Of a DNA stretch of 64,000 nucleotides, positions 1 through 64,000 are shown piece by piece (position 1 is the stretch's first letter; every line of letters begins with the position of its first letter). The stretch lies in the NCBI GenBank assembly GCA_963663275.1, contig OY760183.1, positions 2,496,001 to 2,560,000 of the forward strand, read 5' to 3'. The DNA comes from Chloroflexota bacterium. Its GTDB lineage: Bacteria > Chloroflexota > UBA11872 > VXOZ01. A program made the translations under genes and the position numbers. Under the pieces are notes generated by a model, which saw nothing but the letters and a program-made list of their open reading frames with translations, searched no databases and had not been told where the DNA came from.

Positions 1-2058
1 CGAGCCGCCATGCCGGCGCACGATGTCGCTGGACATGGCCAGGCCCAAGCCGGTTCCCTGGTCGGTCGGCTTGGTGGTGAAGAAGGGATTGAAAATCTTT
101 TCGATAACGTCCGGCGGAATGCCGGTGCCGTTGTCTTTGATGCGGATTTCGGCGTGCTCTTCTCCCCGGCGGGTCGAGAGCCAGACGGTTGGGCCGTAGT
201 CCGCGCCGCCGTCCGCCTGCTCGATGGCCCGGCGTCTCTCATCGGTGGCGTCGCAGGCGTTGCTGACCATATTCAGGAAGACGCGGCCCATGTCTTGCGG
301 TATGACCTCGATTTCGCCCATCTCCGGGTCCAGGTCTTGCTTCAAGTCCAACTGGAACTCTGTGTCGGCGGCGCGCTTGCTGTGGTAGGCCAGCCGGGCG
401 TGTTCATCGAGCAGATTGTTGATGTTGATAGCTTGCTGTCCGCCGGTGCCCCGGCCCATGGAAAGCATGTCGTGCACGATGCGGTTGGCGCGTTCGCCGT
501 GATTGCGAATGCGCTCCAGGTTGCCGGTGAGGTCGCCGGAGATTTCCTCGATGTACGACTGGTCGTCCTCGCTCAGTTCGCCGTCACTCTCGTCGAGGAT
601 TTCCTTGAGTTCGTCGAGCAGGTCCTCGGACGCCTCGGAGAAGTTCTTGACGAAATTGAGCGGATTCTTGATTTCGTGCGCCACGCCGGCGGTGAGTTCG
701 CCGAGCGCGGCCAGTTTTTCGCGCATGACGATCTGGTCTTGCGCCTTGCGCAGGTCGGCCAGCACGCTCTCTAGCTCATCGTTCTTGCCCTGCAACTCGT
801 TGGCGAGTTTTTCCACCAGGTTGAGGCGTTGCACTTCCAGCGCGTGCCGGCGGAAGACTTCCAGCGCCGCGGCCATCTCCGCCACCTCGTCCCGTCCGCT
901 GATCTCCACCTGGGACTCCAGGTTGCCGCCGGCCATCTCGCGCATCCAACCGGAAAGCATCTCGATTCGGTGCACCACCACCCGGCCGACGAAGAGCCAG
1001 ACGATCACGAGCGCGCCGAGAATACTGATGAGGCCGATCGCGAGCAGCAGGATACGGCCGGTGAGTATCGCCTGGGTGGACGCTTGCGTGGCTTCATCCA
1101 CGCTCTGGGAAGCCGCGTTTACCAGCCCTTCAACCTCGCCCAGGAGCTCATTGGCCAGGTCGCTGTTGCTCGCCAGCAGGCCGTTCCGATGCTCGACCAG
1201 CCGCAACTGACGCGCGCGCAATTCGAAGACGCTCTCCAACGCGAACAACTGCTCGAAAATCGGGGAGAGTTCGGCATGGAACGGTGAATCCACCAGCGCA
1301 AACAGGCTGCGTTCGACGCGGCTCTGGGCCGATTCGAATCGCTCTTTCAAGGGCTCGATTAAGGAAGACTGCGAAACGACGTAGGAGTTTGCCAGGAGTT
1401 CGGTGGCAACGTTGGCCTCTGTCTTCAAAATCTGGAGGTGATAGTAGCGAAAGATCTCCTCATCCGTGAAGTGCTCTTCGCGGGGCGCGGCCGCTGCCCC
1501 AAGCGCGCTGTATCCCGTAATGATGTAGAAGATCTGATTGTCGATTACCGGGATCAAGACGTCTTCCACGTCGCTCCGCACCTTCGTCAGTTCGCCCCGC
1601 AAGACATCGCTCTCTTCGTTCAGCGCGAACGACTCGGACATTCCTTCCTGAACCGAGTGGATGTTGGAGAAAAGGGCGTCGGCAAGTTCTTGGACGCGGG
1701 CAAACCGTTCGTCCCCGGCGTCGGCCTGCTCGAGGATGGCAAGCTGGGACTCGAGGGCCTGGTGCGACTCCTCGATGCCGGCGGCGACGCGGTTGAAGTC
1801 TTCCGTCGTGACCGCGTTCGTAAGGCGAGGCGCGGCCGCCACGAGGGCGTTGCTGTATTGCGCGACGCTAAACGCGGCCACCATCTCCGGCACGCGGCCC
1901 TCGTTTACACGCCGCTGCACGTCCCCTACCTGGTTGAACGAGAACCATCCCACCAGGCTGGCGGCGATGACGAGCGCCACCGCGCCGCCAATGCCCAGGT
2001 AGAGTTGCGTGGAAATCCGGTACCGGGTTTCGAGCAATCCCTTGAAGCGATCAATCAC
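1..2058 (-). CDS. Membrane sensor histidine kinase (TM, large extracytoplasmic domain, TM, HAMP, HisKA, HATPase); 3' end runs off the window
   Basis: Not in ORF track (no stop in window). Manual translation from GTG at 2058, which overlaps the upstream TGA: MIDRFKGLLETRYRISTQLYLGIGGAVALVIAASLVGWFSF. TM2/HAMP ILLLAIGLISILGALVIVWLFVGRVVVHRIEMLSGWMREMAGGNL; H-box KLAALGELTAGVAHEIKNPLNFV (His codon 676-678, same frame); N-box MVSNACDA. Confidence 0.9.
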   Translation of the reverse strand, partial: MIDRFKGLLETRYRISTQLYLGIGGAVALVIAASLVGWFSFNQVGDVQRRVNEGRVPEMVAAFSVAQYSNALVAAAPRLTNAVTTEDFNRVAAGIEESHQALESQLAILEQADAGDERFARVQELADALFSNIHSVQEGMSESFALNEESDVLRGELTKVRSDVEDVLIPVIDNQIFYIITGYSALGAAAAPREEHFTDEEIFRYYHLQILKTEANVATELLANSYVVSQSSLIEPLKERFESAQSRVERSLFALVDSPFHAELSPIFEQLFALESVFELRARQLRLVEHRNGLLASNSDLANELLGEVEGLVNAASQSVDEATQASTQAILTGRILLLAIGLISILGALVIVWLFVGRVVVHRIEMLSGWMREMAGGNLESQVEISGRDEVAEMAAALEVFRRHALEVQRLNLVEKLANELQGKNDELESVLADLRKAQDQIVMREKLAALGELTAGVAHEIKNPLNFVKNFSEASEDLLDELKEILDESDGELSEDDQSYIEEISGDLTGNLERIRNHGERANRIVHDMLSMGRGTGGQQAININNLLDEHARLAYHSKRAADTEFQLDLKQDLDPEMGEIEVIPQDMGRVFLNMVSNACDATDERRRAIEQADGGADYGPTVWLSTRRGEEHAEIRIKDNGTGIPPDVIEKIFNPFFTTKPTDQGTGLGLAMSSDIVRRHGGS

Positions 2059-3374
2059 CGCTCTACGTCCCGCAATGTGCTCACGGACTGATACGCGCCG
2101 TCCGAACCGATCATCGTCAAGAAAACTGAATCCGAGCCCTGATTATCTTCCATTCCGAAGAGGAGCGGGAACCCATTGAGATCAATCATGCCGGCGTTGC
2201 GCAAGCTATCCAGGAAGCAGTCGCGGGTAGGCTGTGGGCCGCAGCGCTCAAGGCCCTCGATTGCCAATCGGCCGGCAAGATAGCCTTCTAGTGAGACGAA
2301 ACTTGGATCATGCCACCCGGACAGTTCGCGCACGGCGCGCAGGTAATCCTTGACAATTTGCACAGAGTCATCCGTGGGAAACGGCACCACCTGCGTCACG
2401 AACACGCCGGCGCCGGCCGGCCCGAGTTCCTGCGCCAAGGCGTTGCTGCCAACGAAGGAGACGGTCATGAAAATCGGGTCGAAACCGGTGTGCCGCGCCC
2501 AGGCGATGAAAGCGGCGACCGGCTTATACGCGCCGATCATGATGACCGCTTCGGGTTCGCCGCGGCGAATGTCCAGCAGCGCCGCCTTGACGGCCGTCGT
2601 ATTGCGCGTATACACCCCGATGGACACCATTTCCATATCGCGCTTCTCCAGCGCCAGCCGCACGCCGTTATAGCCCGCGCGACCGTAGGAATCGTCCTGG
2701 TACAGCACGGCGATGCGCGTGACGCCCAAGTCGGTGGTCAGGCGTTCCACCATCTCTTCCGTCTCTTGATAGTAGGAGGCGCGCAAGTTGATTACGTTGA
2801 CCAAGGCCTTATTGCGTAGAAGCTCAGCGCCGGTGAAGGGAGCGATATAGGGTACACCCGCATCGAAAGCAACCGGCACCGCGGAGCGCGACGTTGGCGT
2901 GCCAACCGCGCCGATGAGGGCAAAGACATTCGTATCCTCGATGAGACTGAGCGTGTTGGCGATGGCGGCTTCCGGCTCGTAGGCATCGTCGAGGGAGTAG
3001 AGGATCAACTCGCGCCCGTGCACGCCGCCGCACGGCCGGGTCTGCGTTTCCCCTTCGCGCAACGTGGGGCAGGGCTGGTTGGCCTCATGGAAGGCCGCCC
3101 TGATGCCAAACTCCATGTTGATGCCGAGTTCTTCAGCGGGGCCGCTGAAGGCCGCGGACTGGCCGAAGAGGATTTGCTTCTCGGAGACACCCGGGGCAAA
3201 GTCCGTGATTTCGGTAACGGTCCCGGGAGTCGGTGTCGCAACCACCGCCGTGGACGCGCCGTCTGAATCGGAGGCAGAACAACCAACCAGAAGGATGGCT
3301 ACGAGAAGTCCCGCAACCGCTTTGATGCCGACGCCAATCAGCCGGGCGGCCGACGGGCGGGAGACCTTCATCAT
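2055..3374 (-). CDS. Type 1 periplasmic-binding-fold (LivJ/LivK-like) substrate-binding lipoprotein
   Basis: Lipobox LLVGC; GQSAAFSGP, LDDAYEP, IGAVGTPTS, LRASYYQE, YQDDSYG motifs. No permease or ATPase adjacent. Confidence 0.85.
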   Translation of the reverse strand: MMKVSRPSAARLIGVGIKAVAGLLVAILLVGCSASDSDGASTAVVATPTPGTVTEITDFAPGVSEKQILFGQSAAFSGPAEELGINMEFGIRAAFHEANQPCPTLREGETQTRPCGGVHGRELILYSLDDAYEPEAAIANTLSLIEDTNVFALIGAVGTPTSRSAVPVAFDAGVPYIAPFTGAELLRNKALVNVINLRASYYQETEEMVERLTTDLGVTRIAVLYQDDSYGRAGYNGVRLALEKRDMEMVSIGVYTRNTTAVKAALLDIRRGEPEAVIMIGAYKPVAAFIAWARHTGFDPIFMTVSFVGSNALAQELGPAGAGVFVTQVVPFPTDDSVQIVKDYLRAVRELSGWHDPSFVSLEGYLAGRLAIEGLERCGPQPTRDCFLDSLRNAGMIDLNGFPLLFGMEDNQGSDSVFLTMIGSDGAYQSVSTLRDVER

Positions 3375-3799
3375 TTTACTAAGCTCGTAACCATGGTCAG
3401 GTGGTTCTTGCCCTGCTCCCGCCGGTACTGCACGTCGTCCATCATCGTGCGCACGAGATGGACGCCCAGACCGCCAATGTGCCGGTCTTCAAGCTCGGCG
3501 TTCACGTCGGGCTCGGGAGCGTCGTGCAAGGGGTCGAAGGGGCGGCCGTCGTCAACGACCTCGATCGTGAGGGCGCTATCATCCGCGGTGAGATTGATCT
3601 CAATCTCATGCCGGCCGCTTTCGTGAGCGTAGTTCATGACGTTGATGACGATCTCTTCCAGCGCCAGATTGACCTTGAATACAAGGTCGAGGGGCCAGTC
3701 CGCGCCCATGCCGAATTCCTCGACCGCGGCCGCGACGCTTTCCAACTCTTCTTGTCTGTTCTCGACCTTGAGGCGCAATTCGGTACTCAACGCTTTCAC
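3371..3799 (-). CDS. Anti-sigma factor Ser/Thr kinase (RsbW/SpoIIAB-like)
   Basis: LALEEIVINVMNYA N-box, VDDGRPFDP, GGLGVHLVRTMMDDVQY. Confidence 0.9.
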   Translation of the reverse strand: MKALSTELRLKVENRQEELESVAAAVEEFGMGADWPLDLVFKVNLALEEIVINVMNYAHESGRHEIEINLTADDSALTIEVVDDGRPFDPLHDAPEPDVNAELEDRHIGGLGVHLVRTMMDDVQYRREQGKNHLTMVTSLVK

Positions 3800-4956
3800 T
3801 CGCTCCGGCTCAGTGCTAGGCAGGTTATGTCGTCGGACTGCGGCGTCTCGCCGGCAAACTCCCTGACGGCGGCAAACACGGCCTCGTTCGCCGCTTCCGG
3901 GTCCTGGGGGGCAACGGTGGCAAACACCTCCTGAAGACGGTCTTCGCCAAACTCTTCGCCGTCGGCGTTCATCGCCTCCGTCACACCGTCCGTATAGAGA
4001 AACACGGTCTCACCGGGCGCCAGTGTTACGGAAGACTCCTGGTAAGGGAGACCGGGCATCACGCCCAGCGCGATTCCTTTTGTCAAGGGAAGGAACGTCG
4101 AACTGCCGTCGGGTCGAACGATAAGGGGACTGTTGTGGCCGCCGTTCGCGAAGGAAAGCTCCCCGCTCAGCGGATTGTACACGGTGTAGAAGACGGTAAC
4201 GAACATGCCGGCGTCGTTGTCCTCTTCCAGCAATTCGTTGACCTCGCCGAGCACTTTGCCCGGGTCGCCGATGCCAATGGCGGAACCCTTGAGCAGCGTG
4301 CGCGTGGACATCATGAAGAGCGCGGCCGGCACACCTTTGTCCGATACGTCCGCGATTGCCAGGCCGACGAAGCCGTCTTCCATGTGAAACACGTCGAAGA
4401 AGTCACCGCCCACGTTGCGCGCGGGATCCATGCTTCCATAGATGCGGTAGTTGTCGCCCTGGGCAAACTCGGTGGGGAGAATCGACTGCTGAATCTGGCT
4501 GGCGACGTTGAGTTCGTTCTGCAGCGCGACCAGCTTATCGCGCGACGAAAGCGCCTCGCGCCACTCCGTCATGTGGTTGAGCGTTCTGTCGATCGTGATC
4601 TTCAGGTCCGCGAAGTCCAGCGGCTTGGTAACGAAGTCGAACGCGCCCCGGTTCATCGCCGTGCGGATGTTCTTCATGTCCCCGTAAGCGGAGACGATGA
4701 CAGAGCGGATGTTAGGATCGACTTTGGGAATCTGCTCGAGCAGCGTCAGGCCGTCCATGCGGGGCATATTGATGTCCGACAGCACCATGTCGATGGTGTC
4801 GTCTTCAGTCAGGCGCTCCAGCGCCTCGATTCCGTTTTGCGCAAAGACGAACGTATAGCGACCCGCGCGAATGTGGCGCCGCATACGCTGCAGCATTAGG
4901 GGTTCAAGATCCGGTTCGTCATCGACGACGAGGATCTTATACGGTGGCTCCATCAT
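3796..4956 (-). CDS. Receiver domain + SpoIIE/PP2C phosphatase (RsbU/RsbY-like)
   Basis: REC: ILVVDDE, LSDINMPRMDG, FVTKP. PP2C: VGGDFFD, IADVSDKG, ANGGH, YTDGVTEA, SDDIT. Confidence 0.92.
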   Translation of the reverse strand: MMEPPYKILVVDDEPDLEPLMLQRMRRHIRAGRYTFVFAQNGIEALERLTEDDTIDMVLSDINMPRMDGLTLLEQIPKVDPNIRSVIVSAYGDMKNIRTAMNRGAFDFVTKPLDFADLKITIDRTLNHMTEWREALSSRDKLVALQNELNVASQIQQSILPTEFAQGDNYRIYGSMDPARNVGGDFFDVFHMEDGFVGLAIADVSDKGVPAALFMMSTRTLLKGSAIGIGDPGKVLGEVNELLEEDNDAGMFVTVFYTVYNPLSGELSFANGGHNSPLIVRPDGSSTFLPLTKGIALGVMPGLPYQESSVTLAPGETVFLYTDGVTEAMNADGEEFGEDRLQEVFATVAPQDPEAANEAVFAAVREFAGETPQSDDITCLALSRSE

Positions 4957-5068
4957 TCCCCTCTTAAATGCAATTCTACGCTCGGCTCGTCAAGCGGCTT
5001 CGCGTCGCGTACTCGCGCCGCTGAGTGCATCGCCGGCCAATTAGTCGGCAAGTACGACGCGGGTTTGT

Positions 5069-5407
5069 TCAGCCCTGGAGTGCGGAAATGGCGTCGGGCG
5101 GAGAGTCGTGGACGGGAATAATCTGATCGAACCCGCTAATCTCGAAGATTTCGCGGATCGACTCCGAAAGCGAGCACACGGCAAACTTCGCGCCCTGCTT
5201 TTGAAGAGACTTGGCGGTAAGCAAGATGACGCGCAAACCGGCGCTACTAATGTAAGAGACTTCCTCAAGATCCAGAACCACAGCGCTCTCGCTCGCATCG
5301 ATCGCGGCATCCAACGCATCCTGGAATTCACGGGCATTGGCCCCGTCGATGCGACCCTCAGTCTTGGCTATCAGCGTGTTATCCTGCCGCTCGGTGGTGA
5401 CTCCCAT
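5069..5407 (-). CDS. STAS-domain anti-sigma factor antagonist (RsbV/SpoIIAA-like)
   Basis: GRIDGANA, LDLEEVSYISSAGLRVIL with phosphoacceptor Ser, IFEISGF; AAGGAG RBS upstream. Confidence 0.92.
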   Translation of the reverse strand: MGVTTERQDNTLIAKTEGRIDGANAREFQDALDAAIDASESAVVLDLEEVSYISSAGLRVILLTAKSLQKQGAKFAVCSLSESIREIFEISGFDQIIPVHDSPPDAISALQG

Positions 5408-6040
5408 TGGGCATGTCTCCTTAGAAAAGCTACGACTTTGCTCCCTGCCAACCGCAATGCTCGATCTGCACCATCGGCTATCGAACCGCCTCTGCCACGA
5501 CTAACCCACAGGATCTCGCCTCGTAGGATACACAATTGCTTGGCGCCCTTAGCGCCGCCGCCGCATTGGATTCCTACCCAACGAGTATACTATATCACTT
5601 TCGTTAATATTTCTCCGCAAGACCCAAGGGCCGCCGTGTGTTCACAGAGTCGTGACGGCATCTTCTCGTTGGCTTTGTCTGGCGCAGCATATTTGCGCCG
5701 TCTACCGTGGAAGTGCCGCACAGTGACCGTACCAAATTGCTTGCTCCGTGTCAAATATATGCTGTGTCAATAGACTCGCAGGTCACCGCGCGCGTCTTAT
5801 AGGAAATTGCGGTGTCGCTTGAGGCCCGGCGGTGCTTCTAGCGCAACCCACCTCTCCGCCGGCCGCCGCTGCCCTTGCGCCGATGATTCCCTCCCGAGCC
5901 ACCCGCCGGGAGAGACAGGGGGCAAACCTGAGCGGCCGCGCCCCCAACACTGTACACTGCTATGGAACCGGCGCGTGAACGCGGTTCCGCAAAGCGGATC
6001 AGTCCCAATTCTTGGAAAGCCAGGTTCTCACCCGGGTGAC

Positions 6041-6901
6041 ATGCGTATCCTCATTACCGGAGGCAACGGGCAACTCGCGCGCGACCTGACTCGCGCGCTT
6101 GTCGACCATGACGTGCGACCGCTCCCCCGGCAAGCGTTGGACATCTGCGACCACGCTCAAGCGGCCGCGGTGGTGCGCTCTATCGCGCCGGACGCGCTGA
6201 TCAACACGGCGGCCTTCCACCGGGTTGACGATTGCGAAACGGAGCAAGAGGCGGCCTTTGCCGCCAATGCCCTCGCCGTGCGCCGCCTGGCGCAACTCTG
6301 CGCGGAACGAAACGCGGCGTTCGTGCACTTCAGCACGGACTACGTCTTTGGCGGCCAGCGGAAGCGCGCACCGTTGACCGAGGAGGACCCGCCCGCGCCG
6401 CTCTCAGTCTACGGCGCTTCCAAGTTGGCCGGCGAATACCTGGCGGGACTCACGTGGCGGCGGTCGCTGATAGTCCGCACCTGCGGCCTCTACGGCGCGG
6501 GCGGCAACTTCGTCCGGACGATGCTGCAAAAAGCCCGGGAAGGCGCCGCGCTCAGGGTTGTGGACGACCAAGTGTGCACACCCACCTCTACCAGAGACCT
6601 GGCGGAGAAGGTAGCGTGGCTGCTGGCGCAAGAAGCAGCCGGAGTCGTGCACGTCACGAACGCGGGTTCGTGCACGTGGTACACATTCGCCAAAGCAATT
6701 TTCGCCACGGCGGGCATCAGGGCAAACCTCACGCCCGCAACGTCCGGCGAGCACGCCGCCCCGGCGGCGCGTCCACCGTACTCGGTGCTGGCCCACGCGC
6801 GGCTCGCCGCGCTCGGCCAAGACGATATGCGCCCCTGGCAAGATGCCCTCGACGCTTACTTGAAAGCGGCGGGAATCTCTTGGACTGAGCAGTCCCGATA
6901 A
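6041..6901 (+). CDS. rfbD: dTDP-4-dehydrorhamnose reductase
   Basis: MRILITGGNGQLA, HFSTDYVF, YGASKLAGE, VVDDQVCTPT, AARPPYSVL; start moved to ATG 6041. Confidence 0.9.
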   Translation: MRILITGGNGQLARDLTRALVDHDVRPLPRQALDICDHAQAAAVVRSIAPDALINTAAFHRVDDCETEQEAAFAANALAVRRLAQLCAERNAAFVHFSTDYVFGGQRKRAPLTEEDPPAPLSVYGASKLAGEYLAGLTWRRSLIVRTCGLYGAGGNFVRTMLQKAREGAALRVVDDQVCTPTSTRDLAEKVAWLLAQEAAGVVHVTNAGSCTWYTFAKAIFATAGIRANLTPATSGEHAAPAARPPYSVLAHARLAALGQDDMRPWQDALDAYLKAAGISWTEQSR

Positions 6902-6917
6902 GAGGTTCAGCGGTGAT

Positions 6918-7712
6918 TCAGTCGAGGCGATAGGGATAGCAGACCGGCTGCCGGGTGACCGGATCGCTGCCAATGCGCGCCCCTATCCCGAATACTTCCC
7001 GCAGCACGTCTGCCCGGATCACGTCTGCCGTCGGCCCGTCGGCGTAGACGCCGCCCGCCTTCAGCGCGATCAGGCGCGGGCAGTAACGCGCCGCCAGGTT
7101 CAAGTCGTGCAGCACGACAATGACGGTAATCTTGCGCGTTCGGTTCAGTTCCGCGATAAGGTCCATTACTTCCAACTGATGGCCGAGATCGAGGAACGTG
7201 ACCGGTTCGTCGAGCAGCATTACGCGCGGCTGCTGCGCGAGCGCCAGCGCAATCCACGCCTTCTGCCGTTCGCCGCCGGACAAGGCGGACAACTCCCGCT
7301 CAGCGAAGTCTTCGAGCCGGCAGGATTGTATCGTCTCGTGGATGACCTTACGGTCGCGCATCCCAAAGCGTTGTAGCCAGGAGATGTGCGGATAGCGGCC
7401 GTAACCCACAAGGTCACGCACGGTGAGCCCCGGAGGCGCCGCGGGCGCTTGCGCCATGACCGCCATGCGCCGCGCAACCCTCTGCGGCGGGTACGAGCCG
7501 ATGTCCTCTCCATCGAGATGGACCGCGCCGCTCCTGGGCTTCACCAGCCCGCCCATGACCTTGAGCAGCGTGGACTTGCCCGAACCGTTGCACCCGATGA
7601 CGCCCACCATCTCACCGGCCGCGACGTGAACGTCTACGTTCGCCAGCACCGGGTCCTGTGCATAGGCGGCGGTGACGCCCATTACGCTGATTTCAGTTTC
7701 TGACGCGCCCAC
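6918..7712 (-). CDS. ABC transporter ATP-binding protein, iron-siderophore/cobalamin family (FepC/FhuC-like)
   Basis: Walker A GCNGSGKST, LSGGERQ, LLDEPVTFLDLGHQ, LHDLNLA; likely start GTG 7712 just after the upstream stop. Confidence 0.9.
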   Translation of the reverse strand: MGASETEISVMGVTAAYAQDPVLANVDVHVAAGEMVGVIGCNGSGKSTLLKVMGGLVKPRSGAVHLDGEDIGSYPPQRVARRMAVMAQAPAAPPGLTVRDLVGYGRYPHISWLQRFGMRDRKVIHETIQSCRLEDFAERELSALSGGERQKAWIALALAQQPRVMLLDEPVTFLDLGHQLEVMDLIAELNRTRKITVIVVLHDLNLAARYCPRLIALKAGGVYADGPTADVIRADVLREVFGIGARIGSDPVTRQPVCYPYRLD

Positions 7713-7713
7713 G

Positions 7714-8457
7714 TCAGTCCGCTGCCTTAACCGTCGCATTGCGCATTGCTTGAAAGTGCCTCTCCACAGACCCGCCGGCCAACATGCTCCCTATCAGGAC
7801 AAGCCAGAGCACAAAGGCGGTCCCGTTGATTGGATGCATGAAGGTGGCGGCGTCAATCCAAATGAACTGCATCGCCAAGCCGACAATAGCCGATACGGGC
7901 GAGAGGCGGCGCAGTTTGCCGCCGCCCTTCCATTGTTGCCGCGCCGCGACCAGCAATGCCAGTCCGGCCAGCGCAAAACCGATCTTGCCGGCTAACCAGC
8001 GGAAGAGGTCGATAGTCTCGGTCGCGGCGCCGGTCGCCAGGAGCGCGGGGTCGGACGCGGCGGGCGCGGTGACCGCCAGCGCCGCCGCCGAAGCCCCCGA
8101 GATCGCCGTGAACACTCCCGATACGACAAAGAGAGTTGGTACCAGGGACGCGCCCCAGCCTTCGCGGACAATCCACGTTTTGGCAAGGAAACGCGCCCCG
8201 GCAATTAGCGTAATCGCCGAAACAAGCCGCGCCACGCCGCCCGCACCGTAGAGAACCCAATTCTCCGCTATGACTTCCAGCGACTCCGCCAGCGTAGGCT
8301 GGTCGGCGTCCGCGGCGACACGCGCCGCCACCGCCAGCACAGTGGCTGCCGCCATGAGGATGAGCAGAATACCGGCAACGCGAGCGGCGGGATCTCGTGC
8401 CAGTCCCGCCTCGCTCTCCCGCAGGCCTCGAGACTCCGATTTCTGCGAATCTTCCAT
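7714..8457 (-). CDS. Multi-pass membrane protein (DUF4386-like)
   Basis: About 6 hydrophobic helices, C-terminal FVLWLVLIG; lies within the ABC operon. Confidence 0.6.
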   Translation of the reverse strand: MEDSQKSESRGLRESEAGLARDPAARVAGILLILMAAATVLAVAARVAADADQPTLAESLEVIAENWVLYGAGGVARLVSAITLIAGARFLAKTWIVREGWGASLVPTLFVVSGVFTAISGASAAALAVTAPAASDPALLATGAATETIDLFRWLAGKIGFALAGLALLVAARQQWKGGGKLRRLSPVSAIVGLAMQFIWIDAATFMHPINGTAFVLWLVLIGSMLAGGSVERHFQAMRNATVKAAD

Positions 8458-8538
8458 TTCGCCAGTCTCCAGTCGGATTGGTGTTTAGTGATGAATCGCT
8501 TCCTCGATTGCCGCGCGGCGCCGTCCGAACCGCACGCG

Positions 8539-9600
8539 CTAAAGATTTCTGCCTCCGACGAAGCGCGCTCTATATAGCATAAATACGAAGAAGGGGCCGC
8601 CGATGAGCGCCGTGATGACGCCCACCGGCAATTCCAGCGGCGCCAGCACCATGCGCGCGCCCAGGTCCGCCCAAACGATCAAGGCGGCGCCGCCGACGGC
8701 CGAGGCCGGCACGAGATAGGCGTGATTGCGGCCGCCCAGCAGCCGCATGACGTGAGGCACGATGAGACCGACAAACCCTACAAGCCCTGCCACGCTGACG
8801 GCGGAGGCAGCCAAGAGCGCCGCCATCGCCATTGCCAGGAAACGGGCTCGTTCGATACGGACTCCAAGCGACTGGGCGGTTTCGTCGCCCAGTTGCATGA
8901 CGTTGAGTTGGCGGACGAGCAGGATTCCGCCAACAATGCCGATTACGCTGTAAGGCCAGACGAGTTCGAGATGGCCCCAACTCCGTCCCACGAGATTCCC
9001 CGCCAGCCAGAGCACCACCGACTGGACGCGGTCGCTGAACACGGTCAACATGCCGGTGGTGAACGCGCCCAGCATCGTCGTCACGGCCACACCCGCCAAG
9101 ACCATGCGCACGGGCGACGTGCCGGTTCCCGGCTGCCAGGAGAGGAGATAGACCAATGTCGACGACGCCAAAGCGCCGAGGAAGGCAATGGGCGGCAAGA
9201 GCGCGCCAATACCCGGCAGCAAGATCAACACCACCGCGGCCGCCAGACCGGCCCCGGCCGTGACTCCCACGATCGTCGGGGCCGCCAGCGGATTGCGCAT
9301 AATGCCCTGGAGGAGAACCCCGGCCACGGCGAAATTCATGCCTACCAGGCCGCCGACGAGAGCGCGAGGCACCCGCAAATTCCACACGATCTGGCGCGGA
9401 ACGTGCTCCGAGTCTCCAAGGAGGGCCGCCCACACCTCGCCCGGCCCGATGGGGACCGCTCCCAGCGCCAGCGACATCACCATACCGGCGATGAGCAGCG
9501 CCAGGCAAGAGCCGATGATTGCAAATTGCCGGACGCTGCGAGGCTGTGGCGGGGGCGGCGGTGGCGGCGCGTCAACGCCAGTCGCATCCTCTGGGCTCAT
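8539..9600 (-). CDS. FecCD-family ABC transporter permease
   Basis: LRVPRAL, LQGIMRNPLAAP, LGDETAQSLG, VGFVGLIVPH, ELPVGVITALIGGPFF. Confidence 0.93.
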   Translation of the reverse strand: MSPEDATGVDAPPPPPPPQPRSVRQFAIIGSCLALLIAGMVMSLALGAVPIGPGEVWAALLGDSEHVPRQIVWNLRVPRALVGGLVGMNFAVAGVLLQGIMRNPLAAPTIVGVTAGAGLAAAVVLILLPGIGALLPPIAFLGALASSTLVYLLSWQPGTGTSPVRMVLAGVAVTTMLGAFTTGMLTVFSDRVQSVVLWLAGNLVGRSWGHLELVWPYSVIGIVGGILLVRQLNVMQLGDETAQSLGVRIERARFLAMAMAALLAASAVSVAGLVGFVGLIVPHVMRLLGGRNHAYLVPASAVGGAALIVWADLGARMVLAPLELPVGVITALIGGPFFVFMLYRARFVGGRNL

Positions 9601-9603
9601 GCC

Positions 9604-10689
9604 CTACTCCCGCGCGTCGGGGTACAGCAGCGGACGCAACTCTTCCATGGCTTGAATTACGCGCGGGCCGGGGTACAGCATGAATAGCCACTCGGATAGT
9701 TCGTGCACGCGCCCTTCCTGGACGGCGCGCAATCCCTCCCAAGCCGGATTTGCGTACAACTCGGTAAAGTCCGCTTCGCGCGCGTCACTCGGGCTCGCAT
9801 GGCGAACTACCAAGATTATGTCTGGATCCCGTTCTACCACTTTCTCCAAACTAAAGGGCGTAAAGCCCGGTTGCGGCACGCCGCGATACGCGTATGGTGG
9901 ATCGCCTTCAGTAGCCAAACGCCCGCGCAAACGCGCGACGATGTCTCCCAAATAGGACTTAGCGGTGAATGCCAGGAACGCCTCGCTGGTGCCGAAGACG
10001 CCAATGACAACCGGACCATCTGCCGGCAGGCCTTGCTGCTGCTCCGCTATCTTCTCTTCCAGCGCCGCACGGGCCTTCCGGGCCTCGTCTTCGCAACCGG
10101 CCAGAGCGCCGAAGACTTCCATCTTTTCCAATATGCCCTCAACGCTGCTTAAGTCAAAGATCAACACGGGAATTCCGAGCGCGGCCTGAACCGGCCCGGC
10201 AAACCTGGCAAACGTCGGCGAGGTGAGAAGCACGTCCGGCCGCGCCGCCGCCAACTGCTCCAGATTGGGGCCGGCGGAATGGTTGATGGCAACTACCGGA
10301 ATGTCCTGCGCCTCAGGCGGATAGATGTACTCCTCCGGAATCTGCGGCCTCGCAACCGGGGTGTGGCCGCAGGTCAGCAGCAACTCGACCATCCAGGCGT
10401 CAGTCACGGCGATGCGCAGCGGCCCGCCGGGAATTTCCACCTGTCTGCGGGTGTCATCCGTCACCGTGCGCGGGGCCGGTCCCGCCTCTGTTTCGGAATC
10501 GGCAGGCGGCGCCGGTTTCTCAGTGGACGCCTCTTCCTGCGACGCCGCGGGCGCGGGCGCCGTGCCGGCCGTTCCATAGGCGCAAGACGCGCCCAGCAGA
10601 ATCAGCGCAACGCCGGCGAGCGCCAACAGGAAGATCGTTCTTCCGATTCGTTTCACAGCGTTCCGCGGTCGTTCGTTCCTGGCTGACAT
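9604..10689 (-). CDS. Iron-complex/cobalamin-type ABC substrate-binding lipoprotein
   Basis: Signal with LGASC lipobox; TVTDDT, PNLEQLAAARPDVLL, SLEKVVERDPDII, PAWEGLRAVQEGRVH, PGPR. Confidence 0.88.
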   Translation of the reverse strand: MSARNERPRNAVKRIGRTIFLLALAGVALILLGASCAYGTAGTAPAPAASQEEASTEKPAPPADSETEAGPAPRTVTDDTRRQVEIPGGPLRIAVTDAWMVELLLTCGHTPVARPQIPEEYIYPPEAQDIPVVAINHSAGPNLEQLAAARPDVLLTSPTFARFAGPVQAALGIPVLIFDLSSVEGILEKMEVFGALAGCEDEARKARAALEEKIAEQQQGLPADGPVVIGVFGTSEAFLAFTAKSYLGDIVARLRGRLATEGDPPYAYRGVPQPGFTPFSLEKVVERDPDIILVVRHASPSDAREADFTELYANPAWEGLRAVQEGRVHELSEWLFMLYPGPRVIQAMEELRPLLYPDARE

Positions 10690-10873
10690 CGATACGTAGC
10701 CTCCTTAGATACAGTAAACGATGTGGCTGTCGCTGACTACGGTCATTCCTTCCAAATCTGACGAAAAGTGAAAATATGCAGAGCAATGAAGCAATTACCT
10801 CCTGTGGCAATCGCCCTGCATTCGCGATCTGTTGAATCGTGCGGGAACATCGGCGCGCAGGCGCCGGCCCGGC

Positions 10874-11386
10874 TCAGTCTCCCGGCGCCGGCAGTGAGTC
10901 CGCGTCCGGTTCCGAGTGATGGTCTTCACTGAAAGCCTCGTGGAACACCTTGGGTATCTCCACGCCGCTTTGTTGTGAATCCGGCCCAGCGGCCTCGCGC
11001 GATTCTCCCTTGCTGACGTAGATAGGCAGTTGCAGGTGCAGGGCGAGCGCGATAAGCTCGACCGCATCCGCGCGGATCCACACGGCGCGTCCGTCTTTGG
11101 ACAGGGAAATCGCGGCGCTGGCGCCGCACCCGTCATCCTTGGTGAGAAGCACCGCCTCAAGCGCCCCGCCAAGTTGCTTCACGCACGCGAGCAACATGTT
11201 ATAGAGCGGACACCGGTCATTCAGCCCATGCGCTTCCAAGGCCAAGACCCCCGCCTTATGCCAGGGGAGATTGAGCGTGATCTCCTCCCTGCTTTCCGTC
11301 GCCTCCATGAGCAAGACGGTTTGCTGGGATGCTGTGTCCTTATAGAGCCGCGTAACCGCAACACGTTGCACCGCAAGGCCTCCCAC
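10874..11386 (-). CDS. Bifunctional nuclease (DUF151) family protein, divergent motifs
   Basis: Pattern VLLME...LNLP...ALEAHG...RCPLYNML...DAVELIALALHLQLPIYV resembles DUF151 (canonical RP.THDL, DARPSDAIALA...PIYV). Confidence 0.65.
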   Translation of the reverse strand: MGGLAVQRVAVTRLYKDTASQQTVLLMEATESREEITLNLPWHKAGVLALEAHGLNDRCPLYNMLLACVKQLGGALEAVLLTKDDGCGASAAISLSKDGRAVWIRADAVELIALALHLQLPIYVSKGESREAAGPDSQQSGVEIPKVFHEAFSEDHHSEPDADSLPAPGD

Positions 11387-11442
11387 AGTCCTGAACCCGC
11401 ACTGCGCGCCGCTCAGGACTACACTGCAATCGACTCACGCTG

Positions 11443-11486
11443 AGTTAATGCGCATTAACTATAGTGAAGTCCAATTACTGCGTCAA
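11443..11486 (-). promoter_or_regulatory. Sigma70-type promoter overlapped by perfect 18-bp palindrome AGTTAATGCGCATTAACT (candidate DtxR/MntR operator)
   Basis: Minus strand TTGACG (11486-11481), 17 bp, TATAGT (11463-11458); palindrome 11443-11460 overlaps the -10/+1 region. Confidence 0.8.
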
Positions 11487-11752
11487 GGGCTCGCGCCCGC
11501 TTTGACGGGAATTGAGGAAAGGCGCTTCAAGAGTCTCTTTCAGGCGCGGGGAAAGTGCCGAGACGCTGTCTCTGAGCCGTGGTTGCCTGGCTCGTTGCAT
11601 GAGAAGGCAACGCCAGCACGCGCAACGCGGTTAGAGATGAGGCCGCTCCAACGCGAGAGAAACTTCCGCGAGGCGCGGCAATGCGCTGGCCTGCCGGCTG
11701 CCGGGCAGCCAAGCGGAAGCCGCCAGGGGGCGGCGCGTTGCGGGGCATCGAC

Positions 11753-12454
11753 TTAGGTTACGGGACCGGAAACGCGGATGCACTGCGCCCACCGCGCGGG
11801 TACGTCGACCGTCCGCTGCCTTACCTCCAGCGTCAGATGTCCGCCTCTCAGGTCGATCTCTTCGACCGTAACCGGCGACCCCGGCAAGAGTCCATGGTCG
11901 TGGGCAAAGTGGAGAAGATCGTTCTCGTCTTCGCCCTCTTCCGTGATGCGCAGGAGGGTTACGCGTTCCCCTTCCAGCGTCTCCGTCAACTTGCGCGCTC
12001 CCAGCAGCCGCTCCTCGTCGGGCGAACCGGGGAACGGATTGCCGTGGGGGCACGTGGTCGGATGGCCGAGGCTTTCATACAAATAAGCCTCGAGCTTGGG
12101 AGAGAGCGAATGCTCCAGGCGCTCCGCCTCATCGTCGGCGTCGGCCCAATCGAAGCCCAAGGTATCGACCAAGAGCCGCTCGATCAAGTAGTGCCTGCGG
12201 ATAATCGACTCGGCGATTCTGCGTCCCTCGGGCGTCAACTGCACGCCCCAGTCCTGGTCGATCACGGCCAGGCCCTGCCGCTCCATGCGCTGGAACGCCT
12301 GCGTTACCGCCGAGGCGGAAACCCCCAGGCGCTGCGCCAAGCGCGAGCCAACGACCCGAGACTCTTCCCGCAACATGGTGTACACGCGAATCAGGTATTC
12401 GCCTTGCACCGAACTCATTTCCGTCTGAGCGGGTTTTTGCGACATTGTTCCCAA
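11753..12454 (-). CDS. DtxR/MntR-family metal-dependent repressor with C-terminal FeoA-like domain
   Basis: EYLIRVY, HTH LAQRLGVSASAVT, RRHYLIERLL, EAERLEHSLS, PTTCPHGNPFP. Confidence 0.92.
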   Translation of the reverse strand: MGTMSQKPAQTEMSSVQGEYLIRVYTMLREESRVVGSRLAQRLGVSASAVTQAFQRMERQGLAVIDQDWGVQLTPEGRRIAESIIRRHYLIERLLVDTLGFDWADADDEAERLEHSLSPKLEAYLYESLGHPTTCPHGNPFPGSPDEERLLGARKLTETLEGERVTLLRITEEGEDENDLLHFAHDHGLLPGSPVTVEEIDLRGGHLTLEVRQRTVDVPARWAQCIRVSGPVT

Positions 12455-12576
12455 CCTACGCAGTCAGTTTTCTTCCGCTGTACCTATCCTACACCATTGC
12501 GCGCATGCCCTATAGTGCGGGGCCGGCTCTGGTGAAGATCTTTACTCTCCGTCATAGTCCGCGAGACCGGTCATGC

Positions 12577-13026
12577 CTAGAAGGAGGGGAGTCTCCCCAA
12601 AGACTCGGTGAACGACTGGAAGACCATAATCGGTATCGAAAAGAGGCCGGCCATCCAGCCGAGGAAGAGGCCGTTGCGCAGATTGAATGTCTCCGCCCCT
12701 TCCTTAATGGATAGCGCCAGCGCAATCGGCAAGAAAGACAAGAACAGCCCGCCGATGAGCACGAACAAGGCGTAGTCCTCGGCGGAACCGCCGATGAGGC
12801 GGTCCAGGTTCAGAAGCGGCCGGGTCGGTTGCGTAAACCGCTCCAGTTGGGGCACGACGTTCAGGAGCAAGACGCCAAGCGACCACAGCCACGTGGTGGA
12901 GCCCACCGCGCTGCACATCACGCCTCCCACCAAACCGCCGAGAAAACCCAAGGGATCATTCTCTTGGACCTGATGCTCAGGCCGGTGGTCGGGCAGTCTT
13001 TGGGGTCCTTCTTCGGTCTTAGCCAT
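12577..13026 (-). CDS. Hypothetical membrane protein (about 3 TM)
   Basis: Hydrophobic segments; fills the gap between neighbouring genes; no recognisable motif. Confidence 0.6.
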   Translation of the reverse strand: MAKTEEGPQRLPDHRPEHQVQENDPLGFLGGLVGGVMCSAVGSTTWLWSLGVLLLNVVPQLERFTQPTRPLLNLDRLIGGSAEDYALFVLIGGLFLSFLPIALALSIKEGAETFNLRNGLFLGWMAGLFSIPIMVFQSFTESLGRLPSF

Positions 13027-13183
13027 GGGTCGCGCCGCCGAAACCGATTGCGAATAGTCTACCTATTCATTATTGTACCGCTGCCGCCGCGTCCGCGTCC
13101 AAGCGGGTAGCCCGCCGCCCGGTAGTGGTATACTAATCGGCGGACACCTACCCACCCTAGCTGTACTATCCCTGGTTAGAATT

Positions 13184-14278
13184 GTGCAACCGGCTACCGG
13201 CACACTCTTGCTTGCGCTGCTTTCCGCCGCGGCGCTGGCCCTGCTTCTCACCGCCGCGGCGCGGCGGCTGGCCTGGCGTCTGGACTGGCTGGACCAGCCC
13301 GGGGAAGGGCGCGTGCACGACAAGCCGGTGCCGCGCATCGGCGGTCTCGCCATTTTCGCCTCGTTTACGCTCATTCTGCTGGTGACGATCGGGCTGCGCG
13401 AGGACTTGATGCTCGATGGGAAGTTCCTCGGTTTGCTGCTGGGCGCGGGCCTCATCACATTGGTGATGCTGGTAGACGATGTGCGCGGGCTGCCGCCGCT
13501 GCCCAAGTTCGTTGCCCAAATCGGGGCGGCCGCAATCGCTATCGGGTTTGGCGTCTCCATCGAGTTCATTCGCGACCCCTTTGGCGGGAACGTCGCTTTC
13601 CCCGATTGGCTTGCCAGTTCGATAGAAGGGCACATCTTCTTCCCGGTGTGGCTGGCGATTCCGATTACGCTCTTCTGGATCGTGGGCATGATGAACGCCA
13701 TCAATTTCGTGGACGGCTACGACGGCCTGGCCGGAGGGCTCTCGTTCATCGGCGCCGGCGTGCTCTTCTTCCTCAGCATGTCGTTGCAGCAGTTCAGCAT
13801 TGCCTTCCTGCCGCTTATCCTGGCCGGAGCGATACTTGGCTTTCTGCCCTTCAACGTGTACCGCGCGCGCATCATCATGGGCGACAGCGGTGCGCACTTC
13901 CTGGGCTTCGCCTTGGGCACGATCGCCATCATCGGCGGCGCAAAGTTAGCCACTACCTTGCTGATCTTCGGCGTACCGGCCATCGACGTGGCGTGGTCGA
14001 TCATCCGCCGCACATTGCAGGGCGGCCGCTTCTACCGCCGGGACACCAGCCACCTGCATCACCGCCTGGCAGAGCTTGGACTGCCGCCGCTGGGCATCGC
14101 CGTCGTCTATTGGTCGCTCTCCGCGATACTCGGCGCGATTGCGTTGCTGCTCCCCACGCCCGTGCAGAAGATGTACGCGCTCGGCATTGTCGGTGTCGTC
14201 GTGGCCGCCGTGCTCATCGTCATCGCGCGCAGCGGCAAGGCCAAAGCGCCGCCGGTTTCCGCTCCTAAGGAGAAATGA
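13184..14278 (+). CDS. MraY/WecA/TagO-family polyprenyl-phosphate GlcNAc-1-phosphate transferase
   Basis: HDKPVPRIGGLAI, LVDD, NAINFVDGYDGLAG, IMGDSGA, DTSHLHHRL; start at GTG 13184. Confidence 0.9.
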   Translation: MQPATGTLLLALLSAAALALLLTAAARRLAWRLDWLDQPGEGRVHDKPVPRIGGLAIFASFTLILLVTIGLREDLMLDGKFLGLLLGAGLITLVMLVDDVRGLPPLPKFVAQIGAAAIAIGFGVSIEFIRDPFGGNVAFPDWLASSIEGHIFFPVWLAIPITLFWIVGMMNAINFVDGYDGLAGGLSFIGAGVLFFLSMSLQQFSIAFLPLILAGAILGFLPFNVYRARIIMGDSGAHFLGFALGTIAIIGGAKLATTLLIFGVPAIDVAWSIIRRTLQGGRFYRRDTSHLHHRLAELGLPPLGIAVVYWSLSAILGAIALLLPTPVQKMYALGIVGVVVAAVLIVIARSGKAKAPPVSAPKEK

Positions 14279-15279
14279 TGCGTTACCGCGTCCTGATTAC
14301 GGACTACGTCTGGCCGACGCTCGACCGGGAACGGGCCGTGCTCGAGCCGCTGGGCGTGGAGTTGGTTCCGTCGCCCAGCGGGGACGAAGCGACGTTGGCA
14401 GGGCTGGCCGGGGACGGCGTAGACGGCATCATGACCTGCTTTGCCGACGTAACGCCGGCGGTGGTGCGCGCTTCCGCTCGCCTGAAGGTCGTGGCGCGCT
14501 ACGGCATCGGCGTGGACAACATCGCCGTGGACGTTGCCACCGGCCGCGGCGCGGTGGTAACGAACGTGCCGGACTACTGCGTCGAGGAAGTCGCCGAGCA
14601 CGCCCTCGCGCTCATGCTCGCCTGCGCCCGCCGCCTGACGCGCTACGACCGGGCCGCGCGCGCCGGCCGCTGGAACAGCAAAGAAGGCATGCCGCTCTAT
14701 CGCGTGCAGGGCAAGACGCTCGGCATCGTCGGCTTTGGGCAGACCGGCAGGCGGCTGGCGGTCAAAGCGCAGGCGTTGGGGCTGAACGTCCTCGCCCACG
14801 GGCCCCGCCTGGCGCCCGGCGAGGCAGAGGACTTGGGCTGCAAGGCGGTTAGCCTCTCAGAACTTTTGCGCAGTGCCGATTTCGTCAGCCTGCATCTCCC
14901 CCTGACGCCGCGGACGGCGCGGATGTTCGACCGCGAGCGCTTCGGCCAGATGAAGCCCGGCGCGATTTTCATCAACACGGCGCGCGGCGGCCTGGTAGAG
15001 AGTGCGGCGCTGGCAGAGGCGCTGGCAACCGGGCACGTCGCCGCCGCCGGCATCGACGTGCTGCCCCAGGAGCCGCCGGACGTGGACGAGCCGCTTTTGC
15101 GGCAAGAGAACCTCATCGCCACCCCGCACGTCGCGTTCTACAGCGAGGAGTCGTTGGCGGAACTCCAAATCCGCACGGCCCAGGCGGTCGCGCACGTTTT
15201 GCAAGGCGCCATGCCGGAGAGCGTCGTCAATCCGGCGGTCCTGGAGCGCGTAACGCTGCGGGCAGGCAAGAATTCTTGA
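14275..15279 (+). CDS. D-isomer-specific 2-hydroxyacid dehydrogenase (CtBP/SerA-like)
   Basis: RYGIGVDNI, NVPDYCVEEVAEHA, GIVGFGQTG, INTARGGLV, TPHVAFYS. Confidence 0.9.
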   Translation: MMRYRVLITDYVWPTLDRERAVLEPLGVELVPSPSGDEATLAGLAGDGVDGIMTCFADVTPAVVRASARLKVVARYGIGVDNIAVDVATGRGAVVTNVPDYCVEEVAEHALALMLACARRLTRYDRAARAGRWNSKEGMPLYRVQGKTLGIVGFGQTGRRLAVKAQALGLNVLAHGPRLAPGEAEDLGCKAVSLSELLRSADFVSLHLPLTPRTARMFDRERFGQMKPGAIFINTARGGLVESAALAEALATGHVAAAGIDVLPQEPPDVDEPLLRQENLIATPHVAFYSEESLAELQIRTAQAVAHVLQGAMPESVVNPAVLERVTLRAGKNS

Positions 15280-15306
15280 AGTATGCGCTGGAAGCGAGCA
15301 GAAACC

Positions 15307-16143
15307 ATGTATGACTTTGCGGGAAAGGTAGCCGTCGTCACCGGCGGCGCGCTCGGCATCGGCGGCGCGACCGCCAGGCGGCTGGCGGCCGACGGCGCGC
15401 GCGTGCTCATCGCCGACATCGATGAGGCGGCTGCCGGAGAGAATGCGTCCAGGATCCGCGAAGCGGGCGGTGAAGCCGACGTGGTGCGGGCGGACGTGGG
15501 CTGCCACGCCGACGTGCGCGCGACGATCGACCGCGCCGTAGAGAAGTGGGGGCGGTTGGACATTCTGGTAAACAACGCCTACTCCCCCACGGCAGCGCAC
15601 GACACCGACATCCCCGAGACGACCGAGGAAGCCTGGGACTCCGGCTTGGCGATTATGGCGAAGGCGCTCTTTCTTGCAACCAAGTACGCCGTTCCGCACA
15701 TGGCAGAGAACGGCGGCGGCGCCATCATCAACATCTCGTCGGTGCACGGCCTGCTGCAAGCGCCCGGCTTCCTCGTCTATGAAGCGAGCAAGAGCGCCGT
15801 CATCGGCATGACGCGCCAGATGGCCGTAGAGCTCGGCCCGCGCGGCATTCGCGTCAACGCCATCTGCCCGGGCCACATCGTGACCGAAAACATCCAGGCG
15901 CACATGTGGGACGACAACCCCAGCGGCTACGCCTTTTTCGAAGAGCAGTATCCGCTGCGGCGCTGCGGCAAGACGGATGATATCGCCAACGCCATCGCCT
16001 TTCTCTGTTCCGACCAGGCGAGTTTCATCACCGGCCACGCCCTGGTGGTGGACGGCGGCCTGAGCATCCAGTTGCAGGAGAACCTGGGCGTGCGCCTGGC
16101 GCGGTACGTGCAGGAAAATCCCGAGACGAAGTTGCCGTACTAG
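15307..16143 (+). CDS. Short-chain dehydrogenase/reductase (SDR)
   Basis: TGGALGIG, LVNNA, NISSVHG, YEASK, IRVNAICPG. Confidence 0.92.
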   Translation: MYDFAGKVAVVTGGALGIGGATARRLAADGARVLIADIDEAAAGENASRIREAGGEADVVRADVGCHADVRATIDRAVEKWGRLDILVNNAYSPTAAHDTDIPETTEEAWDSGLAIMAKALFLATKYAVPHMAENGGGAIINISSVHGLLQAPGFLVYEASKSAVIGMTRQMAVELGPRGIRVNAICPGHIVTENIQAHMWDDNPSGYAFFEEQYPLRRCGKTDDIANAIAFLCSDQASFITGHALVVDGGLSIQLQENLGVRLARYVQENPETKLPY

Positions 16144-16157
16144 GATTCTTGCCCGAT

Positions 16158-16278
16158 ACGGACTATGCGGTTGATAACAAGAAGCGGGGGACAAGCCCCC
16201 GCGCTACGGCGTGCCAGGACGGATTATGCGATTCAAACAAGAAGCGGGGGACAAGCCCCCGCGCTACGGTGTGGCAGG
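16158..16278. repeat. Two tandem ~60-bp units, each containing a GTAG-family REP-like palindrome GCGGGGGACAAGCCCCCGCGCTAC (16184-16207, 16244-16267)
   Basis: Reverse complement reads GTAGCGCGGGGGCTTGTCCCCCGC; same element at 35691, 48599 and 48712. Confidence 0.85.
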
Positions 16279-16336
16279 AATGATCGAGTGTTTACCTTGA
16301 TTCGGATCGCAATTCTTGCGCGGGAGTAAACGTAGC

Positions 16337-17464
16337 ATGGATACACCGCCGCGAATCGGCTTGATTGGCATCGGGCAGCGCGGCCTGCAACACCTGGAGG
16401 CGCTCTGGCGCTTGCAGGAGATGGGCCTCGCGCGCATTGCCGCGCTGGCCGACGCGCACGAGCCGAACCTCGATGAAGCGAAGATCCGCCGCTTCGTGCC
16501 CGGCTATCGGCAGGACGAAATTCGCCGGTACGCGGCGTTCGACGCGCTCATGGCCCACGAGGAGCTTGACGCGCTCTACGTGTGCATACCGCCGAACCTC
16601 CACGACGGCGAGGTCATCGCCGCCGCCGAGCGCGGCCTGAACCTCTTCGTGGAAAAGCCCATGAGCCTCGACCTGGCCGAAGCGCAGGCCATGAACGCCG
16701 CCATTGCGCGCAGCGGCGTCATTGCCGCCGTCGGTTTCCAGCAACGTTACGACGCCTGGAACGCCGCCATGCGCGGCTACTTGCGCGGCAAGCGCGTCGT
16801 GATGGCAACCATAGTTCGCACCAGCAGCATCGAGAGCCATGCCGTCAAACACACGCCGACGGAAGCGCTCGGCGGCCCGGCCGGCCGGATCTGGACGGCC
16901 AATCGCGCCTGGTCCGGCGGCAGCGTGGTGGAAGCGGGCATTCACCAGACCGACCTGCTGCGCTACTGGTGCGGTGAGATCGAGACGGTCCAGGCGCGCT
17001 ACGTGCAGCGCGGCTCCGAACTCGCGGCGACCGAGGGCGACAATCCGCTGGCATATAGCGTGACCTACACGTTCGCGAATGGGGCGGTGGGACACCTCAT
17101 CATGTCGCGCTTGGCGCGGGTCTTTCATCAAGATGACTACATGCACGTCCTCTGGGACCACGGCCACCTGGGATTGGAACCGTCGGGGCCGGTGGCGTAC
17201 TTCCATGAGGGCGCGTACCCGCCCGCGGCGCGGCCCGCCGCAGACGCCTTGCGCCACCCACTGCCCGTGGGCGCACGGGGCGATTCGACCCTGGAGATAA
17301 GCCGGGCGTTCCTCCAAGCGGTTGCGCGGGCCGACCCCGCCCTCGTGCGCAGCCCGTTCGCGGACGCGATGGGCAGCCTGGCGGCGGTGCTGGGGGCGAA
17401 TCTCTCCGCCGCCCGCGGCGGCGAAACGGTTTCCACTGCGGAACTGCTGCGTGATTCCGGCTGA
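16337..17464 (+). CDS. Gfo/Idh/MocA family oxidoreductase
   Basis: IGLIGIGQRG, FVEKPM, VGFQQRY, EAGIHQTDL. Confidence 0.9.
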   Translation: MDTPPRIGLIGIGQRGLQHLEALWRLQEMGLARIAALADAHEPNLDEAKIRRFVPGYRQDEIRRYAAFDALMAHEELDALYVCIPPNLHDGEVIAAAERGLNLFVEKPMSLDLAEAQAMNAAIARSGVIAAVGFQQRYDAWNAAMRGYLRGKRVVMATIVRTSSIESHAVKHTPTEALGGPAGRIWTANRAWSGGSVVEAGIHQTDLLRYWCGEIETVQARYVQRGSELAATEGDNPLAYSVTYTFANGAVGHLIMSRLARVFHQDDYMHVLWDHGHLGLEPSGPVAYFHEGAYPPAARPAADALRHPLPVGARGDSTLEISRAFLQAVARADPALVRSPFADAMGSLAAVLGANLSAARGGETVSTAELLRDSG

Positions 17465-17548
17465 AGACCGGCAATTAAACCGGAGATTCGCCCGGTTTTG
17501 TAGACAAAGCCAAGAGATTGTGAAATAATGCACATGCGCGTGGACGCT

Positions 17549-17577
17549 TTGAGGCAAGCAAGAGCGTATGCTATACT
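17549..17577 (+). promoter_or_regulatory. Putative sigma70 promoter of the atp operon
   Basis: TTGAGG, 17 bp, TATACT with extended TG. Confidence 0.55.
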
Positions 17578-17600
17578 TGCTTGACGCGCAGAGGACGACC

Positions 17601-17828
17601 ATGCCGCCGCAGTCCAAGAAGCGCATAGAGATCGGGCCCCTGCGAGCGGGGATGTACGCGCTCCAATTTGGATTTGTGGTTGGCGGGTTCATGCTCGGCG
17701 GCATTTGGGCCGGCAACTACCTGGACGAACGGTTGGGCACGTCGCCGTTGCTCGTCATCGTAGGGATGCTCGTGGGGCTGCTGTTTAGCGCGGGAACGCT
17801 GTACCAGCTTTTTCGCATGCAGATTTAG
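17601..17828 (+). CDS. AtpZ/AtpI family (ATP synthase gene 1) protein
   Basis: GIWAGNYLDERLGTSPLLVIVGMLVG motif; first gene of the atp operon; exact start uncertain. Confidence 0.8.
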   Translation: MPPQSKKRIEIGPLRAGMYALQFGFVVGGFMLGGIWAGNYLDERLGTSPLLVIVGMLVGLLFSAGTLYQLFRMQI

Positions 17829-17836
17829 GCAGGGCT

Positions 17837-18604
17837 ATGGATTTCCTGGAAGTCATTGGCTTCAAAGGGCTGCACATCTCGCTGGCGGCCGAGCCGCTCT
17901 TCCACATCGGTCCCATTACCATTACCAATACCATCTTCACGGCGTGGATCGTCATGGCGCTCCTCATCGTCGTCTCGTTCGTTGCCACGCGCAAGATGCA
18001 GGTCGTGCCCAGCGGCCTGCAGAACTTCGGCGAAGCCATTGTGGAGATGCTCTACGACATCGTCGAGAGCGTCCTCGGCGCGCGGGCGCGGATCGTCTTT
18101 CCCATCATCGCCACCTTCTTCATCTACATCGTCGTTGCTAATTGGATGGGACTCCTGCCGGGCTTCAACAGCCTCGGCGTCTGGGGAGACGACGGCAAGG
18201 GCCACGAGATCTTCATACCCATCTTCCGCGCCGCCAACAGCGACCTCAACATGACCATCGGCATGGCGCTCATCGCCTTCATTCTCATTCACGCCGGCGG
18301 CATCATCGTCCACAAGCCGCTCGGTTACCTCAAGCACCTGGCGGGCCCGCTGCCGATACTCATCCTGATCAACGTCGCGATTGAGTCGTTTGTGCCGGTG
18401 TCGCTCTCCGTGCGGCTCTTCGGCAACATCTTTGCCGGTGAAGTCTTGCTCCTGGTCATGCGCATGCCGGTAGTCGGCGCCGCATTCATGGTATTGGAGG
18501 TGCTGTTCGGTCTCATTCAGGCGCTCATCTTCACCATGCTTTCGTTGATTTTCCTCGGCCTCGCCATGAGCGGCGAACACGAACATGAGGAGGCCCACGC
18601 ATAG
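17837..18604 (+). CDS. atpB: F0F1 ATP synthase subunit a
   Basis: VPSGLQN, ANWMGLLPG, SLSVRLFGNIFAGE (essential Arg), IQALIFTML. Confidence 0.95.
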   Translation: MDFLEVIGFKGLHISLAAEPLFHIGPITITNTIFTAWIVMALLIVVSFVATRKMQVVPSGLQNFGEAIVEMLYDIVESVLGARARIVFPIIATFFIYIVVANWMGLLPGFNSLGVWGDDGKGHEIFIPIFRAANSDLNMTIGMALIAFILIHAGGIIVHKPLGYLKHLAGPLPILILINVAIESFVPVSLSVRLFGNIFAGEVLLLVMRMPVVGAAFMVLEVLFGLIQALIFTMLSLIFLGLAMSGEHEHEEAHA

Positions 18605-18679
18605 GGTTCAGTTTACGCGCGAGCAGTTGAGTAACACGTACCGATCCAGTAGCGATCACAGTAAGGAGAAGAGGAATCC

Positions 18680-18910
18680 ATGGAACCGGAATCTGCTGCA
18701 AAGTTGGCCGCGGGCATCGCGATGGGCGTCGGCGCCATTGGGCCCGGTCTCGGTATCGGCATCGCCGTGCGCGGCGCAATGGAGGCCATCGGGCGCAACC
18801 CGGAGGCCGCGAACGACGTCCGCAACACCCTGATTATCGGCGCGGGCCTGGCTGAGGCTATCGCCATCTACTCGTTGCTTACCGCAATCTTGCTGATCTT
18901 CCTGGGGTAA
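18680..18910 (+). CDS. atpE: ATP synthase subunit c
   Basis: GPGLGIG, IGRNPEA, LAEAIAIY. Confidence 0.96.
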   Translation: MEPESAAKLAAGIAMGVGAIGPGLGIGIAVRGAMEAIGRNPEAANDVRNTLIIGAGLAEAIAIYSLLTAILLIFLG

Positions 18911-19051
18911 CGCACAGCGGACGTGTGCCGGCGGCGGCACACAGACCCACGGCGCCTGCGTGAGGGACGGCTTCGCCGCAGACGGCGCCCGCGAGATTCG
19001 CAACGGTATCTCGCACGAGAACAAATACGGCAAAAGGGAGAAGGTTTCGCT

Positions 19052-19546
19052 ATGGGCGAGTTGGGCATCAACCCGACGTATCTCGCCTTCCAGATCATCA
19101 ATTTCCTGATCCTCGCTTTTCTGCTGCACCGCTTGCTCTACCGCCCCGTGCTCAACATGCTGGAGCAGCGCAGAGAGCGCATCCGGGAAGGCCAGGAGGC
19201 GGCGGAGCGCGCCCGGGCCGAGGCGGAGAACATGCGCCAGGAGCATGAGCGCCAACTCGAAGAGGCCCGCGCCCATGCCCGCCGGATCATCGAGGACGCT
19301 ACCGCCGCCGCGGAGCGCCTGCGCGAAGAGAGCGTCGCCAACGCCCAGCAGGAGGCGGAGCGCATTCTCGAACGGGGCCAGGAGCAACTCCGCGCGGATG
19401 TCACCCAGGCCCGCCGCGAATTGCGGCAGGAAGCCGCCGCGCTCTCGGTGGCGGTGGCCGGCAAGCTCATTCAGGAAAGCCTCGACTCTGAAAAGAACCG
19501 GCAGCTTGCCGCGCGTCTCGTTTCAGACTTGGATGACTCTTCCTAA
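19052..19546 (+). CDS. atpF: ATP synthase subunit b
   Basis: LGINP...QIINFLIL...LYRPVLNMLEQR followed by coiled coil. Confidence 0.93.
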   Translation: MGELGINPTYLAFQIINFLILAFLLHRLLYRPVLNMLEQRRERIREGQEAAERARAEAENMRQEHERQLEEARAHARRIIEDATAAAERLREESVANAQQEAERILERGQEQLRADVTQARRELRQEAAALSVAVAGKLIQESLDSEKNRQLAARLVSDLDDSS

Positions 19547-19614
19547 GAGCGGCATTCGTGGGTTGATTTCATGAGTAGTACCCGACACAGTCGCAGTTTT
19601 CAAGAGCAGGCTCC

Positions 19615-20181
19615 GTGAGCAGTTCCATCAACGTGCGCCGCTACACGCGCGGCGTGCTGAACTACGCGCAGCAGACGAATACCCTCGACCGGTGGCGGCA
19701 AGACCTGACCGTGCTGCTCACCTTGGGCGAGGATCGCGCCATCCGGCACTTCCTGGAAGACCCGCGCCTGCCGGTGGCGGAGCGCATGGCGGTTGTGAGC
19801 CGGGCGGTGGGCGACAGCGTCTCCGCCGCCGGCCAAGACCTCTTGGCCATCCTCATCGAAGACCGGGCGGTGCGGGTCCTGCCCCAGCTTGCGCGTCAAG
19901 TCCTGCGCGAAGCGGATCGCATCCAGGGCATTGTCCGCGTCCACGTGACCAGCGCCGTGCCCTTGACCGACGACCTGCGCAGCCAATTGCGGCAGTCGCT
20001 GGCCGGGGGCGGATCGTCCGCACAGCCGGCTTCGTCCCAGGCGCCGCGCACGGTTATCTTGGAAGAATCGGTAGATCCCGCAATCATCGGCGGCTTCATC
20101 CTGCGTGAAGAAGACCGCCTCTTAGACCTTAGCGTTCACGCGTCGCTCAAAGCGATGGAGGAGCAGTTGGCGCGCATTTGA
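19615..20181 (+). CDS. atpH: ATP synthase subunit delta
   Basis: RRY N-terminus, VTSAVPL, VDPAIIGG; operon position. Confidence 0.9.
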   Translation: MSSSINVRRYTRGVLNYAQQTNTLDRWRQDLTVLLTLGEDRAIRHFLEDPRLPVAERMAVVSRAVGDSVSAAGQDLLAILIEDRAVRVLPQLARQVLREADRIQGIVRVHVTSAVPLTDDLRSQLRQSLAGGGSSAQPASSQAPRTVILEESVDPAIIGGFILREEDRLLDLSVHASLKAMEEQLARI

Positions 20182-20259
20182 CGCTTCGCTCCCAGCGCGT
20201 CGTTTACCGCGCGCGCCGTCCGCGAAAGCCAGCGCGCACCGAAAGGAGAAGAGGGCCTC

Positions 20260-21792
20260 TTGAGCATCAAAACAGAAGACATCGCCTCCGCGCTGCGCCA
20301 GCAGATCGAGGCGTTCGACCGTCCCAGCGAGGCGGTTGACGTAGGCACGGTGGTGGAAGCGGGCGACGGCATTGCCCGCGTATTCGGCCTTTCCGGCGTC
20401 ATGAGCAGCGAAATCCTGGAGTTTGCCAACGGTGTCTACGGTTTGGCCCTCAACCTGGAGGAGGACACCGTCGGCGCGGTCGTCATGGGCCCTTACGAGG
20501 AAATCCGCGAGGGCGACGAGGTCCAGGGCACCGGGCGCGTCATGTCCGTGCCCATCGGGCCTGAACTGGTCGGCCGCGTGGTCAACTCGCTCGGCCAGCC
20601 GGTAGACGGCAAGGGGCCGATCAACGCCGCCGAAACCAGCGTAATCGAAAAAGTAGCGCCCGGCGTGGTTACGCGGGAGAGCGTAAACGTACCGTTGCAG
20701 ACCGGCATCAAGGCAATCGACTCCATGATTCCGATCGGCCGCGGCCAGCGCGAGTTGATCATCGGCGACCGCCAGACCGGCAAGACGGCCATTGCCCTGG
20801 ATACCATCATCAACCAGAAGGGCAAGGGCGTTACCTGCATCTACGTCGCCATCGGCCAGAAAGAGTCGGACATCGCCAACGTGATGACGATTCTCGATCG
20901 CAACGGCGCGATGGACCACACCATCATCGTCGCCGCCGGCGCCTCTGATCCCGCCGCGTTGCTCTACCTGGCGCCGTTCGCGGGCTGCACGATGGGCGAA
21001 TACTTCCGCGACAAGGGACAGGACGCGCTTGTCATCTACGACGACCTGAGCAAGCACGCCTGGGCCTACCGGCAAGTGTCGTTGCTGCTGCGGCGTCCGC
21101 CGGGCCGTGAAGCCTACCCGGGCGACGTCTTCTACCTCCACTCGCGCCTGCTGGAGCGCGCTTCCTGCCTCAACGAAAACTACGGCGGCGGCACGCTGAC
21201 CGCGCTGCCCATCATCGAAACCCAGGCCGGCGACGTCTCGGCCTACATCCCGACCAACGTCATTTCCATTACGGACGGCCAGATCTACCTGGAGCCCGAT
21301 CTCTTCTACGCCGGACAGCGCCCGGCCGTGAACGCCGGTATTTCCGTCTCCCGCGTCGGCGGCGACGCCCAGATTAAGGCGATGAAGCAGGTGGCCGGCC
21401 GTCTGCGCCTGGACATGGCGCAGTACCGCGAACTCGCCGCCTTCGCCCAAATCGGTTCAGACCTGGACCGGGTGACCCGGCAGCAATTGGAACGCGGGCA
21501 ACGGGCGATGGAAATCCTGAAGCAGGCGCAGTACGTGCCGCTCCCGGTTGAGAATCAAGTGATAACCATCGCCGCGCTCAACGCCGGTGAACTCGATGAC
21601 GTTGGCGTCGGCGACATCAGCCGCTTCGAGAGCGAGTTGCTCCAGTATATTGCCACGAGCCACCCCGAACTGACCGATGAGATCAGGGAATCCCAGTCGC
21701 TCTCGGATGAGGGCGAGGAGAAGCTGACGGCGGCCATCCAGCAGTTCAAGCGGGACGTCTTCCAGCCCAGCGCGCAAACAGGAGCAGCGTAA
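20260..21792 (+). CDS. atpA: ATP synthase subunit alpha
   Basis: [31 protein letters not shown]; TTG start with AAGGAG RBS. Confidence 0.98.
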
Positions 21793-22674
21793 GTGCCGAG
21801 CATTCGTCAACTGCGGCGGCGCATCCGGGGAGTTCAGAACACCCGCCAGATAACGCGCGCGATGGAGCTTGTGGCCTCCAGCCGCCTGCGCCGCGCGCAG
21901 GAGCGCGTGTTGGCTTCGCGGCCCTACGCGGAGCGCATCCGGCTGGTCATCAGCAACCTTGCCGCGGTCAGCGGCGCGCGGGAACTGCATCCCTTGTTGC
22001 AGGTGCGGCCGCTCTCCCGGGCCGCCCTCATCCTGTTCACCACCAGCCGGGGACTGTGCGGCAGCCTGAACTCCAACATGGTGCGCGCCGCGGTCAGCTT
22101 TACCCTGGAACGGGGTGTGCCCGTTGACATCTTTGCCGTGGGCACGAAAGGCCCGGCGCTCTTGCGCTCGGTCGGCCTAAGCGACTCCGTCTCCGCACAG
22201 TACGAGGACCTGGGCAACTACCCCAACCTGGCCGACATTCTGCCGATCGCGCGCAGCGTGGTGGACGGGTTTACGCACGCGCAGTACGATGAAGTCTACG
22301 TGGGCTTCTCGCAATTCGTGAACCTGATGCGCCAGGAGCCGACCTTAACCCGCATCCTGCCGATCACGCCGGACGAGATTGACACCAGCGAGGCGCGGGC
22401 CTACCACCAGGTGGACTACATCTACGAGCCGGGACCGGACGACGTGCTTTCCACGCTCTTGCCCCGTTTCATAGAATCGCAAGTCTACCGCGCGCTGCTG
22501 GAGAGTATCGCCAGCGAGCATAGCGCCCGCATGATCGCGATGCGCAATGCCACGGAAAACGCGGAGGAAATCCTCAACGACCTGACCCTCACCTACAACA
22601 AGGTGCGGCAGACGGCGATTACCAACGAGGTCATCGAGATTGCCACGGCGGCGCGAGCCATTGCCGGGGCCTAG
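21793..22674 (+). CDS. atpG: ATP synthase subunit gamma
   Basis: QITRAMELVA, RGLCGSLN, ASEHSARMIAMRNATENA, RQTAITNE. Confidence 0.97.
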   Translation: MPSIRQLRRRIRGVQNTRQITRAMELVASSRLRRAQERVLASRPYAERIRLVISNLAAVSGARELHPLLQVRPLSRAALILFTTSRGLCGSLNSNMVRAAVSFTLERGVPVDIFAVGTKGPALLRSVGLSDSVSAQYEDLGNYPNLADILPIARSVVDGFTHAQYDEVYVGFSQFVNLMRQEPTLTRILPITPDEIDTSEARAYHQVDYIYEPGPDDVLSTLLPRFIESQVYRALLESIASEHSARMIAMRNATENAEEILNDLTLTYNKVRQTAITNEVIEIATAARAIAGA

Positions 22675-22691
22675 AAGATAATGGACAATAG

Positions 22692-24143
<1,452 letters not shown>

Positions 24144-24145
24144 CC

Positions 24146-24598
24146 ATGGCCGCGCTGAATGCGACAAGGGCGCTCCGCCTGGAAATCATCACCGCCGAGC
24201 GCATCGTCCTCACCGAGGACGCGGTGACGTCGGTCCAGGTTCCGGCGGCGGACGGGCGCGTGGGCATATTGCCGCGCCACGCGCCGCTGATGACGACGCT
24301 CGCCCCCGGCGAACTCATCATGCGCAAAGAAGAGGAGTCGGAGTCCTTTTTTGTGACCGGCGGTTTCCTGGAAGTGCGCAACAACCACGTAGCCGTCTTG
24401 GCGGACGCTTCCGAGCGGGCCGAGGAAATCGACGAGGCCCGCGCCGAGGAAGCGCGGCGCCGCGCCGAGGCCACGCTCAGCGAAAAGAAGGATCGGGCGC
24501 AACTGGTAGCCGCCGAGATTGCCTTGCGCCGCGCGATGATACGGTTGCGCCTGGCGCAGCAGGCCCGGCGTAGGCGCGGTTCGACTCCGGCGCGGTAG
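24146..24598 (+). CDS. atpC: ATP synthase subunit epsilon
   Basis: GILPRHAPL, GGFLEV, AERAEEID-like segment. Confidence 0.95.
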   Translation: MAALNATRALRLEIITAERIVLTEDAVTSVQVPAADGRVGILPRHAPLMTTLAPGELIMRKEEESESFFVTGGFLEVRNNHVAVLADASERAEEIDEARAEEARRRAEATLSEKKDRAQLVAAEIALRRAMIRLRLAQQARRRRGSTPAR

Positions 24599-24783
24599 TT
24601 GCGGCGCGGGCGGGCCGCAAGCGAGCGCGACCGGTGCTTGCTAAAGGGCCCGGCAGGATCGACGCAGCCGCCTTCCTTACACGCGAAAGAGGCGCTGGAC
24701 CGTCCGTCTCGCCGCCGCTTGGGCTACCGGCCCGGCGTCGCCGGACAGGCGATGAATCGAATCTTTCGCAGGAGCAGCCCCAC

Positions 24784-26100
24784 ATGCCCGACGTGGTTGG
24801 AGACGCGGCCTTGGCGCAGCGGACGCAAGCGGAGACGGCTGTCATCCATGGCGGACGGCGCCTGGCCGGTGAGGCGCGCGTGCGCGGTTCCAAGAATTGC
24901 GCGCTGCCCCTCATGGCGGCGGCTCTGCTTACCAAAGAAACCTGCGTACTCCACAACCCGCCCTTCATCCGCGACATCGAGGCCATGGCCGCCCTGCTCA
25001 CCAGCCTCGGCGCCCGTGTGGAAATGGATGAGCGGCAGCGCACGATCGCGATCACGGCGGATACGATAACTTCCACGCAAACCCCCGCCGCCATCGCCGC
25101 CAGTTTCCGCGCTTCGTTCCTCGTGACCGGCCCGCTGTTGGCCCGCGCCGGGCAGGCCTCGTCGGTGCACCCCGGCGGCTGCAAGATTGGCGAGCGGCCG
25201 GTGAACGTGGATCTGCTCGGTTTCGAGGCCATGGGCGCCGCGGTGGAGCGCCGGGAGGCGGGCTACCGCCTGGCCGCCAAGCGCCTTAGGGGCGCGCGCC
25301 TCTACCTTGACTATCCCAGCCACACCGGCACTGAAAACCTGATGCTCGCCGCCACGTTGGCCTCCGGCACGAGCGTGATCCGCCACGCTTCCGCCGAACC
25401 GGAAGTGGTCGCGCTGGCCGACTGCCTCAACCGCATGGGCGCGCGCATTGCCGGCGCCGGCACGAATACCATTGAAGTCGAAGGCGTGGACGCGCTTCAC
25501 GGCGCGGAGTGGGACGTCATTCCCGATCGCCACGAAGCGGGCAGCTTTGCCCTGGCCGGGGCGATTACCGGCGGCGAGGTGACAATCCACAACATCGAAT
25601 ACGACCACGTGGAGCCGGTCTTCTACAAGCTGGCGCAGTGTGGTGTTACTATACAAGGCACCGGGGATCCGATCACCGTGACGGCAGACCGTCCTTTGCG
25701 CCCCGTGGAGGTGCAGGCCATTCACTTTCCCGGGTTCCCCACCGACCTGCAACCCCAGATCTGCGCGCTGCTGACCCAAGCACACGGCGAAAGCGTCATC
25801 CACGAGCGGGTCTTCGAGTCGCGGTTCAACTACGTGGAAGAGTTGCGCAAACTGGGCGCCGACGTGCGCGTCGCCGGTGAGAAAGCCTACGTGCGCGGGC
25901 CCGCCCCTTTGCGCGGGGCCGAGGTGCGCGCCCTGGACATTCGCTCGGGCGTCGCGCTGCTGCTGGCCGGCTTGGCCGCGGAAGGCACGTCCCGCGTAAC
26001 GGGCATGCATCACGTCTTTCGCGGCTATGAGTCGCTGCCGGAAGACCTCATCAGCCTGGGCGCGCACGTGACGATCGTGCGTGAAGATCACGCGGAATAG
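24784..26100 (+). CDS. murA: UDP-N-acetylglucosamine 1-carboxyvinyltransferase
   Basis: [24 protein letters not shown] (active-site Cys), [13 protein letters not shown]; start uncertain. Confidence 0.93.
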
Positions 26101-26108
26101 CTTGGTTC

Positions 26109-27119
26109 ATGTTTGGCACACAACAAATCGGCATCGATCTGGGAACGGCCAACGTGCTGGTGTACGTGCCGGGAAGGGGCATCGCCGTTAACGGCCCCTC
26201 AGTCGTTGCCGTTTCGACCGAAGACAACCACGTGGAAACTATCGGCGATGAAGCGCGCCAGATGATCGGCCGCGCGCCGGACAACATCGCGGTTGTGCGC
26301 CCCATGCGAGAGGGTGTTATCGCCAATTACGTCGTAACCCAGGAGATGATCCGCCACCTCATCCGGCGTGTCTGCGGGCGGGTGCGCTTCTTCAAACCGG
26401 ACGTGATGATTTCCGTGCCTACCGGGGTGACGAGCGTGGAACGGCGGGCCGTGCACGACGCCGTAGTCGCGGCCGGCGCCGGCAATGCCTACCTCATCCA
26501 GGAGCCGCTGGCCGCCGCCCTGGGCGCGAATTTGCCTATCTCCTCGGCCAGCGGCAGCATGATCGTGAACATCGGCGGAGGCACTACGGAAGTTGCGGTG
26601 CTGTCGCTGAACGCAATTGTGGTCTGCAATTCGGTGCGCGTAGGCGGCAGCCGGATCGATACGACTATTTTTAATTATGTCAAGCGGCACTACAACCTCC
26701 TGATTGGTGAGGGCACCGCTGAAGAGGTCAAGATTTCCATCGGCAGCGCGCTTCCTTTGGAGCCGCCCCTGTCGCTGGAAGTGCGCGGCAGAGACCAGGT
26801 GGCGGGACTCCCCCGCACCATTACGATCACGTCCGACGAGATTACGGAAGCGATACAAGAAACCGTCGGCATCATCGTCAAGTGCGTGCGCGACGTGCTG
26901 GAAAAGACGCCGCCGGAACTTGCTTCCGACATCATCGACCGGGGTATCGTGATGACCGGCGGCGGCGCTCTGCTGCGGAACCTTGACGGACTGCTGACGC
27001 AGGAGACCGGCATTCCCTGCTACGTCGCCGACAATCCCCTGGTCTGCGTCGCGCTCGGTACCGGCGCGGCGTTGCAATACTTCGATACGCTGAAGCGCAA
27101 CCTGGTCACCACCCGCTAG
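26109..27119 (+). CDS. mreB: Rod shape-determining protein MreB/Mbl
   Basis: [44 protein letters not shown]. Confidence 0.93.
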
Positions 27120-27429
27120 CAATTCCCCTGTCGCGCGGATCACTGGAGAGATTCTACAAAACCGCCCGGTCGTCTGCCTGCCGCGCCACGCCTCCTTTGT
27201 CCGCCATTCTGCCGTAGCCCGGGGGCTCGTCCCCCGCCTCCTGGCGCGCCGTGCGAAACGCCACTCCGGGCACGTCGTTTAGGTGTGCGGCAAAGGAATG
27301 CTATAATGAACGTACTTGTCCGGCCTCGCGCGCATGGGGCGGCGGCGCTCGGCCCGGTTTTCAATGCCGGCGGGCGCGTTCGGTTGAAGAGACCGCTGCG
27401 GCGGCGCGGTGACTGAAGGAGGGAACGGC

Positions 27430-28182
27430 ATGGCAGGACATTCCAAGTGGGCGAATATCAAGCGCCAGAAAGCGGCCAATGACGCCAAGCGCGGTCAACT
27501 CTACACCAAGCTGGGACGCGAGATTACCGTGGCCGCCCGGGACGGCGGCGCCGATACGGAGACGAACTTTCGCTTGCGCCTGGCCGTGCAGCGCGCCAAA
27601 GACGCCAACATGCCGGCCGACACCATCGAGCGCGCCGTCAAGCGCGGCAGCGGCGAACTCGATGATTCTGTGCGGCTGGAAGACATGGTCTACGAAGGCT
27701 ACGGTCCCGGCGGCGCGGCGCTCTTCATCGAGGCGCTCACGGACAACCGCAATCGCACCGTGGCCGAACTGCGCAACGTCCTGACACGGGGCGGCGGCAA
27801 CCTGGGCGAGTCCGGCAGCGTCGCCTGGATGTTCGATACCCGCGGGCAGGTGCTCATCGACCTCAACGGCAGCGACCCGGACGAGGTGATGCTGGAATCC
27901 ATCGAACTCGGCGCGGAGGACGTCCAAGAGGAAGAGGGCACGCTCGTCATTCTCACCCTGCTGGAGCAGCTTGAAGCTATGCGGCGCGGCATGGAAGAGC
28001 GGGGCTATACCGTGGAAAGCGCCGAACTCACCCGCGTTCCCAAGACCATGTCGGAGCCTGAAACCGCCAAAGCGGCGCAGGCGATGCGCCTGATCGAAAG
28101 CGTGGAAGACCTGGACGACGTGCAGAAGGTCTACACAAACCTGGAACTCACCGACGAGATGCTGGCCGCGTACGTGGGCTAG
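27430..28182 (+). CDS. yebC: YebC/PmpR family protein
   Basis: MAGHSKWANIKRQK, YEGYGPGG, TDNRNRT, DLDDVQKVYTN. Confidence 0.96.
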   Translation: MAGHSKWANIKRQKAANDAKRGQLYTKLGREITVAARDGGADTETNFRLRLAVQRAKDANMPADTIERAVKRGSGELDDSVRLEDMVYEGYGPGGAALFIEALTDNRNRTVAELRNVLTRGGGNLGESGSVAWMFDTRGQVLIDLNGSDPDEVMLESIELGAEDVQEEEGTLVILTLLEQLEAMRRGMEERGYTVESAELTRVPKTMSEPETAKAAQAMRLIESVEDLDDVQKVYTNLELTDEMLAAYVG

Positions 28183-28230
28183 CGCCCTTTCGAGTGATTG
28201 GCGACTACCTTCGTAAACCACAGTCTACCG

Positions 28231-28421
28231 CCCTGTCAGGATGTGTGCTTCTGCCCTATCAAGACGGAGGCGCGTACCCGTTCAAGACACAAATAGTACG
28301 CTTTCAAGACACAGTTAGTACCCGTTCAGGACACAGGCTGGTACCTTTTCAGGACACAGGCTGGTACCCGTTCAAGACACAGGCTGATACCTTTTCAAAA
28401 CACATGCTAGTACCCTTTCAG
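28231..28421. repeat. Degenerate tandem array of ~8.5 units of 22-23 bp (consensus CCCKTTCARGACACAGGCTRGTA)
   Basis: Read directly, e.g. cccgttcaggacacaggctggta / ccttttcaggacacaggctggta / cccgttcaagacacaggctgata. Confidence 0.9.
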
Positions 28422-28455
28422 AGTTGATTCTCCGCTTGGATGGCTCTGCTCTTGT

Positions 28456-28489
28456 CCCCTCTCCCTGAGGGAGAGGGCTAGGGTGAGGG
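28456..28489. repeat. Dispersed palindromic repeat CCCTCTCCC-N-GGGAGAGGG-N-GGGTGAGGG
   Basis: Other copies at 31849-31880 and 42703-42734. Confidence 0.8.
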
Positions 28490-28542
28490 CAATAACACCG
28501 CTCCCCTCCGGTCAATCTCGACAAACCGAACAGGACTTCCAC

Positions 28543-29034
28543 ATGCGCATCCTCGGCATCGATCCCGGCACCGCCAGACTGGGTTACGGCATCATCGAAG
28601 ACACGCCGGACCTCTCCCTGGTGGCTTTCGGCTGTCTCACGACCCCTGCCAAGCAGAGCCAGCCGAGCCGCTTGCAGTCGCTCTACGAGGAACTTGATGA
28701 CATCTTCCGCGCGGAAGCGCCCGATGAGGTGGCGGTGGAACGGCTCTTCTTCAACCAGAACATCACCACCGCGTTTGCCGTGGGTGAAGCGCGGGGCGTG
28801 GTGCTCCTGCGCGCCGCCCAGGCCGGCTGTCCCGTGAGCGACTACACGCCGCTGCAAATCAAGCAGACGCTGGTGGGGTACGGGCGGGCCGACAAGCGCC
28901 AGGTGCAGACCATGGTGGCCATGGCGCTGGCCCTGCCGCAGCCGCCCACGCCGGACGACGCCGCCGACGCGCTTGCCGTCGCCATCTGCCACGCGCACGC
29001 GCGCACCGCCCGGCAACTCCTCGCGCAGACATGA
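28543..29034 (+). CDS. ruvC: Crossover junction endodeoxyribonuclease RuvC
   Basis: ILGIDPG, VAVERLFF, EARGV, YTPLQIK, DDAADALAVAICH. Confidence 0.96.
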   Translation: MRILGIDPGTARLGYGIIEDTPDLSLVAFGCLTTPAKQSQPSRLQSLYEELDDIFRAEAPDEVAVERLFFNQNITTAFAVGEARGVVLLRAAQAGCPVSDYTPLQIKQTLVGYGRADKRQVQTMVAMALALPQPPTPDDAADALAVAICHAHARTARQLLAQT

Positions 29035-29612
29035 TAGCCTTCATTCGCGGCCAACTTGCCAGCACCGACACGGAATCCGTTACAATTCGCGTGGGCGGCA
29101 GCGACGATGCCGGCGGCATCGGACTGCGCGCGCTCGTTCCCAGCAACGTCATCCAGGAAATCGGCGCGGTGGGCGACAGCGTCACTCTGGTGACGAGACT
29201 GCTGGTGCGCGACGATCGGCTGGACCTCTACGGCTTTGCCACCGAACGCCAGGCGGCGCTCTTCGACCAGGTGCAGACCGTGGGCGGCGTCGGGCCGCGC
29301 CTGGCCCTGGCAATTCTCTCGGCGTTCACGCCCGACCAGTTCGCCGCGGCGCTGGAAAATGAAGACGTGGGACAACTCACCCGCGTGAGCGGGCTGGGCA
29401 AGCGGACGGCAAGCCGCATTCTGCTGGAACTTCGCGGCAAGCTGACGCCGCCGCCCGACGCGGCCACCGCTCCCGACGAGACCGCGGACGCGCTGGCGGC
29501 GTTGGGCTACTCCGCCGCCGAGATTGCCCGTGTTCTCGCCCGTCCGGAGGTACAGGCCGCCGCTTCGGTGGAAGAGCGCGTTGCCGCCGCCCTGCGCCGG
29601 CTTGGCAGCTAA
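29031..29612 (+). CDS. ruvA: Holliday junction branch migration protein RuvA
   Basis: MIAFIRG, LYGF, VGGVGPRLA, VSGLGKRTA, ALAALGY. Confidence 0.95.
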   Translation: MIAFIRGQLASTDTESVTIRVGGSDDAGGIGLRALVPSNVIQEIGAVGDSVTLVTRLLVRDDRLDLYGFATERQAALFDQVQTVGGVGPRLALAILSAFTPDQFAAALENEDVGQLTRVSGLGKRTASRILLELRGKLTPPPDAATAPDETADALAALGYSAAEIARVLARPEVQAAASVEERVAAALRRLGS

Positions 29613-29880
29613 GCACGTGGGCCCACACTAGCCAGTGCGCTCGGATTAGCAGATGCGTCCTGATTGGCAAGTGCGTCCAAGTTAGCAAGTGCGTCCAAGT
29701 TAGCAAGCGCGCCCAGACTAGCACTTGCGTCCAAGCTAGCAGGTGCGTCCAGGTAAGTAAATGCGCGCAGACTAGCAAGTGCGCCAAGATTAGCACATGC
29801 GTCCAGATTAGCAAGCGAGTCCAGTTTAGCAAGAGCGCCCAGACTTGCAGGCGCGTTCAGCTTTGCAAGTGCGCCCAGAG
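29611..29880. repeat. Tandem array of 15 degenerate 18-bp units (consensus TAGCAAGTGCGTCCAGAY) with no indels, between ruvA and ruvB
   Basis: Parsed unit by unit starting within the ruvA stop codon; exact 18-bp register over 270 bp. Confidence 0.93.
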
Positions 29881-29900
29881 GTACTGTCTTGCGGCATCAG

Positions 29901-29927
29901 CCGTTCGCCCTGAGCCTGTCGAAGGGC
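29901..29927. repeat. Dispersed repeat CCGTTCGCCCTGAGCCTGTCGAAGGG
   Basis: Same family at 39837-40044 (5 copies) and 57975-57999. Confidence 0.85.
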
Positions 29928-29998
29928 AGTTCATGGTTTGAGAGCGCCGCCGCAAGCGCCTTGAACGGACTTCAAACACAATCGGAAAGAAAGACCCC

Positions 29999-31030
29999 AT
30001 GAGCGAAACCCGCATCGTGGCCCCGGAAGAAGAGCCGGAAGACAGTCAAGCGGCGCAAACGCTCCGGCCCCGCTCGCTGGAGGAGTGCATCGGCCAGGAC
30101 AAGGTGCGGGAGCACTTGCGCATCGCGATCACCGCCGCGCAGCAGCGCCAAGAGCCGCTGGACCATACTCTCTTCCACGGCCCGCCCGGATTGGGCAAGA
30201 CCACTTTTGCCAACGTGCTCGCCACGGAGATGGGGGTCAACATCAAGGTCACGGCCGGCCCGGCCATCGAGCGGCCGGGCGACCTGGCCGCTATCCTCTC
30301 CAACGTCCGCGCCCACGACATCCTCTTCATCGACGAGGTGCACCGCCTCCACCGCGCCGTAGAGGAAATCCTCTATCCGGCCATGGAGGACTTTGCCCTG
30401 GACATCGTGATGGGCAAGGGTCTGGCGGCACGCAGCATCCGGCTCTCGCTGCCCCAGTTTACGTTGATTGGCGCCACCACCCGGCTCGCGCTCGTCAGTT
30501 CACCGCTGCGGGACCGCTTTGGCGCGCACTTCCACATGGAGTACTATGACCTGGAGGCCATGCGCCGCATCGTGGAGCGTTCCGCCCGGATTCTGGGCGT
30601 GCGCATCGACGCGGCGGGCATCCGGGAGATCGCGCAACGCTCGCGGGGCACGCCGCGCATCACCAATCGCCTGCTGCGCCGCATCCGCGACTGGGCCCAG
30701 GTGAAAGGCGACGGACGCATCACCGCCGTCCTTGCCGGGGAGTGCCTGGAAAGCCTGGAAATCGACGGCCTGGGACTGGATGCCGTGGACCGCACGATTC
30801 TCCTGACGATCGCGGAGAAATTCGGCGGCGGTCCCGTGGGCATCGATACGCTCGCTGCCGCCATCGGCGATGAGGCGCAGACGATCGAGGACGTCTACGA
30901 GCCGTACTTGATGCAACTTGGCTTTCTGGCCAAGACCCCGCGCGGACGAGTCGTGCTCAACGCGGCGTACGAGCACCTGGGGCTGGCCAACGCTGAAGAC
31001 GCCGACGACCAGCCGCGCCTCTTCGAGTAG
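29999..31030 (+). CDS. ruvB: Holliday junction branch migration helicase RuvB
   Basis: [42 protein letters not shown]. Confidence 0.97.
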
Positions 31031-31072
31031 TATTGGTAAGGTGTGCCAAAAGACGCCTGAGAGAGAAGGCGC

Positions 31073-31705
31073 ATGAACAGAGTGTCCGCTCTGCCGCAAC
31101 GCACCGTGCGCGACTCCATGCGCTGGATCGGTTGGGACGTGCCGCTGCGCCTGCTGCCGTTCGCGGCCGTGGCCTGCATTTGGGCCTACGCGCTGGCCGA
31201 CGGCGCGGAGACGCTCAAGCTCACCTGGCGCGTTACAGGCAGCGACCTTGCCCTCATGGTGGGCGCGGGCGTCCCCGTATTCGCCGCGTGCACGCTCTTT
31301 CGCTCGCGCTACTGGCCCATCCGGGACGTGGCCTCTCCCCGCGCGCACCTGGTGGAGGACGGCTACTTTCTGCTTTTCAACGCCCCGGCGGAGGAACTCT
31401 TCTTTCGCGGCATGCTCCAGTCCTGGGCCATGAGCGTCGGTTTCGTGCCGCCCCTGGCGGGGTTCGCGGGGGTTGCGCTGCTCTTCGGTTTCTACCACCG
31501 GCTGGCCGGCTTTACACTGCCCTTCCTGCTGCTCGCCACCGGGGGCGGCGTGCTGTTCGGCGCGCTCTTCTACGTCTCGAGCTCTATTCTCACGCCGATC
31601 ATCGTCCACTTCATTGCCGACCTCGCGCTCTTCAATCTGGGCCCCGCCCTGCTCGTACGGTTTCGGGGGAATCCCTCCCGCACGGCACCGGCGGCTTCCG
31701 TTTGA
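31073..31705 (+). CDS. CPBP (CAAX/Abi) family intramembrane metalloprotease
   Basis: EELFFRG, LFGFYH, PIIVHF motifs. Confidence 0.85.
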   Translation: MNRVSALPQRTVRDSMRWIGWDVPLRLLPFAAVACIWAYALADGAETLKLTWRVTGSDLALMVGAGVPVFAACTLFRSRYWPIRDVASPRAHLVEDGYFLLFNAPAEELFFRGMLQSWAMSVGFVPPLAGFAGVALLFGFYHRLAGFTLPFLLLATGGGVLFGALFYVSSSILTPIIVHFIADLALFNLGPALLVRFRGNPSRTAPAASV

Positions 31706-31848
31706 CAGTTTCTTGCGCCGCTCCCTAAACTAAGGATGACGCGAATCGTCGAAGCGCCTCACGGCTGGGCTTCCCTGCAATCGAGCGCATTGCACAGCCA
31801 CCGTCAGCTTGGCACCTTGAATGTCGCGCTGAAAAGAACGCAAAGACT

Positions 31849-31880
31849 CCCTCTCCCTGGGGAGAGGGCCGGGGTGAGGG
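31849..31880. repeat. Dispersed palindromic repeat CCCTCTCCC...GGGAGAGGG...GGGTGAGGG
   Basis: Copy of the 28456 element. Confidence 0.8.
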
Positions 31881-31993
31881 GGGAGTCTTTACCGTTCCAG
31901 CCGATTTCCCGCGCGCCCGCCACAGCGAGGCAGAAGCGCCTAAGTGAGTGAGAAGCGCAGAGAACAGACACGTACACCCGGAGTACAATCTAC

Positions 31994-32245
31994 ATGCCCA
32001 TCAGCGAGCAACTACTCGAAATCCTGCGCTGCCCGGCCACCAAAGCGCCGCTGCGGCCCCTAACCGGCGAAGAAATCTCGGCGCTCAATGCGCGCATAGA
32101 GAGCGAGGCGGTGACCTATCAAGACGGCAGCGCGGTCGATTCGCCATTGGAGGAGGGGCTGATTACGGAAGACGGCGCCACCGTCTACCGCATCGACGAA
32201 AACATCCCGGTGATGCTGGTGGAGATGGGCATCCCCACGGCATAG
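31994..32245 (+). CDS. Trm112 family protein
   Basis: LLEILRCPATKAPL ... YRIDENIPVML. Confidence 0.85.
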   Translation: MPISEQLLEILRCPATKAPLRPLTGEEISALNARIESEAVTYQDGSAVDSPLEEGLITEDGATVYRIDENIPVMLVEMGIPTA

Positions 32246-32372
32246 CGACCACCGGCTGTTGCGCAGTCCGCGGCCCGCCGCCGCGCGGACGTACGGAGCG
32301 CCCGCAGCCCCGGAATTGACAGGTAAACGCTCACGTGCCGCCGGACTCGCGCACGTGGGCGTTTGTTTGCGC

Positions 32373-33485
32373 CTACTGCAGTTTTCCCCGTCCCAGTATC
32401 GGCCACACCACTTCCACGCGCCCATCGCGGATGCCGTAGAAGTTGTCGTGCAGGAAGACCGTGGTATCGCCGTAGCCGACGATGAACTGGATTTTGTCGC
32501 CGACGCAGGGCGTGTCGGCGGGTTCCGGCAACTCGATCCGGCCGTGCTCCGCCGAGCAAGTGAGACCGCTCTCATCGGGCAGGCCGATGGGCTTGGGAGT
32601 GCTCGCGTCGGTGCTCATCGTCTTCTTGCCGGCGTCGCAGATGATGCGCGTGGGGGCCGGCCTGCTGGTGACCGTGGCAAGCACTGTGAGCGCGTAGTCG
32701 TGCTTGACCCCGAACCGTTCCCGATAGGTGATGTCGCAGAAAATCCCGCCGCCGCCTTGGATTTCGGTCACACCCGGTTGGAACGCCGTGTGCCAGTACG
32801 TGCCGCTGCCGCCGCAACTGACGATCTCCACCGGCAGACCCGCGTCGCGGCAGCGGTCCGCGCTCTCCGTAAGCTGCGAAATCGCTTCCTTCACCATGCG
32901 GCCTTTCTCAGCGTCGTCTTTCGCGCCAAGAACGAGCGCCTCCCACGCCATCACCCCGGCGAACTCAAGGCTGGGATAGCTGGCGACTTGCTTGGCCAGC
33001 GCCACCACCGGCTCACCCGGCAGCACCCCGGCCCGGTCGATGCCCACGTTGATTTCCACCACCAGGCGTTGGCGCACGCCTTTGCGCGCGGCCGCTTCCG
33101 CAATCTCGCGCACGTTGTCGGCGTTGTCCACGGCCGGAATGACATCGGCATGTTTGCGCAGGTTCACGAGCCGCTCGACCTTCTGGGGCCCCACAATCTG
33201 GTTGGCGATGAGAATGCTGCGGATGCCGCCCGCCGCCATCACCTCGGCCTCGCCCAGCTTGGCGCACGTCACCCCAATCGCGCCGGCCTCCACGAGCAGG
33301 TGGGCAATCGCGGGCGACTTTATGCCTTTGCTGTGCGGACGCCAGTTAATGCCGGCTTCCTGGATGATGACCCGCGCCATGTGTGCGACATTGCGGTCCA
33401 GAACGTCGAGATCGACCAGCAGCGCCGGCGTGTCAATCTCTTCCGCCGACCGGCCAATGATGTTCATCATGTGATTGCTATCCAC
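32373..33485 (-). CDS. DSD1-family PLP-dependent enzyme (alanine racemase fold; D-threonine aldolase/D-serine dehydratase-like)
   Basis: DTPALLVD, WRPHSK (PLP Lys), CAKLGEAE, SCGGSGT, DAGKK, SAEHG. Confidence 0.88.
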   Translation of the reverse strand: MDSNHMMNIIGRSAEEIDTPALLVDLDVLDRNVAHMARVIIQEAGINWRPHSKGIKSPAIAHLLVEAGAIGVTCAKLGEAEVMAAGGIRSILIANQIVGPQKVERLVNLRKHADVIPAVDNADNVREIAEAAARKGVRQRLVVEINVGIDRAGVLPGEPVVALAKQVASYPSLEFAGVMAWEALVLGAKDDAEKGRMVKEAISQLTESADRCRDAGLPVEIVSCGGSGTYWHTAFQPGVTEIQGGGGIFCDITYRERFGVKHDYALTVLATVTSRPAPTRIICDAGKKTMSTDASTPKPIGLPDESGLTCSAEHGRIELPEPADTPCVGDKIQFIVGYGDTTVFLHDNFYGIRDGRVEVVWPILGRGKLQ

Positions 33486-34462
33486 TTTCCAGCGCGGCTT
33501 GCCGCGAACGACGTCTCGATGATGCGCGTGGTCTTTGCGCCGTCTTCACCCGTGTAGAGCGGCGGCTCGCCCGAAAGGACGCGCGCGCTGAAGTCCGCGA
33601 CCAGCGGCAGGTGCCTATTCTCGGCGTGAGGCAGATTGAACTCCTCAGTTCCGGCGGCGGTCTTGAGCGTCAGGTGCGGGCCGTCGGTCGGTGTGCTGAA
33701 CAGCGCGCCTTCCGTGCCATAGATTTCAAACGTATCGTGGCCCACGCCGATGCTCCAGTGAAATGAGGCCGTCACCTGCACGCCGCTCGCCATCTTGATG
33801 AGCAGCATATCGGAGTCGTCCGCAGCGTACGAGTGCACGAGCGTCTCGTTCTTTGCGGCCACCGACGCGGGCTCGCCGAACCAGTGGCAGAGGAGATCGA
33901 GCCGGTGGGAGCCGACGTCGGCAATCGGCCCGCCGGCGCTCTTGGCGGGGTCAACGCGCCAGAACTTCGGGTCGTCCGGCGTCGGGTCGTAGTTGCCGGT
34001 CAAGACCATGCGCGCCAGCACCGGCGCGCCGATTGCCCCACCGTTGAGCAACTCCTTGATCTTGATGTTCTTGGGATAATAGCGGCGGTAGTAGGCGACG
34101 GCCAGGTTCACACCGGCCCGTTGGCAGGCGTCGACCATGGCTTGGCACTCAGCGCCGGTGAGCGCCATCGGTTTCTCGCAGAGCACGTGCTTGCCGGCAG
34201 CGGCGGCAGCCACCGTCTGCGGCAGATGCTCGTAGACGCGGCTGGCCGCGTAGACGACGTCGATGTCGGGGTCCGCAAGAAAGGCGTCAATGTCGCTGTA
34301 GGCGCGCCGCGCGCCGTGCCGCGCCGCGAAATCCTCGGCGCGCTCCTGGCTGCTGCTCGCGAAGGCGACCAGCGTGCTCTGCGGATCCTCGTTTACGGCC
34401 GGCGCCACCGCCTTGTTCGCGATGTCGCCGCAGCCGATAATGCCCCAGCCAACTTCTGCCAT
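33467..34462 (-). CDS. Gfo/Idh/MocA family oxidoreductase
   Basis: WGIIGCGDIA, HVLCEKPMA, DVGSHRLD. Confidence 0.9.
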   Translation of the reverse strand: MAEVGWGIIGCGDIANKAVAPAVNEDPQSTLVAFASSSQERAEDFAARHGARRAYSDIDAFLADPDIDVVYAASRVYEHLPQTVAAAAAGKHVLCEKPMALTGAECQAMVDACQRAGVNLAVAYYRRYYPKNIKIKELLNGGAIGAPVLARMVLTGNYDPTPDDPKFWRVDPAKSAGGPIADVGSHRLDLLCHWFGEPASVAAKNETLVHSYAADDSDMLLIKMASGVQVTASFHWSIGVGHDTFEIYGTEGALFSTPTDGPHLTLKTAAGTEEFNLPHAENRHLPLVADFSARVLSGEPPLYTGEDGAKTTRIIETSFAASRAGKWIAIT

Positions 34463-34841
34463 TTGCTACTCCTCCGCGCGAACTGCCGCTCCCGCCTCCG
34501 TTGCGCGCTCTCACAAGCGCATGAACCGCCCGGCCGCTTTACCGTTGCTCATTGTACACCAAGAGCGCGCGTCGGGTTGCGGCGGGCACAGCCGCAGCGC
34601 GCCGCTGCCGCCGGGCATCCCACAAGCGTTTTGCTCACGTCACGTTGCGGACGGCTGGAATGCGCGCTGGGTTAGCCGCTATAATGGCCGCAGAACAGGT
34701 TACCGTTCAACCAAGATGTGCGCGGCCGGCCAGCCGGCAATAAAGACGGCACGCGCCACAGCCTGCAAAATTCTCGGTTATCGAAAAGGCCGCGCTTTCG
34801 CAGCCCGAAAACGCTAGTCAAACGCCACACAGCAGGAACGT

Positions 34842-35237
34842 ATGCCCCGCTTCACCGTCGGCCATCGCTTTCCCACGCAAGACATCCACCTTGCGCCGGA
34901 AAATGTGCGGCAGTATCTCGCGGCAGTGGAAGACGAGAGCCCGCTCTACCGCGCGGAGCCTTCTACCGCGCCGCCGCTGGCGATTGCCGCGTGGGTGCTG
35001 GCCGGCCTTATCGAAGAAATCGGCCTGCCGCCCGGTTCCGTGCACGCCACGCAGGAGTTCACGTTCACGGGCTCGGCGTCGATAGGCAGCACGCTCGACG
35101 CGGCCGCTGAGGTCGTGCAGGCCGCGACGCGCGGCGGCATGGACGTAATCGTGGTCGAGATACGGGTCGCGCACGGGGAGCGGCCGGTGCTGTCAGGACG
35201 CTCGATGCTGATGATGCCGGCAGGAGATGAGACATGA
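34842..35237 (+). CDS. MaoC/hotdog-fold protein (HadA-like subunit)
   Basis: YLAAVED...APPLAIAA...GSVHATQEFTF pattern; overlaps next gene (ATGA). Confidence 0.75.
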   Translation: MPRFTVGHRFPTQDIHLAPENVRQYLAAVEDESPLYRAEPSTAPPLAIAAWVLAGLIEEIGLPPGSVHATQEFTFTGSASIGSTLDAAAEVVQAATRGGMDVIVVEIRVAHGERPVLSGRSMLMMPAGDET

Positions 35238-35650
35238 CGCAGCCTTCCGCGCGCTGGCCCGCCGGCGCTGAACTGCCCTGCCGCACGCGCACGGTGACGC
35301 TGGAGACGCTCCGGAACTATGCGGCGGCGAGCGGCGACCACAATCCCATTCACACCGATCCGGCGTTTGCCGCCACTACGCCGTTCGAGCGGCCCATCGC
35401 CCACGGCATGTTGCTTCTCGCTTACGTCATGGAGATGCTGACCGCTACGTTTGGCTCCGACTGTATCGCGTCGGGCCGGCTCAAGACGCGCTTCCGCAAA
35501 CCGGCCTACGTCGATAGCGATGTTACCGCCTGGGGCACAGTCAAGCGCGTGGATGGCGAAACGGGCAGGCTTCAGCTTACGGTCGGCTGCCGGGATGAAG
35601 AGGGCGCCGACCTGGTCACCGGCACCGCCGAGGTGACGCTCCAGGGCTGA
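35234..35650 (+). CDS. MaoC-family (R)-specific dehydratase (HadB-like)
   Basis: Hydratase-2 motif YAAASGDHNPIHTD, IAHGML, RFRKP. Confidence 0.88.
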   Translation: MTQPSARWPAGAELPCRTRTVTLETLRNYAAASGDHNPIHTDPAFAATTPFERPIAHGMLLLAYVMEMLTATFGSDCIASGRLKTRFRKPAYVDSDVTAWGTVKRVDGETGRLQLTVGCRDEEGADLVTGTAEVTLQG

Positions 35651-35690
35651 ACGCCTTGCGTGAGACGGTGTGTACGATTCGCGTCAATAG

Positions 35691-35714
35691 GCGGGGGACA
35701 AGCCCCCGCGCTTC
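35691..35714. repeat. GTAG-family REP-like palindrome between convergent genes
   Basis: gcgggggacaagcccccgcgcttc. Confidence 0.8.
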
Positions 35715-35820
35715 GATTTCGATTGCCTGCGGAGACGGGCCCCAGTGCTAACGGCGTGGGAGTGTGGACAGAACGCAACGCAGTACGCCAACGATAATCG
35801 GGTCTCGGCGCTCTTGCGGT

Positions 35821-36849
35821 CTATTCGACCCCCACGGGGCGGGAGCGTGCCAGCCGGTCGGCATAGTTGCGCCTGTAGTAGTCGTCGTACCCGCCGGACT
35901 TGACCGCGCGCCACCAATCCTCATTATCCACGTACCACTTGACCGTCTCCGCCAGCGCCTGCCGGAACGTGTACTCCGGCTGCCAGCCGAGCGCCTCCAG
36001 GCGCGCTGAGTCCAGGCTGTAGCGGTAGTCGTGTCCCGGCCGGTCCTCGATCAGCCGCATCAGCGACCGGGGCTTGCCGAGAATGTCCAGGATGCCCTCC
36101 GCCAGAGCCAGTGTATTGACTTCGAACTCCACGCCGACGTTGTACGCAGTGCCCGGCTCGCCCTCGCGCAGCACCAGGTCGATGCCCGCGCAGTGGTCTG
36201 TGACGTACATGTAGTGGCGCACCGCCTGGCCTTCACCGTAGATCGGCAGCGGCTCGTCGTCGATGGCATTGGTCACAAAAACCGGCAGCGCCTTCTCCGG
36301 GTACTGGCGGGGGCCGATGGTATTCGCCCCGCGCGTAACCGTCACAGGCAGGCCGAAACTGGTGAAGTAGGAGAGCGCCAGCAGTTCGCCGCCCGCCTTG
36401 CTGGCCGCATAGGGATTGCGGGGCGCAAGACGCGCGTCCTCAGTCGCGGCGCCCACCGGCACGTGGCCGTAGACCTCGTCCGTGCTCACGTGGACGATGC
36501 GCCGCACGTCGTGGGCGCGGGCCGCCTCCATGAGCACACGCACGCCCTCCACGTTCGTCCGCACGAAGGCCGCCGGATCCATCACCGAGCGGTCTACGTG
36601 CGTTTCCGCGGCAAAGTTCACCAGCGCGTCGCAGCCGGCCAGCGCCTCGTTCACCGCCTCAGTGTCGCAGACGTCGGCGCGCACGAACCGGTAGCGTGGG
36701 TCGTCCGCGCAAGCGGCCAGATTCGCCGGATTGCCGGCGTACGTCAGCTTGTCCAGCGCCACCACGCGCGCGTCAGGATAGCGCGCCAGCACGTAGCGCA
36801 CGTAGTTGCTGCCGATGAAGCCAGCCGCGCCCGTTATCAGTATCCGCAT
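35821..36849 (-). CDS. rfbB: dTDP-glucose 4,6-dehydratase
   Basis: TGAAGFIGSN, DKLTYAGN, AAETHVDRS, HVSTDEVYG, PYAASK, DRPGHDYRY. Confidence 0.95.
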   Translation of the reverse strand: MRILITGAAGFIGSNYVRYVLARYPDARVVALDKLTYAGNPANLAACADDPRYRFVRADVCDTEAVNEALAGCDALVNFAAETHVDRSVMDPAAFVRTNVEGVRVLMEAARAHDVRRIVHVSTDEVYGHVPVGAATEDARLAPRNPYAASKAGGELLALSYFTSFGLPVTVTRGANTIGPRQYPEKALPVFVTNAIDDEPLPIYGEGQAVRHYMYVTDHCAGIDLVLREGEPGTAYNVGVEFEVNTLALAEGILDILGKPRSLMRLIEDRPGHDYRYSLDSARLEALGWQPEYTFRQALAETVKWYVDNEDWWRAVKSGGYDDYYRRNYADRLARSRPVGVE

Positions 36850-36879
36850 ACCGTCTACACTCCAATCGCAATCAGGTTG

Positions 36880-37266
36880 TTAGCGCTTCGTCTCTTCAGC
36901 CTCTTCCTCTTTCACCACGCGATTGACGGCAAAGCTGACGAGGCTGATGATGACCGCGACGAGCATGGCGGAAAGCAGCGTCGGCCGGCCCGACGCGGCC
37001 AGTTCCACCCCCGGCAGGAGCGCCGTGCCCAGCCAGAAGAGCAGTCCGTTCAACACAAGTATCCAAAGGCCCAGCGTCAGCACGGTGACGGGAAACGAGA
37101 TCACCTTCAGCGCCGTTCCAATGACCCCGTTGATCAGCGCCACCCCGACGGCGAACATCATAAGCGTAAGCCAATCGCCGCTATCCGCAATCTCCACTAG
37201 CGCAAACCGGCTCGCGATCAGCACCGCGACCAGCACCGCCAGGCTACGCAGGAACAAAACACGCAC
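36880..37266 (-). CDS. 4-TM phage holin family / YvlD-like membrane protein
   Basis: LING...LKVISFPVTVLTLGLWILVLNGLLFW. Confidence 0.8.
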   Translation of the reverse strand: MRVLFLRSLAVLVAVLIASRFALVEIADSGDWLTLMMFAVGVALINGVIGTALKVISFPVTVLTLGLWILVLNGLLFWLGTALLPGVELAASGRPTLLSAMLVAVIISLVSFAVNRVVKEEEAEETKR

Positions 37267-37419
37267 AAGAAGCGCCTCTTCGGCAATCCGGCCACTACAC
37301 CCGTATCACTTCGATTATACGGCTTCAGTTTACTTGGCACGAATCCGGTCTGATTGCGCGCGAAAGTCTGCTATACTTAATCTATTGCCGCAACGCGGCG
37401 AGCGAATCAAGAAGCGCAG

Positions 37420-37926
37420 GTGCGAGCGATGCTTGACGGGATCGACCGGTTCTTGGCGACGATTCTCGCGGCCATTCTTGCAATCGTCGTGGTCGCCGTT
37501 GTCCTCGTTTGGCGTTCACCGGCCGGGACGGAGCTTGAATACAGCGCGGGCGGCGAACCCGAGGACGTCGTGCACAATATCATCGTCGCGATCAGTAAAG
37601 GCGATGAGGAACGCGCCAAGTCGTACCTTTCGCCTGATGTCTTGGCTGACATAGAAGAGATGGAAGAGGGCCGCTGGTCGCTAGTGCGGATGCATGATCG
37701 TCGCTCGCGAGACGGTTTGCGGGTTGCCGTCGCGCTGGAAGACATCGAGGACGGATTGGCAACGGTGAACGTCGAGATCACCCACTTCTACTCCAGCCCC
37801 GCGCCCACTGGGCTATTTGCGATCTTCGACGACAATCAGTATTCCTATGAGGTTTTGGTGCGGCTGCGTCAATTCGACGGCGCGTGGAAGATCGTCGAAC
37901 CTTTCGACCCGTACATGTTCAGCTAG
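37420..37926 (+). CDS. Hypothetical membrane-anchored protein (NTF2-like/DUF4878-like extracellular domain)
   Basis: N-terminal TM, PEDVV...GDEERAKSYLS, C-terminal GAWKI. Confidence 0.6.
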   Translation: MRAMLDGIDRFLATILAAILAIVVVAVVLVWRSPAGTELEYSAGGEPEDVVHNIIVAISKGDEERAKSYLSPDVLADIEEMEEGRWSLVRMHDRRSRDGLRVAVALEDIEDGLATVNVEITHFYSSPAPTGLFAIFDDNQYSYEVLVRLRQFDGAWKIVEPFDPYMFS

Positions 37927-37983
37927 CGCCGCGACCGCCAACGAGCCGCAGCAAACGACCGTTCCCGCAACGAGGAGACCCCA

Positions 37984-39684
37984 ATGCTCACCGTACGGCG
38001 TCTCTACATTCTGGCCGCGTCCTTCATCGGACTTCTTCTCTTCATGCAGGGCGGCAGCGCCTTGCTGCGCCTGGTGTTTCTGCTCGCCTCGCCGGACCCC
38101 GCGTTCGCCGTGGGCAACGACTGGTGGCGCGAAGACCTCAGCGTGGGGCTGGCGCTCATGGCCGTGGGCGCGCCGCTGTGGATCGGCCACTGGATTTGGG
38201 CGCAACGCCTGGCCCGCGACCCGGCGGAAGCGGCCAGCGCGCTCCGCTCGCTCTACTTTTTGGGCGTGCTGGGTTTCACGATCATCCGCACGGCCGGGGG
38301 AGCGGGGGACGCCCTCACCTACCCGTTCGCGCGTCTTGCCGGCGGTTCACCCTCGGCATTCACCCTTTCCGACAGCTTGTCCGCGCTGATCATCTTTGGG
38401 CTCATGTGGGTCTACCACGTCCGCCAACGCCCGCCCGCTGCGCTGCAATCCGGGGCCGCGGCGACCATTTCACGCTGGTACTGGTACGCCGTCTCTTTTT
38501 GCGGCGTCGGCATTGTGGCCACGTCGATCATTCCCCTGCTTTCATCGCTCATCGAGAGGCTGGCGGGGGCGGACCCGGTGAACCTCGGTTGGTGGCAATT
38601 GCCGGTGGCGAACAACATCGCGTGGCTCATCGTGGGCGGTATCGGCTGGACGTACCACTGGGCCGCTATCCAGCGCCAAACCGCGGACGCGCAAAGCCCG
38701 GAGTTGCGCTCAGTCTTGCGCAAGGTCTATCTTTACGCCATGGTCGGCTCCGGCGCGGCGGGCGCGCTCCTGGCGATAGGCCGCATACTCTACCTGGCTC
38801 TGCTCGGCGTGATGGGCGCGGTGGACGCGCAGCACGACCTCATCGAAAACGCGGCGTGGGTCGCGCCCACGCTGCTCGTCGCCGCCACCGGCTGGTTCTA
38901 CCACCGCTACCACCTGCGGCGGGACGCGGCGCTGGTAGCGGAACTGCCGCGCCAGGCGACCATCCGCCGCACCTATGCGTATCTCTTGTCCGCGATTGGG
39001 TTGGGGCTGCTGGCCTTCGGCGTGTTCGGCATGTTGCGCCTGGTGATTGGCATTCTGACCGGCCAGGCGGAGAGAACTGACCTGCCGGAACACTTCCTGC
39101 AGCAACAGCTTAGCCTCTACGTGACGTTGCTGGTGGTGGGCCTGGCCGCATGGGTGTGGTACTGGCGCCAGATACAGCGGCAACTGGACGCGGACACCAG
39201 CGGTGAGGAGCGCGCCTCGCTCGTGCGCCGCATCTACCTCTTCGTGGTGTCATCCGCCAGCGTGATCGGCCTGGTGGTCGCGCTGGGGACGCTGCTCTAC
39301 GAGGGGCTGCGCTCCGTGCTGGGCATTAGCTCCGCCAACGCGCTCGTAGACGCGCTGAACATCCACGTCAGCGTGGCGCTCATAGCCGTGGCTCTGCTGC
39401 TGTACCACGTGCGCTTCCTCCGGCAGGGCCTCAGGGCCGGAATGGAGAAGAAGACGGATGCGGTATCGGTAGAAGAGGCCCCGGCAGCGGAAAGCGTTAC
39501 GGAAGACGCAAGCGGCCCGCAGAGCCTGGTAGTCACGCTTTCCGGCGGTGACTTGCAGAGCGCCCGCGCGCTCATCGAACAGAGCGCCCTGCCTGAGGGC
39601 ACGCGAATCTCTCTGCATGAGAGCGCATTGTCAGCGGATGAAGTCCAGCGCCGGTTGCTGAGCGCGCCGGAAGCGGACGAATAG
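37984..39684 (+). CDS. DUF5671-type repeat membrane protein
   Basis: Repeated RRLY/RKVYLY/RRTYAY/RRIYLF units, each followed by TM pairs with WxxHW motifs; AGGAG RBS. Confidence 0.75.
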   Translation: MLTVRRLYILAASFIGLLLFMQGGSALLRLVFLLASPDPAFAVGNDWWREDLSVGLALMAVGAPLWIGHWIWAQRLARDPAEAASALRSLYFLGVLGFTIIRTAGGAGDALTYPFARLAGGSPSAFTLSDSLSALIIFGLMWVYHVRQRPPAALQSGAAATISRWYWYAVSFCGVGIVATSIIPLLSSLIERLAGADPVNLGWWQLPVANNIAWLIVGGIGWTYHWAAIQRQTADAQSPELRSVLRKVYLYAMVGSGAAGALLAIGRILYLALLGVMGAVDAQHDLIENAAWVAPTLLVAATGWFYHRYHLRRDAALVAELPRQATIRRTYAYLLSAIGLGLLAFGVFGMLRLVIGILTGQAERTDLPEHFLQQQLSLYVTLLVVGLAAWVWYWRQIQRQLDADTSGEERASLVRRIYLFVVSSASVIGLVVALGTLLYEGLRSVLGISSANALVDALNIHVSVALIAVALLLYHVRFLRQGLRAGMEKKTDAVSVEEAPAAESVTEDASGPQSLVVTLSGGDLQSARALIEQSALPEGTRISLHESALSADEVQRRLLSAPEADE

Positions 39685-39836
39685 GGACTGCCGGCTCAGA
39701 TAAGCCGATTGCAGCGTCTTTCATGGAACCCCACGCGCGCATCTCTCCATGGCGGGCCGCATCCCTGGAGCCGAATTCAGGTCGGGATAAGAGCCTGTAT
39801 TCGGTCCCGTTAAGAGAGTCAGAAGTGCCCACTAAA

Positions 39837-40044
39837 CCGTTCGTGCTGAGCCTGTCGAAGCATGAGCGGCTTTCCGCTAACCGTTCGCGCTGAGCCTGTA
39901 GAAGTATGAGCGGCATTCCGCTAACCGTTCGCGCTGAGCCTATCGAAGCATGAACGGCTCTTCGCGAACGTGCGAGGATTCCACTCACCCTTCGACAGGC
40001 TCAGGGCGAACGTACGAAGGCTCCACTTCAACAGGCTCAGGGCG
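39837..40044. repeat. Cluster of CCGTTCG-CTGAGCCTGTCGAAG repeats: three direct copies at 44-bp period plus two inverted copies
   Basis: Units start at 39837, 39881 and 39925; inverted copies at ~39988 and ~40026; between convergent genes. Confidence 0.88.
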
Positions 40045-40083
40045 GCCGTACCGCGTGCGGACAAATCGAGCGCGAACCGGTTC

Positions 40084-41139
40084 CTAGACGCCAGCCGGCA
40101 CGCTCGTCAGTTCCGCTACCGCCTCGCGCGCGGCGTCGATTGCCGTCTCCACGTCCTCCGCCGTAATCTGATGGTAGGTCACCAGACGAATGCGGTCGTC
40201 GGAAACCGCGCCGCACTTGACGCCGCGTTCCGCCAGGGCCTCAGCCAGTTGCGGCGCTGTGCCTACGGACGGGTCGATGTCGATGTAGACCATATTCGTC
40301 TCAACGTCATCGGCGGCAATGCCCGGAATCGCGCCGAGGCCCTCGCCCAGCCGCCGCGCGTTGGCGTGGTCCTGAGGCAGTTTCTGCGGGATGGTCTCCA
40401 GGGCAACGATGCCCGCCGCCGCCAGCACGCCCGACTGCCGCAAGCCGCCGCCGAGCATCCGCCGGAAGCGCCGCGCCGTCTCGATGAAGTCTCTACTGCC
40501 GCAGATGATCGACCCCACCGGCGCGCTCAAGGCCTTGGAAAGGCAGAACGTCACCGAATCTACGTATTGCACGACCTCAGAAACGGGCACACCCAGCGCC
40601 GCCGCCGCGTTGAAGACGCGCGCGCCGTCCATGTGGACGTTTATGTCTAGTTCATCCGCCAGTTCGCGGATGCCCGCCAGGGTGGCGAGCGGATAGACCG
40701 CGCCGCCGCCGCGATTGTTGGTGTTCTCCAGGCAGATCAGCCGCGTCGGCGTAAAGGCGTCATACGGCCGGCGGAGCACGCTGCGGATGCTCTCGGCGGT
40801 CAGGATGCCCCGTTCCGCGGGCGCGATGCGCGGCGAGGCGCCCGCCACACAGGCAAAGTCGCCGGCCTCAGTGGTGATGATATGCGCCTCGTCCGCCGCG
40901 ATGAACTCGTCACCGTTGCGGCATTGGGCCAGCAGGCAGACCAGGTTGCCCTGCGTGCCGCTCGTGACCATCAAGGCCGCCTCTTTGCCCGTAATCTCCG
41001 CGGCCATGGCTTCCAGGCGATTGACGGAAGGGTCTTCCCGATAGCAGTCGTCACCGACTTCGGCATTCGCCATTGCTTCCCGCATCTCCGCGGTCGGCAT
41101 GCTTACGGTATCGCTCCGCAGGTCGATCGTTCGAGACAT
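40084..41139 (-). CDS. ltaE: Low-specificity L-threonine aldolase
   Basis: IDLRSDTV, VGDD..EDPSV, SGTQGN, CLENTNN, HMDGAR, FCLSKALSAPVGS, GGGLRQSG. Confidence 0.92.
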   Translation of the reverse strand: MSRTIDLRSDTVSMPTAEMREAMANAEVGDDCYREDPSVNRLEAMAAEITGKEAALMVTSGTQGNLVCLLAQCRNGDEFIAADEAHIITTEAGDFACVAGASPRIAPAERGILTAESIRSVLRRPYDAFTPTRLICLENTNNRGGGAVYPLATLAGIRELADELDINVHMDGARVFNAAAALGVPVSEVVQYVDSVTFCLSKALSAPVGSIICGSRDFIETARRFRRMLGGGLRQSGVLAAAGIVALETIPQKLPQDHANARRLGEGLGAIPGIAADDVETNMVYIDIDPSVGTAPQLAEALAERGVKCGAVSDDRIRLVTYHQITAEDVETAIDAAREAVAELTSVPAGV

Positions 41140-41372
41140 CCTCTTGCTCCCTCGCTCTCTTGCGCTCTTCTGGCAAACCGGTCGCCCGCGATTGCCCGTG
41201 GTTCTCTCCTTTAGTGGAAAACCAAGGCGCGCAACCGGACGAACCAAGACTATTCTTCTCTGAAACCCGTATCTCTTTCAAGTATAGAATCTCTGACGAA
41301 ACAACGCACGCGCCCGGCCCGGCGGCAGCGGCGGACGTGAGCGCTCACATCCTGCTCACGCGGCATTGGCGG

Positions 41373-42395
41373 CTATGCGTCCGCTTCCATGCCCTCTTCG
41401 AAGAAGCGCGCCAGTTCGTCCCGGGGAAACGAGGGCAGGTCGTACCAGTCGCCGTTCACAAGCATGCGCATGCCCTGCGCCGGTTCCGTCAGCCGGCCGA
41501 TGGCGGCGGCTTCTATGCCCGCGTCGCGCAGCGCCGCCAGCGCGGCCACCACGTCTTGCGGCGCAACCACCGCAAGCAGAGCGCCTGAGGCGAGCAATCC
41601 GAGCGGGTCGAGCCCCAGCGCCTCGCAAATCGCGGCGGCCTCTGGGAGAAGTGGCACGGATTCAAGATCTATCGACAACCCACACGCCGCTCCGGCCGCC
41701 AGTTCCGCCAGGGCCGCGGCCAAACCGCCTTCCGTCGGATCGTGCATGGCGCGCGGGCGCGCGGCGCGGCACAACGCCTCCGCGGCCGGCACGACGCTGA
41801 TACCGGGATCATCGAGATACGCTTGGGCGCGGGCAATGGCGGCGGGCGGCACACCCCGCGCCTCAAGTTGCGCGCCGGCGTCTTGCGCGAGGATCGCGGT
41901 ACCCTCGATCGAAATGCCCTGCGTCAGGAGAATCACGTCGTCGGGCCGGGCGTTGGCATTGACCACCAGGCGATCTTTCGCCACCTCGCCCAAGAGCGTG
42001 CCGGAGAGGATCGGCCGGGTGACACCGTCGGTGACCTCAGTATGTCCCCCGATCAGCGTGACTCCCAAGGTCCGGCAGGCCTCGCGGATGTCGGCGAATA
42101 TCCGTTCCACGTCCGCCGGCGCGCAGGCAGGCGGCAGCAGCAGCGTGCCCAGAAACCACCGGGGCCGCGCGCCCATGGTCGCCACGTCGTTGGCGTTTAT
42201 CTGCAAGGCGTACCAGCCGATGCGGTGCGCGGTGAACGTAATCGGATCGCTCTTGGCAATCAGGTAACGCTCGCCAATGTCCAGCACGGCGGCGTCCTCC
42301 CCAAAGCGCGGTCCCACGATGACGGCAGGATCGTCAACCGGTATATCTTCAAGCAGACTCCGTAAGAGTTCCGCCGGCAGTTTGCCTTGGAGCAT
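41373..42395 (-). CDS. AIR synthase-related (PurM/HypE-like) protein
   Basis: GKLP, GEDAAV, KSDPIT, NANDVATMGA, GGHTE, MHDPTEGGL. Confidence 0.85.
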   Translation of the reverse strand: MLQGKLPAELLRSLLEDIPVDDPAVIVGPRFGEDAAVLDIGERYLIAKSDPITFTAHRIGWYALQINANDVATMGARPRWFLGTLLLPPACAPADVERIFADIREACRTLGVTLIGGHTEVTDGVTRPILSGTLLGEVAKDRLVVNANARPDDVILLTQGISIEGTAILAQDAGAQLEARGVPPAAIARAQAYLDDPGISVVPAAEALCRAARPRAMHDPTEGGLAAALAELAAGAACGLSIDLESVPLLPEAAAICEALGLDPLGLLASGALLAVVAPQDVVAALAALRDAGIEAAAIGRLTEPAQGMRMLVNGDWYDLPSFPRDELARFFEEGMEADA

Positions 42396-42408
42396 AGAAT
42401 AAGCGCCG

Positions 42409-42520
42409 TTTCCAGATGGAGATTGCTAGCACCTAGATGGACATTGCAAACACCTAGATGGACTTTTCAGATACTCAGATGGGTTAGGCAGGATTCCAGA
42501 GAGCATTGGCAAACACCCAG
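42409..42520. repeat. Degenerate tandem array of ~5 units of 21 bp (CACCTAGATGGACATTGCAAA-like)
   Basis: cacctagatggacattgcaaa / cacctagatggacttttcaga / tactcagatgggttaggcagg etc. Confidence 0.7.
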
Positions 42521-42544
42521 GCCTCGTCTGACTTCCCTCCCCCG

Positions 42545-42704
42545 GGCTGACAGGGGTAAGCATAATGCAACCGATTCTCGTGTCATTCCGAGCGGAGCGC
42601 AGCGGAGAGAGGAATCTAATGGATTAACCCTGCCGGGCCGGTTGAGCCCGGGACTCTAAATTCCTCACTGCGTTCGGAATGACGCTTGCCTACCCCCGTC
42701 AGCC
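42545..42704. mobile_element. MITE-like 160-bp non-coding element with 18-bp terminal inverted repeats and nested internal inverted repeats
   Basis: GGCTGACAGGGGTAAGCA (42545-42562) vs TGCCTACCCCCGTCAGCC (42687-42704), 16/18 match; inner GTCATTCCGAGCG...CGTTCGGAATGAC. Confidence 0.55.
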
Positions 42705-42746
42705 TCTCCTGGGGGAGAGGGTTAGGGTGAGGGGAATCTTCAGCTC

Positions 42747-44222
42747 CTACCCCTTGATCACCCCAATTGGCCGCACCCGCGCCACCACTCGTGCAATGCC
42801 GGATCGCTCCACCACGCCCACCACCTCCCGCGCGTCCTTATAGGCCTCGCTCGCCTCCTCCGCCAGACCGGCCTTGCTCTGGGCGCGCACGACGATGCCC
42901 TTGTCGCGCAAAACCCGCACGAGGTCTACGCCCTTCAGCTTCTTCTTGGCCGCGCCCCGGCTCAGCACCCGGCCCGCACCGTGGCACGTCGAGGCAAAGG
43001 TCTCGCGCCGCGCCCGCTCTTCACCAACCAGAATATACGAGTAGCGCCCCATGTCGCCGGGAATGAGCACCGGCTGGCCGACCGCGCGGTACCTGGCGGG
43101 CACCTGTGGGTCGCCGGCCGGCAGGGCGCGGGTCGCGCCCTTGCGGTGCACGCAAAGATCCATTTCCTTGCCGTTCACGCGATGGCGTTCCATCTTGGCG
43201 ATATTGTGCGCCACGTCGTAGACGACACCAACTTCGACCCCGGATTCCGACCGGTCGAGAACGTGCGCCAACGCCCGCCGCGTCCGCTCGGTAATCGCCT
43301 GGCGGTTGGCAAAGGCAAAGTTGGCCGCGGCGGCCATGGCGCCCAGGTACGCCTGGCCCTCCGGCGACCGGATCGGCGCGCAGGCCAACTGTCTATCGGG
43401 AAGCGTGATGCGGTACGTTTCCATCGCGCGCTGCATCACGCCGAGATACTCCTGGCAGACTTGGTGCCCCAGACCGCGCGAGCCGGTGTGGATAGACACC
43501 ATCACCTGGCCGAGTTCCGTAATGCCGAATGCGCGCGCGGCCTCTTCGTCCGCGATCGTCTCCACCACCTGCATTTCCAGGAAGTGGTTGCCGGAGCCGA
43601 GCGAACCAAGCTGCGGCCCGCCGCGCTGGCGCGCCCGGTCGCTGACCTTCGACGTGTCCGCTCCGGGCAGACACCCGCCGGACTCGATTGCGGTAAGGTC
43701 CTCGCGGCTGCCATGCCCGTTCTCCACCGCCCACGCCGCACCCTCGGCCAGAGCCCCTTCGATGTCGATTGCGGCGCCGCGTTTCCTCTTGCGGCCGCGT
43801 CCCAGGCCGGTGGGCACGTCACGGAACAATTGGTTGACGATTTCCGGCAGACTGCCCCGCACGGCGCGCTCGTGCAAGTTGGTGCGCAGCAGCCGCACGC
43901 CGCAATTTATGTCAAATCCCACGCCTCCCGGCGAGACCACGCCGTCGTCCGTGCGCATCGCCGCCACGCCGCCAATGGGAAAGCCGTAGCCCCAGTGAAT
44001 GTCCGGCATGGCGAGGGCGTGTCCCACGATGCCCGGCAGCGTGGCCATGTTCGCCACTTGCTGCACCGCCATGTCCCCGGCCATCGAGTCGATCATGGCC
44101 TCGTCGGCATAGATCAGCCCCGGCGCCCTCATGCCGTCCATGTAGTCGATCGGCAGTTCCCAGCGTACCGCGTCCCGTTGGCGCAGCACGCCGCGCCAGT
44201 TCTTGGGCGCTTTCTTTTCCAT
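42747..44222 (-). CDS. rtcB: RNA-splicing/repair ligase RtcB (archaeal/eukaryal type)
   Basis: MPDIHWGYGFPIGG, VGFDINCG, GSGNHFLE, HTGSRGLGH, AHNIA, HRKGATR, CHGAGR, AYKD. Confidence 0.96.
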   Translation of the reverse strand: MEKKAPKNWRGVLRQRDAVRWELPIDYMDGMRAPGLIYADEAMIDSMAGDMAVQQVANMATLPGIVGHALAMPDIHWGYGFPIGGVAAMRTDDGVVSPGGVGFDINCGVRLLRTNLHERAVRGSLPEIVNQLFRDVPTGLGRGRKRKRGAAIDIEGALAEGAAWAVENGHGSREDLTAIESGGCLPGADTSKVSDRARQRGGPQLGSLGSGNHFLEMQVVETIADEEAARAFGITELGQVMVSIHTGSRGLGHQVCQEYLGVMQRAMETYRITLPDRQLACAPIRSPEGQAYLGAMAAAANFAFANRQAITERTRRALAHVLDRSESGVEVGVVYDVAHNIAKMERHRVNGKEMDLCVHRKGATRALPAGDPQVPARYRAVGQPVLIPGDMGRYSYILVGEERARRETFASTCHGAGRVLSRGAAKKKLKGVDLVRVLRDKGIVVRAQSKAGLAEEASEAYKDAREVVGVVERSGIARVVARVRPIGVIKG

Positions 44223-44235
44223 GGCCGCTCTCCCG

Positions 44236-44700
44236 TTAGATGTCGAAGAGTACCTGTATCATCGTGCGCGTAGGCAAGACCGTGACCTCAAGTTGGTGGT
44301 ACGTCACCGCTTTGATCTCCACGCCTTCGACCGCGTCTTCGTCTTCGAGAACAACCCCAATAGCTGTGGCGGAGCAGCGCGGCGGGGCGCATTCCGCAAT
44401 GTCGAAAGCTCGCACCACCAGGCCGTCCACGCTGAACCGGAAGAGCAATTCCGCCAGCCAGTTGACCAGCAGGTCGAGCCACGTATCGCCATCGACCGCA
44501 ACCGGCTGTTCATCCGCCGGCCCGGTAATGCCGCCCGGGTCTTTGCCAAGCGAGATCGCGTACATGCCGCGAGCGGCGGCGGCAAATGCGGCGGCCGGCG
44601 TGGGCCCCCAGGCCCGCACGCCGACGTCGGCCGTATGCTCGATGCGCGCGTACCCGCTGTCGCTCGGCGGCGAAGCGCAACCCGCGTCAATCGTGTCCAT
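44236..44700 (-). CDS. Archease (RtcB activator)
   Basis: EHTADV, WLAELL, EIKAVTYHQL, C-terminal FDI. Confidence 0.93.
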   Translation of the reverse strand: MDTIDAGCASPPSDSGYARIEHTADVGVRAWGPTPAAAFAAAARGMYAISLGKDPGGITGPADEQPVAVDGDTWLDLLVNWLAELLFRFSVDGLVVRAFDIAECAPPRCSATAIGVVLEDEDAVEGVEIKAVTYHQLEVTVLPTRTMIQVLFDI

Positions 44701-47185
44701 GGTCGTGCGCGTGCAAGCGCCCTTGCAGGTGCGCCTTCGCGTGTTGAAAGACCTGCCGCACCGCGTTGTGGCGCTCGGCGTCCGCGCGGGTCGCCAGCGT
44801 ATCGAGCCAGGTCAGACCGCCGTCCAGCACGGTCATCATGTAGGTCGCGTCGCTGGGATTGAAGAGTTCCTGGTTGTCGGCCACCACGTACACCGGTGAG
44901 GTGTGCGCCGCCACGTTCACCACCCACGTGTGCTGTACTTCCAGCGAACTCACGCAGCGCGCCGCGATCCAGCCGCTGCCGCCGAGTTTCACGTCCCGGC
45001 TGACGCGGCTCGTCTTGCCGCCGTCGGCTACGGGTTGGGTGGCGACCACCGCGCCGTTGCAGACGATTTGCAGTTCGTGGAACGGCAGCACCGATTCCGC
45101 CCAGGCCTCGACCGTCAGCGTGCCGCCGCCGGCCGGCAGCTTGAGTTCATCGCCCGGCCGCTTGCCTTCCACGCGCACGTCGATCAGCGGCCCGCTGGTG
45201 GTAAACGTGCGCCCGCCGCGCACGGCCTGCGCCCACGAGTCGAAGGAGAAGTCATCCTGCAGCAGCGCGTACGTGCGCACCCCGCCAACCGGAATGGCGG
45301 CACTCATCTTATCCGTCCCACCCACGGCGGCCACGCGGTAGCCGTTGTTGAGGAAGCGGTACCACTCGTGTATGCCAAAGTTATCGATCGTAGGCGTAAA
45401 GTACTTCAATTCAACCGCGTCAACCTTGCCGAGCACGATTTCAGCCACCGCTTCGGTATAGGGATTGGGGAAGTGCGGGATGACCACCAGGCCGTCGCGC
45501 TCCCGTGCCCGGTCCGCCCACTCGCTCATGCTGCTCAGCACCGGGTCGCCCAGGTAGCTTTCACCCGGCCCGGCGGTGGTCATGGGGTACACCGGCTCAC
45601 CTTTCACGCCCAGCAAACTGATGTGCCCCAGCAGATGCTGCCGGTTCTCGGTGCCTACATAGACTACGGTATCGTCCCGGCTGACGCCGGAGACCTCGCC
45701 GGTGATGTCGGCGACGTTGGTATAGAGATCGCCCCATTGGGAGGCGAGGAGATTAATCAGATTGACACCCTCGGCCTGACCCTCCAGCCACGCCGTCTGG
45801 GGCGAGATGAAGTGCACGTGCGTATCGGCGGTCACCCAGCCTTGTTCACGCCAGTTCAGCGGCCGCGCCAGCTTGAGCGTAAGCTCCCGTTGGCCGGGCG
45901 CGATGGTGAGGCGTTTGCGCAAGGGCTGGTACTCAAAGCCCTTGAAAATCTCGACGAACACCTCGCCCACCGGCAGTTCGATCTGAAAAGTACCATCGAC
46001 GTAGGCGTACTGGGTCTCGCCCAGCTTGAGATCGCCCGCGTAGTCCTCGAACCAGTTGTTATTGACTTCATGCCGGTGGCCGTAGGGCGGGAAATACCGG
46101 CCGTCCGGCGCGCGGAAGTGGACGCGCGCCGCCGTGGGCTTGCCGCTGGCGGCGTCTTCCAGCCGCACGTGCAGCCACGCGCGCTCCGGCGTCAGGATTT
46201 CCACCCGCACCTTGCCGTCTCCGCTCGCGCTCACTCCCGACTCGTAGAGCGACTCCATCGGCACGGCGCGGCCGGCAACGTCCAACGTGGCGTCGGGACT
46301 GGCGGTCACGTCCACTATGAGGGACTTCTCGCCGGCGGCGTTCTCGGCCTCGCCCAGGCCCGGCGCATCGTCGGCAAGCCACGTGTCCGGATCGAAGGCC
46401 GGCACGGCGTACGTGCGCGCTAACGTGCCCAGGTCCACCGTTACCGGCGTCTCTTCCGGCGCGCCCTCCACTTCCTCCGGCAGCGCGATGCGAAAGCTCT
46501 CTAACCGGTTGTGGCGCAGCGGATGGTGCTTGCCGGTATAGAGCGTAATGCCCGCCACTACTACGTTCGTGCCGCCGGTTGACGCCAAGCGCAGCGATTC
46601 CACCGTCCGCTCCGGATGCGGATTCGGCAGGGCGTAGATCCAGTAATTGGAAGCGGTGCGCGCGCGCCGCATTTGCAGGCCCGTCTGCCAGTATCCCCAG
46701 GAGCCGCGCGGGTACGGCCCGTTGATGTCCGCGGGCAGCATTCCGCTTTGCGGCCGGGCGGCGAACGCCAGTTGGCCCCAGGCAACGGTGGAGTTGATCT
46801 CGAACCGCCGCCGGATCGTCTGCGACTCCGCGCCGCCGTCGGCGTAGTTTATGGTGTATTCCGCGAGCGCCTCGCCGGGTTGCACCACCATGCCGCTCAT
46901 GCCGGGTTGCGAGGATACGCCGGGCTCCGCATCGCAGAAGTGGGCAAAGACGACGTGTGTCACGCCGCCGCGTCCCACCGGCACGGCTGCGCCCTCTTCG
47001 CTCAAGCGCACCCAACTGGCCGCGGCGTCCCCGGCGCCGAGCGTGAACGGAATCCCCCAGAATTCCTGCTCGCCGTCAGGCAGCTTTGCCAGATCTTGCG
47101 CCACGGGACCGTCCCAGGAAGCCAGTTCGTCTTGCCGCGCGGCATTGCGCACAGATGTCAAATCGAGCGGAATAGCGTGAACCAT
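44687..47185 (-). CDS. CehA/McbA-family PHP-like metallohydrolase with N-terminal beta-rich extension
   Basis: KGFEY, WVTADTHVH, GTENR...GHISLLG, VIPHFP, WYRFLNNGYRVAAVGGTD, GRTFTTSGP, AHTSPVYV. Confidence 0.8.
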   Translation of the reverse strand: MVHAIPLDLTSVRNAARQDELASWDGPVAQDLAKLPDGEQEFWGIPFTLGAGDAAASWVRLSEEGAAVPVGRGGVTHVVFAHFCDAEPGVSSQPGMSGMVVQPGEALAEYTINYADGGAESQTIRRRFEINSTVAWGQLAFAARPQSGMLPADINGPYPRGSWGYWQTGLQMRRARTASNYWIYALPNPHPERTVESLRLASTGGTNVVVAGITLYTGKHHPLRHNRLESFRIALPEEVEGAPEETPVTVDLGTLARTYAVPAFDPDTWLADDAPGLGEAENAAGEKSLIVDVTASPDATLDVAGRAVPMESLYESGVSASGDGKVRVEILTPERAWLHVRLEDAASGKPTAARVHFRAPDGRYFPPYGHRHEVNNNWFEDYAGDLKLGETQYAYVDGTFQIELPVGEVFVEIFKGFEYQPLRKRLTIAPGQRELTLKLARPLNWREQGWVTADTHVHFISPQTAWLEGQAEGVNLINLLASQWGDLYTNVADITGEVSGVSRDDTVVYVGTENRQHLLGHISLLGVKGEPVYPMTTAGPGESYLGDPVLSSMSEWADRARERDGLVVIPHFPNPYTEAVAEIVLGKVDAVELKYFTPTIDNFGIHEWYRFLNNGYRVAAVGGTDKMSAAIPVGGVRTYALLQDDFSFDSWAQAVRGGRTFTTSGPLIDVRVEGKRPGDELKLPAGGGTLTVEAWAESVLPFHELQIVCNGAVVATQPVADGGKTSRVSRDVKLGGSGWIAARCVSSLEVQHTWVVNVAAHTSPVYVVADNQELFNPSDATYMMTVLDGGLTWLDTLATRADAERHNAVRQVFQHAKAHLQGRLHAHDHGHD

Positions 47186-47362
47186 CAGTGTCCTCCGGTC
47201 TAGTCACAAAGAGTGAGGCAATTTGGAGAGACAGTTAGACAGAAACTGCCGTGCAAGCATACCCTCGCGCGTGCACACGGCTTTGCGCGCACACATTCGT
47301 GGGTGCACGATACCATGAACCGCGCGGTAGCAACAATGGGAGCGCAGGGTAGAGGAAGCGCC

Positions 47363-48319
47363 TTACTGCTGGTGCGGATTCTGCGGGTTCGTGTCTTGCA
47401 CCGCCTGGAGCGCGCGCATGGTGGGCAGAACGGCCTCGCCGGAGACTATGGGTTCGCGCTCCTGGCGGAGCGCCGTGATGAACTCGATGTCCTGCAAGTA
47501 CACCGCGCTCGCTTCCTCATTCTCGCCGCCGGCGGCGATGATCCGGTCGTTTGGATCGACCAGTTTTCCGTCCCGCACCGCGAGTGTCGTCTCTTCGCCG
47601 ATGATCAGGATTTCGAGCAAGGGCCGCATGGTGTTGTATGAGAGGGCGCACGAGACGAGCTGCTCGCGGGGCGTGCGCAGCGAAACCGAAAGGTCCAGCG
47701 GTATGCCTAGCTCAGCGTGCGGCGGCCCCATGTGACCCGCCACGTCCTGGGCCGGTTCTCCCAGCAGCCACAAGGCCGTGTCCACCGCATGGCAGCCGTG
47801 GTGCCAAAGCAAATTGTCCGTCCACGACCGCCGCCGACCCTGCCAGTTCACGTTCTCCCGGCGCAGAAATCCGTAGTGAATGAAGATGCTGTGCACCCGC
47901 AATTCGCCCTCGGCGACGTACTGCCGCGCGGTCGCCAACGTGGGCCAGAAGCGCATGGTGTGGGCCACCATCATGTGTCGGCCCTGCGCCGCAGCGAGCG
48001 CGGTCAGCATCTCCGATTCATCCAGCGACAGCGCCAGGGGGATTTCCACCAGCACGTGCTTGCCGGCCTCCAGCGCGGCCTGCGTCTGCGCGGCGTGCTT
48101 GGCGCTGGGGGACGTGATGACAACCGCGTCGATATCGTCTTGCGCCAGGGCTTCCGTGAGGTCAATCGTTGCCAGGGACGCGCCGCACTTCTGGGCAAAG
48201 GCTTGCGTCGGTTCCAGGAGCCTACCGACCACCGCCCCAATCCGCACGCCCGGAATGCGCGCCAACGACCGGCGATGCACCTCGGCAATGCTGCCGTACC
48301 CAACCATGCACACGTTCAT
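47363..48319 (-). CDS. Gfo/Idh/MocA family oxidoreductase (LigC-like EIP variant)
   Basis: VGYGSIA, HVLVEIPLA, AHTMRF, RSWTDNLLWHHGCHAVD. Confidence 0.88.
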   Translation of the reverse strand: MNVCMVGYGSIAEVHRRSLARIPGVRIGAVVGRLLEPTQAFAQKCGASLATIDLTEALAQDDIDAVVITSPSAKHAAQTQAALEAGKHVLVEIPLALSLDESEMLTALAAAQGRHMMVAHTMRFWPTLATARQYVAEGELRVHSIFIHYGFLRRENVNWQGRRRSWTDNLLWHHGCHAVDTALWLLGEPAQDVAGHMGPPHAELGIPLDLSVSLRTPREQLVSCALSYNTMRPLLEILIIGEETTLAVRDGKLVDPNDRIIAAGGENEEASAVYLQDIEFITALRQEREPIVSGEAVLPTMRALQAVQDTNPQNPHQQ

Positions 48320-48523
48320 GCGGTCACTCTTTCATTCATGTCAATGCTGTAGGTGTTGGCAAGTCCTTTGACGGAACTTGCCGTTCTTTCATCACAAGTC
48401 GTTGGGGAGAACACGCGCAACCGAGACTGCGGCGAAAGGAGTGTCCCATCCGCATAGTCCGATGGCCACGGTCATCTCTTTGGCGAACTCTCTGTACGCG
48501 CATGATGGGTCATTTCCGCTCCG

Positions 48524-48735
48524 GTAGCGCAGGTTCGCACGAGACGCGCGTGTAACCTGCGCCCGCTACGGCCACGCCAACGTGAGAGTTATTCGGATGC
48601 GGGGGACAAGCCCCCGCGCTACGCCCTTCCCGTAGGGGCAGGCCTTGTGCCTGACCTCCACAGATTGTGGGGACGAACTCCCGCACTATCTCTGTTCTGG
48701 GCCTTTCGGAGGCGGGGGACAAGCCCCCGCGCTAC
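48524..48735. repeat. Cluster of GTAG-type REP-like palindromes of at least three sequence types
   Basis: gtagcgcaggtt...aacctgcgcccgctac (48524-48569); GCGGGGGACAAGCCCCCGCGCTAC (48599, 48712); GTAGGGGCAGGCCTTGTGCCTGACC (48632); degenerate copy ~48667. Confidence 0.8.
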
Positions 48736-48776
48736 GTCTGTTCTGGGCCGACCAACGCCCGCGCTACGTGGCCGCG

Positions 48777-49229
48777 TCAGCGCGTGTGGCCGACCAGGCT
48801 CGTGGCGGTCACGGCCCGCGCCGCCGCGTCCTCGTTTGGTTCACCCGCCGGTTGCTTTGGAATCACGAAGGCGCGGCTGTGCACGTCGGTATCCACCACG
48901 CGCAGCGCCTCGTCAGGGCCAAGTTCCGTGCCCATCCGCTCCAGCCATGCCGCGGGATCCCGGATGATGGCGGCCTTGTAGTCCGGGTCTCTCCAATAGG
49001 AAGGCGCCGCGCCAATGAACGAGGGGTAGCAACTGCACGGCGTGCAAATCACCATGTGGTGCGTAGCGCCGGTGTTGTCATAGACGGCCAACGTCAGTTG
49101 TGCCGGCACGTCGATGTCGAGTTCCCGCAACGCGCCGCGCGGGTCGCTCAGCAAGCGGCTCTTGAAGTCGTCATCCCGCCACGCGCGCAGGACGACGCGC
49201 CGCGCGTCGCCGTTATCGGACTGCGTCAT
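48777..49229 (-). CDS. Nitrile hydratase alpha / thiocyanate hydrolase gamma-like protein (compact, orphan)
   Basis: RVVLRAWRDDDFKSRLLSDP, NTGATHHMVICTPCSCYP, PSYWRDPDYK, DP...L, FVIPKQP; GAAGGAGG RBS before ATG 49229. Confidence 0.85.
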   Translation of the reverse strand: MTQSDNGDARRVVLRAWRDDDFKSRLLSDPRGALRELDIDVPAQLTLAVYDNTGATHHMVICTPCSCYPSFIGAAPSYWRDPDYKAAIIRDPAAWLERMGTELGPDEALRVVDTDVHSRAFVIPKQPAGEPNEDAAARAVTATSLVGHTR

Positions 49230-49425
49230 GTGCTGCCTCCTTCGTAGATTCCCGCCTAGCATACCACAACACAGTCCATCGCCTGTTGCGCTCGGAGTGC
49301 TAAAGAGTCCAACCGGTGGCAACAGGACACACTCACCCCCTGGACGCCGGCTTTCGCCAAATTCCAGGGGGTGACATTGTGCACACAATCCAGGCGCAAG
49401 TGCCTGGGCGATCACTCAGCGCGGC

Positions 49426-51132
49426 CTAGCGGCTGTAACCGGAAGACGGCCGCTCCTTCTGGGCGGTTTGCGTGAGGTACTCCAGCAGGAAACTGAAGTC
49501 CTTGAACGAGGTTAGATCGCCCAACTGCCGGTCCAGCGACCACAACTCTTCCAGCAGAATACCCAGGTCGCGGTCAACCGGGGACTCGGAGTAGTCGAGA
49601 TTGCTGTAGCGGTCCGCGGCCAGCGCCACAATCGAACCAAATCGCAGGAAAGCCGCGTCGCGGGCATTCTCCAGCGCGTCGCTCTTGCTCAGCAGTGTCG
49701 CGTGCTGGCGGTTGGATTCGCCGGTGGCGGGCGTTACCCAGCGAATTTCCACCTCGCCCAGCCGGGCCGTGTCCTGCCGTCCCGCGTCGGTAAGTTGCAA
49801 CTCGAAGAAGACCGTGGTAGCCGCCCCCGCCGGTATTTCCGCGAACTCCTTGCGCGCTTCCGTGAAGGACTCATCGGAGGTAGCGCGGTTTTCGTAGCCC
49901 ACGATGCGCCACACCGAGACCATTTCCGGATCCCAGGTCACCTGGGCGCGGGTCTGATCGGCAAAGGGTATCGAGAGCGCCAGCCAGTTGTCGCGGCTGA
50001 AGGTCGCCCGGGCCTGCTCTACCGTGCTGAGGTAGCGGTACCAGCCGTTGCCGTGCTGCGCCAGTTGCTCCAGCAGGTAGTCGTTGTAGTTCTCGATGCC
50101 GACGCCGATGGTGATCAAACGCAGCGGATTGGTGTCGTCGCGGTCGTCCGCCGACTCCAATATCGAGAACGGGTCGGTGGCGTCCACGTTGGCCACGCCG
50201 TCCGACATGAGGATGATGTAGTTGTAGGCGTCGGGCCGCTCCCACCGGATGCGGTCGGCAAGTTGCACAGCCAGATCGAGGCCGGCCTGCACGTTCGTCG
50301 AGCCGTGGGGCGAGAGCAGATCGATGGAACGCCTGACCGCGCGGTCGTCGGGGTCGCGGTGCGAGACAGTGTATTCATTGATGACGTGGGTCGTAAAGTG
50401 CACCACGGCGATGCGGTCCTGGGCGCGCAGGCTGCGCCGGATGCTCTCGGCGGCCTCGCGCGCGATGGACACCCGATCGCCCTCGCGCATGGAACCGGAA
50501 GCGTCCAGCACCAGGGTGACGTTGAGTGGCGTGTCGTCGTAGGCCAGGTCCGCGGCCTGGAAGGCAATGCGCGCCAGGTGCAGACCGCTGTCCAACGGAT
50601 GCCGCAAGACGTCGGTGGCGATGGCAAAGCTGTCGTCGCGCAACGGCAGCGCGTAGTCGTAGTTGAACGCATTGATCCACTCTTCCGCTCGCACGGAGTC
50701 AGGCTCAACCCGGTAGGCCGACTGCGCCCAATTGAGCGCCAGGTGGTAGGACGTGCGGTCGGTATCCAAACTAAAGGTCGCCACCGCGTCGCGGACCGTA
50801 TTGACGAACGTGGCGCGCGGATAGTCCTTGAACGTAGTCGCGCCCGCGGTCTGCCGCGGCGGCTGGACTGCCGGTTGGCGCGAGGACGTCTGGGACGACT
50901 GCGTGCTGGAAGCGGGCGCGGCTTCCGACCTCTCGGCGGGGGCGCGTTTCGCGGCAGGCGCGGCCTCGGCGGCAGGTGCTTCTTTGGCCTCAGCCTGCGG
51001 CGCGGAACGCTGCTCGGACCGGGGCGCTTCCATGGCAGCTTCTGAGTGCGTCGCTGCCGTTGCACCGCAGGCGGCAAGCAAGAGCACACCCACAAGCAAC
51101 AGCGAAATCGTCGTGAAGTATCTCCTCATCAC
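49426..51132 (-). CDS. VWA-domain lipoprotein (YfbK-like)
   Basis: Lipobox LLAAC, ATFSLDTDRTSY, VRAEEWINAF, MIDAS LDASGSM, GSTN, LMSDGVANV, IVGYENR. Confidence 0.88.
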   Translation of the reverse strand: MMRRYFTTISLLLVGVLLLAACGATAATHSEAAMEAPRSEQRSAPQAEAKEAPAAEAAPAAKRAPAERSEAAPASSTQSSQTSSRQPAVQPPRQTAGATTFKDYPRATFVNTVRDAVATFSLDTDRTSYHLALNWAQSAYRVEPDSVRAEEWINAFNYDYALPLRDDSFAIATDVLRHPLDSGLHLARIAFQAADLAYDDTPLNVTLVLDASGSMREGDRVSIAREAAESIRRSLRAQDRIAVVHFTTHVINEYTVSHRDPDDRAVRRSIDLLSPHGSTNVQAGLDLAVQLADRIRWERPDAYNYIILMSDGVANVDATDPFSILESADDRDDTNPLRLITIGVGIENYNDYLLEQLAQHGNGWYRYLSTVEQARATFSRDNWLALSIPFADQTRAQVTWDPEMVSVWRIVGYENRATSDESFTEARKEFAEIPAGAATTVFFELQLTDAGRQDTARLGEVEIRWVTPATGESNRQHATLLSKSDALENARDAAFLRFGSIVALAADRYSNLDYSESPVDRDLGILLEELWSLDRQLGDLTSFKDFSFLLEYLTQTAQKERPSSGYSR

Positions 51133-51382
51133 AGTTTCTCCTCATTGTCAATCCGCACCCACAGGGGTGTATCCACAATACGCGAGCGCCACCCATGGCT
51201 CGCACGAGCCGCTCCAACCGCCCTCACGCGCATCCTACCTGTAGCATTTACTGCCGGGTAGGAGTGCGCTGAAACGCAAGGAAACCATTTGACGGCTCGT
51301 AGTGCCCATTGTAAGTGAAGCCTCAAATCCTGTCTAGCCTTTTAGGAGGATTAGACTGGTTGTCGAACGTCGTCTTGGGTGT

Positions 51383-52423
51383 CTAATAAGGCGCGTGATC
51401 GCCGCCGAGCCAGCGGTACGGGCGCGGGTAGAGCGTGAGCGAGCGGTCTTCCAGCGGCAGTGCCAGGGGGACGGAACCCCACAGGGACGAGTACTTGGCG
51501 GCGATGGCGGCTTCGAGCGACTGGCGCAGGTCGTGTCCCGACACGGCCATTGCCGCGCCATGCTCGACGGCGGCGATGAACGACAGGATCGAGCTTGCCA
51601 GGTAGCCGTATTGCGGCCAGGCGAACGGCGTGAACGCCCGCTCGGACTTGACGCGCGCGCCGTTGGCGTCAAAGCCCTGGTAGATGTCCATTTCGTCGCC
51701 CCAGTCCCAGCGCAGCAGCGCGTCGTCCGTCCAGACGTCAACGCCGCGTGAGGGCGTCGGCTCCCCAAAGACGGGCACGTCGAAACCGGCGCTCATAGTG
51801 AAGCGGCCGTTGATGATGAGGCCGGTGTCCTCGTCCGCTTCCAGGGCTGCCCGCGGCTTCCCCCACGCCACCACCTCGGTAATCTCGGCCTGAGTGAGCA
51901 ACCTGAGCACGGCGACGTGCTGGCAGCCGCCGCCGGATATCTCGCCGCCCCAGCCATGCACCGACGCGCCTCGCACCGCGCCAAGATCGCCGCGCCGCAG
52001 CCAACCCGCGGCCTCCTGCACGTCGGCGCGCGCGCATTGCAGGTTGCCGCCGTGGAAGACGACGCCGCGCTCCTGGCAGGTGTCGATCATCGCGTCCACG
52101 TCGGCGAGCCGCGCGCCAATAGGCTTTTCGCTGGAGACGCCCCGCACCCCCGCCTGCGCCGAGGCAATCACCGCGTCCTTGATGAACTTGCCGGGCAGAA
52201 CGGTGACGGCAAGATCGGGAACCTCGCCCATCTGCTGGTACATCTCCTCGGCGTCCTTGTAGAGCCTCTTGACGCCGAACCGCTCCCCTACGGCTTGCCG
52301 CCTCTCGTCGTTGTACTCGGCAATGGCGACGATCTCAGTATTGTCAAGCACGCTATAGAACTTAGCGTACTCTTGCCCCATCCGACCGCAGCCAATGAGC
52401 GCCACCCTGAGCTTTGCTTCCAC
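51383..52423 (-). CDS. Gfo/Idh/MocA family oxidoreductase
   Basis: VALIGCGRMG, SEKPI; AAGGAG RBS favours GTG at 52423. Confidence 0.85.
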   Translation of the reverse strand: MEAKLRVALIGCGRMGQEYAKFYSVLDNTEIVAIAEYNDERRQAVGERFGVKRLYKDAEEMYQQMGEVPDLAVTVLPGKFIKDAVIASAQAGVRGVSSEKPIGARLADVDAMIDTCQERGVVFHGGNLQCARADVQEAAGWLRRGDLGAVRGASVHGWGGEISGGGCQHVAVLRLLTQAEITEVVAWGKPRAALEADEDTGLIINGRFTMSAGFDVPVFGEPTPSRGVDVWTDDALLRWDWGDEMDIYQGFDANGARVKSERAFTPFAWPQYGYLASSILSFIAAVEHGAAMAVSGHDLRQSLEAAIAAKYSSLWGSVPLALPLEDRSLTLYPRPYRWLGGDHAPY

Positions 52424-52786
52424 CAGTACTCCTTTCATTCGCCCTCAACGCTGTCCACTGTGAAGAATTGATCCTCGATTACGTTCCGCAGGTCTGCTAC
52501 AGTCCGAGTCATACTGGCGGCAGGGAATCTGAGTATGGTCGCCTCCGCCCCCTGGCTACAGTGTTCATTTGTAGCGCCCACGTATCGAATCTCGGTGCGG
52601 CTTCCCCGATCTACCGTCGGCAACGAGCGTAGAAGCCGCCGGGTCCGCTTGTCGAATGCAATGCCTTGCAAGCCATTGTGCCGGGCGCGGATTGGGGTAG
52701 GACTAGCTCTCTGTCAATTATTGCATCGCAAACATGTTACAATTCAGTAGGTGAAGGCAATTGGCTCGTCGCAGGAAAAGAGGCTT

Positions 52787-53827
52787 ATGCAACTCCGTAA
52801 ACTATCCAGCGGGCTGAGGGCCCAATTCCGTGGGACGGACGTCCACAGCCGCGTGAATCGCTTCGATGGATGGCTGGACAGGGCGCGCGTTGAGGACGCC
52901 GGCCCGGCGGATTACGACCACACCGAAACCGTCAAGGAATATTACGACCTATGCGGCGAGATCATGGAGTTCGGTTGGGGTGAATCCCTCCACTTTGCGC
53001 CGCTGTCGCCCCAGGAGAGCCTCGAGGAATCCAAGATCCGTCACCAGCGGCTGATGATCGCCAAGTTGGAGTTGCGCGAGGGCATGACGGTGATCGACGT
53101 CGGTTGCGGGGTCGGCGGCCCGCTGCGCCGCGTCGTCCGGGAGTCCGGTGTCAGGGTAGTCGGGGTCAATAGTAACGAAATCCAGTTGGAGAAGGCAAAG
53201 TCTTGGGACGCCGCGGCGGGACTCGACCACATGACCGGCTACCTCGCGTGCAGTTTCATGGACATGGACGCCATCGCGAACGACACATTTGACCGGGGAT
53301 ACGCGATTGAATCGACGTGCCACGCGCCGGATAAGGCGGGCGCGTTCGCCGAGATCTACCGCGTGCTGAAACCCGGGGCCCTCTTCTGGGGCCAGGAAAT
53401 GTGCATGACGAGCACGTTCGATCCCGGTGACGAGCGGCACCGGGCTCTCAAGGAAGAACTGATGCACGGCATCGCGCTCAAGGATATAGCGACGATTGAC
53501 GAGGTGGACCGTGACCTCGAAACGGCGGGATTTGAGGTCATCGAGGGGCTGGACTTGGCCGTTGGGGAGAACGGTCCAACCACGCCGTGGTATCTGCCCA
53601 TGGAAACCCGGCACGGAAAGCTCGGCAACGCCTTTGTCAGAATGCCGCTGGGCCGCAAGGCGGTTTTCGGGGCATCCAGGCTGGCCGAGGTTCTGGGGGT
53701 GTTCCCGGCGGGCTCAGCCCGTGTCGTCAATCTGCTGGACAATACTGCCAACGCCTACGTCGCCGGCGGCAAGACCGGGATCTTTACGCCGTTGTATTGC
53801 TTCCTGGCTCGTAAACCGTCTTCGTAG
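52787..53827 (+). CDS. Sterol C-24 methyltransferase-like SAM-dependent methyltransferase (ERG6/SMT1 family)
   Basis: YYDL..EIMEFGWGESLHFAP (region I), IDVGCGVGGPLR (II), YAIESTCHAP (III), YRVLKPG (IV), PWYLP, C-terminal GGKTGIFTPLYCFLARKP. Confidence 0.85.
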   Translation: MQLRKLSSGLRAQFRGTDVHSRVNRFDGWLDRARVEDAGPADYDHTETVKEYYDLCGEIMEFGWGESLHFAPLSPQESLEESKIRHQRLMIAKLELREGMTVIDVGCGVGGPLRRVVRESGVRVVGVNSNEIQLEKAKSWDAAAGLDHMTGYLACSFMDMDAIANDTFDRGYAIESTCHAPDKAGAFAEIYRVLKPGALFWGQEMCMTSTFDPGDERHRALKEELMHGIALKDIATIDEVDRDLETAGFEVIEGLDLAVGENGPTTPWYLPMETRHGKLGNAFVRMPLGRKAVFGASRLAEVLGVFPAGSARVVNLLDNTANAYVAGGKTGIFTPLYCFLARKPSS

Positions 53828-53965
53828 GTCGCTTGGGTTTCCACCCTGGCAATCGGCCCAAAGTCAAAGCCGCCGTCCTCGAGCAGGTCATTCAACGCCT
53901 GCATTGATGAAGGTGATTTGTTCAGGATGTAGCCGAGCGCATCTGTGGCAGCATTCCGCTCAAGC
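53815..53965 (-). pseudogene. Truncated N-terminal remnant of a probable PD-(D/E)XK nuclease-like gene
   Basis: Minus frame reads NAATDALGYILNKSPSSMQALNDLLEDGGFDFGPIARVETQATYEDG, then runs into the 3' end of the methyltransferase; family assignment from recall only. Confidence 0.4.
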
Positions 53966-54140
53966 CGACCGTGACCCGGTGCGTGCGCTGGCGCGCGAAG
54001 GGATGTCCGGAGTTGCTCTCGACCGTGCGCGCTTCTGTGAGATGCTACCACAGGGCGATAGTCCGGCGGCTCAAAGATCAGATTCCCGAAACTGCCACCA
54101 GTCAGAACTCCGGCGTGAGGGTTTTCGACTGTATCCAATT

Positions 54141-54216
54141 TGGTGGACCCGATCGGGGTCGAACCGACGACCTCGTGAATGCCATTCACGCGCTCTCCCA
54201 ACTGAGCTACGGGCCC
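54141..54216 (-). tRNA. tRNA-Ala (GGC)
   Basis: GGGCCCGTAGCTCAGTTGGGAGAGCGCGTGAATGGCATTCACGAGGTCGTCGGTTCGACCCCGATCGGGTCCACCA; cloverleaf, G3:U70, encoded CCA. Confidence 0.97.
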
Positions 54217-54229
54217 GCATTCGCCTTTT

Positions 54230-54258
54230 ATTGTAGCATTGTACGGGAGTCGCGTAAA
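54230..54258 (-). promoter_or_regulatory. Putative sigma70 promoter of tRNA-Ala
   Basis: TTTACG, 17 bp, TACAAT with extended TG. Confidence 0.6.
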
Positions 54259-54306
54259 CGCGCCGCCCAGCAGGCCGAGAGGCGAGCGGCAAAAAGGAGT
54301 TGTGCG

Positions 54307-55359
54307 ATGGCTGCCTATCGTGTTGGTATCGTCGGCTGCACCGGCATCGCCAGTGCGCCGGCGCGAGCGTTGTCCCATCCCATCCTCGGAACGGTTGCGC
54401 CGCATTCCCACGCGGCGGGCTACGACCAGGTACCCGCCACCGAAGTCGTAGCCGTGTGCGACCTGGTGCCGGAGCGCACCCAGGATTTCGTCGCCAAGTG
54501 GGAGCAGCGGTGGCCGGGAATTACCCAGTACCAGGACTACCGGGAAATGCTCGCACGCGAGAATCTGGACATCGTCAGCGTGGTGACGTCCGACCACCGC
54601 CACGCAGACATCACCGTGGACGCGGCCGAGGCCGGCGCGCGGGCGATCTTTTGCGAAAAGCCCCTGGCCACGTCGCTCGCCGACGCCGACCGCATGATTG
54701 CGGCCATCGAGAAGCGCGGCGTTTTCCTCTCCGTGGATCATAGCCGCCGCTGGCAACCTCAGTGGTATGAAGCCCGCGCGGCGATTCGCAACGGCGCGAT
54801 TGGCCCGGTGCGCACGGTGGTCGGGAGACTCGGCGGGGCGCGCGCCATGCTCTTTCGCAACGGCACGCACCTGATGGACGCGATCTGCTTCTTTGCCGAT
54901 GGCGAACCGGAGTGGCTGACGGCGCGCTATGACGACAATTTCGCCGGTTACGGCCCGCGCTACGCGGGTGACGGCGGGCACGACCCAAGCACCGACCCCG
55001 GCGCGTGCGTCTTTCTCCTGTTCTCCAACGGCGTGCGCGCGTTCTACATCGGCTCGCAGAACGTCGCCACCGGCTTTGAGATTGAGGTGACAGGCGAGAA
55101 AGGCCGGATACGGTTGGGCAACGCCGTCGCCGCCGAAATCGAAACCGCCGACGGCGTGCAGCCGCTGCCGGAGGCGTCTGCCACGCTCTCCGGCAGCGCC
55201 GCCGCCATCGAGGAACTGATTGCTTTGGTTGAGGGCCGGGGCACACTGCCCCAGATTTCGGGTCCCTACGACGGCAGGCGAGTCGTGGAGGTGCTCATAG
55301 GCGCGGTGCAGTCCGCCGCCGACGGCGGCGCGCCGCGCACCTTTCCCGTGCGGGAGTAA
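54307..55359 (+). CDS. Gfo/Idh/MocA family oxidoreductase
   Basis: VGIVGCTGIA, IFCEKPLA, VDHSRRW, NGTHLMD; AGGAG RBS. Confidence 0.9.
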   Translation: MAAYRVGIVGCTGIASAPARALSHPILGTVAPHSHAAGYDQVPATEVVAVCDLVPERTQDFVAKWEQRWPGITQYQDYREMLARENLDIVSVVTSDHRHADITVDAAEAGARAIFCEKPLATSLADADRMIAAIEKRGVFLSVDHSRRWQPQWYEARAAIRNGAIGPVRTVVGRLGGARAMLFRNGTHLMDAICFFADGEPEWLTARYDDNFAGYGPRYAGDGGHDPSTDPGACVFLLFSNGVRAFYIGSQNVATGFEIEVTGEKGRIRLGNAVAAEIETADGVQPLPEASATLSGSAAAIEELIALVEGRGTLPQISGPYDGRRVVEVLIGAVQSAADGGAPRTFPVRE

Positions 55360-55508
55360 CTGTCCCCACATGAGGGCCGGGCCGGCTGGCGCAAGCGGCC
55401 CGGCCCGGCATCTTTGACCTGACCCGAGAGCCGCCGTACAATGCAGAACGTGTATTCACCCATTGGCACAGCCAACCATGCCCGCAGCGCATTGAAGAAA
55501 GGAACGCC

Positions 55509-55979
55509 ATGACACCGGAAGAGAAACTCAAGGAACTGGGATTTGAACTGCAAACGCCGAACGCGCCCATCGCCAATTACGTGCCTTGGGTGCGCACGGG
55601 CAATCTAATCTACCTGTCCGGCCAGGGCCCCAACCGCGCCGGCGACGCGGACGCCGACGTATACGACGGCAAGGTAGGGGAACGCTACGGCATCGACGAA
55701 GGCTACAAGGCCGCCCAACAAACGGCGTTCAACCTGCTCTGCGCCCTCAAGGACGCCGCCGGCGACCTGAGCAACGTCAAGCGCATCGTGAAGGTGCTGG
55801 GCATGGTGAACAGCACGCCGGACTTCGCCGACCAGCCGAAGGTCATCAACGGCTGCTCCGACCTGCTGGTGGAGGTCTTTGGTGAAAAGGGCAAGCACGC
55901 CCGCTCCGCCGTGGGCATGGGCGCGCTGCCGAATAACATTCCGGTGGAAATCGAGCTTATCGCCGAGGTGGAGGCGTAG
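55509..55979 (+). CDS. RidA (YjgF/YER057c) family protein
   Basis: ANYVP, YLSGQG, INGCSDLL, HARSAVG, PVEIE. Confidence 0.9.
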   Translation: MTPEEKLKELGFELQTPNAPIANYVPWVRTGNLIYLSGQGPNRAGDADADVYDGKVGERYGIDEGYKAAQQTAFNLLCALKDAAGDLSNVKRIVKVLGMVNSTPDFADQPKVINGCSDLLVEVFGEKGKHARSAVGMGALPNNIPVEIELIAEVEA

Positions 55980-56052
55980 GGGGCATTTGTCCCGGCGGTG
56001 GGCGCCTCTACCAGATCGACCCGTCCCGCTCCCGTACAATACCCAGGCGGGG

Positions 56053-56577
56053 TCAACTTCCCTCGCCGGAGCGGGCTTCTTCAGCGCCGTGCGGCGCGGC
56101 GCTGTCGTAGATCGTGCCGAGCACGCCGTTGATGAAGCGGGGCGAGCTGTCCGAGGCGTAGAGCTTGGCGAGCTCTATCGCCTCGTTGATGACGACTTTG
56201 GGGGGATTTTCCGGCACGAAGAGCAACTCATACACCGCCAGCCGCATGATGGCTTTATCCACCAGGGCCATCTGGCCCATGGGCCACTGCGGCGCGGCCT
56301 GCTGAATCCGTTCGTCGATTAAATCCAGGTGGGCTTGGACGCCGTCCACAAGCTGCTGTAGGAACTCCCGGGCTTCAGGCTTCACCGCCGCCATGCGGGT
56401 CACCTGCTCCAGCACGGAGGCCGGCGCCGCGCCGGTAGCGTCCAGGGCAAAGAGCGCCTGCATGGCGGCCACACGCGCGCGCCGCCGGGGATGAATGCGC
56501 CTGCCGGCGGCCCGGTCGGAACCGGGCGTCATCTCTTGCTCCCCTTCAGACGGCGTCGCACTCATGGCCTCAGGCAT
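56053..56577 (-). CDS. nusB: Transcription antitermination factor NusB
   Basis: [40 protein letters not shown]; start uncertain. Confidence 0.94.
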
Positions 56578-56591
56578 TCGCGCCGCCCCTC

Positions 56592-57926
56592 TCAGACGAT
56601 GTTGAGCAGGTTTGCATCGAAACTGGCCTCACGAAAGCCCTGCGCACGCAGGACTCTGCGGTGGAAGTCGAGATTCGTCTTCACACCCTCGATCACGCAC
56701 TCGTCGAGCGCCCGCAGCGCGCGCTCGATCGCCTCGGCGCGGCTGGGCGCCCACGCGATGAGCTTGGCAATGAGGGAATCGTAGTGCGGTGGAATGGTGT
56801 ATCCGCCGTAGAGGTGGGAATCGATGCGGATGCCCGGCCCGCCCGGTGCCAGGAAGGTCGTCACCTCGCCGCTCTCCGGCCGGAAGTCGTGCTCCGGGTC
56901 TTCAGACGTAATGCGGCACTCGATCGCGTGGCCGCGAAACTCCACGTCGGCCTGGCGAAAAGCCAGTGATTCCCCGGCCGCAATGCGGATTTGCTCTTGC
57001 ACGATGTCGATGCCCGTCGTGCTCTCCGACACGGTGTGTTCCACCTGCAAGCGGCAGTTGATTTCCATGAAGTAGAAGTTCAGCGCGGAATCGACCAGGA
57101 ACTCCACCGTGCCGGCCGACGTAAAGCCGATCGCGTCCACGCCGTGCAAGGCCGCCGCGCCAATCGCCTTGCGCACCAGAGGATCCAGCACCGGGGACGG
57201 CGACTCTTCGATGAGTTTCTGGTAGCGCCGCTGAATGGTGCAGTCGCGCTCGCCCAGTTGCACGGCGTTGCCCGCGGCATCCCGCAGAATCTGCACCTCG
57301 ATGTGGCGCGCCGGCGAGATGTACTTCTCCACGTACAGCCGCGCGTTGCCAAACGACGCCTGCGCCTCCGCCTGGGCCACCGGGAACGCGCCCGCCATCT
57401 CTTCCTCGTCGCCTACAAAGCGAATCCCGCGCCCGCCGCCGCCGCCCGCGGCTTTCAAGACCACCGGATAGCCGATCGACTCAGCCACCTCCAGCGCGTC
57501 CGCCGCGCTGCGCAGCGGCGCATCCCGGCCGGGGATTACCGGCAGTCCCGCCTTGCGCATCTCCGCCTTGGCATTGGTCTTATCGCCCATGGCGTGGATG
57601 ACGTCGGGGCTGGGACCGATGAAGGTAATGCCGTACTTATCGCAGATTTCCGCAAAGTACGTGTCTTCGGCCAGAAAGCCGATGCCGGGGTGAATCGCCT
57701 CCGCGCCGGTGATAACCGCGGCGCTAATGATGTTCGGCACGTTCAGGTAAGACTTGCTCGCCGGCGCCGGGCCGATGCAGACCGCTTCATCGGCGGCGTG
57801 CACCGGCAGAGAATCCCGGTCCGCATCGGAATAGGCCACAACCGTCGCGATGCCCATTTCGCGGCAGGCGCGTATGACCCGCAAGGCCGTTTCGCCCCGG
57901 TTGGCAATCAGGATTTTTTGGAACAC
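56592..57926 (-). CDS. accC: Acetyl-CoA carboxylase biotin carboxylase subunit
   Basis: [46 protein letters not shown]. Confidence 0.95.
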
Positions 57927-57974
57927 TTAACTTTACCTACGTGTGGTGTGTGCTTTCTTGCTTCGTGAAACCGC

Positions 57975-57999
57975 GCTTCGACAGGCTCAGCGCGAACGG
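57975..57999. repeat. Dispersed repeat GCTTCGACAGGCTCAGCGCGAACGG (inverted copy of the 29901 family)
   Basis: Direct reading. Confidence 0.85.
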
Positions 58000-58002
58000 A
58001 TT

Positions 58003-58170
58003 GCGGACGTACGCTTGAAACCGGAGCACGACCTGGTACCGGAGTACGACCTGATCTCGGTGTACGGCCTGTTTCCGGTGTGCAACGTGGTACCGGATTA
58101 CCACTCAATGCCGGACTTCGGCTTGATGTCAGACTTCGGCTTGAATTCGGCTGACGGTTGGATGCCAGAC
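58003..58170. repeat. Degenerate tandem array of ~9 units of 18 bp (CCGGAGTACGRCYTGRTR-like)
   Basis: ccggagcacgacctggta / ccggagtacgacctgatc / tcggtgtacggcctgttt / ... / ccggacttcggcttgatg / tcagacttcggcttgaat. Confidence 0.78.
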
Positions 58171-58377
58171 ACGCTAGGATGGTGAACGCATGAAGGTTGG
58201 TTGGCGGAACGTGCATGGTGTGCACAAATCTGTCGGCGGATGCAAGGGCGCCGACCAAATTGCCAGCAATAGAAAAGCAGGGCAGCGTATAAACGAAGAA
58301 CTCTTGGTGCGTGGAAGTGTGACGGCAGACTCAAGCGCGCGGGCGGAAACAGCAAATAAAGCAGCAAGGCGTTCGCG

Positions 58378-59118
58378 CTAATACATCATGATACCACCAT
58401 CGACAATCAGAATCTGGCCGGTAATGTACGAGGAATCCTCGGAAGCCAGGAAAGACACCGCTGACGCCAGTTCACGCGGTTCACCGTATCTGCCCAGGGG
58501 CACGATCTTCAGGATAGTTTCCACCATGTCGGCGGGGATCGAGTCCGTCATAGGGCCGCCAAAGTAGCCCGGGGCCACGCAATTGGCGGTCACGTTGCGC
58601 GACGCCACCTCGCGCGCCAGCGAGCGGGTGAAGCCCCACAGACCGGCTTTCGAGGCCGAGTAATTCGCCTGGCCCGGCGCGCCCATGTAGCCGCCAATCG
58701 ACGAAACGTTGATAATGCGCCCGTAGCGCGCCCGCAGCATGTTGCGCACAACCGCCTTGCTGCACAGGAAGGCCGACTTGAGGTTCGTATCCACCACCGC
58801 GTCCCAGTCCGCTTCCGACATGCGCACGAAGAGCGTATCCCGCGTAATGCCGGCGTTATTTACCAGGATGTCGATCTTCTTGTGCTCGTCGTGAATGCTC
58901 CGCACCATCGCTTCGATCTGGGAAGCGTCCGTAACGTCGGCCTGGAGCGCGCCGGCGCTGCCGCCCTGCGCGGTGATTTCCGCCACCACCCGCTCAGCCG
59001 CCTCCGCGCCGCTGTGGTAATGCACAACCACGTGCGCGCCCTCAGCCGCCAGCCGCGCGCAAATGGCGGCGCCCAAGTGCCCGGAACCCCCGGTAACCAG
59101 CGCAATCCGCCCTTCCAT
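58378..59118 (-). CDS. fabG: 3-oxoacyl-ACP reductase
   Basis: NNAGITRD, GQANYSASKAG, AREVASRNVT, YITGQ; next to fabD. Confidence 0.9.
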   Translation of the reverse strand: MEGRIALVTGGSGHLGAAICARLAAEGAHVVVHYHSGAEAAERVVAEITAQGGSAGALQADVTDASQIEAMVRSIHDEHKKIDILVNNAGITRDTLFVRMSEADWDAVVDTNLKSAFLCSKAVVRNMLRARYGRIINVSSIGGYMGAPGQANYSASKAGLWGFTRSLAREVASRNVTANCVAPGYFGGPMTDSIPADMVETILKIVPLGRYGEPRELASAVSFLASEDSSYITGQILIVDGGIMMY

Positions 59119-59330
59119 AGGTCTTCCTTTTCACACGTGCACGCGGTTCTACCCCAGCGCCTGCCGCTCTCAACCGCGCCGGTGGGACAGCCACCCGTTC
59201 CGGCGGCCCGTCGCGGGATTCCTGAGAACGGTACATGCAATCTTCTTGAATGCCGCCATTTACGAAATAGTAGCATACGGAGCGCAACGGGGGTCAGACG
59301 AACCTGCCCGGCGCGACGCGACGCCCTTCT

Positions 59331-60305
59331 CTAGGGAAACGCCTCGGCCGCTTGCCGCGCTTTTTCATGCGTGTCAACGGACACCGCCGTCGCGCGGTTG
59401 TTGATGCCGCCGATCATCTTGGTGAGCACGCCGCCGGGTCCAAATTCGAAGATCGGCGCCAGGTTGCGGCGCAGCACGATGTCGAGGGTAGCGGCCCAGC
59501 GCACCGGCGAGGTGAGTTGCACGGTCAGTTCGTGCCGGATGGCGTCTACCGTGGTAATGAAGTTGGCCGTGGTATTCGCCACCACCGGCACGCGCGGCGG
59601 CGCCAACGGCGCGGCCTCGACCGCCGCGCGCCACTCGTCCAGCGCCGGCGCCATGGCCGCCGTATGAAACGCCCCGCTTACGCGCAAAGGCACGACCCGC
59701 CGCGCGCCGCGTTCCTTGAGCAAAGATATCGCCCGCGCCAGACCCGCGCGGTCGCCGGCAATGACAACCTGCTGCGGCGTATTGAAGGTAGCGATGCTGA
59801 CGATGCTGCCGGCATCCGCGCCGCGCGCCCGGGCACAGAGCTGCATGACCACCTGGGGCGAGACGCCGATCACCGCCGCCATGCCCCCGGGCGCTTCGGC
59901 GACGGCGCGCTGCATGAGCGCGCCCCGCGTTTGCACCAGGCGCAGCCCATCTTCCAACGAGAGCGACCCGGCGGCGTACAGGGCGGTTAGCTCGCCAATG
60001 CTGTGACCGGCAACGAGTGCCGGCCGCTGCGCCTCGGGCAAGTCCGCCGCCGATTCCGCGCCGCACGCTTCCAGATACGCGGCCAGACACGCGGCGCTGG
60101 CGGCAAATATCGCCGGTTGCGCGTGGCGCGTTTCCGTTAGGGTCTTCAGCGGGCCGCTAAAGCTGAGCGCCGCCACGTCGAAGTCCAGCGCGTCGTTCGC
60201 CGCGTCGTACACGCGCCGCGCGGCGGCGGAGTTTTCCGCCGCGTCCGCGCCCATGCCAATGCGCTGCACGCCTTGGCCGGGAAAGACGAACGCTCGATTT
60301 GCCAT
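59331..60305 (-). CDS. fabD: Malonyl-CoA:ACP transacylase
   Basis: FPGQG, QPAI, GHSIGE, VSGAFH. Confidence 0.93.
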   Translation of the reverse strand: MANRAFVFPGQGVQRIGMGADAAENSAAARRVYDAANDALDFDVAALSFSGPLKTLTETRHAQPAIFAASAACLAAYLEACGAESAADLPEAQRPALVAGHSIGELTALYAAGSLSLEDGLRLVQTRGALMQRAVAEAPGGMAAVIGVSPQVVMQLCARARGADAGSIVSIATFNTPQQVVIAGDRAGLARAISLLKERGARRVVPLRVSGAFHTAAMAPALDEWRAAVEAAPLAPPRVPVVANTTANFITTVDAIRHELTVQLTSPVRWAATLDIVLRRNLAPIFEFGPGGVLTKMIGGINNRATAVSVDTHEKARQAAEAFP

Positions 60306-60560
60306 ATGCTCAACTACCTAACCGCACTCGAGTCGCAGTGGAACCGGTAACCCCGCCGCGCTCCGGCCCGCCTATAGCCGTTGCGGCAGCGAAGGCCGCG
60401 CAACAAACCACCCCACACGCGCAAGTGTAAGCGTGATGCGCACAATGAAATGGCAGTCAACGGCGCGCTATTCGTCAAAGCGCCGCAAGACGGGGTCGTG
60501 AACGTACCGTAAACAGTCAAGCCAAAAGGGCGTGACGCTCTCTAGCGGCGGCGTATGCGC

Positions 60561-60752
60561 CTACGTGCCCGGCGTTTCGAGTTCCAGCACTTCCTGGCCG
60601 CGGTAGTACCCACAGAAGGAGCAGACCGTATGTGACGGCACCGGCTGGCGGCAGCGCGGACACGCCACCAGGTGCACGTTGAGATTGTTGAGATGCGAAC
60701 GTCTCTTGCCTTGCCGCGAGCGTGATATCTTCTTCTTCGGTTGAGCGCCCAT
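60561..60752 (-). CDS. rpmF: 50S ribosomal protein L32 (Zn-binding form)
   Basis: PKKKISRSR, CPRC...HTVCSFCGYYRG. Confidence 0.95.
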   Translation of the reverse strand: MGAQPKKKISRSRQGKRRSHLNNLNVHLVACPRCRQPVPSHTVCSFCGYYRGQEVLELETPGT

Positions 60753-60802
60753 AGTATCCTCTCAGCTAATCGTAGTCATGTACAGAGCGTTAGTCTCTTC
60801 GT

Positions 60803-61360
60803 CTAAGCCGGACGGTCGTGGCGGACGCGCTCCAGCATCTCCTGAATGGGAGCAAATCGCGGATCCACCGCCTCTTCCACGGCGCAATCGCAGACGCTTG
60901 TATTGCGGTCGACGCCGCAGCCCGGACAGAGGCCCCGGCATTCGCGCCGGCAGCGGGGCATGAGCGGTTGGTTGACCTCGATGTACTGCCGCACGGCCTC
61001 GCTCAGATCGAAACGGTCCACGTTCTCGATAAGGTACTCTTCGTCTATGTCGTCGTACTCCAGGCGCAGGGGACTGCCCGTCGCCAGGTCGAAGCGCGGG
61101 AAGAACATCTCGTCGAAGCGCATGTGCAGGTTGTGATCGTACGCGCCCAGGCAGCGGCAACACGATAGTTCAAGGGTTATCGATAAGTCGCTCCTCACCA
61201 CAATGCCCTTACCGGCACGGACCAGCTCGATCACTCCCGCCAGTGGAGCAACCGGCGTTACGTCCTCCCAACCCGGATAAAAGCCATCAACCACGACCCG
61301 GCGGGAAGAGCCCGTCGCTTCCTGCAGCAGTCCGGCCACGTTGATGGTCAAGCGTTCCAT
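60803..61360 (-). CDS. yceD: DUF177/YceD family protein
   Basis: CCRCL, CRRECRGLCPGCG, DPRF; directly upstream of rpmF. Confidence 0.9.
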   Translation of the reverse strand: MERLTINVAGLLQEATGSSRRVVVDGFYPGWEDVTPVAPLAGVIELVRAGKGIVVRSDLSITLELSCCRCLGAYDHNLHMRFDEMFFPRFDLATGSPLRLEYDDIDEEYLIENVDRFDLSEAVRQYIEVNQPLMPRCRRECRGLCPGCGVDRNTSVCDCAVEEAVDPRFAPIQEMLERVRHDRPA

Positions 61361-61368
61361 TAGTTATT

Positions 61369-61875
61369 TTACTCTACCGGCTCGCGTGAAGCACGTTCGC
61401 CCCGGCCTCTCGTCGAAGGTAACTCCTCCGGCTCGGAATCGGCCATGGCCTCAATGAAGATCTGCACGCGTTCGTGCAGTTGCTCGAGCCGCGTGCGCAA
61501 GTCCGTTAGCGAACGCACCGCGTACTCGTCAGACTCCCGTTGCACTTCGCCGGCCTGTGTTTCCGCCTCTTCCACTATGCGGCGCGCGTTATCCTCCGCG
61601 GCCCGCACCAAGCCGTGCTCGGAGAGAATCTCCTCGGCCTGTTCGTGAGCAATCTCCACGATGCGCTCGGCCTCCAAGCGCGCTTGCTCCGGGATGCGGC
61701 TGCGCTCTTGAAGCATGCGCCGCGCCTGCCGCACTTCATCGGGTATCGACATGCGCATCTGCGCTATAACGTCCAGGCACTCTTGCTCATCCAGCATGAT
61801 CTTGTTGACGAAAGGAACTCTCTGGCCGGTGTTGACAAGCGCCTCCAGACGTTCGATTAGCGCGAATATGTCCAT
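61369..61875 (-). CDS. Conserved coiled-coil protein usually found between coaD and yceD (ATPase b-like)
   Basis: LIERLEALV...RVPF...IPDEVRQA...EAERIV...DEYA. Confidence 0.75.
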   Translation of the reverse strand: MDIFALIERLEALVNTGQRVPFVNKIMLDEQECLDVIAQMRMSIPDEVRQARRMLQERSRIPEQARLEAERIVEIAHEQAEEILSEHGLVRAAEDNARRIVEEAETQAGEVQRESDEYAVRSLTDLRTRLEQLHERVQIFIEAMADSEPEELPSTRGRGERASREPVE

Positions 61876-61962
61876 TGCGGCTACCCCCTATTTCAATCCG
61901 ACCCACCTATTTCAATGCGCCACAGACCAAACCGCGCCATTGCGATTGGCATACATAGTCCC

Positions 61963-62442
61963 TCAAGCGGCGTGAACGTCACGCAGGCGCGCCGCCACAA
62001 CGGCCGGCACGAAAGCGTCGACGTTTCCGCCCAGTTTCGCCACCTCTTTGACCAGGCTGGCGCTCAAGAACGAGTACTTGACCGAAGTCATCAGGCAAAC
62101 GACCTCTAATTCGGGACGCAGTTGCTGGTACATTGCCGACAACTGAAACTCGTACTCGAAGTCCGTTACGGCCCGCAAGCCGCGCACAAGCACCTGCGCC
62201 CCCAGGTCCCGCGCGCACTCCACGGTAAGGTTGGCAAAACTCCTCACCTGAACGTTCGGCCACCTCTCGATGGCCGACGTAAGCATTTCCACACGGTCTT
62301 CCAAGGAGAAGAGCACGTCTTTCTCAGGATTAGCATAGACTCCGACAAAGAGAATATCAAACAGCCGTGACGCTCTGGCGATGATATCGATGTGGCCGTT
62401 GGTAACCGGATCGAAGCTCCCCGGGTAGAGTGCGACGCGCAC
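61963..62442 (-). CDS. coaD: Phosphopantetheine adenylyltransferase
   Basis: YPGSFDPVTNGH, RGLRAVTDFEYE, FLSASLVKE. Confidence 0.96.
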   Translation of the reverse strand: MRVALYPGSFDPVTNGHIDIIARASRLFDILFVGVYANPEKDVLFSLEDRVEMLTSAIERWPNVQVRSFANLTVECARDLGAQVLVRGLRAVTDFEYEFQLSAMYQQLRPELEVVCLMTSVKYSFLSASLVKEVAKLGGNVDAFVPAVVAARLRDVHAA

Positions 62443-62537
62443 GTTTTTCTCAGCCTTCCCGCATTAGGAGTTTGAACGCTCGAACTATTCACATACTAGA
62501 GAACATCGTACAACAACACAATCACGGAGTGACCTTT

Positions 62538-62592
62538 AAGCGACTTCCAAGCGGCCCCTAAGCGGCCTCAAAACGGCTTCCAAGCGGCTTAC
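62538..62592. repeat. Five tandem 11-bp units (AAGCGGCTTCC-like) upstream of coaD
   Basis: aagcgacttcc / aagcggcccct / aagcggcctca / aaacggcttcc / aagcggcttac. Confidence 0.75.
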
Positions 62593-62776
62593 GACCGCCC
62601 GCGCTCTCCGCTGCTCACTCCGCTGTACGGATTCCTCCCACTTGCCCTGCGGTATTCTACCAACGACGCGCGGGTAAGACAACTTGAGCAGGGCGCGGAC
62701 TTTTCAGATTCAGGCTCGTTGTGTGGCGACAAGCGATTCCTCGCGCGCGGCGACACCCAATGTGGCATGTCCTTCT

Positions 62777-62852
62777 GTCACTCTGGGGAGCGTAGCGAAG
62801 AAGAATCTCGCGTGCGGGGCAATCGTAAGTTCCTCGCCGCGTTCGGAATGAC
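62777..62852. repeat. GTCA(T/C)TC...GAATCT...TTCCTC...CGTTCGGAATGAC palindromic repeat, same family as 42582-42683
   Basis: Shared right end cgttcggaatgac and internal gaatct. Confidence 0.7.
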
Positions 62853-62957
62853 GGAAGCGCAGGCATGTAAAGCTCCCCATTCTGGCGCTGCTATTGCCGG
62901 ATCCACCTCCGATTGCGCCGGAACGTCCGGTCTGCTAGCATAGAGTCATAGTTTCGC

Positions 62958-63714
<757 letters not shown>

Positions 63715-64000
63715 ATGCCGCTGGAGCGCAAAGACCTCCTGGACCTGGACGATTTTTCGTCAGACGAACTCATGCTGCTCCTGGATACCACTGCCGCCAT
63801 GACGGAGATTCTCTCCCGTCCCATCCGGCGCGTGCCGACGCTGCGCGGCAAGACGATCGTCAACATGTTCTACGAGGCCAGCACGCGCACCCGCTCTTCA
63901 TTCGAACTGGCCGCCAAGAATCTCTCCGCCGACCTCGTAAACGTCTCCGCCAGCCAGAGCAGCGTCGAAAAAGGGGAGTCGCTCATCGACACCATGCGCA
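63715..64000 (+). CDS. pyrB: Aspartate carbamoyltransferase catalytic subunit (5' part; continues beyond window)
   Basis: Manual translation [15 protein letters not shown]...[31 protein letters not shown]...[12 protein letters not shown]. Confidence 0.95.

Follow-up and report, generated by a model that had tools for sequence, protein, structure and literature searches.

The window, that is, the whole 64,000 nt stretch of DNA analysed, carries on its plus strand a single open reading frame (ATG at 52787, stop at 53827) for a 346 aa methyltransferase of the sterol methyltransferase (SMT) family, a member of a divergent clade designated 'SLHF' after its Region I motif, GWGESLHF. An alternative in-frame GTG at 52751 would give a product of 358 aa, and the ATG is favoured as the start because homologs are 343–354 aa long. 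Upstream is a divergently oriented GFO/IDH/MocA oxidoreductase gene (51383..52438, minus strand), and downstream are a tRNA-Ala(GGC) gene on the minus strand (54141..54216; tRNA annotation and Rfam) and a second GFO/IDH/MocA oxidoreductase, listed as a plus-strand ORF at 53971..55359. Since the listed start of the latter overlaps the tRNA, its true start is probably near 54307. A 538 aa minus-strand ORF (53755-55371) runs over the tRNA and overlaps the GFO/IDH/MocA gene, and was taken to be an artefact of high G+C content. With a divergent gene on one side and a minus-strand tRNA on the other, the SMT gene is monocistronic by arrangement, as a preliminary description of this DNA had proposed. 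That description also gave the gene a promoter-like sequence of its own, and this stands in part: an extended -10-like element, TGTTACAAT, lies at 52735..52743 (plus strand), 43 nt upstream of the ATG, and its TGnTACAAT is invariant in all four genomes with the same locus, within a stretch of 60% mean column identity, but a full -35/-10 promoter was not called at 52735-52743 by a consensus scan.

All of the motifs quoted earlier for the product are real, and all are encoded on the plus strand. Alignments with named fungal ERG6, plant SMT1-like and SMT2 sequences place Region I (EFGWGESLHF) at residues 61–70 (52967..52996), Region III (IESTCHAP) at residues 174–181 (53306..53329) and Region IV (LKPG) at residues 194–197 (53366..53377), while Region II, the SAM-binding DVGCGVGGP (residues 104–112, 53096..53122), occupies invariant alignment columns and has the form DxGxGxxGP. 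Two residues of functional SMTs, E195 of Region III and G217 of Region IV in the yeast numbering, are present as Glu175 and Gly197, and the C-terminus carries GGKTGIFTPLYCFLARKP. The Sterol_MT_C domain covers residues 287–344 (53645..53818, plus strand), the ORF product matching Pfam PF08498 with 57.2 bits (E 1.9e-15, cut-off 21.7) and the locus scoring 60.5 bits with the same model in a six-frame search of the genome; class I methyltransferase domains were also matched in the Pfam search. None of the 25 NCBIfam models listed reached its cut-off, the best giving 52 bits against 550, which speaks against another type such as a tocopherol, UbiE or CFA synthase methyltransferase. Pairwise dN/dS values against 77 clade members have a median of 0.25 and a maximum of 0.40, and the gene is therefore under purifying selection. 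Judged by its sequence, the product is a genuine and intact relative of the enzymes that methylate sterol side chains, and the family assignment made earlier is borne out.

An AlphaFold2 model of the protein (mean pLDDT 91.6, pTM 0.90) was compared with solved structures using Foldseek, and the nearest folds are class I methyltransferases, among them TleD, the GPP and FPP C-methyltransferases and the cyclopropane synthases (probability 1.00, TM-score 0.59–0.66 on query length). These olefin C-methyltransferases (TleD 5gm1, GPP 3vc2, FPP 9sm1, and the cyclopropane synthases) resemble the model in fold and carry out the type of chemistry predicted for the SMT, the transfer of a SAM methyl group onto a C=C bond, but they share only 15–26% sequence identity with it and all lack the Sterol_MT_C domain. 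Among the matches in PDB searches with the product there was no true SMT structure, and according to the preprint of Brown & Welander 2025 (10.64898/2025.12.19.695621) none has been reported so far.

The same preprint lists 25 residues as conserved in all functional SMTs. When these were mapped via a named Cladosporium ERG6 (the five C-terminal positions via one alignment), 23 were found to be kept, the exceptions being T78, replaced by Gly57, and F89, replaced by Leu68. Met60 takes the place of yeast Y81, and lies with Gly57 just upstream of the EFGWGESLHF stretch. The Region I motif 84-GWGxxFHF-91 is thus violated (GWGESLHF, with Leu at F89), and Leu occupies this position in 10/10 clade rows and 3/3 sister rows of the alignment, compared to Phe in 88% of the 99 other rows. 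The replacement of eukaryotic Region I aromatics by Met and Leu, pointed out in the preliminary description, is therefore correct. Of the 11 SMTs without activity in vitro, 7 departed from the conserved set at one position or more (Brown & Welander 2025, 10.64898/2025.12.19.695621). In view of the changes at T78, Y81 and F89, the substrate or the methylation site is probably unlike that of the textbook conversion of desmosterol to a 24-methylene sterol. Position 249, which is Asp in the yeast SMT according to that preprint and Asp in the aligned fungal ERG6, is Ile229 in the present protein. [quoted passage not shown] The function originally put forward, C-24 methylation of the usual sterols, would have host delta24 sterols such as desmosterol converted to 24-methyl(ene) sterols, with an ERG4-like reductase then saturating the new double bond. 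The PF08498 domain and the 23 retained residues agree with this, while the replacement of T78, Y81 and F89 in the sterol-binding Region I, two of them invariant in functional SMTs, argues against it.

In an unrooted tree, the protein and its relatives form a clade of their own (13 rows); the branch between it and the 99 other rows has a length of 0.6 and an SH-aLRT of 100, and a sister position of the SLHF clade looks the same in such a tree as an earlier offshoot. On the other side of the branch are the named ERG6, SMT1-like and SMT2 proteins, algal representatives, and the canonical bacterial SMTs sampled, among them the cluster 'sterol methyltransferase [Candidatus Poriferisocius]'. Regions I–IV and the C-terminal domain remain recognisably like those of ERG6, SMT1 and SMT2, and identity to fungal ERG6, a rice SMT1-like protein and Lolium SMT2 is 30–40%, but the SLHF protein groups apart from them, has its Region I aromatics replaced, and is without the longer N-terminus of the eukaryotic sequences in the alignment. 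By sequence, then, SLHF is a distinct bacterial branch of the SMT family, and the label 'eukaryote-type' does not hold. Nor is the gene a rarity, as might have been implied, since relatives are encoded in 315 species-level genomes, nearly all titled Dehalococcoidia, Chloroflexota or SAR202. Within the genus it is patchy, being carried by 6 of 16 congeners. Contigs matching the ORF at 85–99% or more were found in four out of four runs labelled as sponge metagenome, each from a different study (178, 342, 40 and 80 contigs). The flanks of the ORF were almost without cover in these four runs. Canonical and SLHF-type copies occur together in 19 genomes, which argues for different roles and, like the clade split from all named SMTs, against ordinary C-24 methylation by the SLHF copy. 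More in keeping with that activity is genome G027, where a canonical SMT gene adjoins a full-length ERG4/24 gene and no cyclase is present.

The present genome is a closed single contig (99.57% complete), and searches of it with PF13243 and PF13249 (cyclase), PF08491 (squalene epoxidase) and PF00494 (squalene/phytoene synthase) returned no matches; none of the 17 genomes in the genus has a cyclase. By its gene content the organism is unable to make sterols or hopanoids, as had been supposed for sterols. It does encode several proteins of steroid-related families. A tandem pair of ERG4_ERG24 genes scores 121 and 128 bits in a family search that matched none of 14 control genomes; among solved structures the closest to both is the delta14-sterol reductase 4quv (E 3e-33 and 3e-34). 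Four RND paralogs are present, three confirmed with Sterol-sensing/Patched (SSD) domains, along with a Rieske protein whose best solved match is KshA, and three GPP34-P450 fusions, one of which was searched and gave weak best solved matches to CYP51 (81 bits). A stand-alone P450 (G000:C1:3366345-3367586, 314 bits) was dropped as a pathway member, its best matches being 7wzl and CYP97, CYP4 and CYP102 types, and 3beta-HSD (PF01073) proved uninformative because the same search matches 14/14 control genomes. An ERG3/ERG25-type FA_hydroxylase was not found in the genome. No Mce/MlaD steroid uptake system was found in the genome either.

For about 16 kb in both directions from the SMT gene there are no sterol genes, and the absence of adjacent sterol-synthesis genes noted earlier is accurate for the window; in most relatives, however, the gene sits within a cluster of steroid-type genes. 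At 81 clustered loci the neighbours are GPP34-P450 (60), SSD-RND (59), Rieske (50) and FAD oxidoreductase (38), and in 11 genomes of genus g10 an ERG4/24 pair is found 5.5–8.8 kb from the SMT gene. In the present genome the ORF by itself has been relocated, some 470 kb away from the steroid-type module, to a new promoter. Homology with in-module SMT copies stops at about 53818, and the right junction is marked by a conserved element of about 140 nt (53814..53956, no strand assigned) that shows 86–87% identity in the SMT-less congeners G005 and G010; in this region Rfam gave no match except the neighbouring tRNA. No SMT remnants were detected in the empty module slot, nor at the present locus in the SMT-less genomes G005, G010 and G002.

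Co-occurrence was surveyed in 98 genomes of the class (35 SLHF-positive, 63 SLHF-negative), which are related and not independent samples. ERG4/24 genes free of in-frame stops occur in 31/35 of the positive genomes and a Rieske gene in 33/35, compared to ERG4/24 matches in 8/63 of the negative genomes, five of these eight being stop-interrupted or fragments. Within the genus, all seven SMT-positive genomes have at least two stop-free reductase genes, and in the SMT-negative ones the reductases contain stops (G002, G013), are reduced to a fragment (G015) or are absent (five genomes). There are exceptions in both directions, with SMT but neither Rieske nor ERG4/24 genes in G048 and G050, and reductases without an SLHF-type SMT in G012 and G023. 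An independent set comprises 22 metagenome loci of at least 9 kb; at ten of them no module genes lie beside the SMT gene, and at none of the 22 is there an ERG4/24 gene close to it. The association with ERG4/ERG24 reductases would also be expected of a C-24 methyltransferase, and Brown et al. 2023 (PMC10070321) describe one active SMT, from a Chlamydiae MAG, in a genome without sterol synthesis genes. Set against the Region I changes, the clade split and the 19 two-copy genomes, these points leave C-24 methylation an unlikely function of the SLHF protein.

A squalene-hopene cyclase is present in 25 of the 35 SLHF-positive genomes, so that a hopanoid substrate has to be considered: the methyl group could go to a hopanoid or to some other triterpenoid olefin that is not a steroid, for example to diploptene, at its isopropenyl group, or to squalene, and the neighbouring transporter would then be a hopanoid-type pump. 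The three cyclases checked (G066, G050 and G075) are all of the squalene-hopene type, with 722–770 bits on TIGR01507 (cut-off 431) and 251–274 bits on the OSC model (cut-off 851), and lie within hpnC/D/E/H operons. There is reportedly a precedent in Botryococcus, where SMT-like enzymes are said (Niehaus et al., in 2012) to methylate squalene and botryococcene. The RND protein also scores higher on the HpnN model than on that of the sterol transporter BstA (45 bits, far below cut-off), but its HpnN scores are themselves far under the cut-offs (TIGR03480, 114 bits against 752; NF052374, 61 bits against 1100), and neither an HpnN equivalog nor a squalene-hopene cyclase, the pair taken to mark an hpn association, occurs in the present genome. 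Further against a hopanoid, the SMT and its partners are intact in 10 cyclase-free SLHF-positive genomes (genera g1 and g4), squalene synthase is missing from the present genome as well, and in G066 the steroid-type module and the hpn operon are about 640 kb apart. ERG4/ERG24, KshA-like Rieske and CYP51-like P450 proteins belong to families familiar from the chemistry of steroids and not known from that of hopanoids. We regard a triterpenoid substrate of this sort as unlikely, a little more so than C-24 methylation.

The changed invariant residues, the solitary off-module position of the gene in the present genome and at 10 of the 22 metagenome loci, and its presence in only 6 of 16 congeners could mean that the lipid methyltransferase activity has been lost or serves an unrelated small molecule, its tie to steroid-type genes being historical only. 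Purifying selection, an intact SAM-binding motif, the retention of 23 out of the 25 residues of functional SMTs, a promoter element conserved at the new locus, and the loss or decay of the SMT gene jointly with the reductases and not alone make this the most doubtful of the explanations considered. The reading we prefer, and to which we would give about an even chance, is that the gene encodes an active SMT-family olefin C-methyltransferase of the SLHF clade, most likely methylating an imported sterol-like polycyclic lipid. The enzyme would use SAM to add a methyl group to a C=C bond of a substrate that the cell takes up and does not make, and would work together with dispersed genes for SSD RND/MMPL transporters, GPP34-P450 fusions (distantly CYP51-like), the KshA-like Rieske protein, an FAD oxidoreductase and the ERG4/ERG24 pair. 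What we infer is that the enzyme is active, that its substrate is of a sterol kind and that this substrate is taken up from outside. An external sterol-like substrate was already suggested in the preliminary description and is the most economical reading, strengthened by the reductases, SSD transporters, P450s and KshA-like oxygenase. It has to be weighed against the T78 and F89 changes, the 25 genomes with squalene-hopene cyclase, the higher HpnN than BstA scores, the weak CYP51 likeness, the ten metagenome loci without module genes, the exceptional genomes (G048, G050, G012 and G023) and the lack of Mce genes.

Side-chain-alkylated steranes serve as fossil markers of eukaryotes and of early sponges, a reading that bacterial SMTs already complicate. 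SLHF adds a large, conserved branch of the family in abundant sponge-associated Chloroflexota, and the closed genome shows that SLHF is maintained under selection where no triterpenoid cyclase is present. Its loss goes together with that of sterol-type reductases. This raises the question of host-sterol remodelling by symbionts, and of its chemistry. The prediction from Ile at position 249, that no 24-isopropyl biomarker would come from the SLHF branch, is useful when SMT counts in metagenomes are read. A more speculative proposal is that the clade methylates a host-sterol side-chain olefin other than delta24(25) or 24(28), for example at the terminal carbon to give 26-methyl (aplysterol-type) sterols, a methylation with no assigned enzyme. 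We consider this distinctly improbable, but if true, abundant sponge symbionts of the Dehalococcoidia/SAR202 type, themselves without sterol synthesis, would help to build the unconventional sterols of sponges, and the steranes derived from such sterols are those read as animal biomarkers.

Compared to the bacterial SMTs described from metagenomes of sponge symbionts and of the environment (Brown et al. 2023, PMC10070321; 10.64898/2025.12.19.695621), the present protein is alike in its class I methyltransferase and Sterol_MT_C domains, its bacterial origin and its sponge-associated setting. It differs from those of the preprint (10.64898/2025.12.19.695621) at T78, Y81, F89 and G249, and its genome has no oxidosqualene cyclase, whereas 13 of the 24 SMTs tested by Brown et al. 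2023 (PMC10070321) are linked to one. SMT1/ERG6 and TM7SF2/ERG24 are enriched in Ircinia MAGs according to the sections of Kelly et al. 2022 (PMC9531527) used here, which do not distinguish the SMT clade. The core cluster given in those sections is ERG24-CYP51-lanosterol synthase, whereas the present genome is cyclase-free and the partners of its SMT are SSD-RND, GPP34-P450, a KshA-like Rieske protein and a reductase pair.

The gene at 52787-53827 (+) encodes a sterol methyltransferase (SMT)-family protein of 346 aa, the query of this analysis, and every motif quoted in the preliminary description is present in it. The Pfam check proposed there gave Sterol_MT_C (PF08498) at residues 287-344 (57.2 bits; gathering score 21.7), along with generic class I methyltransferase domains. 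No NCBIfam model of another methyltransferase type came near its cut-off (top 52 bits vs 550), and a PDB sequence search returned generic relatives only, e.g., RebM (3bus, E 2.6e-21). The gene stands alone, as described, with a divergent GFO/IDH/MocA oxidoreductase gene upstream and a tRNA-Ala (GGC) gene on the opposite strand downstream, beyond which lie a second GFO gene and then a RidA-like gene. The promoter-like TGTTACAAT at 52735-52743 fared less evenly: TGnTACAAT is invariant in all four genomes sharing this locus, where the aligned stretch around it has a mean column identity of 60%, but a consensus scan found no full promoter.

A HMMER scan of 1.84 billion representatives with the query gave 6972 matches at E ≤ 1e-3, the full-length ones being 29–46% identical to it except for a handful at 49–82%. 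Region I reads YYDLVTDFYE[YFW]GWGxSFHF in most full-length representatives, among which YYDLC[GSN]E[FI]MxFGWGESLHF is confined to the query and its relatives (the SLHF clade). An unrooted maximum likelihood tree of 112 rows, computed under LG+C20 with the IQ-TREE quick search (three rows of >440 aa left out), sets the 13 SLHF rows apart from the remaining 99 across a branch of length 0.6 (SH-aLRT 100). Cluster names place Cladosporium ERG6, rice SMT1-like, grass SMT2 and an algal transcript on the opposite side, as well as 'sterol methyltransferase [Candidatus Poriferisocius]', and given this split from ERG6, SMT1-like and SMT2 the label 'eukaryote-type' is not supported.

A recent preprint lists 25 residues conserved across all functional SMTs (Brown & Welander 2025, 10.64898/2025.12.19.695621). 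When mapped via a named fungal ERG6 (offset to yeast numbering 9 at both motif anchors), 23 of these are kept by the query: Y74, G84, W85, G86, H90, F91, D125, G127, G129, G132, P133, G147, Q154, D189, E195, G217, G268, W286, G333, L341, G352, F357 and P359. The deviating residues are Gly57 for T78 and Leu68 for F89; the alignment also places Met at position 81, so that the Met/Leu previously noted in Region I is borne out, and Ile at position 249. In the same preprint, Gly249 is needed for propylation, and a G249I mutant retained C28 production while C29/C30 sterols were undetectable. At least one conserved residue was changed in seven of 11 SMTs inactive in vitro, and loss of function in the query is also possible; in pairwise comparisons with 77 clade members, its dN/dS is 0.25 at the median and 0.40 at most. 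The query is a real SMT-family member, under selection, of a distinct bacterial variant. Its AlphaFold2 model (35-row alignment; mean pLDDT 91.6, pTM 0.90) has as top solved Foldseek neighbours AtmM/RebM, TleD, MitM, SpnF, cyclopropane synthases and prenyl-diphosphate C-methyltransferases (TM-scores 0.54–0.66 on query length), several of which add a methyl group to C=C bonds. The modeled fold is compatible with a SAM-dependent methyltransferase and does not tell the substrate.

The window's own genome (G000) is a single closed contig of 3,531,182 bp (99.57% complete), in which six-frame family searches found no SQHop_cyclase_C/_N, squalene epoxidase, squalene/phytoene synthase, Mce/MlaD or FA_hydroxylase; the cyclase and squalene epoxidase searches suggested earlier thus came back empty, and a cyclase was found in none of 17 genomes of the genus. 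Judged by its gene content, G000 does not make cyclic triterpenoids. The earlier statement that no sterol genes lie nearby is correct for the window locus, where the module genes described below (GPP34-P450, SSD-RND, Rieske and FAD protein) are all absent, but steroid-type genes do occur elsewhere in G000. Two tandem ERG4_ERG24 genes (388 and 379 aa; 121 and 128 bits) are found at G000:C1:589232-591480, directly downstream of a same-strand gene for a 275-aa class I (UbiE-like) methyltransferase. The same search matched none of 14 control genomes, the closest solved relative of both proteins is delta14-sterol reductase 4quv, and NCBIfam models gave no match. Within this region (G000:C1:588925-592742; L030:11230-14742), the pair aligns to the Pfam model only from about 73-77 of 432 onward, and so lacks the N-terminal part of that model.

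Four consecutive genes make up Locus A (2.0757-2.0833 Mb), encoding an MMPL/RND transporter (854 aa; Sterol-sensing and Patched SSD domains), a GPP34-P450 fusion (675 aa; top solved matches CYP51, E 6e-22), a Rieske/KshA_C protein (355 aa; top solved match KshA, E 1e-20) and an FAD amine-oxidase-type protein (452 aa). Locus B (283-294 kb) carries two SSD-RND genes, two GPP34-P450 fusions and one Rieske remnant, and a fourth RND paralog at 2.242 Mb was seen by tblastn only (65% identity). The three GPP34 (GOLPH3-like)-cytochrome P450 fusions, of 675-756 aa, lie at G000:C1:2078511-2080538, 286095-288227 and 288673-290943 (loci L118 and L119); CYP51 likeness of the P450 part is weak (81 bits) in the one searched. 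The KshA-like remnant sits between the Locus B fusions at G000:C1:288224-288583 (L119:9224-9583; tblastn pieces of 65% and 76%), and suggests a second module copy in decay.

Clustering of 1049 ORFs from 81 SMT loci showed the company kept by the gene in relatives: the GPP34-P450 fusion (60 loci), SSD-RND (59; directly upstream of SMT, same strand), Rieske (50) and the FAD protein (38). In G066, a genome of a related genus, the order is RND, SMT, P450, Rieske, FAD, PPK2, ERG4/24, ERG4/24, and in genus g10 the reductase pair is 5.5-8.8 kb from SMT in 11 genomes. Among 22 independent metagenome loci of at least 9 kb, genes adjacent to SMT were the P450 fusion (12), RND (4), Rieske (5), the FAD protein (3) and ERG4/24 (0), and ten loci had no module gene. 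In both sets, no other gene accompanies the clade as often as the fusion does.

Across 98 genomes of the class, SLHF-type SMTs (at least 70% identity) occur in 35, canonical-type (38–46%) in 25 and both in 19; the co-occurrence counts are descriptive, with no statistical test, because the genomes are related to one another. Thirty-one of the SLHF-positive genomes have stop-free ERG4/24, that is, all 35 except G045 (79% complete), G084 (80% complete), G048 and G050. Eight of 63 SLHF-negative genomes have matches, which contain stops in G002, G013 and G035, are partial in G015 and G037, and are stop-free in G012, G023 and G014 (the last cut by a contig end). The Rieske gene is present in 33/35 SLHF-positive vs 11/63 SLHF-negative genomes, several of the latter being fragments. 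Rieske matches in G011, G013, G015, G035 and G045 each have one in-frame TGA, possibly from N-terminal over-extension of the match, a pseudogene or a recoded codon. G027, from another genus of the class that is without cyclase, carries a canonical-type SMT with Region I YEFGWGQSFHF directly ahead of a full-length 458-aa ERG4/ERG24 gene (424 bits; L035, G027:C1:1641678-1645982); G001, G012 and G016 have similar copies, also full-length.

Of the 35 SLHF-positive genomes, 25 have a cyclase; all seven of genus g1 and all three of g4 lack one. Three of 38 relatives' cyclases were typed (G066, G050, G075), and these are squalene-hopene cyclases: TIGR01507 scores them at 722-770 bits against a cut-off of 431, and the oxidosqualene cyclase model at 251-274 bits against 851. 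HpnE and HpnH adjoin all three, with HpnC and HpnD additionally in G066. A hopanoid is a possible substrate because the typed cyclases of relatives are of this kind; however, two genera keep the gene set despite having no cyclase at all, the RND proteins are far under the HpnN cut-offs, and the partner families indicate steroids. The query would most likely C-methylate a sterol-like lipid taken up from outside, with transporter, oxygenase and reductase partners taking part; ordinary C-24 methylation is a less likely possibility. The classical hopanoid operon (HpnC, HpnD, HpnE, squalene-hopene cyclase, HpnH) of related genera, at L120 (G066), L122 (G050) and L123 (G075), is absent from the window's genus; in G066 it adjoins dxs and polyprenyl synthase.

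The Locus A slot between RND and P450 measures ~280 nt and contains no SMT remnant. SMT adjoins the Rieske gene in congeners G006, G008 and G009, and is away from it, at a vWA-GFO locus, in G000, G001, G011 and G016. The two kinds of copy are homologous from the ATG (52787/8) to near 53818, and homology with SMT-less congeners G005 and G010, which have no decayed SMT at the window locus, restarts at 53814-53816 in a ~140-nt element. From these limits we infer that an essentially bare ORF moved behind a new conserved promoter-like element, i.e., that SMT was cleanly relocated in G000. The ~140-nt stretch (53814-53956), between the SMT stop and tRNA-Ala, is 86–87% identical in SMT-less congeners and matches no Rfam family.

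Functional bacterial SMTs have been demonstrated, including one encoded in a Chlamydiae MAG that has no other sterol genes; that study reports activity for 8/10 symbiont and 12/14 environmental SMTs, and an A. aerophoba contig with two homologs of ERG6 that share 35.2% and 42.4% identity with the yeast protein (Brown et al. 2023, PMC10070321). Another study describes Ircinia MAGs, Dehalococcoidia among their classes, as enriched in SMT1/ERG6 and ERG24, partly as doublets (Kelly et al. 2022, PMC9531527). 'Marine sponges as Chloroflexi hot spots' never mentions sterol, steroid or cholesterol. In the literature searched we found no description, for Chloroflexota lacking a cyclase, of the SLHF clade or its gene set, although members of the clade may already have been assayed; new here are the proof of cyclase absence from a closed genome and the clean relocation of the ORF to a putative promoter of its own.

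A word-indexed search gave 2931 proteins at E ≤ 1e-3, of which the best 120 share 75–100% identity with the query across 92% or more of its length and all have PF08498; the two named ones among these are 'class I SAM-dependent methyltransferase [Chloroflexi bacterium]'. Of 344 candidate stretches in one-genome-per-species contigs, 315 code for a relative, and the best 80 of the 315 (72–90% identical) are titled Dehalococcoidia (57), Chloroflexota/Chloroflexi (18), SAR202 cluster (2), Acidimicrobiia/-ales (2) and Rhodospirillaceae (1). Each of the four sponge-labelled metagenome runs examined (four studies) matched the ORF at ≥85%, on 178, 342, 40 and 80 contigs, with 8, 25, 3 and 3 of them reaching ≥99%.

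Elsewhere in the window, 42747-44700 (-) encodes an RtcB RNA ligase (491 aa, 567 bits), immediately preceded on its strand by an archease gene, 44687-47185 (-) is an 832-aa ORF without Pfam match, and 37984-39684 (+) encodes a protein of 566 aa that carries four DUF5671 repeats. A six-frame 3Beta_HSD/NAD-epimerase match (56 bits, open frame 352 aa) at 36379-36840 (-) is probably the real gene there, because the 389-aa ORF called opposite it on the plus strand has no Pfam match.
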